From Gracilinanus agilis (Eukaryota), in contig NC_058130.1 in assembly GCF_016433145.1 (NCBI RefSeq), positions 308,194,293-308,258,292 on the forward strand: a stretch of DNA of 64,000 nt. The letters run 5' to 3'. The notes beneath the pieces are model-generated. The model worked only from the letters and a program-made list of their open reading frames with translations, did not search any database and had not been told where the DNA came from. The translations under genes and the position numbers were made by a program. Shown here one piece after another: positions 1 through 64,000 of this stretch (position 1 is the first letter of the stretch; every line of letters begins with the position of its first letter).

Positions 1-2039
1 TACCTTATTTTGTATGATTTTAGTAAGGCTTAGTCAATTTAGCATGCATTAATGATCAAGTCACTATATATTGGTTGGCCCCCTCATTATGTGAGTTTGA
101 GCTCCTTTAAATCTGTAATCTCAATTTCCTATTGTAACATTTGAAAATTGATATTATTTGGTTAATTATTGATTGAGAATTTTATTTTATCTAGTCAGAA
201 TCAGGATTTGTGAATGAAATTCAGATTTGGATGTATATGGCCCTATTAATAAAATGTGTAAGAGCTTAACTTCCCTGTTCTCATAAGATGTAAAGTCCAG
301 CAACAAAGATTCAAATCTTTGAACTTTTGCTAATCTTGGGGGTGGGGGTGGGGGGAGGATAAGTCATTCTGGTCATTGGATGTTTGCCTCCCATAGGACT
401 TTACAGGGGAGGTGAGTCAATCCAGTGACAAGATGTTTACCTACCATGAGACTTTCCAAAGGTTATTATTTAGGGGATGTTAATACACCTGGTAAGGAAC
501 TGATGCCAGCAGCACCAAACAAGTAAAAGTGAAATAGTCCTGTAGAGTTACTGTGTAAATCCTATAAAAGAGTTGTTCTGCTACATGTGTCCTTGACTAC
601 CAAGAGGTCTTAGATCAAAGTTATAGGCATTTGCTGGTAGCACTAATAAACTGATCATGCTAGGAACTTTGTGTCTTAATTCCTCTTCATCAAAGATTTT
701 TTAGCCTGGCTGTAGGTGAGGTAAGGGAGGTTAAGGATGGCTCCAAGGTTGTGAACCTGAGTGACTAGAATAATAGTATTTGTACTGCCTTTCTCATAGA
801 CTTGTTGTGAAAATCAAAAAGATAGTAATAATGGCTTATTTTCACATAGCACTTCCTTTTTTAATTGATATACATCTATGATTTCCTTGGCGTGGAAGAA
901 TTTCTGGTGTTGAAAATCATCTATAATTATTAGATTAATAGTTGTTTGGGGAATTGAAAATTTGAATGATTTGTTCTTGGACTCACAGCCAATGTGTCAG
1001 GTTATCAGAAGTGGGACTTGTATCTAAGTCTTCCCAACTTACTGGGATGTAGAAGTGTTTTGTGTTTTCAGATATGGGATAGACTAGATGGCCAAAGACA
1101 TTTCCTTTCATTATACTAAATTACCTTTCTTTAAAGTTTATATAATGTAATCATTTGATTGGATTAGACTACATATAGATCTTAGCTGTAACCTGGGCTC
1201 TAAAGGAGGTGATCAGATCCATCAGAGGATGTGGAGAGGTCCAAAGAGAGCTGAGCAGAAACTGGAGAGCAGAATTTGTTCTCAGAGTGGGCAACCTGTG
1301 AATCAATACTGTCTTTCAGGGACAACTAGCCTCCAGACCTATAGATGGTAACTGTGAAAAAGTTGTGATAGCTTCTAGGCTCAAGATGTCAGCAGTAAGG
1401 GCATGGGGAATTATGACAGTTCCTAAATCTCAGTCTTTTAGGGAAATGATAGTACTCCTTGACTCAATCTTTTGGAGAGATATCAAGAGTTCTAAGACCC
1501 AGCATTCCAGAAAGAGAAAGGAAAATACCTGGAAAGTATCAAAATCCTGGAGAGGAAGAAAAAAATGTGCATGAAGTCCCTGGACTCAGACCATGTAGCC
1601 TCCACCTCTACCATAAATCATTCACATTCCAATGTGAAAGGCTGATAGAGGATTGTACTTATCAAATACCTATCTCAAATGTCTTATTCCTTCTGAGAGT
1701 TTTAATCCTTAAGGTTGTACTATAACTCTAGAAGATTACATATGCCCTTGGAGGGAAGTAAGATTTCTTACAGAGGAAAAGAGAATTGAATTGATTTTTT
1801 TTAAAGAACCACTATTATCCTTTACACACTGTTTTGCATTTTCTGTTATGGTAAAATAAAAGTTGTCTTGTAACTGAAATATATTAATTCATGAGGTTAC
1901 ACCATCAGGTTGGAAGCTTGAATGACTAGACAGGAATTGTATTTCAGTGCTTTCAAAGGAAACTCAGGGGGAGTGCAAACAAAATATTTCTTTTTTTGAG
2001 AAATCCCCAAGATATTTCCTGGTCTGTTTAAATCCAGAG

Positions 2040-2640
2040 TATAGGGATTCTGTGCCGTGAATAACATAGAAATAGGCCAAGATGGTCATAGTCCCACTGG
2101 TCAAGCCAAATTTGAAATTAATGTGTTCAAATTAGGGTGTCATACTTTAAGAAGGATCTTAAGTTAAAGAATGTCCAGAGTGGGGCAGTCAGGTGGCTCA
2201 GTGGCTCCAGGTCTGGAGATGGGAGATCCTAGGTTCAAATTTAGCATCAGACACTTCCTAGTTGTGTGGCCCTGGGCAAGTTACTTAACTCCAAATGTCT
2301 AACCCTTATTGCTCTTCTGCCTTGGAACTGATACGATACTTACTCTGGATTCTAAGATAGAATTCTGTGAGGGTTTTAAAAAAATGTTTAGAGTTTCAAA
2401 TAGCAAAAGGCCTCAAGTCTATACCATTTTAGGATTTGTTGGGGAAAAAATTGGGAATGGTTAGCTTAAAGAAGATAGGATAGATATCTTCACTTGGAAG
2501 AGACTTGTTTTCTTTGACCCTAGAAAGCAGAACAAGGAGCAAAGGGCCAAATGTTGCAAAAAGACAAATTCCAACTTGATATAAGAAAAAGCAATTAGAA
2601 CTGTCCAGAAGTGGAATGGGGAGTATAGAAGAATATAGAA
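2040..2640 (+). mobile_element. L3/CR1 LINE 3' relic, interrupted by a SINE
   Basis: 2122 onward translates CVQIRVSYFKKDLKLKNVQ, similar to CR1 RT C-terminus CVQFWAPHFKKDIDKLERVQ. CR1-type 3' tail continues after 2395. Confidence 0.7.
2182..2382 (+). mobile_element. Marsupial tRNA-derived CORE-SINE (Mar1-like)
   Basis: GGGGCAG...GTGGCTCAGTGG head, GGTTCAAAT B box, CORE, A tail. TSD about AATGTCCAGAGT / AATGTTTAGAGT. Confidence 0.9.
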
Positions 2641-3595
2641 ATATTATCATAAGATAATATTTAGGCTGATTTTTATTTCATTTCAATTTCTATTCTATTC
2701 TGCTATCCTCTTATTTTACAGGTGAATCTATCCTTTCCCTATTTGTAGTAATGACCATTAGTTATTTTTTTCCTTTCATCCTAAAATCATTAGAGACCCA
2801 TGCTAAGTCTAAGGTCACTCCTTGGGGTGAGAGCTATAGTGCTTTCATTTAAGAGATCAATGGTTGTCTGATCCTTGCTGGCTCTGAGTTAGAGTGTAGG
2901 GAAAGACAGAGCAGGGGTAAATGAGAATAAACTAGGAATCATAGACTCTTGTAGGGCAGTGAGAAATCAGACTTCAAGGGTCTTGAATGACAGAGGAATT
3001 CTATTCATAAGTAAATTGTGCTGGGAGTCACTAGGTGGTCGACTTGGCTTCCCTCTCTGCTAGTGGTCTGCCAAATGGGTTGATATTAACTTTGTCCCTG
3101 ATAAATTTTAAAAGGCCCTCTGACCACATTTATACAGCTGGTTTAATGTCAGTTTGCAACATGGCTACTGACCCCACTTTTCATTCTGGTTTCAGTCATC
3201 TGGAAAATGCATACAGGTTAAAAAGAAAGACTAATAATAATAATAAAGAGCAAAGAAATTTAATCAGCACTCCTGAAAAGATAACTTGGAACATGCATCC
3301 CCCTAATTAGTCACTTATATTATCTTTGTATATGGAGGATGGAAAACGTGGGTTCAAGTTCTGTTTCTGATATTCTGTGTGTGGGCAAGTAACTTAAACT
3401 TTCAGTGTACTAGACAATTAGGACTATTACTGGGACAGAAGGAACCCATCTATGTTTGCTTGGGAGTTCCCTAGACCAATAATCACTAAACTTTTAGACC
3501 CTATCCTTCTATGATGGATATCACATTACTATCTTAATTTAGTTGATAATAGACAATCTTGTTGATTTTTAGAGCTTTGAAAATTCAAAAGCGAT

Positions 3596-4684
3596 TGTAA
3601 TGCAAAAGATGTAAGAGAGGGTTTTGCTCCTGCAGGGGGCCAACTGAAAACTTCTGGCAGTTAGAAGCCTTAGAATTCTGAGAAAGTTCAGTTGGTCCCC
3701 GAGGCTTGAACAGAGCTGAAGGATCAACCAGAGCTCTATTTTGGCTTTCGGTTTGCTTTGGCCTGTGCCTTGTCTTTGGACAATTTGTACCTAGCTAATT
3801 TCTCTGGACCTCTCCCTGACCTTCTCCATATTATTTCCCTGTTTTCCCTGCCTGTTTTCCCAGGGCTCTGAGAGGCAGGGTGGCTTTTGGGTTTTTAGTG
3901 AAAAGACTTTGTGGGTTTAGTTTTCCCCAACAGGCAAGTAGGACATCCTTGAATTCAAACTATCCCTTTAGCATACCCTCTATCTTAAAAGCAGCCAAAT
4001 CTTCCGAGGCTGAGAGAGCAGGTTCTCTCTCAGTCTAACCCATTTCTGAGACCCTCCCCCATCTTGAGTTTCTCCCTAGCGGCTGTCAGAAACCCCAAAC
4101 CCCTCTCTCCTTCCAAACCAACCCTGAAACATTAATAAAACCCTTGGTTACCTAATCAAACCCTCTGGAGAATCTTTGTGTTGAAGAAATTAGGCAAGGG
4201 TGAAGGGGAAGGAATAATTCTCTTTTATATCCTGAGGGAAACTGGAGGCATCTATCTTGGGAGGAAGTAGTTGCCCAACACTTCCTCCTGAATCTCTTCA
4301 ATTTCACTGACAGGGAAGAGTCTTGTGATTCCTCCTTTGAGGACTTGAGAAACTGACAAGAAAGTCCTCAAGTCAGATTCAAACCACTTCTGTCTGGCCC
4401 TATTCTTCTTGTCTGTACAAGTACCTTTCCTGCCTGGAAGGGTTCTGCCTATTACCTCAATATCCTCTGTCTCTAGCCTGGGTGTCTAGTCTGTGTCAGC
4501 TGCCTCTCCTGAACACCTCACCCTGTACCCTTACCATCCTAATATCACCTTGTCCATTCCTCTCTAAAACCAGCCATCCCTTTCATTCCTCACCTATTAC
4601 CTCAATCACCTTTTACCCCTCGGATACTCAGCAAGGGAAGGAGAGCACCCCCTAACTTTAGTGTACCCCCTTTTATCCATCACA
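3596..4684. mobile_element. Solo ERV LTR (about 1.09 kb)
   Basis: TGTAATG...CATCACA termini (6/7 inverted match), 4-bp flanks CGAT/CAAT, AATAAA at 4134. Confidence 0.72.
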
Positions 4685-4765
4685 CAATTCATTATAGCTT
4701 CGCCTGAGCAATAAAGATGTTAATAATTACTTATGTGTTTGGATGGCAAACAGAAAGGAGCCATA

Positions 4766-5335
4766 CAAAAAATTGGAAAACGAAGGGAATGTCCTTCGAT
4801 TGGGGAATGGCTGAACAAATTGTGGTATCTGCTGGTGATGGAATACTATTGTGCTCAAAGGAATAAAGAACTGGAGGAATTCCATGTGAACTGGAATGAC
4901 CTCCAGGAATTGATGCAGAGTGAAAGGAGCAAAGCCAGAAGAACATTGTACACAGAGGCTGATATACTATGGTACAATTGAATGTAATGGACTTCTCTAC
5001 TAGCAGCAATGCAATGATCCAGAACAAGACTGAGGGACTTATGAGAAAGAAAACTGTCCACATCCAGAGGGAGAACTGTGGGAGTAGAAACACAGAGGAA
5101 AAACAACTGCTTGAACACATGGGTTGAGGGGAATATTATTGGGGATGTAGATGCTAAACAATTACTCCAGTGTAACTATCAGTAACATGGAATTAAGTCT
5201 TTACGTGATACATGTAAAACCCCATGGAATTGTGCATTGGCTACAAGGGGCTGGGGGGGGGTTTGGGGAAGAGGGAAAGAATATGAAATATGTAACTATG
5301 GGAAAATATACAAACTTTAAATTTAAATTAAAAAA
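4766..5335 (+). mobile_element. 5'-truncated marsupial L1 (ORF2 end plus 3' UTR)
   Basis: CPSIGEWLNKLWYLLVMEYYCA...WNDLQELMQSE is the L1 ORF2 C-terminus. A tail present. TSD AAAGGAGCCATA / AAAGGAACCATA. Confidence 0.92.
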
Positions 5336-5409
5336 AAAGGAACCATAGTGCAACTTGTACACTTTAATTCATCAATGAAATGATCAAGGATAGCAGCAGA
5401 ATGACAGAG

Positions 5410-5590
5410 CATGTGGAGTCCTAGCTCTGTCGTTTACTGTGTGAGCTTGATTAAGTCACTTTAACTCCTGAGTTTACTCATTTGTGAAATGAAATAGCAA
5501 TAACAGCCCACCCCTGACTCTTAGTCACTCGAGGACTAGATAAGATCTTATATATGAAAACATCTTGAGAAAGAACCGTATAAATACAAA
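5410..5590 (+). mobile_element. Old MIR-type SINE
   Basis: Degenerate CORE (tgtgtgagcttgattaagtcacttt...tcatttgtgaaatg). Confidence 0.6.
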
Positions 5591-5869
5591 TGGATGATTA
5601 TAATGAAGGAAAAAGCCTGTTTTGATGGTCAGACAATTCTAAGTAGGGATTTTAAAGTAGTTTTAGGACATATTTACTGAGAAAAACAAAATAAATTTAG
5701 TGCTCTTTCTCTCTTAAAACAATCTTGTATCAATTTGTCTATTGTATCCAGTAGAAAGTTAAGCTTCTCAAAGGCAGAAATTGTTATTGTTTACTGTTTT
5801 GTATCTCTTAACATGCTTGCATGTAGTTAAGTAAGCAACAGATTCACATTTGTAATAAAAAGACATTTG

Positions 5870-6090
5870 ATTAGTTCCATTAGTTACTTCATTCCACAAC
5901 TATTCATTGCATTATGGTAGGTATTACTGGGGCAAAAACAATGAATAACATAATCCCTGCCCTGTAGGAGCAGATATTTGTAGAAGTCAAACATGTTCAC
6001 AAATAACAAGGGAGAATGCTATGAAGTGCTATGGAGATGCGGGAGAGGGATACCGGAGAAAGAACTCATGAAGGAGGGAGTGTTTGAGAT
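5870..6090 (-). mobile_element. L2 3' fragment
   Basis: Reverse-complement of an L2 3' end (tcattccacaactattcattgcatta...atccctgccct). Confidence 0.5.
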
Positions 6091-6484
6091 GGCTAAGTTA
6101 AGAAATAAGAGCAAGAAAAAACATGCAAGACTTTGTAAATAGAAAAAATCTGAAACGCTTGAAACTGAACATTGTATACATTCTAGTGATCAAGTCTCAT
6201 CTTTAAGAAAGAAGAAAATGTTTCTTCCTTTTTTTTCAGAGGTGGGAGAACTTGGGTTGGATTTTAATGTGTTAATTTAAACTGTTTCATTCTTTGTTAT
6301 AAGGGCATTGTGAAGTTAACTGTAGGCAATTTTTTTTTCCCTTGGGCTGTTAGCTTACAAAACAACTGAAAGCAAATCTTCTCCCATTAAATGTATTACC
6401 CAAGATAAAACTGTGATGTAATTTTAAAAAATATCCAAGACACGAGAATTTACTAAAAATTTAAAAATTCCAGTGTTGTCTGCT

Positions 6485-6625
6485 GGACTTGGGAGTCTGG
6501 AGGTGCTGGGGTCAAATCTTGTCTGACATTGTTGGTATGACCTTAGGCAAATCACTTACTAAGTCTCAGCCCCCATATCTGTGAAATGGGGATAATGGTG
6601 CCTATTTCATAAGTTGTTATAAGGA
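6485..6625 (+). mobile_element. MIR-type SINE
   Basis: CORE sequence atgaccttaggcaaatcactt...tctgtgaaatggggataat. Confidence 0.7.
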
Positions 6626-6730
6626 AAAAAAATGGAAATTGTTTTGCAAATCCAAAAACTCTGCTGCATCAGTTCTTATTTAATGATCTTTCCAACATAT
6701 ACTATAATGAAGGAACTGTCTAAAGTCTTT

Positions 6731-6865
6731 GGCAGCTAGGTGGCTTTGTGGACAAAGCCAGAGGTGGAGCCTAGAGGTCCTGAGTTCAAATCTGCCCTCT
6801 GATACTTCCTAGTTGTGTGATCTTGGGCAAGCAACTTTTTAATCCCAATTGCCTAGTCCTTGTCG
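6731..6865 (+). mobile_element. Marsupial CORE-SINE, truncated
   Basis: GGCAGCTAGGTGG head, GAGTTCAAATC B box, CORE. Confidence 0.8.
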
Positions 6866-7274
6866 TTTTTTTCAAAAAATTTAACAGGAACTAGATTCTT
6901 ATTGAAAAAAAGTTAGATCTCACAGATGGAATATTTGCAGTCTTTCCTCATTTGTAAAAGGAAGGCGTTGAACTGAATAATTTCTTCTAGCTCTGATAGT
7001 CTTCTGACTTGAAATAAAAACAAAACAAAACTAGCATGCAAGCCACCACCCCATAAGGAAAAAAATTCACTATGCAAAGATAAGAAGGGGAGAATGAGGA
7101 AAATGCCTCTGGTTTTTTGAGTATGGAGGTGGGTGGCCCAATGTGTCTAATCAGACAGTTATCTGATACGCTGAAAGGCTGTTTTTTAAACATTCTTCAT
7201 GCACCTGTGTTTCTCTGCATTCTCAGCAGGTGTCACTAGAACCACGACAAGCATTCCACAGCAGGGTATGTAAC

Positions 7275-7280
7275 TTTATT
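7275..7280 (-). terminator. RGMB: Polyadenylation signal AATAAA of RGMB
   Basis: Minus strand reads tgtaaatactttaaattattatgctagaaaAATAAAgttacataccctgctgtggaatgcttgtcgtggtt: UGUA upstream, GU-rich element downstream. Confidence 0.72.
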
Positions 7281-8069
7281 TTTCTAGCATAATAATTTAA
7301 AGTATTTACACACTGCACACTCACTCTTTTACACAAATACTTAGCATATCCATGAACCACATCTAAACGTTTCCTGCAAAGTCTTGACACATTGTGGGGG
7401 TTTCCAAGCACACAAAGAAATAGAAAAGAATCGAAGGCTTCTTAAGGCAGTCACTGGAAGCATCTGTGGAAAATCCGTGTTCCTTCTATGCTTGAGTTCC
7501 CCCAGGAGACCAGTCACCAGCTTCAGACTATCTACCCATGTTTGGGGTGAAGGGGAACTTTTTCTGGCTAATGGTCTATTTCAGGAACCAGCATGTGCAA
7601 GTTAACATTTTCTCCAGAAACCCTAGAGAAGAAACAGCATAAAATGAACTTAACTCTTCCCCTAGGGAAGAACTTCCATTTCTGAAACATACTGATCTGT
7701 GGGGCCTAGGATTATAAAAAAGTGGTTGTTTGGGGACTTTAGCAAGAAGGGACCTGGCTAAGAATGCTATGAGAGAGTTAGGTACTTCTACCTATAGTGC
7801 GATTATGTACTGGGAATACAGACCACTTCCATTTTTCCTTTCATGTCAAATACAAGGCTCAGCTTCCTTTTTCCAAATCATTAATAGAGGCACTTTTCCC
7901 CCTGAACAGGACCAAAAAGGGTAGAAAAGTGATGGCACATCTTTCAGTCCAAAAAGCCTTCAGGATCTCACCTATTGCTTTTAAGAAATACTTTTTTCTT
8001 CAATTTGGTAATGATTTGGGCAAAATCTATGATTTATAAATATTTTTCTTTAAAACAAATTTTTTCAAA

Positions 8070-8410
8070 TAGCACTTGATTTGAAGGTAGAGGAGCTGAG
8101 TTTAAATCCCTGGTTCTATTACTTAGCTATGTGACTTTGGCAAGGCAATTAAACTCAGGACTCTGGTTTCCTATCTGTAAAACAAGGTGGCTGGACTGAA
8201 CAATTCTAAGATCCTCTCAAGATTTATTTCCATTCAACTAGCTCTGAGTGTCTCACCTCTGATCCACTCTGATTTTGTGACTGTAGACAAATTATATAAC
8301 CTCCAAGTGCTCCACAGCATTTCTTAGATTGAGTTGCAGAGAGGATGCTAACCTGCATTGGTAGAGGGAATTTCTTCATCTGGAAGTTCCTATAACCCTG
8401 TAGTCTCTAG
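8070..8410 (+). mobile_element. Two old CORE-SINE remnants inside the RGMB 3' UTR (antisense to the mRNA)
   Basis: 8070-8218: gagtttaaatccc...tgtgactttggcaag...tttcctatctgtaaaa. 8240-8410: CORE plus gttgcagagagg...cattggtagagggaatttc tail. Confidence 0.7.
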
Positions 8411-9525
8411 CTCTGGAGCAGTTTTTATTGTTCCATGTGAGAGCCAGGATTCTTTTCAACAAATTTCCCAGACCTAGCATTGACTTGTTCTTTCAAGCTC
8501 TTGGATACATGAACAGACAGGGAGCCAAAGATATCTATCTCATCATAGCCCTAAATTAAACCAGCATTTCTCAGGACAAAGAAGCCTCAAATCGCTCAAG
8601 ATGGTTGCTGTGTGGAACTCCAGCCAGCTTCCTCAGCTGGAAGAATGAAAGCAAGACTAGGTCATTCTTTCTGCTGTGTCTACAGGGAAAGTTGTGTCGA
8701 AGAGGGAGGGAGTCTGTTGACAAACAAGCTAAACACTGATTTATATATTATTAAAATCATCCAAATGCAGTAAAGCTGTGTTAGTTCCACTTGATTCGAG
8801 ATTATACTTTCTGCTACACTGAGGAGGTCAAAGATTCATTTGATTTTGCTCGAGAGACAAGAGTTAAAGAGTTCTGGCTCCCAGATGGTACATTACTACT
8901 TCTTAATTTCAGTAGAAGTTTTGGGAAGGGAAGCTGATGCAATGACTTGGGCAACAACTATTATTTAAACTGACCATCTCCAATTTACCATGTCAGCATA
9001 ATAAACCTTGTATTGTCACCTTGCATGTATAGATGTAGTCCTCACTAGGGAAGGTAATGTATGAAAAAAACGTGGAAAGGAATAGCAAGGAGAAAAGAGG
9101 GCAAGGAAAACGAAGAAACAAAATAATGGCATTGAGAAAGACGTTCAAAAGAGTTTGAAATTACACCAGGGGACAAATATTTTGAATCAAAAGACCCTCT
9201 CTCATCTCCCTAAAGAAATGGCAAAAATATCAGTGTAAGGTTGGCAGTTGGATTCTCTTCCTCAGTAGTCTAAGATAAATATATATGTTCATCATTTGGT
9301 GAAAAACAGAGGGAAGTAGGATGAAAATAATAGTTTAAATTAACTGAACGACGATCTATAAAAATAAAGAATGATTTTTACGAACATGAAAATTGAGGTC
9401 CTTGGCAACACAGCACTAAGAATCAGGTAAAAAAATAGTCGTAATGAGCATATGCACGCCTTAAGTAGGCCTTCTTCAGAGGGAGTGCTGGGCGTGGTGT
9501 TTGGGTGAATGGACTATACATACTA

Positions 9526-9657
9526 NNNNNNNNNNNNNNNNNNNNNNNNNNNNNNNNNNNNNNNNNNNNNNNNNNNNNNNNNNNNNNNNNNNNNNNNNNN
9601 NNNNNNNNNNNNNNNNNNNNNNNNNNNNNNNNNNNNNNNNNNNNNNNNNNNNNNNNN
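9526..9657. other. Assembly gap (132 N) in the RGMB 3' UTR
   Basis: N run flanked by TA/CA-rich sequence. Confidence 1.
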
Positions 9658-9820
9658 ACATACATGAAAAACAGTCCAACACAATATGTACAATCCGGTG
9701 GGTGTCCCAGGACAAACATCCCTTCATATACATGGTATATACATATATACTCTTATCTTTTTACTCAATATATTATGACAATATATATTTTAAAACTTTC
9801 GTTATAGACAAAAAACAACC

Positions 9821-10492
9821 CTACAAAAACGTGACGAGGATCATCAAGCATATGAGTCTCAGTGTGACGGCCAGGCAGTGGCTCCCCAGGAGCTCCCCAA
9901 CTCCGCTGCTGGGGAAGATGTGCCAGCGCTCCTTCCTGGGGTGCAGGGCCTCCACGTCCTCCAAGGCACTCTGAGCTGCCGCAGTGAAGTTGGCGTCCCC
10001 GGTGGTGAGCAAGTCGAAGACACACGAATGGAAATAGATGTCTTTCACCGGCATCTTCTCATGGCATTGGGTAGTGGCCGTCTCCAGTGTATAGCCAGGC
10101 CAGGCCTGGGCTGAGGCGGCGCGGGGAAGCGTGTGCCCCATGATGGCAGACACCTGCCCCTGCCCATCGTCAATGCGCTCGCTCAAGGGGCAGCCGTTCA
10201 CACAGAGCTGCAGATCCTGGCTTTCTTCATAAGCCATAGCCAGGTTCTTGGGCATGCGGATTGCCAATGTCAGGTAGCGACCCAACTGTCGCACATACAC
10301 TGTGGTTCCTATATACCTGGCATGCATCTCCACGTGGAGGCCGCTCACCTTCTCTACGATGTGCAGGCTCTTGACATCACCATCCCCACCACTGGTGGTG
10401 CCATCGATAAAGGCTGCGGGCAGGTCGTCGGTCACGGCTTGGTACACTTTTTGATCGGTACACTCATGGTGGGATTTGAAGATAATAGTTAC
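9821..10492 (-). CDS. RGMB: RGMB last coding exon (vWD, RGM C-terminal domain, GPI signal)
   Basis: Acceptor ttccacag|GTA at 10492 gives VTIIFKSHHECTDQKVYQAVTDDLPAAF...KERWHIFPSSG plus hydrophobic tail, ending at TAG 9823-9821. Total CDS 1317 nt = 438 aa plus stop. Confidence 0.98.
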   Translation of the reverse strand, partial: VTIIFKSHHECTDQKVYQAVTDDLPAAFIDGTTSGGDGDVKSLHIVEKVSGLHVEMHARYIGTTVYVRQLGRYLTLAIRMPKNLAMAYEESQDLQLCVNGCPLSERIDDGQGQVSAIMGHTLPRAASAQAWPGYTLETATTQCHEKMPVKDIYFHSCVFDLLTTGDANFTAAAQSALEDVEALHPRKERWHIFPSSGVGELLGSHCLAVTLRLICLMILVTFL

Positions 10493-11231
10493 CTGTGGAA
10501 AATAGGAAGGAAAAGTTATTATTTTTTAAACAAGAATCACAGTTCTGCTACTCAGAAGTCGTGGTATTAATGACAGAGGATCATATTTACTTGGGAGAAG
10601 GAGTAGCTAGGGACATCTTATACCCTTGCCTTCAACCCCAAATCACTGATTCTCATTGTGCCAGATACTTTCACAATGTCATTTTAGTACAATGGTTAGG
10701 AACCCTTCTTTACTCAAAGGAAGGTTTTCTCTTTATTTTCTCAAGATGGGAAACAATGCTTTTAAGAATATAATTCAATAGGTAACAAATAGAGCTACAG
10801 AAATGTGCTAAGCTAAAATGTATGATTCTTTTAGTCAAAACTTAAAAAAAAAAGTTTTTAGCAATGTTGCTTCATCCCATTAAAGCAAGGAGATATTATG
10901 ACTTTCAAGGTTCAAAAATTACTAGAGTTCAAATACACAGACAGCTCTACTTCACCCCACTCTTCTGACCAAAGTGCAGAGCCCCTCTTGGGAGACATAT
11001 TTAGGGCTGTTTCTTACTGAGTCAATACTTACTCTATCCTCAACCCATTTGATATAGCCATGCTTCCCACTTCTTCCGATTTCCACCCACTTTTTTGTCA
11101 TTCTTAGCCCCCTCCCAAAAAGGGCTTCTTAAATTGACAGTTTAACTAATCTGCTAAATTAATTGTAGCTGCTAATAGGAGACTTTAGGAATCTTTCAGG
11201 AACCTCCTTACTTCTTAGGCCACCTGTCAAG

Positions 11232-11350
11232 CCCTCATTTCAATGAGAAGGAAACTGAGGCCTCTCAAGGTTAAATGATTTACCCAAGGTCATGGTTAAT
11301 TAGAGAAAGAACCAGGATTCAAAACTTGGTCCTCTTGACTCCAAAGCCAG
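11232..11350 (-). mobile_element. MIR-type SINE
   Basis: aaggaaactgaggc...aggttaaatgatttacccaaggtca...ggattcaaa is the reverse CORE. Confidence 0.75.
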
Positions 11351-11894
11351 AACATAATACTATGCTGGACCAATAAGGAGTTATTCTCCTTTGGACTAGA
11401 AAGTAATCAGATCAGGGCACATCAGAAGTGTGAGTCACATCCATTGCCAAATATAAATATTGAGATTAGAAGTTAAGAGTTGAAATGGGGGAAATCCCAA
11501 CAACAGTTACCAACCATGTGTTTTTAAAAGAGAAATCAAGTGATAGTTGGAAACACTTCCCATCACATCCCAACGGGGGAAGCAGTAAGCAATACTTCCA
11601 AAGCAGGCTGGCAGGGTAGAAAGAGACTGACCTTGTTACAGCAAATGTTTCCCTTGAACATCACTTTTATTTTGGACATTTGCCCTTTCAAGCCAACTCC
11701 TGATTAACATAACTACTACAGAATAAGAGATTACACAGTTAAGGAAGAAGATCCATTGGGGTAGCAAATGATTTTCAATAGAATTATTAGAAGACTGAAG
11801 ACAAGCAACAGGAAGAAAGAAGAGGAACGTTTTCCAATCTGTGTAAAGTCTAGTGCCTTTCCTTTGTTGATTATTTTGTTTTTTTACTTGTCTT

Positions 11895-12355
11895 CCCTGT
11901 GAGCTCTTGGAAGACAGGAACTGTCTTTTGCTTTTCTTTGTATCTCCAGTATTTAACACAGTGCCTCACATAGGAGGTGTTAACACAAGACAAGGATCCT
12001 AGAGTCCTAGGTTTGGAGCTAGAAGAGATTTTGGAGGCATTCTAACCTAGTTTCTTTACTTCACCAATATGGAAAATGAAGTCTAGAAGGAAAGTGGCAG
12101 GGCTAGGATTTGAAATAAGGTCTTCTGGTTCAATAAATCAATTCTGAATAATCAATTAACTGTATTCTGAAGTTTTACCTAATCTTTAACATCACAAATA
12201 CTCTATTCCACTAACTTTTCTCTTCTTATGTCTCCAAATGAGGGAAACTAGCATAAGGGACCACAGAACCTAGCATTGGAATCAATGTTAAAGGACATCT
12301 AGTCCATTTCCTCATTTTACAGATGAGAAAAACTGAGGCCCAATGAGGTTAAGGA
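11895..12355. mobile_element. L2 3' end (+, 11895-11985) followed by two MIR3-type fragments (-, about 11995-12140 and 12265-12355)
   Basis: tgtgagctcttggaagacaggaactgtc...cacagtgcct; catttacagatgagaaaaactgaggccc. Confidence 0.65.
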
Positions 12356-13382
12356 AAAAAAAATTAAAAGAACAACCTTTGCTAGAAGGTTCTTAAACTG
12401 AAGCAATTTTACTATATAAATCTTATAGCACAGGTTCTCACTCTTACTGTCAAGTTTGTCTCATTTGCCCAACTAAGCCCACATTTGCTCACACAATTTA
12501 ATTTCACATGTTCCCACTGGTGTTGCCTGACTGGAATTTTCCAGACATTTCATTTTGCTTCATTCAGGCACTTATAAAATCAGATCTGAACCAGCTGCTC
12601 CATAGCAGCTGGTTTACAATTCATATCCGCTGTCTGCAGCTGGGACTGAAAAACACAGCTCAAAAGCAGACAATGCACTACGAAAATGCTGGGTTTTCCC
12701 CACCCCCAATTACTCTGAACCACAATTTCATTTCACTAGTAGTCTTCTCATATTTCAACACCTTATAACACCCTAGAGAAACAGGACATTAAAGATGATA
12801 TTTCAGGTATTTGGTTGTACTTAAGAACTTCACTGTAAATAAAATTTTATTTACAATAAAGTAGGCATTTATCAAGTCTACAAAATATTTTTATTTCTTG
12901 GTTCTAAATTCCAACACTTTGACAAGTATGACACCAAGAATAGATGATAAAGAGCAAGTCAAATTAGTTCTGCACCTGAGCAAGTTAGGGGTTAACATGA
13001 AAGCCAGCAATCATGAGAAACAGAACTGAAGTTTTCATATAATAACTACCTTTATTCTCAAGAATTACACCATCAGCAGTCAATGATTAAATGAACATTG
13101 CTTCAAAGAGCCGAGCAATTTGTCTTTCTAGTTTACCAAACTCTAAATTTAAACTAGTTTGGCATCATCTTCAGAAATAAGCAGTTTTTGCTCACCTTAG
13201 GAAAAACTAAGACGAAGTCATTTGGTTGGGACAGAATGAAAAGCACTGGTATTATCCAGCTCTCAATAACAGTTTCCAAGAGAGAAGCAAACAAAGCTTC
13301 AGTATAAAACATATGGAAATATTCACTAATCTTAACCAAGAATCTGTTTTATTCATTAACACCCTCATTTCAATCCAGACAC

Positions 13383-13384
<2 letters not shown>

Positions 13385-13466
<82 letters not shown>
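13385..13466. repeat. Compound (AC)n(TC)n microsatellite
   Basis: Seen directly. Confidence 0.98.
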
Positions 13467-13469
<3 letters not shown>

Positions 13470-13862
13470 ACATTTTATTTAGACTACCACACATGGTAGT
13501 CTTCATCTGTTACAATGTTCAAAATATTAAGTTTTATTCCCACTCTTCTGTACCAATAAAGAACTCTAATTACCCAAGACAAATTTTTGTCTCTCTTTTC
13601 AATTTCATGGGGATATAATCTCTACAGGAGAAACTACAGTCAAAATTTTTTCTTGGTCTAGTTTTCTATTGGGTAAGATGATCTCATACATAACATATGT
13701 GTGGAATGATATTATTCTAAAAAGTGTCTAGATGAACATATTCCAAAGTATGGCTAGGGAATATTTTAGGAGATTCCATTGAGTGCAGAATTGTTTATAT
13801 AGGAGGTGATGGGATGTAAAGAGAAAATGAAGATGACTAAGTAGTTAAAAGTAAACAGTAAA

Positions 13863-14070
13863 GGGGGCAGCTGGGTGGCTCAGTGGATTGAGAGCCAGGC
13901 CTAGAGACAGGAGGTCCTGGGTTCAAATATGGCTTCAGACACTTCCTAGCTGTGTGAACCTGGGCAAGTCACTTAACCCCCATTGCCTAGCCCTTACCAC
14001 TCTTCTGCCTTGGAGTCAATACATAGTATTGTGTGAAGGTAAGGGTTTTAAATAAAGAATAAATTTTTTA
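13863..14070 (+). mobile_element. Marsupial CORE-SINE (Mar1/SINE1-type), near full length
   Basis: Well-preserved head, CORE and tail. TSD AAAAGTAAACAGTAAA (13847-13862) / AAAAGTAACAGTAAA (14071-14085). Confidence 0.95.
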
Positions 14071-14959
14071 AAAAGTAACAGTAAAAATACTGAGTCATGA
14101 AAAAAAGTGTTGGCTTTGGAATTAGAGAGCTAGGGTATTTGTGACAACAAGCAGGTCACTTCATCCCTCTAATTTCTTTATCTAGAAAATATAGGCAGTG
14201 TGGGTAGGCAGGGAGGAATAAAGTAGATGACATCCAATATTCCCTTTCTGCTCTCAATCAATGATTTCATAAAAGTGCATCTTCAATTCTGCTTCCATTT
14301 CAATTATGAAAAGATTTACTTCCTTGTAACCATTAAAAGGGGTGGAATGTCAGAAAATTATTTTCTCCTAATTAAGGAAAGAAAAATCTATTCAATACTG
14401 AGTAATTTTTCCTAAAATACTTCAATTTTTTGCAAAGTAAAAGGTTTTCATGCTTCCAAGTAGAAGTTATAAAAACTTGTCAACATGAACATAACTCTTA
14501 TAAATTTTAATCAGAAGAACTCAGGGAATCTCTAACACCAGCTCTACAGCTTATTTTTTCTCTATAAACTAATCCATATACTGTAATAACTCAATTTGGC
14601 ACATTTGCTCTATGCCACACCATTTATTATTGATAGATCTTATTGCTGTGCATTTATAACATCAATGCCTTTTGTTAAACTTCCTCCACCCCACCCCTCT
14701 CAACCACCAATCCTTAGACAAACTACTCCAGCTCTTCTCATTCATTTTTAATGTTTCATTCCCTGTGATCTTCACCACCCACAAAGCCCATCAGGAAGAG
14801 AGGGGCAGAGATAAAAGGGGGATGGGAAACGGAGAAAGAAGGTGGGGAGAAAGAGAGAAGAAGAAAAGAAAAAGAGATGAGGGAAGGAAAAAGGGAGAGA
14901 GAACCAGAAAGGCAGAGAAGGAATACAAGTCAACCTCTGCTGAAAAAGCAAAAAGTATC

Positions 14960-15130
14960 TAAGGAATCAGAGAATGTCAGAGATGGAAGTGACCCCAGCA
15001 GTAGTCTAGTCCACTCTGCACTAAAAAAAACAACCTCTACTTGATACAATTGAAAAGAGGGGACCCAGCCTTTGCTTTCAAGACCTACACGTAGTAATAT
15101 CCACTATTTCACAAGGCAGCCCATTTAAGG
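14960..15130 (-). mobile_element. L3/CR1 3' end
   Basis: agaatgtcagagatggaagtgacc...aagacct...caaggcagcccattt, typical reversed L3 terminus. Confidence 0.65.
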
Positions 15131-15839
15131 ATCTAAACTTCTTGAAAGCAGGGACAGTTTCATTTTTGTCTTAATCTTCAGTGACTAATGGAGTTACTGG
15201 CACATTGAAAACATTTAATAATTTCTTACTGATTATGCAGTTTTTTTCCTGATATCAAGCATAAGTGTATTTCAAACATCCACTCAGGCCCTGCTCTAGT
15301 TCATTCCCACCCTGACCTGCACTTCATGATCTCTATTTAGCAAGATGAAATGAACTCCCAAACTCCCAGTTCTTCAACACTCCTGCCCCTAGATCTGTAA
15401 TGCCAAACTTATGGCACATGTGCCTAGGCAATGCAGAGCCATCTCTGTGGGTACACCTGGGGTGGAGCTGCTCCCCTCCCCCTCTTCCATGCATCTAAGG
15501 ACATTTCTCCCACCATCCACCTCTCTGCCCAGCAGCCAAAAGGAGCACTTCCTCCCTCCCCTATCTGGAGTAGGGGCGGTGGTGGATGGGGGGAGGGGAA
15601 GGGGGAGGTTGGACCTGGCACGCCATCTCTAAAAGGTTCACCATCACTGTCCTAGAGGCCCTCCCTTTCTCTGATAGGAGAACATTGGGGAACTCCTCCT
15701 AATCCTTTACTACAAGAGAAGGACACTCAGGGACTTCATCTCATCATTTCCCACAATTTATACCTCTTCAGACCATTTCTTACCCTGGCTAGAAGACTTA
15801 ATCATGCCCCTAAAGATGGTAAAACTTCCCCTCTCCCAT

Positions 15840-16185
15840 AAGCTTCTTTTTAATGTACTGTTTCCTATTAGACAGTGAAAATTTTTTTTAAATCTCTACT
15901 TTTTGTCTTAATTAATACTTAATACTAAGTATTGGCTTCAAATCAGAGGAGTGCTAAGGCCTAGGCAACTGGAATCAAGTGACTTGCCCAGGGTCACATA
16001 GCTAGGAAATGTCTGAGGCCAGATTCGAATCTGGCTCTGACTCTCTATCCACTGTGCCATCTAGCTGCCCCAAATAGGGAGCTCCTTGAAGGTAGGAATT
16101 ATCTTATACCTTTTTTTATATCCCACACCCCACCCCCACACCTTAGTATAGTATCTGGAACAGCTTAGTAAATGTTTCTTAACTA
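15840..16185 (+). mobile_element. L2 3' end with nested SINE
   Basis: attagacagtga / gagctccttgaaggtagg...ttagtatagtatctgg...agtaaatgtt, split by the SINE at 15885-16071. Confidence 0.6.
15885..16071 (-). mobile_element. Marsupial CORE-SINE (Mar1-like)
   Basis: Reverse of GGGGCAGCTAGATGGCACAGTGGATAGAG head, CORE and tail. Confidence 0.9.
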
Positions 16186-16218
16186 TTGAGTTCTTTCTAT
16201 AACCAAAGAGAACAAATC

Positions 16219-16410
16219 TCATCCATTTTCCACATTATAGCCTTTCAAGTGCATGAAAATAGTTATTATGTTTCCCCTGAGTCCACTCTTCTCCAATCTA
16301 ACCATTTTCCAACTCATAAAATCAATTCTTAGATGGTATGGACTTGAGGCCCTTAAATATTCTGGTTGGCCGCTTCTGGATGCTATCAGTAGAGCATTTA
16401 GAATCAATCA
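16219..16410 (-). mobile_element. L3/CR1 RT fragment
   Basis: Minus-strand translation LEKSGLRGNIITIFMHLKG resembles CR1 LEKRRLRGDLIAVFKYLKG. Confidence 0.75.
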
Positions 16411-16529
16411 AGCTTATCAATGTCGGTCACGATCTCAGACAAAGCAAAAGCAATAACAGATGGCCAAAATACATTTTGCTAAAAGGTACCATATAGACAA
16501 TGAATTAATGCTAATATGGAGTCTACCCG

Positions 16530-18590
16530 ACATGACAGGTACAGCAACTATACAAAAACAATTACAAAACATTCTTCACACAAATAAAGAAATCTAAATA
16601 ACTGGAGAAATATCAATTGCTCATGGGCAGGCTGAGCCAATATAATAAAATGACTATATACCCGGATTAACTTATTCAGTTTCATACCAATCAAATCACC
16701 AAAGAATTGCTTTATAAAGCTAGAAAAAATATCAAAATTAATCTGGAGAAACAAAAAATCAAGAATATTAAGGAAGAAATGGAAGAAAAATAGCCCAGCA
16801 GTACCAGAACTCAAACAATACTAGAAAGCTTTAATCATTAAAACAACTTGTTAAACCAAATGAGCACAGTAACCTAATATATGAAAAACCTAAAGATTCC
16901 AGCTACTGGGGCAAGAACCAACTATTCAACAAAGCTTCTAGGAAAACTGCAAAATAGTTTGGCAGAAAGTAAGCACAGACCAATATCTCATACTGCATAC
17001 AATATATTCTAAGATCAAAATGGGTAGATGATTTCAATAGATAGTAGGAATTCATGACCAAGCAAGTGATAGGGACAGGAGGTAAAGTGGATAAATTCAA
17101 TTACATAAAATTTAAATTTCTGCTCAAACAAAATCAATGGAGCTAAGTTTAGAAGAAAAGCAGGGAACTGCAAAACATTCTTTGTAGTAAATTTGTTGAT
17201 AAAGATGTTCTTTCTACTGGAAGAGAGATAATAAGACTAGATTTTTAAAAATAATAAGACTAGATTTTTAGACATAGCTAATATGAGAATTTGTTTCTCT
17301 CAAATAAACATGTTTATTATAGTTATAAACAATAAACTTTAAGTGTGTGTGCATATGTATACTATATATTTGGAATTGTTAAAATTTCCAAGAAATAGAA
17401 TCATACTTCAATTGATAAATAGTCAAAGAATATGAATAGTCAGTTTTCAGAGGAAGAAATTCAAGTCATCAATAGATACTATGTTTTAAATTACTCATAA
17501 TTAGAGAAACACAAATTAAAATAACCCTGAGGTATGTGTTATTTAGAATTACTGGTGCTCTACTGAGAGCTATTTGAGACTCATTTGAGCTTTAATGACA
17601 AACTTCCTGTGGACACTTGGAAAATTACATTTTCCATGGTCCAATGGGTTTCCTGTTTTGGATGACGTCTTCAAGGTAAAGCATGTCTTTAAATATTGGG
17701 AAGTGGGGTTTGACTTCCTCTTTGCTACCTGAGTGCGCTAAGGTACGAAACAAAATGGCTGAGGCAGCAATTTGAATTTTTTACAGGTGTGTGGTCTATT
17801 TTATTCTATCAACATGGGCCTAAATAAAATATTAGTTTTCCTCATAATATCAGCTTATTTATCATTTTTGAAAATAGCAGTTATCATGTACCACCTCATA
17901 CCAATTAGATTGGATAAGATGACAAATGCCAAAGGGGCTTTCAGAAAACAACACTGTTGGTGCAATTGTAAACTAGTCCAACAATTCTGGAAAGCAATTT
18001 GGGACTATATTTCAAAAGTTATAAAACTGTATATACCCTTGGACCTAGTAATACTACTACTAGGCTTATACCTCAAAGAGATCAAAGAGAAAGGACCCAC
18101 ACGTACAAAAGAATTTATTGTGTGGTGGCAAAAAACTGGGAAATGAAGAGATGATTATGAATTGAGGAATGGCTGAACAAAATTATGGTATATGAATACT
18201 ATTATTGTACTCTAAGAAATGAAGAAAAGGATGGCTTCAGAAATACCTGGGAAGACATATGAACAGATGCAAAGTAAAGTGAGTAGAACCAGGAGAGCAA
18301 TTTATACAATAAAAATTATAATCAGCTTTGAAAGACTTATCAACACAATGACCAGGCCCAACTCCATAGAACTCATGAGGAAACATGCTAACCACTTCCA
18401 AACAGAGCACTTATAGAATCAGAGTACAGACTGAAGTATATTTTCTTTTACTACTCCTCCCTCCTTTTTTTGGTCATAGCTAACACATGACTATACAACA
18501 TATCTGTAATGCCTTTTTTTTACCTTCTCCTTGAGTGGGAGAAAAAAAGAAAGATTCAAAATTGAAAATAAAATTGAATTAAAATACAAG
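16530..18590 (+). mobile_element. Old L1 ORF2 / 3' UTR relic with deletions and a nested LTR
   Basis: L1 motifs such as aataactggagaaatatcaattgctcatggg, IWRNKK, and VQQFWKAIWDY...YIPLDLVILLLGLYLKEIK. Confidence 0.88.
17535..17886 (+). mobile_element. Probable solo LTR (352 bp) inserted in L1
   Basis: TG...CA termini, AATAAA at 17823, flanks GGTA/TGTA. Removing it restores the L1 sequence ctgaggtaccacctcatacc. Confidence 0.55.
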
Positions 18591-18651
18591 CCAATGAAAT
18601 ACTATCGTGACTTTGAGCACAAATAAACACATATTAATAAAAAGTAATTTC

Positions 18652-18850
18652 AGGGAGGGCAGCTCAATGGATTGAGAGCCAGGCCCAGAGACAGGAGGTC
18701 TTGGGTTCAAATCTGACCTCAGATACTTCCTAGCTGTGTGACCCTGGGCAAGTCACTTGACCCTGGTTGCCTACCCTTACCACTCTTCTGCCTTAGAACC
18801 AATACACAGTATTGAGTCTAAGACAGAAGGTAAGGGCTTAAATAAATAAA
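18652..18850 (+). mobile_element. Marsupial CORE-SINE (Mar1-like)
   Basis: Head, CORE and (TAAA)n tail. TSD about AAAAGTAATT on both sides. Confidence 0.93.
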
Positions 18851-19849
18851 TAAAAGTAATTCCGGGAAGATAAGTGCCAATAACTTGGGAATGATCAAGT
18901 AATATCCTGTGTAGGAGAAGGCACCTGAATTGTAGGAGGAAGAAGAAAACAGGGAGTACATTCCAGACATAGTGGCCTATTATATATAGAAAAATGAAGG
19001 TAAGAGACAGAGTATCATTTTTGGGAACTAGTGAGCCAGTTTGACTGGAATGAAGAATAAAATATCAATCATACACAGCCGACATAGATTGTTGTGAAGA
19101 AAGCACTTTGTGAGCCTTTAGATGACATACCAAAGTGAGCTACTATTATTATTATAACTGAACTTATAGACTTTTGGCTAAAATGGCTACCTGAGTGGAA
19201 GCATAATGCCCAGTTTCCACAGTTACTCTAGCAAAACCCAGAAAGTCAAACCAGACTAAATGATTTAAAGTTAGTGAGAAACTACAGTCAATTCTTCCAT
19301 CCAAGAAATGCTAAAATAAAATAAAAATAAAACCAGCCAGAAATGTGAGGGTAGTAAAGTCCCAAAGCAAAATCAATGTCAGTTCAGGCAAACAAAGTGG
19401 TAGGCCATCAGTGGGACCAGAGATGGGCCAGTTACATATGCAGTTTGAAAATCTCAAGGAGTACCTGCAGAGAGCATTGACTACCATGTAACTGTAGTCC
19501 CCAGACCTAGACATCATAGGCTCAGAGGTTACAAGGTCCCTAGCACAAGATTACTGTGATGTTTCAAAGATCCATTGGACCTAATTCTGTGAGGTAGAGA
19601 ACAACTCAGGAACTCAGGGTAAAACCAAATAAGGCTGACCATATCATTCAAAATTATAGCAGAAGGCAGAGCCTAGTCAAAGCATAAAGCCCCAATTCAG
19701 GAACTAAAGTGGAAGAGATGAGTAAATGAAAGAATAGAGTAACAAAAATCAATTTTTTCCTTTCTAATCTAAAGATTGCCAAAAAGGAGAGAGTAACTTA
19801 TCCAGCATAGTGTTAATAAAAGTAGTGAGATAGATGAAAGAAATGGATG

Positions 19850-20590
19850 TAAAAATAAGAACATTTAACAAATGAATAGATATCTAGCATCCTGGGTAAC
19901 TGGAAGGGTGGTGTTCTCAGCAGTAATAGGCAATTTTGAAAGATAATTAGGTTTTAAAGAAAAGATGAGTTCTGTTTTCATACAGTGAGTTTGAAGTACA
20001 TAGGGAACACCTACTTTGAAGTTTTGGCTGGAGACGTGAAAGTGAAGCTCAGGAGAGAGAAAAGGTGGATATATAGATATGGGAGTTATCTCCATAGTAT
20101 AATATGAGCTGATGAGGTCACCAAGTAAGAATATAGAAAAAAGAAAAGGGCTCAGGACCAAGTAGTCTTGAGGGACATCCAGAGACAATTAAAAGGAAAA
20201 ATCCAGGAGAACAGTGTCATAAAAATCTAGAAGAAAAGGATAGTAAACAATATCAAATATTGCAGAAAGGTCAAGAAAGATGAGAACTGAGAAAAGTTCT
20301 GGCAATTAATAGATAGCTAATAACACTGGAAAAATCAGTTTCAAGGTTAAGAAGGGAATAAGAGGGAAAAAAAGAAGTGGGGTTGCCTGTGAAAGAGATG
20401 ATTATAAGTATGACAGCCTAATGAAGAGCTTGTTGTTTTTGAGGATAGAGATACTCGATCTTGTTTGTAGGCAGCAGAGAAAGATCTAGTAGATGGACGA
20501 TGAAGATTAGGGAGAGGATAATTGTGTTGACAATCTGCTAGAAAAGATGGGAGGGTTGGAATCAAAAGTAGATGCAGAAGTTACTATTAG
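19850..20590 (-). mobile_element. L2 fragment
   Basis: Purine-rich reverse L2 ORF2/3' sequence (gagttctgttttcatacagtgagtttgaag...gctcaggagagag). Confidence 0.7.
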
Positions 20591-21019
20591 GGAATTCAAG
20601 ACACTAAATAGATGAGTTACTTATTTCAGTACTTGAAGGAGTCAAGATTTCATAGATATAGGTAACTCCTTTCAAAGACATGTCATAACTCTATAGTAAA
20701 TGTTCTCCATGAGTAGTCTTGCCTTTATACCCATGCTCTACCCCAGGTGCTCAATCAACTTCCTGGTGATAAGATTATCTACATTTAACTAGGTCCATCA
20801 TTCCTCTTAGACAATAAGGCTAATAGATCCTGCTAGAGTCTGTTTTGTTTTTTGTTTTTTTTTTTTAATCTGTGTTTTGCTAGCAATATTCTTTAAGAAT
20901 GTATGATATGTATCACTTCACTGTGAAAAAATAAAATATTATAGGAAATAATTGGGAATATAAAGAAATTGTTAAGAGGGAAAAAATATTGGGGAGGGAA
21001 AAGTCACAAGAAAGACTTC

Positions 21020-21500
21020 CTGATCCTGAAGTAGGGATTAAAAGTCAAAGAACTAAGAATCTAACGTGTTTTAGATAGCCTCTTGGATAATTAGGAAATG
21101 GTTGAACAAATAAGTGGTACATGAACATAATGGAATTTTTATTGCATACAATGGAAATGAAAGATGATTTCATAGAATCCTGGGTATTGTGAACCTATCA
21201 CTGAATGAAATGAGCAGAATCAAGAATTTAAACCAATACAACAATAATGTAAAGAGAAACAAACATCTTTGAAACTAATGAATAAAACTGAAAAGCCAAG
21301 TCTCCAGAGAGAAGAGATGGACTGAGGATAGAAGAAGAGACCAACATTTTTGGACATGGCCACGTATGGATTGATTTTGTGTTATAAGACCTCCTACTAC
21401 TTTGTGTTTGGGAGGAGAAAGGAGGTTAATAATAATGATGTCTTAAGGTCCACTGTAGTATTTTAAATTCATTTAGGAGCTCAAAAAAGAGCATGACAAA
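21020..21500 (+). mobile_element. Old L1 3' fragment
   Basis: ggaaatggttgaacaaataagtggtacatgaacataatggaatt resembles the L1 ORF2 end. Confidence 0.65.
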
Positions 21501-22744
21501 TGTTTTGAAGGGAAAATATAGAAATATATACTTAAATTTATCAAATGGTCTGAAGTAGAGTTCATGGTTTCATAAAGAATCCAATTTTTTGTTTGCATAT
21601 TTTGCTTTCTGTATGGAAATACACTTTATGTTGTTTAGGCTTAGTAATAAAAGTTTAACTCTCCCCAAAAAAAGAAAAATTAGCGTAGGTAAAATATAAT
21701 ATGGTGAATACACATGAAAAATGAGACTACATATAGCATAAGACTTTTGAGGAAGACAAGATCACTTTATAATGGGAGGGGAAGGAATCAAGAAAGGTTT
21801 CAAGAAGGAAGGCAACACTTGACCTGGGCCTTTTAAAAGAGAAGGATTCCAACAGATAAGAGATATGTGTGGAGGGTTGGGAGTGGTAGAAGAGGAGAAG
21901 AAGATATATTTTATTTTGAAAGCAATTAGAAACTACTGGAGATATTTAAGCATAGGAATCACAAAGTCATTATTCTACTATGATTTTTAATAGCTAATTT
22001 GGCTCTCATCACTGCCATGTCAAAAATATATTGAGACAACTTGCTACCAGCCTTTCCAGTGAGACTTCAAGAAGTAATGGACCCCTCTCCCCACCACCCC
22101 TGAATGATTGGTGTCATTCCAGGGATCATTCAACAAAATTTACCACCAGTCTTCCTTCTATTTTCTGCAACCCTTGAATTATTAAAGACCAAAGTTGCTC
22201 TCAAGTGTTAGCCCTGAAGCTAGACAAGTGCAGACAGCTTTCCCTGCCTAGGCTTGGGTGTCCTCAAAGGCCCACATTCTACCTAAGGCTATACAGCAAG
22301 GCCTGGAAAGTCGAAGGAAATCAGGGGCTTACTCATTGGTCCCTAGCCAGGCCCACTTTTTGTGGTCTGTTGATGGGAGCCAAATTATAAAAAAAAATTG
22401 CAGTGGAATAGCCTGGAAGCCACATATGATCTAGGTCTATATATGAGGCACATAGTGGGTACTTATTAAAAACTTGTTGAATGATGACTGATCCTTAAAG
22501 TTACTATGGTTGAACTCTCAGGAGGCAGGGGTCTAGACCAACTAAGGGATAGGGGAGGGATGAGATTCATTTTTGTTGAGTCTGTCACAAACATTTTTCA
22601 GATCTAGAACAATGCAGGATAGCAAAAGAGGTAGGAAAGTTTGAAGGCTTTCCACAGAGGTTCTTTCCTTTGTCACCTCCAGGGCTACAGTGCCTTTGGG
22701 AATGGTACATGGCCATAAGTCAGACAGGAAGGTCAATGAGTTCT

Positions 22745-22932
22745 TTTTTTTATTATTATTTTTTTAAAAAACCCTTATCTTCCATCTTAGAATCAATACT
22801 GTGTATTGGTTTCAAGGCATCAGAGTGCTAAGGGCTAGGTAATGGAGGTTAAGTGACACAGCCAGGAAGTGTCTAAGGCTTGATTTGAACCTAGGACTCC
22901 GCCTCCCAGTCACTAAGCCACCCAGCAGCCCC
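22745..22932 (-). mobile_element. Marsupial CORE-SINE (Mar1-like)
   Basis: Reverse head GGGGCTGCTGGGTGGCTTAGTG, B box, Mar1-type tail. Confidence 0.88.
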
Positions 22933-25680
22933 TGACAACAGTTTTAAAGGCCAGTGACTTGAGAGAAACTTTAGGTTATTATATTCCAGAGAAGAGGAGG
23001 AAGACTGGCGGTAAATTTTGGTGCAGGATACACTGAGTAACACGAATCATTCAAGGGTGGTGAAGGTCCCTCTTTTCTTTAGACCTCTGAATTCTTATTT
23101 CGCAGACAGAAGGCACACCCAAATGGACACACAAACCCCTAAAACTAAACATTACTTTCCTTCTGGTAACATGCAGAATGGCTCCCAGGTTAGTTTATAA
23201 AATGCTGCCATATCAATTCTACCCAGGGTCAATTCTTCTTTAGCACAGATTCAAAATAACCTTCTAAGTAGAACATAAAGACTTCATTCCTCAATAGGAC
23301 CAAGTTTCACTATAAGTCCCTTGGCCTCCAGCATCCTCTCAGTCCCTCCTAGGTTGACCATGTTAATATTTTAAATGTATGCCATACGATCTTCATTGGC
23401 AATTTTTAAAAGGTCAAAGTTTAAGTTGATTCAACCACAGGACAACAAACTTTGGGCAGATGAACAAGTTCCCTTCAGTGAAAACAAAAAATAGGTAGGG
23501 AAGCATTTTCATGGCTGATCTAGGCAATCAACGCCAACTCCTACCACCCACTCACCCACATTCCATAAAACTATTTGGTTTAATATTGCTTGATACCAAC
23601 TAAAAAGAAGCAACTATCTAATTATTCTTCTTGCCCTCCCTCTTACATTTAAGAAAGTTGAAGCCTTGAAAACATGACAGAGATATTTATACTTCAGTTA
23701 TATACAGACCAGGCCCTGGCTTCTTGCCTATAATAAATAGGGTGGCGCAGGCGGGATATTTGTTTTAAGGAAGCAAAGGTATATCATCCCTTAATGAGGA
23801 TACAGTTTATGATAGGCAGCTTCTGAGTTAATTTTACTTAAGGAATGGAAAATTAGGATTCCATTTCCCCCAACCCTTCTTCCAAGTCACATCTGAAAGG
23901 GAATGATGGGGGGGCAGGGAGGGAGGAACAGGACGTATGGGGATTGCAGGAATGGAGAGGTCTAAAATATGGGAGTATTTTAAAGAGACTCAAACATAAA
24001 ATTCTTGTCATAAAATCAACCTATTTCATTTGTCATGTTTTATACTACTTCCATATCCTTTCCCTTCTTAAATGTAAAGATAATTTAAAAAAGATATAAT
24101 TTCTAGCATACTTTAATAAAGATGGAGAAATATAAGAAGATGCTTTGTTTTATGTAAAACAAATAAAAATGTAGATAAATTAGTGTTTAATTTATGTACT
24201 GCAGTATAGTTCATAATTCTACATTTTCTTTGCATTTCCCCCTTAGGGCCAACTACACAACTATTTTTTATCTCATTAAAAGTGGAGATAAAAATGATGA
24301 CAAATATCTTATCTACATAATACTATGGAAATTATAATATAATGCTTATTATAGTAATGAATAATCTCACAGATATAGAGAATCAGTAATACAACAATGT
24401 ACTTTTACTTTCTGAAAGAAGCAAGGAGTTGATCGTACAATAAAAAAAAACTTACTCTGGCTCTTTTTCCTATAGCTAGCCATTATATACAAATTATCAT
24501 AGTCATCTGCCTGTAAAACAAAGGATCACCATTACAGTTGAAACCAATCTTGGCAGCCTCAGTTAAAAGGGGACTTGAATACTGAAACCTTGGCTCAAGA
24601 ACTATACTACTCTTGAGGACAAGAAGACAGTCAAAAGCTATCAAACTAAAGATCAATAATGCCTTACAATTACTGGAAACAACCATGCCCCTGGTTCTGA
24701 CCTTGCAATTCAAGGAGGGTACAAGAGCTGATCGAAGGCATCATGTATACAGCAGAATATTCTATGCAGTGGAGAGCCACAAGGGAAATAATGGACACTC
24801 TTGCAACCACAAAGAAATTTTCAGGGTAATTAATGATGCTTTAACAGCAGCAGTGAAAGAGGTTGATGTTGGAAGAAAATGGTTTCTTTTTCAGATACAG
24901 ATTGGGCCAAGTAGCAACTGATCTCTTTCAACTTTGAAATAGTGTGATTTTATAAACAAATCCTTGAACTTTATATAATATTAGCATCCTCTCTTTATAG
25001 AAAAATCAATTGAGGACCACAGAAATGAAGCAACTTTTCCATGGTCATAAAAGAGAACAAGTACTACTTAGAATATGAATATGGGCCTCCTATTTCCAAA
25101 TCCAGCACAGACTCTAGACTAAACAGATTGGAGGAAGATAGACATTTTCATTTGGATTAAATTTGGATTAAAATGCATTTTGCTCTTCTCACCATCTTTT
25201 TTGTGGGAGCATTGTAGGAGAACTTAATGAAAGCTATTACTAGTTAGAGACCTGAGGTCTAGGAGCCAAATCTGAAAATTGGCTGACCCCACCAGGGGCC
25301 AGAAGAATGAAGAGAGCAAAAGACCAGCCTGATAGAATTTGAGGGAGCTTTCACTGACCAGAGCTAGAAAACAGAACTCCTAAACATAAAAGCAATTTGT
25401 ATATTATTGTCAATAGCTCTGGGCTAGTTGTCAAGATTTATCCTACCCACCTGAATTTGGAGAACTGGTAACACAAGGTAACAAAAGGAAACACATGAAG
25501 GCAATTCCAGCTTATGCAGATGCTAACTAACCCATTCACCAGAAGCAATTCATCACTCTCCCTCATAAGCTCTCTCTGGTATGGTCATGTGCAAAAAAAT
25601 ACAAATTTCTTTCCCAAACAGGTAAACTAACATGGAATTAATGAGCTTCTACAATGATCCAGTGCATAAGAAAGTTTATA

Positions 25681-25800
25681 ATGGGAAAGCAACAGAAAAT
25701 TCCCATCATTTTCCTTTCTTACTGAGAGCAAGTAGGAGGGGATGGGAAAGCAACAGAAAGCTCCCATCGTTTTCCTTTATTACTGAGAGCAAGTAGGAGT
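25681..25800. repeat. Two-copy 61-bp tandem duplication
   Basis: 54/58 identity between copies starting at 25681 and 25742. Confidence 0.95.
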
Positions 25801-26439
25801 AGTATGACTGAAAGCAAGAAGGGATGGTGGTAGAAACATGAAAGAAAAAAAACGAAACATAAGAGCATGTGATCAGAGTACGTAGAAAAGCAAGGATCAA
25901 TAAGGCCAGGATGTTGGTTTGAGTAAGAAAATTGATTCTTAAAGAAAATTAGCATCATAGATATATTTTAATTTAAAAAGCAGGCATATTTCTGAATGAT
26001 GGTATAAAAATCTAATTCCCAGAAAAGTCACATTTCAAACACTCTTGTAGAACCTATTCCTGAGAGACTGCATGGAAAAACCCCCTTGGCTTAAAGTTAA
26101 TAAATAGGATTTTAGATCTAGTTATATTCATAAGGACAAATCACAAATTCATAAGGACACATCTCTAGGCATCAGTGAATAAGAATAAGGTTTTTGGACT
26201 ATATGGTTCTTAAGGTCCCCTGTTGCTCTAACATTTTAAGTATCTAATCATTGTTTTGAAAGATAAATAACTCAACCTAATGTATATTTCCTGGGAATCT
26301 GGATTTTAATATTCTATCTTGGGTTTGCTTAACTCAGGATACAAAACATACATAACTTAAGCTAAATAAGAGCTACCATGAGTACATGTATAGAGATTGT
26401 GGTATGAAAGGTGAAGGTAAAAAGGTATCAGATAGGCAG

Positions 26440-26596
26440 AAGTATGCTCCAACTAAATTAAAATGTGATTGGAAAATAGTTAAAATAAAATAAAAATACA
26501 ACAGAATACAGATAATGGTAATATGCACTTTTCTTAGTCAATATACTGCCTATAGAGATACTCAGTGGTCTATTTTTATCTGTTTGATACCATAGC
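26440..26596. mobile_element. Probable hAT-type non-autonomous DNA transposon fragment
   Basis: AT-rich body ending in gtttgataccatag, resembling an hAT terminal sequence. Boundaries uncertain. Confidence 0.4.
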
Positions 26597-29023
26597 ACCA
26601 ACTCCTCCATAGAAGTTCTATAGACTATTCAACAAGGTAGCTTATACTCACAGTTTTTTGGGAGCCAGTGCAGCTGAATTCTTTCCATCCTTACAGAGAA
26701 CTGCTTTTCCTTCAAGAAAGTTTTTAAGTTCCAGTTTTATACCTCTTGTTTTGCTCTGTCTCCATGTTTGGGCACTTATATTCATCTCAAGCAGCCACAG
26801 GTAAGGAGAAAGGCTCAGAAAAGATAGGGGATCTCTGCAGAGGAGTGCTGGTATGCCAGAAATCCATGTAACCACCTCCATGGGTGGGGAGGGGACTAAG
26901 AGAACAAGAATCTTGCCAGTTGGCAAATGAATCTTTCCTCATGCATCTGTCCTCTGCAAACCATCATCTCTTACTATAACCCTCTCTTCCTTAAAACACA
27001 AAGTACCTTCCCAATAGTGTGGAAAATACAATACATGTGTATAAGAACAGCACCTTTCTTCCTCTTAAAAGAGGATTATTAAACTAGAGGAGGAAATGCA
27101 AAAAAACTCTTGAAAAAAATAAACCTGAACACACCAAGAAAACTATACCATACACTCCCAAATTCTAGGTTTGAGGAAGAAAAAGTGTACATGACATGTA
27201 GTAACAACACAGTACAATGGGAAGAACTTAGATAAAACACAGGCTTTCTAGGCCTCAATTCCTTCATTTGTAAAATGAAGGGGCTGGATTAGATGACTCC
27301 TCCTTCCATTGCCAGTATTTCTTTAGATGCTCTGCCTGGACAAACCTATCTGCCCTTCAGCTATCTATTCATGTTATACTTCATAAAATAACAGGTCTTA
27401 TCACTTATTTTGGTTCGTTAGAAAAGGTCTCCTGGGGCAAAAAAACCACAAAAATCTATATAAAACTTTATTCTCCAATTTTCCTTTTTGGTTGTTTTCT
27501 GAGGGAAAGGAAGAAAAATAGATCAATGAAGGTGTCAAAGAGGGAAGGGGAAAAAGGAATTAAAGCGAATGGAAAGAGTATTTATACACTCTAGAATGAG
27601 AGGACAACTCATACCAAATGTGACCTAGAGCATATATATCCCTTAGTGTCTTTGGGCTTCTGTGTTCTCTCCTCTGACAGATGAGAAGGTTGAACTGGAT
27701 GGTTCTGAAGTCCCCTCCAGTTCTAAATTTATGATCCTAAGTTAGCCTGAGTCCAAAGACAAGTGGAGAGGGCTCTAATTGGGGAATACACCACTTAGGA
27801 ATTCTGTCCACCATACAATATATATATTTTAAAGAGTGTGTGTTTTTGAGAGGGGAGACTAGGTAGAGTTACCAAATGTAATTTTGGATGAAAAAAAAAA
27901 AAAAGAATGTGTTTAAATATAGCAATCTCTTTAATAGAACTGACCAGAGATTAATAGATTAATCAGTCCTGACAAGGAAAGTTAAAGAAATCCTTAATAT
28001 ATATTCTAGTTTTGAGATTAAGGCAGTTTTGGTCTATTAGTGAGATTAAAGAGATTGAGTTAAGGAAATCCTTGAGATGTATTCTAGTATTTTCTCCCCC
28101 AGCCTGGCCTGTGCGTATGCACTCAACAAATCCTGAGACAGGATTTGTAGAGTGGTTTAGGAAGAAATATAACACTGAAGGCTGTAGTAGAGTTACTGAG
28201 GATTTTGTTTCTGGACAGCATGGTTACCAGATGTGAAGAACCATTTTTCAACAGCGTAACAAAAGACCAACTAAAACTAAATACCTCAATTATTTCTGTG
28301 CATTCTTATCTACAAATATTTATCTCCACAAAATAGCAAGTCTTAATGATTATTTTAAAGTACAGTCATTCCAAAGCATCAAATTTAAAAAAGGGTGAAG
28401 ATAGAAGACATTACTAGACGTGACAATCTGTAAGGTGCATTAATCTTGTGCAAAATAAGTCATCTGTTCCTCTGATCTCCACACAAGATATGTCATCTCT
28501 ACAGTCTCTAATAAATTCACCAAAAAAATCTCCAGTATTGACTTTTTACACCCCAGGAGGGATTTTCTTCTTGCATTTTCCATGTTCAATAGCTTTAAAG
28601 AATGCTTTTTGGTTGTAAATAAAGTTTTTTTTTAAACCATAAAAGTAATGAGATGGATTCATTTAGTCATATTTTGTATATATAACAAACATGTTCCTTA
28701 ATAGGTATGTGATTAAAAAGAACTCCTATGTAAAAACCACAGGTGAAATTTATTATAAGGTTAAGGAAACCAAAAAAGAAGTTCATGTTTTGGCTGAGAC
28801 TATAATTGCAAATATTTATAGGTCATAGCAAAGATCATCTTTGTTCAGAGAAACAAATTACAATCTGGATACACCTAAAAGGTGGCCCCAATTATTTCCA
28901 TGGGTTTTGTAACAGTCTCTACAACACGCCTACAAAAATGGATTTTACAATATAAAAAATAAATGCCACATAGAATATTTATGGGTAAGGCAATATGGCA
29001 TTTTCTTAGAAAGTGATAGAAAA

Positions 29024-29215
29024 GAGGCAGCTAGTGGCTCAGTGGATAGAGTGTAGAGCCTAGAGATGAAAGGTTCTGGGTTCAAAATTGACCCCTGACA
29101 CTTCCTAGCCATGTGATCCGGGGCAAGTCACTTAACCCCAACTGCCTAGCCCTAACTGCTCTTCTGCCTTGGAATTGATACTTAGGGTTTTAAGAAGGGG
29201 AAAAAAAAAAACAAA
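29024..29215 (+). mobile_element. Marsupial CORE-SINE (Mar1-like)
   Basis: Head, CORE and A tail. Perfect 16-bp TSD AGAAAGTGATAGAAAA at 29008-29023 and 29216-29231. Confidence 0.95.
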
Positions 29216-29512
29216 AGAAAGTGATAGAAAAAATTCACAACAGTTTAGAAATTACTTTTTTGAAAAATTGATGTCTACTATACTTTTACCTTTAATACCT
29301 CCTACAAAGATAGTAACAGATGAAGAGAATATTAAGGATACCATTTCTTGTAGAAATTCTACATTACGAATTCTTGTTTACTTATAGTGAATAAGATTGA
29401 TACAAGAATCTAAAGTCAGCACATCAATCCTTCCCTCCTACAGGGACAATAGCACAAATGCTTTGAAGACAACTGGTAGGTCTCCATCTAATGCTATGTA
29501 AAACACTAATGC

Positions 29513-29701
29513 TGAGGGTTCTTAACTAGGGATCAAGAACTTGGTTTTGTTATTTTTTAAATAAAAGATTACAAAATAATTTATTTCCTTTGTAATTCTA
29601 TGTATTTTATTTTAAGCATTTAAAAAACATTTTAAGAAGGACTGCACAGGCTTTAGATTGCCAAAGGTGTTCATGACACAAATTAGGTTAAGAACGCTTG
29701 A
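29513..29701. mobile_element. hAT/Charlie-type MITE
   Basis: Terminal inverted repeats gagggttcttaac ... gttaagaacgctt around a 190-bp AT-rich body. Confidence 0.62.
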
Positions 29702-30074
29702 TCTAGTAGTTATCTAAAATGTGGATCAGCTGGTCAGGGTAAGTTAACTTATTTTTTAGCTTATTTCCACAGCTTTAAATTGTTATCCTTTCGTCCACAA
29801 ATTATCTTGTGCCTTTGTTCACCACTAGGTTAATAACTAAGACATGCTAGACAGTTTGCAACAGTGTTGCCATAACATAACATCACATTAAATTACCTTT
29901 TCTAAATTTCCAATAAAATGTGTTTTCTAATAGGTAATTTCCTTAGGCCTCAAACATCTAATCTTACCAACTCAATAGTTAACATCTACAAACAGATGTT
30001 AACCTAAGAGATACAAACCAGGCATGCAGTGATTAAAAACTACAATGGCCTAGTTCTTTATTCCTAATCATATC

Positions 30075-30200
30075 CGCATCAACCCATGTGTTCAAGTGGT
30101 TGTTTTACTTCTGGGTTTCCATTCCTGTAGTTCTTCCTCTGAATGTGGGTAGTGTTCTTTTCCATAAATCTCTCAGAATTGTCCTGGGTCATTGCATTCT
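30075..30200 (-). mobile_element. Short L1 3' UTR fragment
   Basis: Reverse-complement similarity to 4995-5130 of the L1 copy in this window. Confidence 0.7.
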
Positions 30201-30414
30201 CATTTGTTTTATCATGAATCCTGGTTTTGTGTTAGGCCAATTTATAGCTTTAAAAAGCAAATCATGACCGCCCCCAATACTGAACCTATTAACTCTAACA
30301 CAAGAATAGAATGCCTCCCTTTTAACTGGAACTTTTGCTTCTCACTTCAAATTCTACCCATCGCATAGTTCAAAGTTATTAGAAAGTGACTAGGAAAAGA
30401 AGAGCCAGTCTTAC

Positions 30415-30923
30415 CTTATTTGTAGCAGTAGCACTGGATCCAGGGACCACAGGTACATTCGTCACTTGCACAGAAAGATAATTATTATCTATAAGAGGCC
30501 AGGCACCTTCCACCTTGCATGTTTGAAAGTGATCATTAAAAGTTCTAAGATGAGGATCTCCAAACAAGCCACAAAAAAGGTAAGTGGGAGGACTCTGGTC
30601 CCCTCCCTGATGTTCTCTAGCTTCTGAATGGCTATGATAGTTACAAGGGTCATGGGTAACTTCAGGATTGGTAGAGGATGTGGGTCCATCCTTGGAACAG
30701 TTTCTCTGGCTCATGAGGTCATTGATTCCTAGCACAGCTGAATGGTAGACCAGGTTTCCACGGCAGGCTTTGGAAGTACGCTGGGTACAACCAGCATAAG
30801 CACGCAGAGCCTTGCAGAACTCTGAATCAAAGCCATCAATGGCAGAGTTCAGGTGAGAAGTCAGTGACACAAAGTCTGTAGTGCATTTCTGGATTCGACA
30901 CTGGGCTGGCTGTTGGCAATAAC
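30415..30923 (-). CDS. RGMB: RGMB coding exon (RGM N-terminal domain and start of vWD, with GDPH autocleavage motif)
   Basis: Acceptor ctttag|GT at 30923 gives [46 protein letters not shown]...FGDPHLRTF...SSATATNK. Donor AAG|GTAAGA at 30415/30414. Length 509 nt, phases consistent with flanking exons. Confidence 0.98.
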
Positions 30924-33900
30924 CTAAAGGAAGTAAGATAACAAAAAATTGCTTATAAGGTGAGTTTTAAAAAGGCTAAATTATTTTCCGAGTGAACTAT
31001 TGTAAGAAAACTATCACAGACCTTCAGAGGCTATTTCTTATGCCCTCTTGATCAGAAAAAAAAAAGGGGCAGAGGGTGGGGAAAGCAGGTATAATTTAAG
31101 AGCCTTTAAGAATACACATACAAGTTTGCTTCTGTGTTTCTCAAGCCAAATTACTCTGAGAAAAACAGCAGTTGTTTGTAGACAAACTTTTTACGTGTAA
31201 ACTAGTCTGTTTACAAGACTTAGAAGCTATCATAGAATGGTAAACGAAAGTATTACTTAAATTGTTATTTTTTTCAAGTAAATGTAAAATTTTCAGTTAC
31301 TATAAAGGTAAATTCTATTCTCTACTAGAATTCTATTGTTTTTTAAAAGTAAGAATTATTAGCTTCAGAAAGTAAAGTAAAACAACCTGAGATGATAGTG
31401 TTAAAAGTAGAAGCATCTATCATTACACCAAAGGAAAAAAATTTTCTAAATTATAGATTGTCTATTTAAAACCTCAAAATACGAGTTTGAACTCAGTACT
31501 CTCCTTTATGTCCACACAGCCTTAGCAGCAAGAAAATGAAAGTACTGAGTCTTAAAAAAAAAGACCTCCTGTTAGCCAAGAGTAGACATATTCCACATTA
31601 ATCACAACTTATAATCACCTGCCTTCAGAAAGTTTAACTACCTCCCAATAAACAAGTATATTGATAAAAAGTTTAATTTCCTAATTTTCTCCGATTCTCC
31701 CAGGAACATGAGTTCAAATGCTCTGGACCAAACATTTGCACGTGATTTATTATTCCATAGATGTCCAATGACAAAGAAAAGACAGGAAAAGGGTATTCTC
31801 CATAACAGAGGCAGATGGCAAGGACTGACTATACTATACTTTTAAAATTTTGAACCAAAAGAACAAATGAATATAAAATGTAGACTCCTAGATGTAACTA
31901 TAATTACTGCCTTTTTTGATTAACAAAAACATATAACTTAGCAAATTAAAGGTGAGATTACAGCAAAAATCTCAAGTTCTGATGCTGAGAAGAAAAAAAG
32001 CACACCTAAAAGTAGCTGTGTTGAAGTTTCCAAAATGATTCTTTCAATGCAATAAAAGGAAAAATAATCTATATATCATAAAACACAAAATAACTGCCAG
32101 AACAACTTTGTAGTTTGTTTTTCAATTATGAAAGCACATGTAAGAAAAGAAAACAAAATCAGTATCTATCCCAATATAAATGCTACATCATAGAAGTGGG
32201 CCCAAAAGCCACCCAATTTACCCTTACATTAGAATATCTGCCTTAAATTTGAACCCCACATATTCTAGTAGAAAATGTTAAAAATCCACAATAAATTACT
32301 GGTGATACAATTTTTTGTAAAGAAATAACTTTAAAACATTAAAAAAAAAATCTCATTCCCCTTTCACACCTTTTAAATTCACCTAAAAAAGAAAAAAAAA
32401 AGAAACAAATTAAAAAAACAAAACCCTAGGCTTTGATGTCAATTTTAACTGATTCAAAACCACGGAAAGGTATTTTTTCACATTGAACAATTGAAAGCAA
32501 TTACTGAACCATAACCATACTCCTAAATTTGGTTCTTTTTGTGGGGAGCTATTCTTTTCAAAAGAAACTTGATCAATTTAAAAAAAATTTAAACTATTAA
32601 AAAATAAGTTAAGGTTATTTAAAAAAGATAAAAAGTTCAAAAGGTTTGATTTTGCTAAACATGAACTTGACACCTGGGTTCAACACTATAGATTCTCAGG
32701 CCTCATAAAGACCATGGACTATAAATGTAAAGCTGAAAAGGTCCATAAGCCATTGAAACCAAGCCTCTCATTTTATAGGTGGCAACTTAGTTTCACAAAG
32801 AAGTTAAATAATAAATTGTCCAGAATTAATAGTAAGTAAAAGTGCCAAAATTCAAACTCAAGTCTTCTGATAACAAATCTAGTGCTTTTCTGCCTTCTAG
32901 TTTCCACTCAAGGCCACATTTTTTCTATTAGGTATTATTATTATTATTTATATATTGCTGGTGGCCATAGTAGTAAAGACTCAAGCAGTGGTTTCACAGC
33001 ATAGGAGGAAGTAAAGAAATGAAAATATGGTCTTAAGATAACTTGGTACATCCCGTTTTTATATTTGTGTGATAGCACAAGAACTTTCCGCTAAACTTAC
33101 TGGGCCTATTTGTTCTTTTTAAGGTACATAAAATTTAGTAGAGCATACGTTTATACTTGTAATTATTTCAAATAGTCATAAAATATCAAAAGTAGTGGTG
33201 TGGAAATGTAAATGCACTAACTCAAAAGGAAAAGAGAGAATTAAATTTCTAAGCCCTTTTCTTTCCATTCCCCGCCCCCCCTTCCTTTAGCTAGTAGGTA
33301 GATGTTGATCCCTTTGTGAAATCTTACACAGAACAGAAACCACACAACCCAGGGATGAAGAACTAAATAGTGTTGGACTACTGTTTGGTGTTTCAGTATA
33401 GAATGGGAGAGGAAGGAGGGAAAAGTGGAGAAAAGAGGGAAATATGGGCTCAAGACCAAGAGACCTAGCTCCTCATCCCAAGTTTCTTTATTATGATTAA
33501 TTTGCAGCATTCCCCAGAAATATCTAGGCTTCATGAATTTATAATGGCAATGCACACTCCTTCCTGTTATAAGTGGTAAAGTAAAGCTCCTGTCAAAATG
33601 CCAAGACAAGGCCAAGTAGAAATAGTCTCTAAGATCTGGCAAAGGAAAGCCAAGAAGTACACGAGGAAGCAAGCTGCTTCATATTTGATCCTTAGTCAGG
33701 AAATGCAGAGCTTTGTTAAAAATATGTGAATAATGCACTCTGTGCTTTCCCAAGGGAGCAAATTAAAAATTTACAGGTAAAGGTTTCACTATTTTGCCAA
33801 TGAAGTTATTTGTTATTAATGTGAAGATCAGCTGCCCTATTTTTGTTTCAGTTAATGGAGAAGAACATGCTAATGGATGTTTACAAAAGATCCTATTGCT

Positions 33901-34544
33901 AAGGATTAAAACACAAAACTGTCACAATTCAACATGCCAAATTTACCCATATGATTATGAAATCTAGTGGGGTTTTTTGATCACGTGAAATATGTGCTCT
34001 GCTATATTAAAAAGAATGAATCTTTTAAGCCATGAGTGCTGAGGCAAATGCCATGGTTACAGTGATAAAACATATGGCCCACCCATCTGCAAAAAGCACT
34101 TCACTAGGATCCCTGAAATGAACAGAAATCATTCCTTGCATTTTTAAAAAGTACTGATCTTAAAAAAAAAAAGAGCCCAAGCTAAAGAAAGGGTATTAGA
34201 CAATCCTTTCCCAGAAGATTATTACTTGAGCCAAATTGAAACAAAGAAATCTCAACACAATTACTGCCTTAATAAAGTGAGGCTGCATTAAAAGTGAGCC
34301 TTAAAAAAAATTTATTAAAACAAGTTCCAAGTTTCAAATTTTTTAAACTAAGAAATCTTAATTTTCTAAATTAAGGTTTTTGTGGCCAATCTAAGAGATA
34401 TAATCCTTCTTTAATAACCTTCCAGGGCTCCATTCTACATTTGTAAAAGGGTTTCCCATCATTATCAATGCACATACTATCAGGATAGCCAAGGCTAAAA
34501 CAAAACTAACTTAAATTTACAACAAAAACATTAAATGCCATTCA

Positions 34545-34790
34545 GTAGTATGGTAGTGGATAGTCTGTTGGACTGTACGTTGGAAGATAAATTACATCTC
34601 TGACACAAAGTCCAGAATGTGTGGCAAGTTATTTAACCTCTGAGCCTCAGCTTTCTCACCTGTAATACGGTGGGGGAAAAGAAAGCGGTAGTGTAATTAT
34701 ACCTATAGTACTTAACCCACACCTATAATATTTACTAAGCCTCAAATATAGGACAATATAAGTAATGGCAAACATTATAAATGTTAGTTG
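34545..34790 (+). mobile_element. MIR-type SINE
   Basis: ggcaagttatttaacctctgagcctcagctttctcacctgtaa CORE. Confidence 0.7.
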
Positions 34791-36501
34791 TTACTACAAC
34801 TCTGTGCAATACATTATGCTTTATATTTTCTTGGTGCAATAGTACTTTATACATACATCAAGACAAATTGCCCTTTTGTTAAACACTCATTTGACCCTAT
34901 TTTATTTTCTCTGAGCCCAAGTAGAAAGTGACTCAAGCCCAGATATGACCCCTCTCCCATTTTCAAAGCTTCTCTAATCATGTTTAAACCACCATAACCT
35001 TTAAACAAGGCCAACAAATAATACTATGTATTTATACAATTATTTGTATAGGAAATAAAAGTCCTAATTTGAATTTTTAGTTATGAAAATTGGCACATAC
35101 TTAAGGTTTGCATCTATCCCTTCCCCCATATCAGCAATTACATCAAAAGGAAATAACACAAGTCAAACTTGGTTGTGCTGACTTCTCCATGAAGTATTTC
35201 TTTTCTCTCCCACTACTCAGACAACTGATAAGTCCAAGTGGCATGAAAAGCACAATACTCACTTTGCTGATATAAGCACTAGAGATTGGAGTTCATATAA
35301 ATACATGGAAAGATCCTCAAATAAAAGGATAACACTTCCTGTTAAGTTCCAGGGAGTTCCTTTCCAGTTTTTTAATACATTTTTTTTCTATATCAGTGCC
35401 TTGCAAAGAAATCTCCAACACTTCCAAAGTGGTATTCGTCTTATCAGACTTAAAACACACAGACCAACAATCTAAACAACCTAAGAGGTACTCTGGCACA
35501 CTACAGTTGACTTCTTTCCTTTTCTGCTCAAAATCAAAATAGCTACAATGCTGTTTTCATTAGGGTAAGAGTAATCTGAATTATACAAAGGCAAAGGCTG
35601 GCAAACATAGACCTCACAGTCCCAGACACAGTCCCCGAAAATTTTGTGGGAGAGGATTGAAGACTGCTTGAAAGCAATTTTTTCAAATATGAACTTGGTG
35701 AAGTTTGGTTACGCTGAGATTAAGCTACACACTAGTTTCCACATTCAAGTTTAAATGTGCGATCTCTCCGCTTCTCCAACACCTCAATTCCAGGGAAACA
35801 ACTCAAGCCTCCTTCTATCCTGCTGAGAGAAGGTAGCAGCGGAAAACTGATCAGATCCCCGACTTTCAGTAAATACATTCGCAGAAAGCAATAAAGCATC
35901 CCGAGCATTTGTCTCAAGCTCAAAGCAACACTTCCCTTCTCCGCCCCAGCCCCCGACCCCCCAGCACCCTCAGGCTCCCACCGAAAGGACATCTCTCAGA
36001 GGTTTGTGCAACGAGGGAAGGAGGAAGGCCGGGAGGGGGGGGGGGGCGGGGAGGGAAAGGGGCCATCTTACGCTCATCTCCCAGACTCGCCAAATGTTTT
36101 GAACAGTTTATTCTAGTTGCTCCAACTACAAGGTTTTTTAAAAAGGTGGCTCCGCAGCCAGGTGTCTTGAAGACAGACACAAGTTTGCTTCTGCAATCTC
36201 TAGGGGTTTCTGCCAGAAACAAAGAAATCATTTTTTCCCCCCGAGGTCCCCCACTTCTAACACAACCACACCATTACCATGTTATCCCGGGGGGTGGGGG
36301 GGAGGGAAGGGGAGCTTTTCCAATTAGAGTAAAAGCGAGGGCGCCTTTCCCATCTCTCCCTCCCCCTATTTGCCCATTCCCGCGCAAGTCCGCGCCTGTC
36401 ACTGGAGTCGTGCGTGGGATGTGGGGTGTGGGTGCACAGGCGAGTGAGTGCAGAGGCACTTGTGAGAGCGCCCCTCCCGGGGGGCAGGGCTCTTTCAGTA
36501 C

Positions 36502-36637
36502 CTGCGGGCAGTCCCCCGAGGCCGAACAGGAGCAGCAGGGCGGTCAGCGGAGGCGAGTGCCAGCCGCGACGCTGGCGGCGCCGGCCCGACTCAGCCCTGG
36601 CGGCGGCGGCGGCGCAAGAAGGGGCAGCTCTCCCCAT
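36502..36637 (-). CDS. RGMB: RGMB coding exon with the canonical start; signal peptide MGRAAPSCAAAAARAESGRRRQRRGWHSPPLTALLLLFGLGGLPA(G)
   Basis: ATG at 36637 in strong context (ggcATGg). Translation resembles the mammalian RGMB N-terminus (MG.RAAPS.AAA...LLLL.F.LG.L.AG). Donor GCAG|GTACTG at 36502/36501, phase 1, 136 nt. Confidence 0.95.
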
Positions 36638-36743
36638 GCCCGTCCATGCAGGTCTCCTCCAGGGCTCTGACGGCAGCTTGGGGGCCCGGGATCCGGGACT
36701 GCTGCATGGACACGCGATCGGGCCTCGCTTCCTTTTCTTCCTC
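36638..36743 (-). CDS. RGMB: Putative N-terminal extension of a long RGMB isoform (RKKRKRGPIACPCSSPGSRAPKLPSEPWRRPAWTG)
   Basis: Stop-free and in frame with ATG 36637. Begins right after ctgaag| at 36743. Resembles the human long isoform N-terminus as recalled (MIRKKRKR...PC...EPTRPAWTGM). Confidence 0.55.
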
Positions 36744-37090
36744 CTTCAGTCCCGCGATGGCGTGGGGCGGCCGCCGCCCCCGCAAAAGCAGCAGCAGTAG
36801 CAACGGGGAGCAGCGCGCCAGAGGAGAACGGCCCCAGGCAGCATCGCAAGCAGAGGAGAAAAGAACACAAAGAACGCAAATGAGTACTGCCCTTATCCTC
36901 CCCACTCCCTAAAGCCACTCGTGCCCGGGATCTGGCGAGGCCCGGGTAAGGGGAATGCGTGCTAAGCGCGGGTGTGGGGGACGACTATGGGCGCGGGGCC
37001 CCTGCCTCACTCGGGTGTCTCTGCACGCCCCTCCCCCACCCCATCAATCAATCTCAGCGCCGCACTCCCCTCCCACGTCGGGCGCGCCCC

Positions 37091-37711
37091 CAGCCAATCC
37101 CCGCCCTCCTCCTACCTCAGCTGCGTCCCAGGGGCCGCTAGCGCCGGCAGACCCAGACAGACCCGACACTTCTCTGGGCCTCCGAGGCCCGCCCTCCCTG
37201 CCTAGGGCCTTGAGAGCGCGGCTGTCCTGGACAGTGTACGACGAAGCGATTTGCCATCGCTCTCGCTCAGCCTCCCCTCCTCTATTTACCGTTTCTCCTT
37301 CTCTTTTTGAAAAACGTATTCTAATCTAAAAAGACGCGCGGGCCGGGGTCCCTCTTTTTCGGTTACTTTTGGAGGGCCCCAATCGGCCTCCCAAGTTTCA
37401 CTCCCTTGTTTTCTATCGCGTGCTTCCCGCTCCCCCCTCCCTCAGCCACGCCCTATCTCGGTCCTAGCTCCTAAAGAGCGGCGCTAGGGAGTCACGTGTG
37501 CGGGGCTTCACCTTCGCAGCCAATCACCTCCCCCGATACCACATTCCGACTTAGATCTCGAGAGTGGAACGTTGCAGGCAAGAAAACGAGCTTTTCCAAG
37601 TCGGAATGTGACTGGCGGGTCGGGGGCTCTCCGATTGGCTGGGAAAAGTCTCAGTGGGCGCCTTTTGGAATTTACTGGTAGTTTTAATCGGTCCCGGCGA
37701 TCGCCCATTGG
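37091..37711. promoter_or_regulatory. Proximal promoter motifs: four CCAAT boxes, GC box, E-box
   Basis: CCAAT at 37094 (+), 37520 (+), 37634 (-) and 37707 (-). GC box CCCCGCCC at 37099. GTCACGTG at 37491-37498. Motif matches only. Confidence 0.6.
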
Positions 37712-37914
37712 CGTTTCTTACCCTAAACTTGACCATCAGCATCAGTGGTTAGTGGTTAGTTAGTGACTACTAGCTAGGAGATAGTTAGTTTAGGCACCTA
37801 CGGTTAGTTTTTTTACTTAGTTCACCCACAGTGGGCGAACTTTAACATGCCCGATTAGAGAGTAATTTGAGATTAATGAGAAGTTAATGCAGTGCCCCAG
37901 CTTAACTAGTTATG

Positions 37915-38060
37915 AAATCATGGATGGGGCAAGTCACAACTTCTCATAACCTCAGTTTCTTCATCTGAAAAAGGCAGCTTATTCGCCCTACCTACCTACC
38001 TCGCAGGGTTGTGCTGAGAAAAAGACTTAAAATGCTATCTAAATAAAAATGTGTTACTGT
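37915..38060 (+). mobile_element. MIR-type SINE at the CpG island edge
   Basis: gggcaagtcacaacttctcataacctcagtttcttcatctgaaaa...cctacctcgcagggttgtg. Confidence 0.7.
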
Positions 38061-39089
38061 TATGTTATGCCTATACGATAACTGACTTTAGACTTTGTAA
38101 GGCATCCTAGAACTTAGTAGTCAAGGATTTAATGGTAACTAAATCTGTTTTCCCTAAATTGAAAACAATAAGGAAAAGATCAGTTTGTAAGGAGACTGAA
38201 AAAGGAGAAAAACAGATTCCTGTAATCAGACAGATGATAAGAATTCAACCTCGATATCTGTAGTTGTGAAGGGCCAGCTAATTTACTCAAATTACTCGAA
38301 TATGCTCTCTCTTGGAATATTATCTTTAAACTGATTGACTTTTTTTTTTTTAATGTCAACTTAGTCCTGATTCACAACTTTTGCACTATTTGAAATAAGC
38401 AGTTATGGATACATCACCCTCTCCCCTCTTTTTCTTAAACAATGTAGTTTTCAAATATATTTGGATAGTGTAAGGGTTTGCAGCATCCTCCCTCAACGAC
38501 AATTTACTCCTTAAAGACTCCTTGCTACTCTGGATTGCCTCCGCTATTTAGCTATACCTTTTCACTGCTTAATTATTACACACCATGGTGAGTCAAGTAG
38601 TAAACATAACCTTCACTGCCTAAGATATAATTCAAGCTTTGACTATATTATAATATAGTCAATATAATAATAGCTTTAAATACCACCTGGAGAAATGATT
38701 TTTGGTAGAAGAATCAGATTTCATATTTCAAGATTTTGCTGAATACTGAAATCATTCTCTTGGCACAAGTATATTGTAGGATATAAATAATTATCATGCT
38801 AGATAAAGTAAATCAAAACAGTACCATTTTTTCTTTAAAAAGATAAACAGGTACAATTCAGTATTCTAAAATATTTGAATAAAACTGACACAGTTTATAA
38901 AATTTGTTCTGCTAGTCCTCCTTTAATCCAGAAATGTGTACTTTAAGAACAAATTAAAATAAATTCTTTGTGCGACAGGATATAACTAATATTAAAAAAT
39001 AAAGAAAATAACTTAGGTTTGTTTTTTCATGACTCCCTGAGGTTTTCTTATTTTCATTACTATGATGACAGGTACTCTAGGGTTTGGTA

Positions 39090-39103
39090 ACAATAGAGGG
39101 CGC
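39090..39103 (+). promoter_or_regulatory. Candidate CTCF site
   Basis: ACAATAGAGGGCGC matches 12/14 positions of CCASYAGRKGGCRS and retains an isolated CpG. Confidence 0.45.
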
Positions 39104-41255
39104 TCTCTGCAAACTCTACCGTCACTAAATGACACTTCTTAACAGAAAAAATTTCATCTCCTCTAAGGTGCTTCATTGTTCCTCTGTTGTAAAATTTGAC
39201 AAGCCCAAGATTTATGTGTGTAACAATTCACTTTTTATTGCAATATAAGTGTATAGTTGGCTAGAGGGAAATGCTAATTTTTACAATTAAGCTAGGAGGT
39301 GGTTCCCATTTTCAAGTGTCAAGGCATTAGGTGAGCTGAGGGACTGGAACAGTGAATTAAAACTGTTATCAATAAATTCTAGCAGGGTTTAAACCCAGGA
39401 GCTTTGAAGCTAGACATCCAAGGGCCCATAGTCTTTTCTAAGTTTATGTGCTACCTGGATTAAGGAAGTAAAAACTAAAAAAGGTCCCCAGTATTAACTT
39501 GAGGAAAAACAGAATTCAATAACTATTCCATTACTGATATGTAATGATTTTACATTTCAAACTAACAATATGCTAAAATCAATAATTTTACAATTCGGAA
39601 ATCTCTCTAGTTAATTAGTTCTTCCTCATCTCCTTCCTTCCTCTTCCTTTTTTTCTTTTAGTCAAGAAAAGGGAAACAAGGTAGCAGACTATTCAGGGAT
39701 CAAGGAAAATATAAACTTAACTTGTAACTGGGTAGAATTCAAACACATGTAAGAAGCATTAATGGATTTTAAACAAAATGTGGTTTGCTTTTCCTGAAAG
39801 CATTCATGATGGCTTAACTGTTCCCCTGTTAATATAATCTCCATTTTCAGAAATCCAACACAGGTCTCTAGGTCTGTCTGCTTAATACAATACAATACAT
39901 TAGGAAAGAGCAGCTGGGTATCAGACCTGGGGTTTCAATTTTTAAAACACAGTATATATGATATGTTTTCCAAACTTCCCCACCCCCACTTATTATTTAC
40001 CATTTTGAATGTGGGAGGTCAACGGACTAAAATAAAATGTTCTAAAAGAAAACAAAGCTCTCCATATGTTTGTACTTACATCATCTTTAACCCTTATGGT
40101 CCTATATGGTGCCTGGAGGGCCAAAGGGGCATCGAAAGTCCTTGAAAAGCTGGATGTTGGCACTTACTTTTTGAATCTGTGTATTAGATGATAGACAGGA
40201 CAACAGTTAGAACCCTGTCAAGAAGAGGGGGGGGTGGTAAGGATTCATTCATTGTACCTACAAAAATTGGCTGACAGGATCCCAACATCTTTACAACCAC
40301 TCACTGAGCTTGAAAGTAGCAGGTGCAAAAAGCATTGGGAGCGGATTGCCAGAGCCAGAGAGGTAATGTGCTTCCTGACCATTTATCTCAGGAAACCAGT
40401 ACAGTCTTCTCTTCGAAACAAAATTAACCTCTCATTAGCCAGGCACTCACTCCCAAGAAAGCCTTAAAAGCTTTACCATCTCACTAATGTATTTAGGATT
40501 TTCTTCCAGGCAATTATTACCATCAGTTACACTGTGATCCCCAGCCCAGGCCCAGCTTTCATTTGGCCAGGCTAGCTCTGAAACCACCTGCCCCAAAGAT
40601 TAGGATATCAAATATCGTCTTTGGGGTTCCTGCCTGGTATGTTGGGTACAGACCCGGGTTTATCCTCAAGAGTGTTAAATACTGCCAAGTCAGTTAATAC
40701 TATTTGCAAGAATTATATGGAAAAGTATCCTCACACAAAGGAAACATGCACTAAACCACCTATTTTTCTGGGATTCTTATAGGACAAAGTTTTCCATCAA
40801 CTCCACCTACATGCCACACACATATATATTCATCTTACAGGAACCTTTTTTCTTGTAAGTAACTGAAATGGCAGAGACTGATTTTGTAGCCCCAGAAGAA
40901 CTGCTGCTGCTAGTCAAACAGTGGAAACCTGCTGCCCGAACAAGCTGTTTTACAGCTAGTGTTTTGTAAAGGGTTGTGTGTATGCCCTATACCTATATAT
41001 CAGCCTTCCAGTGTCATGCATCAAATTGCTTCAACTCTGCAGATGTTGTAAAGAGGCCATTCTTGTAGGTGGGAAGCAGCTTTTAGCAGAGCCTCCTTTT
41101 CTAAGCGACTTCCTTGAGGGCTGACAGATTTCTACAACGCTGGTGGGATGGAGAGCAGAGCAATACAGTTCAGTTCCCAACGCCCTCCTCCTCTACCTCT
41201 CTAAAATACCTTCATTCCCTGTCTGTCCCTCACCGCCCGCCGCCCCCCACCCCCC

Positions 41256-41342
41256 NNNNNNNNNNNNNNNNNNNNNNNNNNNNNNNNNNNNNNNNNNNNN
41301 NNNNNNNNNNNNNNNNNNNNNNNNNNNNNNNNNNNNNNNNNN
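41256..41342. other. Assembly gap (87 N) within a C-run tract
   Basis: N run. Confidence 1.
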
Positions 41343-41383
41343 CCCCCACCCCACCGCAAACTCTAACAAAATAAACAACTCAC

Positions 41384-41460
41384 CATAGGCATTCCCTTGT
41401 CTTCATGGTGACGTTTGCCAGCTGGGAAAATGAGCCACAAGCCATGCAGCTTCGGTGCAT
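41384..41460 (-). CDS. RGMB: Putative coding part of a distal RGMB first exon (MHRSCMACGSFSQLANVTMKTRECL-W)
   Basis: Three in-frame ATGs (41460, 41445, 41406; the last in gtcaccATG context). Donor ATG|GTGAGT at 41384/41383 is phase 2, matching the acceptor at 36743. Prediction only. Confidence 0.5.
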
Positions 41461-41609
41461 GAAGAAAGGAGCGCGGTCCCAGCGCCCCTTTCCCCTAGGT
41501 AAAGTAAGGAGGTCTGTAACACCTCCAGCCAGGCGGGATTTGTCCTTCTCTGTGTAGGCTAGGCGGTCTCCCAGTGCCTGGCACAGCAGCCAAAGGAGGG
41601 GACGTGCCT

Positions 41610-41690
41610 TTAATGACAGCGTGATCGCTCCGCCATCTATATAAAGAAGGGGAGGGAATTCCCTAATTCCCTTCTCCGTTCTGAGAAACT
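41610..41690 (-). promoter_or_regulatory. Putative distal RGMB core promoter (GAS, kB, TATA, Inr)
   Basis: TTCTGAGAA 41679-41687, GGGAATTCCC 41654-41663, minus-strand TATATAG from 41643, and Inr GTCA(+1)TT with A at 41614 (29 nt downstream). Lies in a weaker CpG-enriched patch at about 41.2-42.2 kb. Confidence 0.55.
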
Positions 41691-43124
41691 ATCTCCCTTC
41701 CTAATTCCCGGCCCCTCCCCCTACCAAAGAAGGGCTGAAGGAGCGCGCTGGTTTGCCCTCTCCGCTCGCATCTCTGAAATCCACATGGCCCCCTACAGGA
41801 GCTTTCTGAAGCTACTGTAACCACTGGAATGTACCTGCACATCTGGCGGAATCAGCTGAGCATGGCAACCCGGGCCCTACGGTTCCCCCCTCTCCTTTTC
41901 TCTGCCCAACCCCCTTTCCCTTTTTCCAGAAGACTTGCACAAAGGGTGTCTTTCACCGCTGGAACATTCAGTGCCTCCCAGTCTGCCGCCTCGCATTTTC
42001 CCACCCGCGGCACTTGTTCACAACATAATACTGTTTCTGCCTTTGCCTGGACTGAGCAGCAACCAACGCGTGTTACAACCTCAAAGTATTTAAGCAATCA
42101 ACAAACGCTCCGCCCTCCCTCAATTCACTCCCTCCCCCAACCCGGTCCCAGAGTCCAGAAGCCAGCTGGGAGATTGAGATCACTATGGCCGGGTCCAGAC
42201 TAGCCCTCTTCCTTCTAGTTGTTTCCTTGCTTAGAGTCACATTCTGTATTTGTTTCTTTCCCCTTAGCCATCCGACAGAGATTTATCACTTTCTATAATT
42301 TTATTGTTTATAAATTTTGAAGTGTGGAAGATTTTGTGCGCGCCTGAATTTGTAAGGAGCAGAACCAGTCAATTTCTAAGATTCCTCCCAATCTCAAAAT
42401 TCTATGAGAGAGAGAGAGAGACAGAGAGACAGAGAGAAAGAAAGGGTCATGGACCCTTCTGGGCAATATCAACTTCTCGGCATAATGTTTGTAAATGCAC
42501 CTAAAGACATACATCAGATTACAAAAGCAATAAATTATATTGAAGTAAAGATATAATTCTTCCTCCTCCAAGTCCATGTATACTCTAAAATAAGTTCACA
42601 GACTATGGTTCTCAGGTTAGAAAATTCCAGAATTAATCGTGTCACCAACTAAACAGTCTACTGGGTTTTTTTTTTTTCTTCCTCTGGTTTAAGGGTTCTG
42701 AGGAGGGGAAAGGTTAGGTTGCAAGGTTAACTAACAGTGAAAAGTTGTAATTCGAAAAACCAACCAACCAACCTAGAATTATTAGGTAAAGGAACTTTCC
42801 ATTAAAGTGACTATGTTTGGGGTAGGAGCTGTTGTCCACATAAAGACAGAAGTTGTAGGTTTCTTTCTTCACTGGGGTACTCTGACAATGTTGAGAAGAT
42901 TTGTAGGGCAAAAATTCAGGTGAAGAATATGGTTTTTCTATCTAATCTGTTTATATTTGTTCTTATGGACACTATCAGTTGTCATCATTCCTATCTAGTT
43001 CATTACCTTCAACTTCAACTCCAGTTTATTTGGACTCTTACTTTTATCCCTATACTATAAGACCACTTTACTCATTTTTCTGGTGCTTTAAGGCTTGTAA
43101 AATGCTTTCCTTATATTCCCTTTC

Positions 43125-43335
43125 TGTGACTTTCTGTCTCTGTCTTTCTACCACTTTCTCTGTTTCTGTCTCTCTTTTTCTGTTTCTAACTCCATTTCCA
43201 CCTTTCCTAATTCTGTCTGTCCTCTCATCTCTCCACCTCCATCTCCCCACCTTTATCTCTCTCTCTGTATCTCTCTCTGTCTTAGTCTTATTCCGTTTCT
43301 GTCTCTTTTACTTTGTCTCTCTCATTCTCTTTTTG
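43125..43335. repeat. CT-rich low-complexity tract
   Basis: Seen directly. Confidence 0.8.
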
Positions 43336-45919
43336 TGTCAATCAACTGGAAAGAGAAAAGTATGCTGAAGATGTTCTCAGAAAGGATAGGGTAATGGCAA
43401 GACAATGGAAAACATACTCTTGTTACAGAGCTTTTCAAAAAGCTCAGCTCCTAGCCCACAGGAACGTGGGATTTTAATTTGCCCACTTGCTTTCCCGCTT
43501 CAAAAATCCACTACAGTAATCAGCAGAGCAGTAGTTTTGATAAAAAATCCTAAAGGCTACTCTCCTATGTTTCTCTTCATCCTACCACCAACACAAAGAA
43601 AAGAAGGTACATAAAATAATGATAAGCAAGAGTTCAAAACCATCCAGAAAGCTAGTCTGAGAGGATGCTTTCTAAAGCAGCTTCAGTTCTTCATAATTCC
43701 CCTGCTTTGTTGAATTTTTGCCAACATCACACAAAAAAATGCATCCAAATATTCAGAATTTTCACACATTTCTATAAATGTTGATCAGTGTTTCTTAAAT
43801 GTATTAATACTCAAATAAGTGTATTAAATAACCACATTTAAATTTTACTTAGTCTTAAAATTTGCTTAATCTTTCTGCCTTAGCAAAGACTTTATGCTAG
43901 TATCCCCATCCTTCCTCTGAGTGATGATGTGTACTTTGTTTTATGCTGGATGTGCTCTGATACCTAGAAAGTAATAGGTAATTCAAAATAAAATATTATT
44001 TTCTTAGGGGGAAAGACCTCTTTTCACTTCCACTTCAAGATATTCAAATTATAAAACATAAAACAATATCAGCTTTAGAAGTTAATTTAGAATTTTCATG
44101 AATGATTTCCAGAATTTCTTGACTTTCATATCAATGTTGACTTACTGATTAATTGAAAGTGTTTTAAAGAAATCATCTTTTTTTTCTTCAGAGTTTCACT
44201 TCAACTTTTGAAAACATTGTGAAGTCTCTAATTTTATTTTGTTTTCCAATTTGCCTAATGTGTCAAACTTCTACATGATAAGACTAATCACCAAAAATCT
44301 CCCCCACATCTCCACAGCCTAGGTTAGTTTTCCAGAATAGGTCACACAAAGCTATCACAGGTACTTGATTAGTCCTTGCCTTCCTTAATTGCAGCTTTCT
44401 TGGATGTTACCTAAGAGCATAAAAATTCCCACCCACGTATTGTCTCAGTTCCTCAAACTCCATAGATGTCTACATAGGACAGGAGTCACCCCATCCAGCC
44501 CTACTGACTTGATGAATTTTCATATAGAAACCAAGAGAACCTAGTCTTTAGGAGCTAAGTATATTGTTAGTACTATTACAGCGAAGTAAACCTATATCAA
44601 ACTGTTCAATGACTCCTGAGTGCCTCAGTTTTCATTCTGTATCAACATTGAACCTAAACAGGATCAGACATTGGTCCTGTCCCAACAACCTTTTTAATGT
44701 TACCCCAATCTATTGCATATATTTTGAAAAAACTGAGATTTCTAAACGTTTAAAGTTACGTTTTAAAGGAAATTCAAACTAGAGCTAATATAATCTATAT
44801 CATATACATATAATTATATATAGCAATTTAAAAAAAATTACAGGCCTACCTAGTAAGATTAGTGGTAAAATGAGTGTAGCTACCCTTAAGATTTCTCCTT
44901 AGGGCATGCTAAACTTCTGTTCCAAGCAAACACATGGAAAATTAGGATGATCTTGCTTTCAGATCTATGTGATAGAACCAATCCTACCTCCAAACTATCC
45001 TCACCCACATCCTATACTTACGTCAGAGTATGAGACATTTTCTGACTGTTTCCTGTCAGTTAATGATTCAGGGCTACTTCTCAAGTGGTGACAAAAAGTC
45101 TTTTAATTGGCTTCTAAGCCTGGATAATAAAAGGGATGAACCCCACCATTTAGGCTTCCTCTTTCTATTGGATTTGAAGTGTTCAAACAATTCACTAAGC
45201 TATGTGAGGGTCTGGTTAAAGTGGGGACACTTCCCTGATCTAGCTTTGAGCTGTGAGCTTATGAGATCAACACCTCCTAAGGTGAGTCTGCACCTGGGCT
45301 GGAGCTACCTTACATTTGTGTCTTCCCTTTGGTTCAGAGCTTTGTGAGCTATTGAAAGGCAGCTGCAGTATTCCCCCTTACAGGAATGTGAACAGTAGGG
45401 TAGCTGCTACCAGAAAAGTTGCAATGATAAGAGAAAATATAGAAAAGTCAGAAGAGTAATCCAAAGAAAGAAAAACCAAGGAAAGAGCCTCCTAAGTGTT
45501 AATCACAAAATGAAAAATGACAATTAACTCTCAAAAAGAAACCCTTGCAAATGTCCTAACAAGATTTCTCCTGGCTTTTATGCTAGTAGTAGAGTAGATA
45601 ATAACAGTAGATAAGTACCTAGGATTCTGTTCTAATCATTCTGTGTTCCCTACCCAGTTCAGTTATATTCATAGGAACTCTTTAACACTTTCCACTCTTG
45701 CTGGAGTGAATTCTTAAACTTGAGTCCCACCGCACCCCCCAAAAAAGTTGCCCCTGGAGTAGGGAAGGATTGGGTTCTGAACAGTGAGAATGGGAAGCCT
45801 AATTTCCCTATTGAGAGGTCAGGCTCTCTCAGGTAAGCCTGACCTATAAGGGATTGGCACAGCTGAGACTCTTATACACACACATACACACATACACACA
45901 GAGTTGTAGAAATACTAGT

Positions 45920-47690
45920 TATAGCAATAAAATGAAGAAATTGAGGAAATAAGAATAGGCAAAAAAGATATAAAATTCTCACTTTTTGTAGATATTTACT
46001 TATAGAACACAATCAACTTAAAATGAATAGAAATAATTTATAACTTCATGAAAGTGTCAGGCTATGAAATAAATTTACAAATATAGTAAACTTTTTATGT
46101 ATACTACTATTAAAACAGGAGGAAGAGAAGTAGGAAGAAAAAAAGAATGCTATTCAAGATTACCATAGAATGTAGGAAATACCTGAGAGTCCACTTAGCA
46201 AGACATGCAGAGAAATTATATGAATATAATTATAAAACACTCTTTACATAAAAGAAGACAAATAATTGGAGAGGAATTAATTGCTCAAGGTTTGCCCATA
46301 CCAGTGTAATAAGATGATAATAGTATTTTTCACAATAAAAATACCAAAGGATTGTTTTATAGAATTAGACAAAATAATACCAAAACTCATCTGGAAGAAC
46401 AAAAGGTCAATAATATCAAAGGAAATAATGAAAAAAAATGGGAAGGAAATGGGTCCACCTGTAGATCTCAAATTATATTCTACAAAGCAGCAATTATTAA
46501 GATTNNNNNNNNNNNNNNNNNNNNNNNNNNNNNNNNNNNNNNNNNNNNNNNNNNNNNNNNNNNNNNNNNNNNNNNNNNNNNNNNNNNNNNNNNNNNNNNN
46601 NNNNNNNNNNNNNNNNNNNNNNNNNNNNNNNNNNNNNNNNNNNNNNNNNNNNNNNNNNNNNNNNNNNNNNNNNNNNNNNNNNNNNNNNNNNNNNNNNNNN
46701 NNNNNNNNNNNNNNNNNNNNNNNNNNNNNNNNNNNNNNNNNNNNNNNNNNNNNNNNNNNNNNNNNNNNNNNNNNNNNNNNNNNNNNNNNNNNNNNNNNNN
46801 NNNNNNNNNNNNNNNNNNNNNNNNNNNNNNNNNNNNNNNNNNNNNNNNNNNNNNNNNNNNNNNNNNNNNNNNNNNNNNNNNNNNNNNNNNNNNNNNNNNN
46901 NNNNNNNNNNNNNNNNNNNNNNNNNNNNNNNNNNNNNNNNNNNNNNNNNNNNNNNNNNNNNNNNGAGGAGGAGGAGGAGGAGAAAAGAAAAGAAAGGTTG
47001 ACCAAAAGAACAGAATAGGTATGCAGTGTCCAGAAGTAATTGAAAACAGTCACATGGTGTGTTCAGTAAACCCAAGGACACCAAGTACTAAAGTTAAGAA
47101 CTCACTATTTGGCAAAAACTACTGAGAAAACTGGAAAGTAGCCTGGGAGAAATTAGGCTTATATCAACATCTCACACCATCTACTGTAATAAGTTCTAAA
47201 TTGATACACAGCCTAGATATAAAAAGTCATATCATAAATAAATTAGAGAGGATAGAAGGAAATACTTTTCACATCTATGGATAGGGGGAAAGTTCTTGAC
47301 CAATCAAGGTACAGAGAGGATCACTTTAGGTATATTGGACAATTGTGATATAAAATAGAAAAGATTTTGCTCGAATCGAAATGAGAGAATCTTTACAACA
47401 TTTTTGGGGGGACAAAAGGCTATCTGATATCCCGGATATAAAGAGAATTGATACAATTGTATAAGAACAAGAAAAATTTCTGATAAATGACCAAAGGATA
47501 TAAATAGACAGTTCACAGAAGATAAATGAATGTGTCATTCAACCCCACTCTTCTACCTCTCACTGATCAGATTGGCAAAGGTGACAAAAAAAGAAAAATG
47601 ACAGTTAGAGAAAGAGCCTATGGGAAGATAAACACACTAATAAACACACATAGTTAGTCAAACCATTCTGAAAGGCAGTTTGGAACCTGA
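45920..47690 (+). mobile_element. Old L1 ORF2 relic containing an assembly gap
   Basis: KIPKDCFIELDKIIPKLIWKNKRS...DLKLYS is L1 ORF2. Further ORF2 pieces follow 47085. Confidence 0.85.
46505..46963. other. Assembly gap (459 N) within an L1 relic
   Basis: N run. Confidence 1.
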
Positions 47691-48049
47691 ACCAGTGCTG
47701 AGATGAAGGCAAAAGGTGGGGATAACCTGTGCTCCTTGCTGTAAGCCGGTAAATCAGGGTTATTTCCTAAAACGGGCCACACAAGTTTTATCTGATTACA
47801 AGGTGGGGGAGATCCTTAGTGTCCTACCTATTTCTACAGCCTTATGAGCCACAAATGGGGCACCAAGAAATAAGAAATTTTAGATTTGCTGCTTGCCTCC
47901 TACCCCATTGGAGCCATCTTCAGCACCTGACTTTTCCTATCAACAAGACCTTTCATACTGTTATCATTCTAGTTCTACTGAGAGAACATTTCCATTGACC
48001 AGGAGACTGTACCTCAAAGGAGAACCTTCAACAATCTAATTTTATATTT

Positions 48050-51000
48050 CTCTTAAATAGCTTCTTTTTTAATCCCTAACACTTTTGCTGACTCATTGCT
48101 TAACATTTCCTTATATTTCCCCCCCAGTGTAGTTATTCTGAATCCCCAGCTACCATGGACCAGTCCTTTCTCTTATCCTTAAATGGTTTCTCCTTTATAT
48201 CTACCTATTTCAGTCCTACTTCCCATCTCCCTTATCCAGTGTCCCACTCCAGATCAGCCTGCTACATTCACTATGCACTCTGGAATGCCTGGTAGTTACT
48301 AAACTTCCTGGTAGTTACTAAACTTCTTTGTTTCTCATTCCTTCTGTCTTCTGGTTCTTACTGAGGCATGGCCCACTCCCAATGACACTGTTTTGTTCAT
48401 CATCTCTCTGGGAAGAGCTACATTTTTTCTTATATCCGAACCCCCAATACACACGCTCATTGATCAGGAGAATAGGAGATTGGACTATTCCAAACTCTCC
48501 TTTGCCACTTTCAGACCCTCCCTTGACCATATTCACTAAACAATCTTTCTTTGAGATTCAAAATATACAAAGTTATTATCAAACCATAGCTCCCAGAATT
48601 TGTTAACCAAAAAATAAAATGAGACCATTCTCTAAGTGTAACATTGTTTAGTAATAGGGGCAAGTGATCTATTACTAAAGGATGGGGTCAATCACATGTG
48701 GCTTTGTGGGGAAAGACACCAAAGGACTATATTATACCATTTTTTATACCAAAGGGTTGCCTTCTTTCTGATTAGCCTTATCATGTGTCCTTTGGACTTC
48801 CCCTGGCAGTCCTGATTAATGGATATTTTTTAAGAGGAGATAGACTTGGAGATCCCAGCTCCTCCCCTATTACCTAAGAGGGGAATCCTCAGGTGAATGG
48901 ATCTCTGCAGTTTTTCTAAGCTAGGGAAATGTGGCCAATATGGTCTTCTCGTACTTTAAGAAATGGCAAGGAGAAGTTGAATTCTTTATAAAGAGTAGAG
49001 ATCCCTATTCTGCCTTACAAAGGCAAGGATTTCAGCCTATTTAGATGCTTTGGGGCTTGAAAATAACTACTTTAACTTTAGAACTGAACTGCCTGACCTT
49101 CAGATATTGGGGTTTGAGAAAATCAATGGGTTCTTATAGAAATACTGCTAATAACTATTATAATTTGATATTAAATTTCCACACAATCCAATTTAGACTC
49201 TAGTGGCTATTATTTATATAACCTCCCCCCAAGAATTCTAATCTTTTCTTCAATAAGTTCACCATCTTCTCATCTCCTCATATCTTACTCTTCTACTAGG
49301 TTTTAGATTTATACTAGACTATATATGAGTACTCCCTCAAATACCTTAACTTTCTAATTCTTTGATCTACTCAATCACCATGACCTCCTTTTTCAGTGTA
49401 CTTCAACTACTTAAACAAATAATTCTATTTCCATGTCATAAACTGTGAAATTCCCTTATCTAATCAATTTTTTTACCATTTCATCTTTCTCTATGCTGTT
49501 ATGATCTTTAGCCTTCTTCTTTGTCCTCAACATGATCTTCATTGTTTCCAAAGCTCGATTTTCTTCTCAGAGCATTGTTTTTCCATTGGCTATAATTCCC
49601 TCCCTCCCCAATTTTTATCCTTTGGCAAAAAATCTCAATTCTACACAATCTTCTATCCTTTGTTCCTTTGCAACTTTGTTGTATTACCAACCATACTTTG
49701 CCAAACCTCATCTCTGTATTACTCCCATCATTTACCTCTCTCACTCCTATTCATATGTTGTAGAACAGAGGTTGAAGAAATCAGAAAATTATACTGGCTG
49801 GGCAAATTTATGTTATCTAATCTCAACTGAGCCTTCACTGAAGCAAGACAAACATTCTGTTCCTCCCTAATTGATTTGCTATCCTACTTTCCACAGTGAC
49901 TATTATAATCTTCTGGGCTCTTCTTAAGCCTCCCAAGACACCCTCTTTCCCCATGCTTTCAGCTTGGAACTTCAATTCATACTTCACTGGAAAATTTGAG
50001 ACAGTTTATCAAGTTACTCCATTCACTACTCCTCCTCATCTCATTTCTTTTCAGAAATCTCTCTCTACTATCTCCTTGTTCCCTACTAAGGTTGGAGAGA
50101 ACAAGAAAAGAAAAATATGAACCTGTTCCTTCCCCAAACAAACCCCTCTTTATGTGTCTTTGATCTTAGACCTTTCTAATTTATGTAATGGATTGTCCTC
50201 ACTATCATCCTCAGTCTTTTATCATCAATATTTTCTCAAATCTGTATGCCTACATACATTCCCATGCCTTTCTATCCTAGTAACAAAACAAAAAAAACAG
50301 ATAACATACCCTCATTTGATCTATCCAGTCCTTCTAATTATCATCTTATACTCTCCTCTCATTCATGATTGAACTCCTTGAGAAAGCCATTTGCAATTGG
50401 TATCCTTAATTATTCTTCTCCAGCTATTTTCTAAACCCTCTGGAACTTGGCTTTAACTGAAACTGGACTCTCCAAAGTTTCAAGTAATTTCTTAAGAGCC
50501 TAATCTAAATACTTTTTTTCAGTCCTCATCCTTCTTGAACTATGAACCTGTCAATCACTATCTTCTCCTGAGTTCTTACTCTTCTCTAGGTTTTCATGAC
50601 ACTGCTCTCTCCTGGTTTTCCTACTATCAGTATGACCTTTTCCAGGCTCTTTTGCTAGATCTTCATGTGAGGCATACCCAATAACTATGTGTATCCCCCA
50701 GGGACCTTTTCTCTTTTCTTTCTTTATTAACTTTTTTGGAGATCTTATCAGTTCTTCTGAATTTCAGTTATAATTTCTATGTAGCTGATTCCTTGATTTA
50801 TGTATATAGCTTAGTCTCTCAAATAGTCATATATCACCAACTGTCTTTTTAACATCTTTAACTCTATTGGGGGTACTTTAGATATTTCAAATTCAACATG
50901 TCCAAAACAACTTATTTGCTTTCCCCCCAAACTCTCCATCTCTTTTACACTTCCCTATTACTTTTGAGAGTGTCACCATCTTCCCAGTTCATCCAGTCTC

Positions 51001-51620
51001 ACTACTTTGGTGTCATCTGTGATAACTTACTTTTGCTTACCTCATATATCAAATCCATTAGTAAAGCCTATCATTTTAACTTTCACATTCTCTATCTTAT
51101 ACTTTCTTTTCTCTCTATTCAGATAGCCACAGTTCTAGTTCAGGCCTTTATCACTTCTCACCTGAACTATCACAAGATCCTTCTAACTGGTCTTTCTGTT
51201 TCATATCTCTCTCAGCTTTAATCCATCATCCTCCCAACTGCCAAGGTGATTTTTCTTAAAGTATAAATCTAACTCATTGAGCTCAAGTAGAGCTTTTTAC
51301 CTCTAGAATCAAATATAAATTCTTCTTTTGACATTTAAAGCTCTTTACAACTTGTCCCTTTTTTACCTTTACAGCCTTTTAATATTTTACTCCCCTCTAT
51401 ATATACTCTCTGATGCAGCTATATTTACATATTTACAATTCCTCAAACACTATCTTCATCTCCATGCTATTGAATGGATTGTCTCCAATACCTGAAATAG
51501 TCTTCTCCCTCACTTAAGCCTCTTAGTTTTTCATGTTTTTCTTCAAGACTTGGCTCAAAGCTACCTTCTGCAAGAAGTTTTTCCCAGTTCCTCTATCTCC
51601 TAGTGTTTTTCTCTGAAATA
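48050..51620 (+). mobile_element. Long L2 relic (endonuclease region through 3' region) with an unclassified insertion at about 48570-49170
   Basis: CT-rich L2 ORF2 sequence from the tgcactctggaatgcc EN-type motif to the L2 3' region. Confidence 0.72.
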
Positions 51621-51624
51621 TAGC

Positions 51625-52030
51625 TGAACCAATTATGGCATATGAATTTGATGGAATATTATTGTGTCTTAAGAGATGGCTGGAGGAATAGATTCAAAGA
51701 AACCTGGGATAACTTGCATGAACTGATAAAAAGTGAAGTAAGAAGAATGCAGAGAAATGATTATTCTAATTTAAAGGAAAATAACTATCAAAGCCTTAAG
51801 AACTCTAATTAATGCAATGTCTAAACATAACTATTGAACATTGATGTTGAAGCACAAGACATATTTTTAGGCAATTAATTAAATTTGTTTTGCTTCACTA
51901 TATTTATTTGTTACAAAGGAGGATTTTAATCTGGGAGGTTGGAGTTATGGGGAAAAGTAGTAGGGAGTGAGTAATTCAAAAACATCAATCAAACACTCAA
52001 AGTACAAAGAGAAGAACAGAAGAAAGGTCA
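51625..52030 (+). mobile_element. L1 3' fragment
   Basis: ctgaaccaattatggcatatgaatttgatggaatattattgtg resembles the L1 ORF2 end. Confidence 0.7.
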
Positions 52031-52475
52031 GAAGGGAACACAAACAAGCAGTACAAGATTTATGCTATCATGCTACCCATTTATGATCTTTTTCTCAAAA
52101 TATTTATATTTATTGATGATTTCCTAAATCACAATTAATTTTTTCAAAACTTTAAGGAACTAACTTCTTTTTTTCATAATTTTCTTCTTCCTTTCCAATA
52201 TCATTTTACTCCCCATCCCTCATCTAATCACATTTATAGCTCTCTTTTCACCTCAGTCAAAATAAATTATGATCTCCATTTTATTGGTACACACTCTCAT
52301 ATTCAGAGAAATTAAATGACTTGTTTGGGGTCACACAACTAGTAAATGAATAAGAAAGTATTCAAACGTATGCTATCTAACTTAAGTCAAGGATTCTATT
52401 CACTTGGTCTTAATATATTATTGTACTATTACACTTATCAAGCAGAATATCTGATGGTTGTTCCCCTTTTGTTTT

Positions 52476-52676
52476 ATTTATTTATTTATTTATTTAATTT
52501 TAAACACTTAACTTCTGTGTATTGACTTATACGTGGAAGAGTGGTAAGGGTAGGCAATGGGGGTCAAGTGACTTGCCCAGGGTCACACAGCTGGGAAGTG
52601 TCTGAGGCCGGACTTGAACCTAGGACCTCCTGTCTCTAGGCCTGGCTCTCAATCCACTGAGCTACCCAGCTGCCCC
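52476..52676 (-). mobile_element. Young opossum-type SINE (SINE1_Mdo-like)
   Basis: Little-diverged reverse copy: GGGGCAGCTGGGTAGCTCAGTGGATTGAGAG...CACAGAAGTTAAG with (AAAT)n tail and TSD about TCCCCTTTTG. Confidence 0.92.
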
Positions 52677-52869
52677 CTCCCTTTTGGTTTTCACTACTCT
52701 CCTACTGGAAAAATTTATACCTTTTCTACTCTTGAATTACAGAAGCAGCAATAAAGTCTTTCAACTTACAACAATCCTGGAATTTAAATCATAGTCTTGT
52801 GGTGATAGTCATTCTTTGGGAACCCAATCTGTTCTATACCAGTAGATATTAAATAAGTCAGCCAATCCC

Positions 52870-53870
52870 CAAATGACAGTGATCAATGGATATGAACAGG
52901 TAATTCTCTGAAGAAGAAATTAAAACTATCTTTAGTCATATGAAAAATGTTCCAAATTATGACTAATTAGAGAAATTAAAATTAGAACAACTCTGAGATA
53001 CTACCTCACACCTATCACACTGGCTAAAATGGCAAAAATAGGGAACATGTTAAATATTGAAGGAAATGTGGGAAAATTGAGACACTAATACAGTGCTGGT
53101 GCATCTGTGAATTGATACAACCATTGTGGTGAGCAATTTGGAAACATACCCAGAGGGTCATAAAACTGTGCATATTCTTTGACCCTGCAATATCACTACT
53201 AGGTCTATATATAAAAGAGATTAAAGATGGGGGGGAAGGACCTACAGTACAAAAATATTTATAGCTCTTTTTATGGTAGCAAAGAACTAGAAACTGAAGG
53301 AATGTCCATCAATTGAGGAATGGATGAACAAGTTTTGGCATATGATTGTAATGGAATATCATTGTGCCATAAGGAAATGATGAACAAGATCATCATAAAA
53401 AAAACCTGGGAAGACATATGAAGTAATGCAAAGTGAAGTAAGCAGAACTAGGAGAATGTTGTAAACAGTAGCAGCAATAAAATATGATTATCAACTGTGA
53501 ATGGTGTAAGTATTACCAACAATGTAAACATCTACGAGAACTCCAAGAGACATATGATGGAAAAGGCTATTCACCACCAATGAAAGAACTGGCAGAGTCT
53601 GAATGCATGACTCATACCATAGTTCACTTTATTTCTTTCGTGAATTTTTCTTTACTATAAATGATATGTGTTGTCTTTCACAACTTGATGAACATGGAAA
53701 TTGAACATGTATTGTATGATAACAGAGGTACAACTTGTATCATATTACCTGCCATTTTCAGGAAGGGAGCAAGATAGGAGAGAGGGGAAAGAACATGGAT
53801 CCTAAAATGTCATAAAATGATTATTAAAAATTGTATTGACATGTAATCTTGAAAAAAATAATTTTAAATC
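52870..53870 (+). mobile_element. L1 ORF2 C-terminus and 3' UTR
   Basis: IREIKIRTTLRYYLTPITLAKM-type motif, CPSIEEWMNK, 3' UTR with A-rich end. Confidence 0.9.
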
Positions 53871-53871
53871 A

Positions 53872-53925
53872 GGGAGAGAGACAGAGAGAGAGAGAGAGAA
53901 ACTGAGAGACAGATAGAGAGAGAGT
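53872..53925. repeat. (GA)n microsatellite
   Basis: Seen directly. Confidence 0.9.
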
Positions 53926-54599
53926 GACCATACCATATGTCAGGAGCTGTACTTAGATTCAGTGCTGGAATTAAGCAGAAACATAAAACAGCTGAATCTG
54001 TTACTATTTATTACTTTACTGAATATCTTGTTGTTGTTGTTGTTGTTGTTGGCTCTCAATGGATGATCACTGGTATCAATTCAATGAAATATGTAGTAGA
54101 AGTCTCCTAGAAGTTTGGATAGGATTCTCTCATCTTCCTCTGCCTTGGACATTTTATAAGATGGCACATTTAATAATTATAGAGAATGAACAGCATGGAT
54201 AGGCAGCTAGCTACATGTATCATAGGGATTTAGAAAATCAACAAGAACATAGATCTAGTAAATTACTTTGCTGGTATACTCCCATGACCCCACACTCTCC
54301 ATATGGCTTGTAGAACTTGAAGTATACTTGAAGATATTAACTTGAAGTAGAACAGTGAAGTTATTTAGTCTCCAATTAATTTTTATCTGGTGTTTCCATG
54401 GTTCCTTATTAAGTATAATTTGTTTTGCATTGTGATCTAAGAAGGATGCATTTAATTTTTCTGTTTTTAACTATAAAATTTTTACATTTAAATACCTAGT
54501 CAGTTTTTGTAAAGATATCATATACCACTGAGAAAAAGGTATTTTCCTTTCTATTTCATTTTAGTTATCTCCATATATGTATAATATCTAGCTTCACCT

Positions 54600-55560
54600 G
54601 AAATTTTAAAGAATTAAATGAGTTAGGGAATGTTATATACAGCAACAGAAATATTGTTCGAAGAATGATTTGTATATATCCCCTCCAGAGAAAGAATTGA
54701 TAAATTGAAATAAGCAAGATATAGTTTTATATATACATATAACTTTTTGTCAAATGATGCCTTCTCTAATGGAGGAAAGAATGGAGAGAGGGAGTTATTT
54801 GGGCATTTTAATGCAACAAATAAACAATAAATAAATTTAAATTTTCAAAGCTACAAGTGAGGTAAAAAAATATGGCACCTTGATTATTTTGTAAGTAAAT
54901 TTCCCCTGGAAAGCAAGGCATCTATTTGACACTAGTTAAAAATAGAAAAATAGGTGAGCCAGAAGTAATATTGAAACACCTTTTCATTCAATAAAATTAA
55001 GAAAAGAACTATTTTGGATGGGAGGAAGAGGTAAAGATTTCCTATTTGACAAGAACTGGGAAACCTTGAAGGCATTTGGAAGAAATTAGGATTTTGCCAG
55101 CATCTTCTACAACAAGCCACTATAAGTTCCAAATAGATATATAATCACACCATAAAAATATGGGGGGACAATAGGTTTCTTCCATGACTATGACTACCAG
55201 AAGAATTTTTAACTAAACAAGGAATATGGGGCAACTATAAAAGCTAAAATATGTAATTTCAATCATATATAATTTTAAAGCTTATATATTAAAAAGATGT
55301 GTATGTTAAATGAGAAGAGGAATTGTCAGATAGGAAAAAAAATCTTTCCACTAAATATCTTTGATAGAAGTCTGTCATAGAGTAAATTGACACAAAATCA
55401 AGAGTCCTTTCTCAATAGATTATTGTTCAAAGAATATGAGCAAAAAACTCTCCAAAGATGTATTGAAAAAGATTAACAACTGTATAAATTTTCATTCCAA
55501 ATAATTCATGATAAAAGATACAACTCTGAGGTTTTACTTGACACTCATCAAAATGCCAAA
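54600..55560 (+). mobile_element. Highly degraded L1 fragments
   Basis: Scattered ORF2 and 3' UTR similarity, e.g. caactctgaggttttacttgacactc. Confidence 0.55.
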
Positions 55561-55729
55561 AAAAGGGAGAAAACTAGGTATAAAAGAACATTTTCTAGTT
55601 ATGTGACTGTGGAAAAGTAACTTTGACCTTTCTGGGCCTTAATTTCCTCATCTATAAAATAAAGAGAGCAGACCGAATGACTTCCAAGGTCCCTTTCGGC
55701 CCTATGATCCTATGATCAAAGGAGCAAGT

Positions 55730-56150
55730 TGCTAGTGGTGACAAGAAGATGTGGGATCAAGAGCACAAGTAGAGGGATTGGCCTAGGTTTTTCCTAAGGA
55801 TCATCTCTTCTTTAGAGTCTGAAGCAGAAGATGAGAGAACATAGGTTAATAAAAGGAGTTTCGAAGTTTAAGTAAATGAGAAGAGAGACCTTTTGTCACT
55901 ATTTTCTCAATAAAGTAGCAAGTGCAGTATTCTACTGAGGTATGGAGACAGAGGATGTGGCTTAAGAGGACTGAGGAGAGAGAAGACTTGGATTTGATGC
56001 TGTGGGAAATTGCAATAGAAAGCCAATCAGGAAAGAATGAAAAGATTGCCAAGTAACAATGTAATGAGGGAGTAAAAGGAGGTATTTGTTGACTGGAGTA
56101 GCAAGCTTAAGTTGTATTAGTATAAGAATACAGGAAGAGGTAGGAAGGGA
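55730..56150 (-). mobile_element. L2 fragment
   Basis: Purine-rich reverse L2 ORF2 sequence. Confidence 0.55.
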
Positions 56151-56231
56151 AAGAATTTCCCCTTGGCAGACACTGACTTTCTTTCAAAATAATTAATTAA
56201 TTTGTTTGTTACGTTAAAATACCCAGTTGAC

Positions 56232-56350
56232 TCTCTCTATCTCTCTGTGACTCTCTGTCTCTCTGTCTCTCTCTCTTTCTCTCTCTCTGTCTCTCTCTCT
56301 CTCTGTCTCTGTCTCTCTCTGTCTCTCTCTTTCTCCCCCCCGTCCCCCCC
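56232..56350. repeat. (TC)n/(TCTG) microsatellite with C-run
   Basis: Seen directly. Confidence 0.9.
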
Positions 56351-56780
56351 CCGTCATTATCTGACAAAAAGATGTATGTACATGTAAAACAACGTCTTAC
56401 TTTAACTTGCTTGTTCTTTCTTATGGTGCAGTGGTATTCCATCACAATCATATGTCATGCCATAAGATAAACAGGAGCAGTAACTGGGAACTTGTTCATC
56501 ATATCATGGTGGAACAATCCTAATTAGACATTTATTCTTTCATGTCTGGTGATGATAGAGCACAGAGTTGGTATGGTCCCTTGGTTGCCTCTGGTTCATA
56601 AACATCTAGGAACTTTTATAGTCCTGGGTAGGGAAATCTATGATGTGGCAAATGGATCTTTGGGCTCTGTGCTGAACTTTAACCTCTTATCACCCATGGT
56701 AGAGTCTCAGCACAAGGTGGTAGAGGATGATGATCTCCCAGAAGATCCTCTGACAGTACAATTAACATTCAACTTCTAAT
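56350..56780 (-). mobile_element. L1 3' fragment, reverse
   Basis: gcagtggtattccatcacaatcatatg is the reverse of the L1 HMIVMEYHC motif. Confidence 0.65.
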
Positions 56781-59558
56781 TTTTGAACCCCTTGAAGCAG
56801 TCTACCTCCCACTCTCAGGAACTTTTACTGAAAAGAGGAATCTGTGATAATACTGAGTTGCCTTTGGAGCAAGTACTAAGATAGATCTGAGTCCTCTTAA
56901 GAGCAGGTCTTCTGATTATCTACTATACCAAAGTGGGGAGAAATCCCTGGATTCAAATTGACTTTTAAGAGCCAGCCTTATTTCTTACAAAATAATTTTA
57001 ATTATTAATTTAAAAAACGAATAGCCTCTAAGTTAAACACTGTCATTATGTACAGTGGATTTGAATGCATACACACATGCATACATATATGTGTGTATAT
57101 ATATATATATATGATATATAGCTAGATAGATAAAGATTATTTATATACTTTGGGAGAATTGTAACATTTTTGACTCAGACTTAAAGTCAGAAGAGAGACA
57201 TTTCCTATTCCAATCATTCACAATGATAGGTAAGATAGTGGTTCTGTGTGAAAGATAGTGCCATGAGTCAATGTACCTAGAAGTGTCAATGTTGATGAGG
57301 GAAAAATTGGATAAAAACATATATTTTTTTCATCTTCCATCTATGTTTATGCCAACATCAAGAAAAAATCCTTGGAATTAGTAAAAAGATTTGGTTTTTA
57401 TTAGCCTTCATAGGTTTCTATTATGGGTTAGGATCTAGTCTTAGATGCAATTACTGGTACTGTGTTTACCTAAGGGAGCTCTGAGGTAGATTAGCATGAA
57501 GTTATAGGAGCCCAGAATAGCTAGATAGCCTTCATAATCCCAAGTTCACCCAGTGGCTATATTCAGTACTCATTGGAGCAGCCATCCTTTTGTCACTACT
57601 GTCACCTTCCACACAGATAATAGGATGGGGAATCCTAGGTCTAATCTCACTTCCCAGAGGCATATAATTCTGGAGGTACCAGTATGTAAATATTACTAAA
57701 GAAAGAGCAACGCCCTGGTTAACTGAAGACCAACTGGTGCTTACCTCTGTCAAATCTGTCAGGTAGAAGCTCAATTTAGGCAGAAGGTGTGCATGTATTT
57801 CTCTGCTAGGACCTCTATGCTATGGCATGGATGTTTCTTGGTCCTCAAGGTTGATGACAGCCAAATCCCATTACTCTCTGTGAAACCTCTAGCTTCTGCC
57901 TGGGCATCCACATCAGTAGGTTTATCATAAAGAATCATCAATTTTCATCAACTGTGGCTGTAAGTTTCCCTTCTGTGTCCATTTTATTTTATTTATGTGC
58001 TTGTGTGCTGACACAAAATTAAAAATGCTGCACAAAAGGGACTTTCTTTTTGTTCTTTCTCCCCAAAGGTGGTTTGCAAATCAAAAGGATAAAAAAATTA
58101 AAGGAACCGTATATTTAAAACTGAATGATAGAATAAGATACTGTTACATGGCTGCCTTGTACCTTTTATTTCTGGTCTTTGTTCTGGGAATAGCAGGTGA
58201 TAGATAGAGTCCTTAGAATTTCCCAATCATTTACCCTCCTTTCTCTGGCTTGACAAGTATGTCATTTTCATTTTCATAGTACAATATAGACTCCTTAAGA
58301 CGCTGTGCTATTTTGAGCTAGATTATGGCATAATTGCTACAGGATTAAAAAAATAGACTTTTGATTGTGTCATAAATTTATGAATTATTAATTAAGACAC
58401 ACAAAAGTACTATGCTTGGTGCTAATTGCATGTGGCTAAGCCTTCCTAGTCAATTCATCTCAAATTACTTTGTAAAGGTTGGACACCAACACACTCATTT
58501 ATTTATTGAATAAATAAATAAGTAAATAGGAGAAAATAGAGACTTCACAGCTCATTATACAGAAACACATTTTTATTAATGAACTCATTTTAATAATTAT
58601 CTTTGTATGAGGCAAAAAATGACAAATGGAATTTCAGTAGAAAAATACATAAGAGGGGAAGTGTCCTATGTAAGCCTGTAACCTCTTGGCTATGCAAATG
58701 AATCTTTGGAGAGAAATATTTTTCAGAAAAACTTTTACAGAGAAAGACATAGAGTTGGAATTTTTATGCTTATAGTCCTTGACTATATGCATTTTAGGAA
58801 TGAATATTTATATTAGATTCATTTTGGACATAATATTTGCAAGCAAAAACCACAATGATATATATATAGGGGCAAATTAGAAAAAGAAAGCATGGAGACA
58901 TACTGTGCAAACAAAGAAAATTGGTATAGTATAGGATTTTCCAAGAGGAAATTAGGTTCATGTAATGATTAAAAACTAGGAGAATGAAATGAAAATGCAT
59001 TTTAGTTTAACTGGAGACTATCTCCATGTGGAAGAAGTTGGAAAACCTGCTTTTGGAAAGGTATATGATAATGAAAATGTCTTACCCTCTTTTGGAGCAT
59101 GTATAGACATTCTGTAACTCATTCTGGTCAGTTAAACATGGGATGAAACATGTTAGCTGGCTGTCCAGCTGGAACTCAGGTCCATTCAAAAAGCATAATT
59201 AGCCAAAGTGGTTGGTCTTCATTCTTCCCAGGGTTATGTTTCAGGGAAGAGGGAAGGAATGCTGAAAGTCCTTGATGGGGCGATTGGAGAGACCTTAGAC
59301 TTTTCATCTCCCTGATAGGGCTGTAATAGTATGATCCATGATCATGTTCATGGCCTTGCTATTGTTTCTGACTCTATTGTGCCTGTTCTTTTCTAAGTGA
59401 ATGTAACCTGGTACATTTGCAGGGTTCCTCAAATAGCATCTCCACATGGAGGATGCTAGGGAGATTACATTTTCCACATGAAGGACCATTAGGTAGGTAC
59501 ATCTGAGAGAATTGTGATTACACATAAAAAAATGTCTTGGCAAGAATATGGAGCATAT

Positions 59559-60487
59559 TGTAAGAAGAGGAGGTGATTAGAAGATTTGGGGTATAGTTGA
59601 TAATTCCCTAGAAAGAAGTATAAGGGCCTCTCCTCCCTCTTAATCACCCCTCCTTACTGGGAGACAAAATGGGGTTCTAGAGGAAAACTGGGGACCCCAG
59701 CTAATTATGCTAGGGTATAGAAGTTAAAGGTAAGCTATTCCCACAAGGGGAAATGAGTGTGACCCCTAAAAGATGTTGGTGCCAATCAGGGCACACAGAA
59801 GCCTACCCCTATTCCCTAGCTGGAAGTCAGGCTTAGAATGAAGGTTAGCCTTCCTTCCTTCCTTCAAACCCCTTTCTCTGCCTCCCACCAATTAAATACA
59901 CGCTGATCTGTCCAAATAAACTAAAGGGTTTATTTTAGGGAACAGTTAACAAGGGAATTGGAAGTGGGGTTTACAGGAAAGAGGGTACGGGGTAATTTCC
60001 CCAAATCCCCTCAGTCCTTGACTGTGATAGGTACCAACAGAGATACTGTGTTCCCCAAATACAGCTTCACTGTTCCAAACCTGAGATAATATGCTATAAC
60101 TATGATTAGTTATTAAAACTCAGAGGGAATATGGAGGGGCAATACCTAAGGCAAAATAGGGTCCAGGACTCCCCACAGAAGTCCAGTCACCCCTGGCCAA
60201 CACTGATGAATCTGTTGTTAGATATTCAAGTGTGCTCCAGGAACCAGTATGGATCAGGAGAAATAGTAAATCTTCTTTGTATGTCTGAGGAAAACCTCCC
60301 AGGCTCACTTTAAGGGTCACATAGCCAAAAACAACCACCTCCCACCTAGGTTAAAACCCCCCAAAGCTGCTTCAGTTGGCTCTTCACTCCCAGAAGTCCT
60401 TCTCCTGCCAATTGTTACTGGATCTTCCACCTCTGTGTTCTAACTCTCCAGGTTCCAAAATGCCTGGCTTTGCATTGCATTCTTACA
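59559..60487. mobile_element. Solo ERV LTR (929 bp)
   Basis: Perfect 8-bp inverted termini TGTAAGAA/TTCTTACA and perfect 4-bp TSD ATAT (59555-59558, 60488-60491). Confidence 0.88.
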
Positions 60488-61877
60488 ATATCTAGACATT
60501 CTCTAACTACTTTTGATAGACAATTCACATAGTTGAGAGGAGCCATTTTTTTATTCATTAGAACTGTCAAAAAATCCTTGGTCAGTTTTGTCCTTGTCTT
60601 TGCTACATTCACATTTAGTGAATTGGTCATTCTGTCTTTTAGACTGTCTAGTGAGACCAGGTGGCAAAGGTAGGGGGAGTTGAGTCTTAAGAAATTCTTC
60701 CCTCTCTGAGACCATAAAACCCCTGAAAATTGTGTCTTCTTGATCTTTTAACACTCTTTCTTTTGTGTTCCAGGTGTAGGAAGAGTCTCATATCTAGGCT
60801 GAGAGCACGAGTCAAAAGAATCTGAGTCAGAATCCAGAATAGGCGTTGCTTCCAACCCAGCTCCAGTGCCTTGAGGAGCAAGGAAAGATTTTTTGTAGTG
60901 ATATTTAGGATTCTAGTTCCTTAGAAGGACTCTTTCAGTAGTTATGCTGCATCTGGATGTTGAGATCTATTTATCATCTCTGATAAGGATGGCTTAGTTG
61001 ATAAGAAAATAACGGACACAGGAGACGATCGTGACTGTTAACTCATAGCTGCTTCTCCAAAGTTCCATTGAGTCACAAGTTTATCATATATGAAAATTCA
61101 AACTCCCTTTCACCTGAAAGCACAGAGTTTTACAGCTTCACAGACATTGCAATAAGTTTAGACAATACACAGAAACATCAGAAACTTCAAGGTGAAGATA
61201 AGAGTACAAGGTTGGATTGTAACTGTGTGATTATCAGTTAAGTCTGGGAATATTTTGTTGGGTCAGGAAGTCCCTGAATTTTTTGGTCTTAAATGTCTAA
61301 AACCACTTTTTGAGACCCAACAGCTGCATTCCTGATGAAAGGGGAAATGTTAACCTCTTGACTGTTGATTTGCTAAGAGCTTAAATCTTTCTAATAAGGA
61401 AAGGTGTGGATCAGAAAAGGAGTCAAAAGAGGAGTCTCAGATTTTTATCTACTTGAGACTATTTCTCTTATAGGCTTTCCACATCTGGATATGAACTTGC
61501 TGGGGCTAGGTATATAGGAACTGAGCTAAATTATGACTTCAATCCTTCCCAAAGACTGGGTTTGTATAGGAAGGATTATGTATATGGGAGATTATGTCCT
61601 TGAGTCACTGGGGGAAACTTTAATATGTTTGTTCTTGCTGATATTACATGGTTAAATGGAACTAGGGTATTAGTCATTGACTACTGATAAGTGGGGGGTG
61701 GGGAAATACAGATGGTATGGATTTGAGTAAATGGCAATGGAAGGGACCAAATCCTTCAGGGTACCCAAGAACCCAGAGTAGGATATGTAGTAGGCCTGAT
61801 CCTGAGAGACCCAGATTTGAAATCCCTGATTTGAGGTGAAGGAGACTAGAGATGGCAATGTCACTATAAGCGTTTTT

Positions 61878-62075
61878 AAAAATTAAACCCTTACCTTCCT
61901 TCTTGTAGTCAATACTGTGTATTGGCTCCAAGGCAGAAGAGTGGTAAGGGCTAGGCAATGGGGGTTAAGTGACTTGCCCAGGGTCACATAGCTAGGAAGC
62001 GTCTGAGGCTAGATTTTAACAGAGGACCTCCCATCTTTAAGCCTGGCTCTCCATACACTGAGCCACCCAGCTGCA
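61878..62075 (-). mobile_element. Marsupial CORE-SINE (Mar1-like)
   Basis: Reverse head, CORE and tail. TSD about TATAAGC(G)TTTT. Confidence 0.92.
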
Positions 62076-62644
62076 CCCCCACCCTATTATAAGCTTTTAA
62101 AGGTCATTAAAGGTGAGAACTCTTCAGTTGACAGCCATCTCTCCAGAGTGTACTCTGAATAACATTTTCTCTTTCATAATAATAAAATCACTTTAATGTC
62201 AGCAGCTTTTTGTGAGGAATCTACAATACCAACTTACCTCTTAACTTTTTGGAACCCAGTTGAGAACCTGAAAGTGAACAAAAATCACATATAAATATCC
62301 AAAAAAAGATGTAGCAAAATCTATAAGCTTTTGCTTTAACTTTAAATCTTTAAAGATTTTTAGACCCTCCCTCAGTGCTTATTTGCTCTTAGTTTAACAA
62401 ACAATTCTAATGAGAATTTTCTTCTACATCAATAGCAGACTAGAATCAACAAATTAGGAAGAGAAAAGCAAGAAGTGATAACTGGCAGTAAAGGAAGAGG
62501 GCTAAAAAAAACTACAAAAATAAGATACAAGAATTCAAATAGACTAGTAGGCTGAAGGTCTTTAGGATATGGCAAATAGTTCTAGACACTTAGTGGTCCT
62601 GGAGGCATCACTATATTAAAGTATAGCATAACAATTGATGTTCA

Positions 62645-62830
62645 TAATGATGTCAGAGAAACAGAGTTGTATAGTGGATAGAGGAAACAGGAAGGCCTGA
62701 GTTCATATCCAACCTCTGATACATATTGACTGTGTAACCCCCAGGCAAATCACTCTGTTCTAAGTAGCTCAAGTTGTAGGCAAGCTGAAGAGCTACATTG
62801 ATATAGGGAGTTTCCTTATGAAATCGTTCT
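62645..62830 (+). mobile_element. Old marsupial CORE-SINE
   Basis: tagtggatagag...gagttcatatcc...tgtgtaacccc, with the same tail type as the copy at 8240-8410. Confidence 0.6.
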
Positions 62831-62869
62831 GCTAAGTTGCTGAAATTACTTCTCCTTTCAAAAATAAAA

Positions 62870-64000
62870 AATGTTTAAATAGCCATAAGTTCAAAAAAGA
62901 GCTATTGGAAAAGCTTTAATAAAAAGACCTCAAAAACCAAATAAGAGAAGTTGAGGAAAAATTAGAAAAAATAAAAGCAATGCAAAAAAATCAAGAAAAT
63001 TATGAAAGATCACCCACATGGGAAAAGAGATCCAGAAACTTACAAAAGAAAATAATGCATTAAGAACTAGAATTGTACAAGGATAAGCTAATGATTTCCT
63101 AAGGCAACAAGAAATAATAAATCAAAATAAAAAGAATGAAATAGTAGAAAAGAATATGAAATATCTTTTCACAAAAACAACTGACCTGGAAAATAGATCA
63201 AGGAAAGACCATATAAGAATAATTGGACTCCTGGAAAGTTATGATACAAAAGAGTTTAGACACCCTAATCCAAGAAATCATCAAAGACTACCCAGAAATT
63301 CTAGAAACAGAGGATAAACTAGAAATAGAAACAATTCACCAATTACTACCTGAAGGAGACCCAAAGATGAAAATGCACAGGAACATCATTGCTAAGTTTT
63401 GTAGTTCCAAGGTTATGAAAAAAATACAAGTAACAAGAAAAAGCCAATTTAACTACTGTGGAACTACTGTCATAATAACACAAGAATTAGCAGCCAAAAC
63501 ATGAAAAGAATACAAGACATGTAACAGTATTTTGTAGAGCAAAAGCACTGGGCTTACAATCAAGAATAACATATCCACCAAAGATGAGCATAAAATGGAT
63601 ACATACAGAGGTTTCAATTATTCCTGAAGAAAAACCCAGAACTCGGCAGAAAATTTTATCTAAAAGAAGCTCAGAAATGTAATGAAAGATCAATCATAAG
63701 CAAACCAAAAGGGAGAATTGTTTGATTGTAGTATGGGAAAATTCCATCTATGGCCCTTGGTTATTGCATGAGTATTTTGAAGGGATGGCTATCGATGGAA
63801 GACTCTAGGTTGAGGGAATGGAATGGAATTGAGGGAATGGAATGGAATGAGCCCAAATGGTAGTGGAATAGACCAGAAGGAGGCAGGGTAGAATGGCTAT
63901 CTCATATGGAGGAGGAATCAGTGGCGGAACTGCCACAGAGAAGAGGATAAGGGAGTCAAGTGATGGGAGTACTAGAACCTAACTCTTATCAGATCTGGAA
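62870..64000 (+). mobile_element. L1 ORF1 relic and inter-ORF region (runs off the window)
   Basis: DLENRSRKDHIRIIGLLESYD resembles L1 ORF1 DLENRSRRDNLRIIGLPESHD; RNIIAKF motif. Frameshifted. Confidence 0.88.

What the first reader, a model, noticed from the sequence alone, without database searches (positions are those of the whole stretch)
36638..41614. Predicted long RGMB isoform: distal first exon splices in frame to put a polybasic RKKRKR segment ahead of the signal peptide
Seen on the minus strand: (1) a perfect donor ATG|GTGAGT at 41384, followed by intronic G-runs; (2) the first three ATGs after the predicted TSS at 41614 (41460, 41445, 41406) share one frame that ends in phase 2; (3) the AG at 36745-36744 opens a phase-2 exon start at 36743. 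Joining them gives MHRSCMACGSFSQLANVT-MKTRECL-W-RKKRKRGPIACPCSSPGSRAPKLPSEPWRRPAWTG-MGRAAPS..., a 43-61 aa extension (481-499 aa protein). In unspliced sequence this frame is closed by TGA (36748-36746) just upstream of the acceptor, so only splicing can create it. From memory, human RGMB has an annotated long isoform starting MIRKKRKR...PC...RPAWTGM, and the similarity begins at this acceptor. Inference: a basic, NLS-like leader 45-80 residues before the hydrophobic core could change topology or targeting of a GPI-anchored BMP/neogenin/PD-L2 ligand (signal-anchor, cytosolic or nuclear form), switchable by promoter choice.
Basis: partly seen in the sequence, partly recalled or inferred. Interest (0 to 1): 0.8.

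Follow-up and report, generated by a model that had tools for sequence, protein, structure and literature searches.

The report
RGMB long isoform, wrong first exon

Summary
The acceptor and the RKKRKR...PAWTG extension are correct.

The donor exon is wrong. In Tasmanian devil, koala, Dromiciops, goat and a wall lizard, the long RGMB coding sequence starts with a split codon, ATGAT|GTAAGT. The 20-mer GGGTTAAAGATGATGTAAGT occurs exactly once in the window, at 40093-40074. Joining 40080 to 36743 gives MMRKKRKRGPIACPCSSP..., 475 aa, 94% identical end to end to Monodelphis domestica isoform X1.

With the predicted 97-nt exon 2 included, its ATG frame stops at the junction. None of the 289 proteins fetched has that leader. 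ATG 41460 is unique to this species, and goat has none of the three ATGs.

The N gap lies in intron 1 and touches no reading frame.

The scan's other notes on this window cover neighbouring features, not this exon 2.

Verdict: already known, low interest.

The parts
41384..41614 (-). The 5' end at about 41614 is inferred from the TATA element at 41643-41638. The donor is TATG|GTGAGT after 41384.
   Evidence: Mean column identity is 93% across window, devil, koala and Dromiciops, including the TATA element and the donor. It aligns to goat exon 1, and the donor of goat gene model P0179 falls at the same position. ATG 41460 occurs only in the window. ATGs 41445 and 41406 are in all four marsupials but not in goat.
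41256..41342 (.). Assembly gap (N) inside intron 1, within a G-rich run.
   Evidence: The flanks are collinear in three other marsupials, 13, -2 and -2 nt apart. No reading frame crosses the gap.
40313..40513 (-). Conserved non-coding block in intron 1, about 230-430 nt upstream of the exon 2 start codon.
   Evidence: 87.6% identity over 202 nt to goat, and 83.6% over 122 nt to wall lizard at the same relative position. Near-identical in devil. No Rfam match.
40080..40176 (-). Predicted exon 2 (97 nt), ending ATG AT. ATG is at 40084-40082 and the donor GT at 40079-40078. The 5' boundary is inferred.
   Evidence: GGGTTAAAGATGATGTAAGT matches perfectly at 40093-40074, with 0 matches expected by chance. 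Devil, koala, Dromiciops and lizard gene models start their CDS at exactly this ATGAT|GTAAGT; goat has GGGTTAAGAATGAT|GTAAGT. AG at 40178-40177 is conserved in four marsupials, 30 nt after TTCTAAC/ACTAAC at 40212-40206.
36744..36887 (-). 3' end of intron 2: a 143-nt AG-free zone with a distal pyrimidine tract (36865-36852) and the acceptor AG at 36745-36744. A second AG follows 3 nt later (NAGNAG).
   Evidence: 52 of 5000 shuffles reach this length. The acceptor context ...ctgaag|GAGGAAG and the AG-free stretch are conserved in devil, koala, Dromiciops and lizard.
36502..36743 (-). Exon 3. The first base completes the split second codon. Codons 36742-36638 encode RKKRKRGPIACPCSSPGSRAPKLPSEPWRRPAWTG. 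The short-isoform ATG is at 36637-36635, followed by the signal-peptide core. The donor is CAG|GTACTG.
   Evidence: The exon 3/4 junction is seen in a Monodelphis RNA contig, L001.
30415..30923 (-). Exon 4 (RGM N-terminal domain).
   Evidence: tblastn with the lizard RGMB, splice contexts and RNA contig L001.
9821..10492 (-). Coding part of exon 5 (RGM C-terminal domain, GPI signal, stop codon).

Best explanation
The window holds the 5' half of RGMB on the minus strand, with the five-exon layout known from human. The layout is exon 1 (about 41614-41384, untranslated, TATA-driven), exon 2 (predicted 40176-40080, ending ATGAT), exon 3 (36743-36502), exon 4 and exon 5.

The long isoform is made when exon 2 joins exon 3. 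ATG AT + G AGG AAG... reads MMRKKRKRGPIACPCSSP...PAWTG-MGRAAPS..., 475 aa. This puts 37 extra residues (net charge +9) ahead of the usual start. The hydrophobic signal core then sits at residues 70-80.

In the exon 1-2-3 mRNA, the exon 1 ATGs are upstream ORFs. Transcripts that begin in the CpG island just upstream of exon 3 meet the in-frame TGA and can only make the 438-aa short form.

Shown here: the sequence features, their conservation, and end-to-end colinearity with annotated long isoforms.

Inferred: the exon 2 acceptor, use of these junctions in this species, and translation of the extension. After signal-peptidase cleavage both isoforms would give the same mature GPI-anchored protein. 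The likeliest effect of the extension is therefore on translation or targeting efficiency, or on the fate of the released signal-peptide fragment.
For: Split start codon: the unique perfect 20-mer sits at 40093-40074. Devil, koala, Dromiciops and lizard coding sequences all start at ATGAT|GTAAGT, and goat has the same exon end.

Acceptor: the context is conserved in three other marsupials and the lizard.

Spliced product: the ORF is 475 aa with one stop. It is 94.1% identical to M. domestica X1 over residues 1-475 versus 1-476, and 90-91% identical to devil, koala and Dromiciops.

Spread of the isoform: 28 fetched RGMB proteins from mammals, squamates and turtles start M(M)RKKRKR, and several frogs start MKKRKR or MKRRKR.

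Reading frame: extension lengths are 111, 111, 123 and 114 nt in window, devil, goat and lizard, so all indels are in frame. Window versus lizard gives 17 identical, 8 synonymous and 12 non-synonymous codons.

Exon path: eutherian models read exon 1 | exon 2 | exon 3 as ...NACG|PACSG...GLRMM|RKKRKR.

Upstream ORFs: mapped.

Human gene: five exons and proteins of 478 and 437 aa, with the 478-aa transcript predominant (PMC6370684). Exons 1 and 2 are 5' exons, and exon 3 carries 118 nt of leader plus 45 codons (PMC11488336). The window has 106 nt plus 45 codons.
Against: The exon 2 acceptor is chosen by conservation and branch-point logic only. A second AG at 40151-40150 is possible but is absent in Dromiciops.

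Within marsupials the extension shows no codon-position bias: 3, 3 and 2 variable sites. Its conservation there could be at the RNA level.

The literature treats exons 1 and 2 as non-coding and the protein as 437 aa (PMC11488336). The downstream ATG has a strong context (gggcATGG).

Bird and fish models start at MG.
Confidence: 0.8

Rival explanations
1. One reading: exon 1 (donor 41384) splices directly to 36743, skipping exon 2. Its in-frame ATGs then give a 481-499 aa protein with an MHRSCMACG.../MKTRECLW leader ahead of RKKRKR.
For: The frame arithmetic is right. ATGs 41445 and 41406, the open frame and the phase-2 donor are kept without indels in all four marsupials. ATG 41406 has a good context (caccATGA). 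The long AG-free zone at the exon 3 acceptor is typical of regulated splicing. A cat-family model skips exons 2-3 (P0186), so exon skipping from exon 1 does occur in this gene.
Against: It must skip an exon whose end is identical from lizard to marsupials. ATG 41460 is CTG or TTG in the other marsupials, and goat has none of the three ATGs. The six variable sites fall 2, 2 and 2 across codon positions and four change the residue, so there is no sign of coding constraint. None of the 289 fetched proteins has the leader, and the short isoforms annotated in marsupials start at MGRAAPS.
Confidence: 0.08
2. The extension is never translated to a meaningful level. Exons 1 and 2 and the first 106 nt of exon 3 act only as a 5' leader, conserved for translational control through upstream ORFs. 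The 438-aa protein would then be the only product. This rival concerns translation, not the exon structure, so it can hold together with the structural part of the best explanation.
For: The literature describes exons 1 and 2 as non-coding (PMC11488336). Several upstream ATGs precede the exon 2 ATG, and an out-of-frame upstream ORF overlaps the 36637 start. There is no codon-position bias among marsupials. Fish and bird models start at MG.
Against: The ATGAT start and its context are identical from lizard to marsupials. All indels in the extension are multiples of three across amniotes, and synonymous changes occur at conserved residues. The basic N-terminus and the AWTGMG end are kept at the protein level from mammals to squamates (frogs have a variant, PEWMGMG). 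The human transcript that encodes the 478-aa form is the predominant one (PMC6370684).
Confidence: 0.3
3. The start codon lies in the same exon as RKKRKR, so no splice is needed, and this species has lost it by mutation.
For: This was an initial reading, based on eutherian proteins that run ...GAEGLRMMRKKRKR without an obvious break.
Against: Genomic DNA from devil, koala, Dromiciops, goat and lizard shows an intron of 3-6 kb between ATGAT and G AGG AAG. The GLRMM residues are the translated end of exon 2 (gggttaaagATGAT). The window has both halves intact.
Confidence: 0.01

Closest known systems
Human RGMB isoform 1 (478 aa, transcript ENST00000308234; PMC6370684)
   Same: Five-exon gene in which two 5' exons precede the signal-peptide exon. 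An N-terminal basic extension ends ...PAWTGMG, just before the 437-aa start. The exon 3 layout also matches: about 110 nt of leader plus 45 codons (PMC11488336).
   Different: By my recollection the human protein starts MI rather than MM; this was not checked with a tool. The middle of the extension differs: proline/alanine-rich in eutherians, PIACPCSSPGS in marsupials and squamates.
Monodelphis domestica RGMB isoform X1 (XP_007486644, 476 aa, P0288), with the devil, koala, Antechinus, wallaby and Dromiciops long isoforms
   Same: All six start MM(R/K)KKRKRGPI(A/S)CPCSSPG. The window's product is 94.1% identical end to end to the Monodelphis protein. In the three whose DNA was read (devil, koala, Dromiciops), the split start codon is the same.
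   Different: The window comes from a different species; its sequence differs in the signal-peptide region and it is one residue shorter. Monodelphis genomic DNA could not be fetched.
Squamate RGMB long isoforms (for example Podarcis muralis X1, P0002)
   Same: The exon 2 end is identical (aagggttaaagATGAT|gtaagta), and so is the acceptor (gaag|GAGGAAG). The protein begins MMRKKRKRGGPIACSCSSP, and an AG-free zone precedes the acceptor.
   Different: blastn found no ortholog of exon 1 within 10 kb upstream. The lizard has one extra glycine codon.
Long signal peptides with an extended N-domain (for example the MMTV Rem/Env signal peptide, which carries a nuclear localisation signal); from my own knowledge, not tested
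   Same: A basic, NLS-like segment tens of residues ahead of the hydrophobic core of a cleavable signal sequence.
   Different: No evidence here that the RGMB extension is translated, cleaved off as a stable fragment, or reaches the nucleus.

Membership tests
RGMB gene (repulsive guidance molecule B / DRAGON) | Encodes the RGM N- and C-terminal domains in three coding exons, collinear with known RGMB proteins. | tested here: met
   tblastn of lizard RGMB onto the window gives 75-80% identity in exons 4 and 5. The spliced product is 94% identical to M. domestica RGMB. The hits carry PF06535 and PF06534.
Annotated long RGMB isoform (MM/MI-RKKRKR extension) | Start codon split across a splice: the exon ends ATGAT followed by GTAAGT. 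| tested here: met
   Perfect unique 20-mer at 40093-40074. Same structure in devil, koala, Dromiciops, lizard and goat.
Annotated long RGMB isoform (MM/MI-RKKRKR extension) | Phase-2 acceptor that opens the exon with G AGG AAG AA(A/G) AGG AAG. | tested here: met
   36743 onward. Conserved in three marsupials and the lizard.
Annotated long RGMB isoform (MM/MI-RKKRKR extension) | Open frame from the exon 2 ATG through to the MG start, and full-length colinearity with annotated long isoforms. | tested here: met
   475-aa ORF aligning 1-475 to 1-476 of P0288 at 94.1%. Extension lengths are multiples of 3 in four species.
Annotated long RGMB isoform (MM/MI-RKKRKR extension) | Transcripts in this species that join 40080 to 36743. 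| not testable with these tools
The Monodelphis RNA contig L001 begins inside exon 3.
Annotated long RGMB isoform (MM/MI-RKKRKR extension) | The extension is translated. | not testable with these tools
   No ribosome-profiling or proteomic data are reachable. The papers read do not address it (PMC6370684, PMC11488336).
   41460 is absent from devil, koala and Dromiciops. 41445 and 41406 are present in all four marsupials. None of the three is in goat.
   0 of 289 fetched proteins. The short-piece search found nothing.
Long signal peptide with an N-terminal extension | Hydrophobic core far from the N-terminus, preceded by a charged N-domain. | tested here: met
   The most hydrophobic 11-mer is at residues 70-80. 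Net charge is +9 in residues 1-37 and +6 in residues 38-66.
Long signal peptide with an N-terminal extension | Cleavage by signal peptidase, and the fate of the released fragment. | not testable with these tools
   Needs experiment.

The most novel reading that the evidence does not exclude
The tetrapod-wide polybasic leader (MMRKKRKRG...AWTG) is translated and has a role of its own. Examples: a long signal peptide whose cleaved, NLS-like N-domain acts after targeting, or a switch between secretory and non-secretory RGMB set by the choice between the exon 1/2 promoter and the CpG-island promoter just upstream of exon 3. A marsupial-specific variant made by exon 2 skipping (MKTRECLW-RKKRKR...) is also not excluded.
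Probability: 0.15. Interest if true: 0.5.

Novelty: already known. Interest (0 to 1): 0.15.

Why it matters
RGMB is a BMP co-receptor and a neogenin and PD-L2 ligand. Gene annotation gives a 478-aa human protein, while the experimental literature works with 437 aa and calls exons 1 and 2 non-coding.

This work shows that the split start codon, its context and the in-frame extension are conserved from lizards to marsupials. That argues the long form deserves a direct test. This is a point about an already annotated isoform, not a new discovery.

For the scan, the lesson is practical. A correct acceptor plus any in-frame upstream donor is not enough. A 97-nt exon carrying the real start codon was missed between them.

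Tried and rejected
No junction reads could be obtained.

2. The look-up of sequencing runs: many runs labelled 'RNA?' hold a constant 0.25 or 0.32 of the sampled words of the exon 1 and exon 3 stretches. This is compatible with transcription of conserved parts in a relative, but it is uninterpretable without laying reads.

3. A protein search with the 80-aa exon 3 piece found nothing because of the length window. A full-length lizard RGMB obtained through the representative search was then used to reach other species.

5. I looked for an exon 1 inside the proximal CpG island (36900-37800). Donor-like sites lie near 37117 and 37010, but no ATG reaches them in phase 2 (reading). This was rejected once the conserved exon 2 was found.

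6. The idea that the ATG is contiguous with RKKRKR and was lost in this species was rejected.

7. My back-translated guess that eutherians keep the exon 1 ATG (M.TRECL) was wrong for goat, which has GTG and CTG at those positions.

8. Rfam found nothing in 36000-42500.


Full report
**Observation.** On the minus strand the window reads ...ttcttcATGCACCGAAGCTGCATGGCT...CACCATGAAGACAAGGGAATGCCTATG|GTGAGTTG. The three ATGs at 41460, 41445 and 41406 share one frame, and two bases of a codon are left at the donor after 41384. The acceptor is ...gggactgaAG|GAGGAAGAAAAGGAAGCGA, with the exon starting at 36743, and TGA at 36748-36746 lies in frame just upstream. The description is therefore accurate.

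**The N gap.** The gap at 41256-41342 lies 42 nt downstream of that donor, so none of the proposed frames crosses it. In Tasmanian devil, koala and Dromiciops the sequences that match its two flanks are 13, -2 and -2 nt apart. The flanks are collinear and nothing sizeable is missing. I did not read or infer the missing letters.

**The gene.** tblastn with a full-length RGMB places three coding exons on the minus strand: 36743-36502, 30923-30415 and 10492-9821. All have standard splice contexts. A Monodelphis RNA contig (L001) confirms the last two junctions in a close relative.

**How widespread the extension is.** A profile search returned RGMB proteins from many vertebrates.
- Twenty-eight of the fetched proteins begin M(M)(R/K)KKRK.., from eutherians, six marsupials, squamates and turtles. 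Frogs begin MKKRKR or MKRRKR. Fish and most birds begin at MG.
- Monodelphis domestica has an annotated X1 of 476 aa (MMRKKRKRGPIACPCSSPGSRAP...) and an X2 of 439 aa.
- In human, 478-aa and 437-aa proteins are described, and the 478-aa transcript is the predominant one (PMC6370684).

The long isoform is therefore already annotated across tetrapods.

**Where the start codon comes from.** Genomic loci for devil (L002, L003), koala (L005), Dromiciops (L006) and the wall lizard Podarcis (L004) all start their coding range at ...aagggttaaagATGAT|gtaagta.... RKKRKR follows 3.4-6.3 kb further on. Goat has ...gggttaagaATGAT|gtaagta. The second methionine codon is therefore split: AT from one exon and G from the next.

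The 20-mer GGGTTAAAGATGATGTAAGT occurs once in the window, at 40093-40074 on the minus strand, with no mismatch and none expected by chance. Joining 40080 to 36743 gives ATG ATG AGG AAG AAA AGG AAG CGA..., a 475-aa ORF. It aligns end to end with M. domestica X1 at 94.1% and with the devil, koala and Dromiciops long forms at 90-91%.

The donor was not.

The stretch 41720-41343 is 93% identical column by column among the four marsupials, including the TATA element (41643-41638) and the donor. It also aligns to goat at 77%, and the exon 1 donor of goat gene model P0179 falls on the position equivalent to 41384.

Eutherian models read exon 1 | exon 2 | exon 3 as ...NACG|PACSG...GAEGLRMM|RKKRKR, where GLRMM is the translated end of the ATGAT exon. 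The literature gives human RGMB five exons. Exons 1 and 2 are 5' exons, and exon 3 carries 118 nt of leader plus the first 45 codons (PMC11488336). The window's exon 3 has 106 nt plus 45 codons.

**Exon 2 boundary (inferred).** I place the acceptor at AG 40178-40177, which is conserved in all four marsupials. It lies 30 nt after a TTCTAAC/ACTAAC branch-point motif and a pyrimidine-rich tract. This gives a 97-nt exon. An alternative AG at 40151-40150 is absent in Dromiciops.

The other exon 1 and exon 2 ATGs open upstream ORFs of 7-27 codons.

In favour:
- The arithmetic works.
- ATGs 41445 and 41406 are kept in four marsupials.
- The exon 3 acceptor has a conserved 143-nt AG-free zone, a feature often linked to regulated splicing.

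Against:
- ATG 41460 is CTG or TTG in the other marsupials.
- Goat has none of the three ATGs.
- The few substitutions show no coding pattern: 2, 2 and 2 by codon position.
- None of the 289 proteins fetched has the leader.
- The short isoforms annotated in marsupials start at MGRAAPS.

I give it under 10%.

**Is the canonical extension translated?**

For coding:
- The start context is identical from lizard to marsupials.
- Extension lengths of 111, 111, 123 and 114 nt keep the frame.
- Window versus lizard has 8 synonymous and 12 non-synonymous codon differences, with conserved basic and AWTGMG ends.

Against, or neutral:
- There is no codon-position bias within marsupials.
- Upstream ATGs precede the exon 2 start, and the downstream ATG has a strong context.
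- The literature assumes a 437-aa protein.

I could not test translation.

If the extension is made, the hydrophobic core sits at residues 70-80 behind a strongly basic N-domain. The expected result is a long cleavable signal peptide and the same mature protein. Other fates (signal anchor, nuclear fragment) are speculation.

**Verdict.** The extension and the acceptor are real. The isoform is a known, widely annotated one. The proposed first exon and its novel leader are not supported.

Noticed in passing
window 40313-40513 (minus strand), intron 1: A deeply conserved non-coding block about 230-430 nt upstream of the exon 2 start codon. It is 87.6% identical over 202 nt to goat and 83.6% over 122 nt to wall lizard at the same relative position, and near-identical in devil. 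It is AT-rich with several TAAT cores (taattg, ctaatgag, ggttaatttt). It may be an enhancer or an alternative promoter.
   Followed up: partly
window 40162-40167 (minus strand), inside predicted exon 2: A perfect donor-like GTAAGT lies 10 nt after the predicted exon 2 acceptor (cag|ATTCAAAAAGTAAGTG) and is conserved in all four marsupials. Its role is unknown, and it may mean the exon 2 boundary is not as predicted.
   Followed up: no
window 36400-37800: The only strong CpG island of the region covers exon 3 and about 1 kb upstream and contains several CCAAT/ATTGG boxes. It is probably a proximal promoter. Transcripts starting there meet the in-frame TGA at 36748-36746 and can encode only the 438-aa form. 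A rodent-like assembled transcript protein (P0167) reads into RKKRRKR from unspliced upstream sequence.
   Followed up: partly
window 36744-36887, and L002, L005, L006, L004 upstream of their RKKRKR exons: The long AG-free zone with a distal pyrimidine tract ahead of the exon 3 acceptor is conserved from lizard to marsupials.
   Followed up: partly
window 41384-41386 (minus strand): The last three bases of exon 1 are ATG only in this species; the other three marsupials and goat have GTG. This adds a species-specific upstream ORF of 25 codons with exon 2 included, or of 51 codons overlapping the 36637 start if exon 2 is skipped.
   Followed up: yes
whole RGMB locus in the window: The window is not from the Monodelphis domestica reference. 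The spliced protein is 94% identical to M. domestica RGMB. The Monodelphis RNA contig L001 is 91-98% identical to the window's exons.
   Followed up: partly
literature versus annotation: The 2024 RGMb review calls exons 1 and 2 non-coding and gives 437 aa (PMC11488336). Gene annotation and PMC6370684 give 478 aa as the main human product. No paper found here tests which start is used.
   Followed up: partly
window 37938-37977: read laying refuses this stretch because of a filter. Future calls should lay the two sides separately.
   Followed up: no
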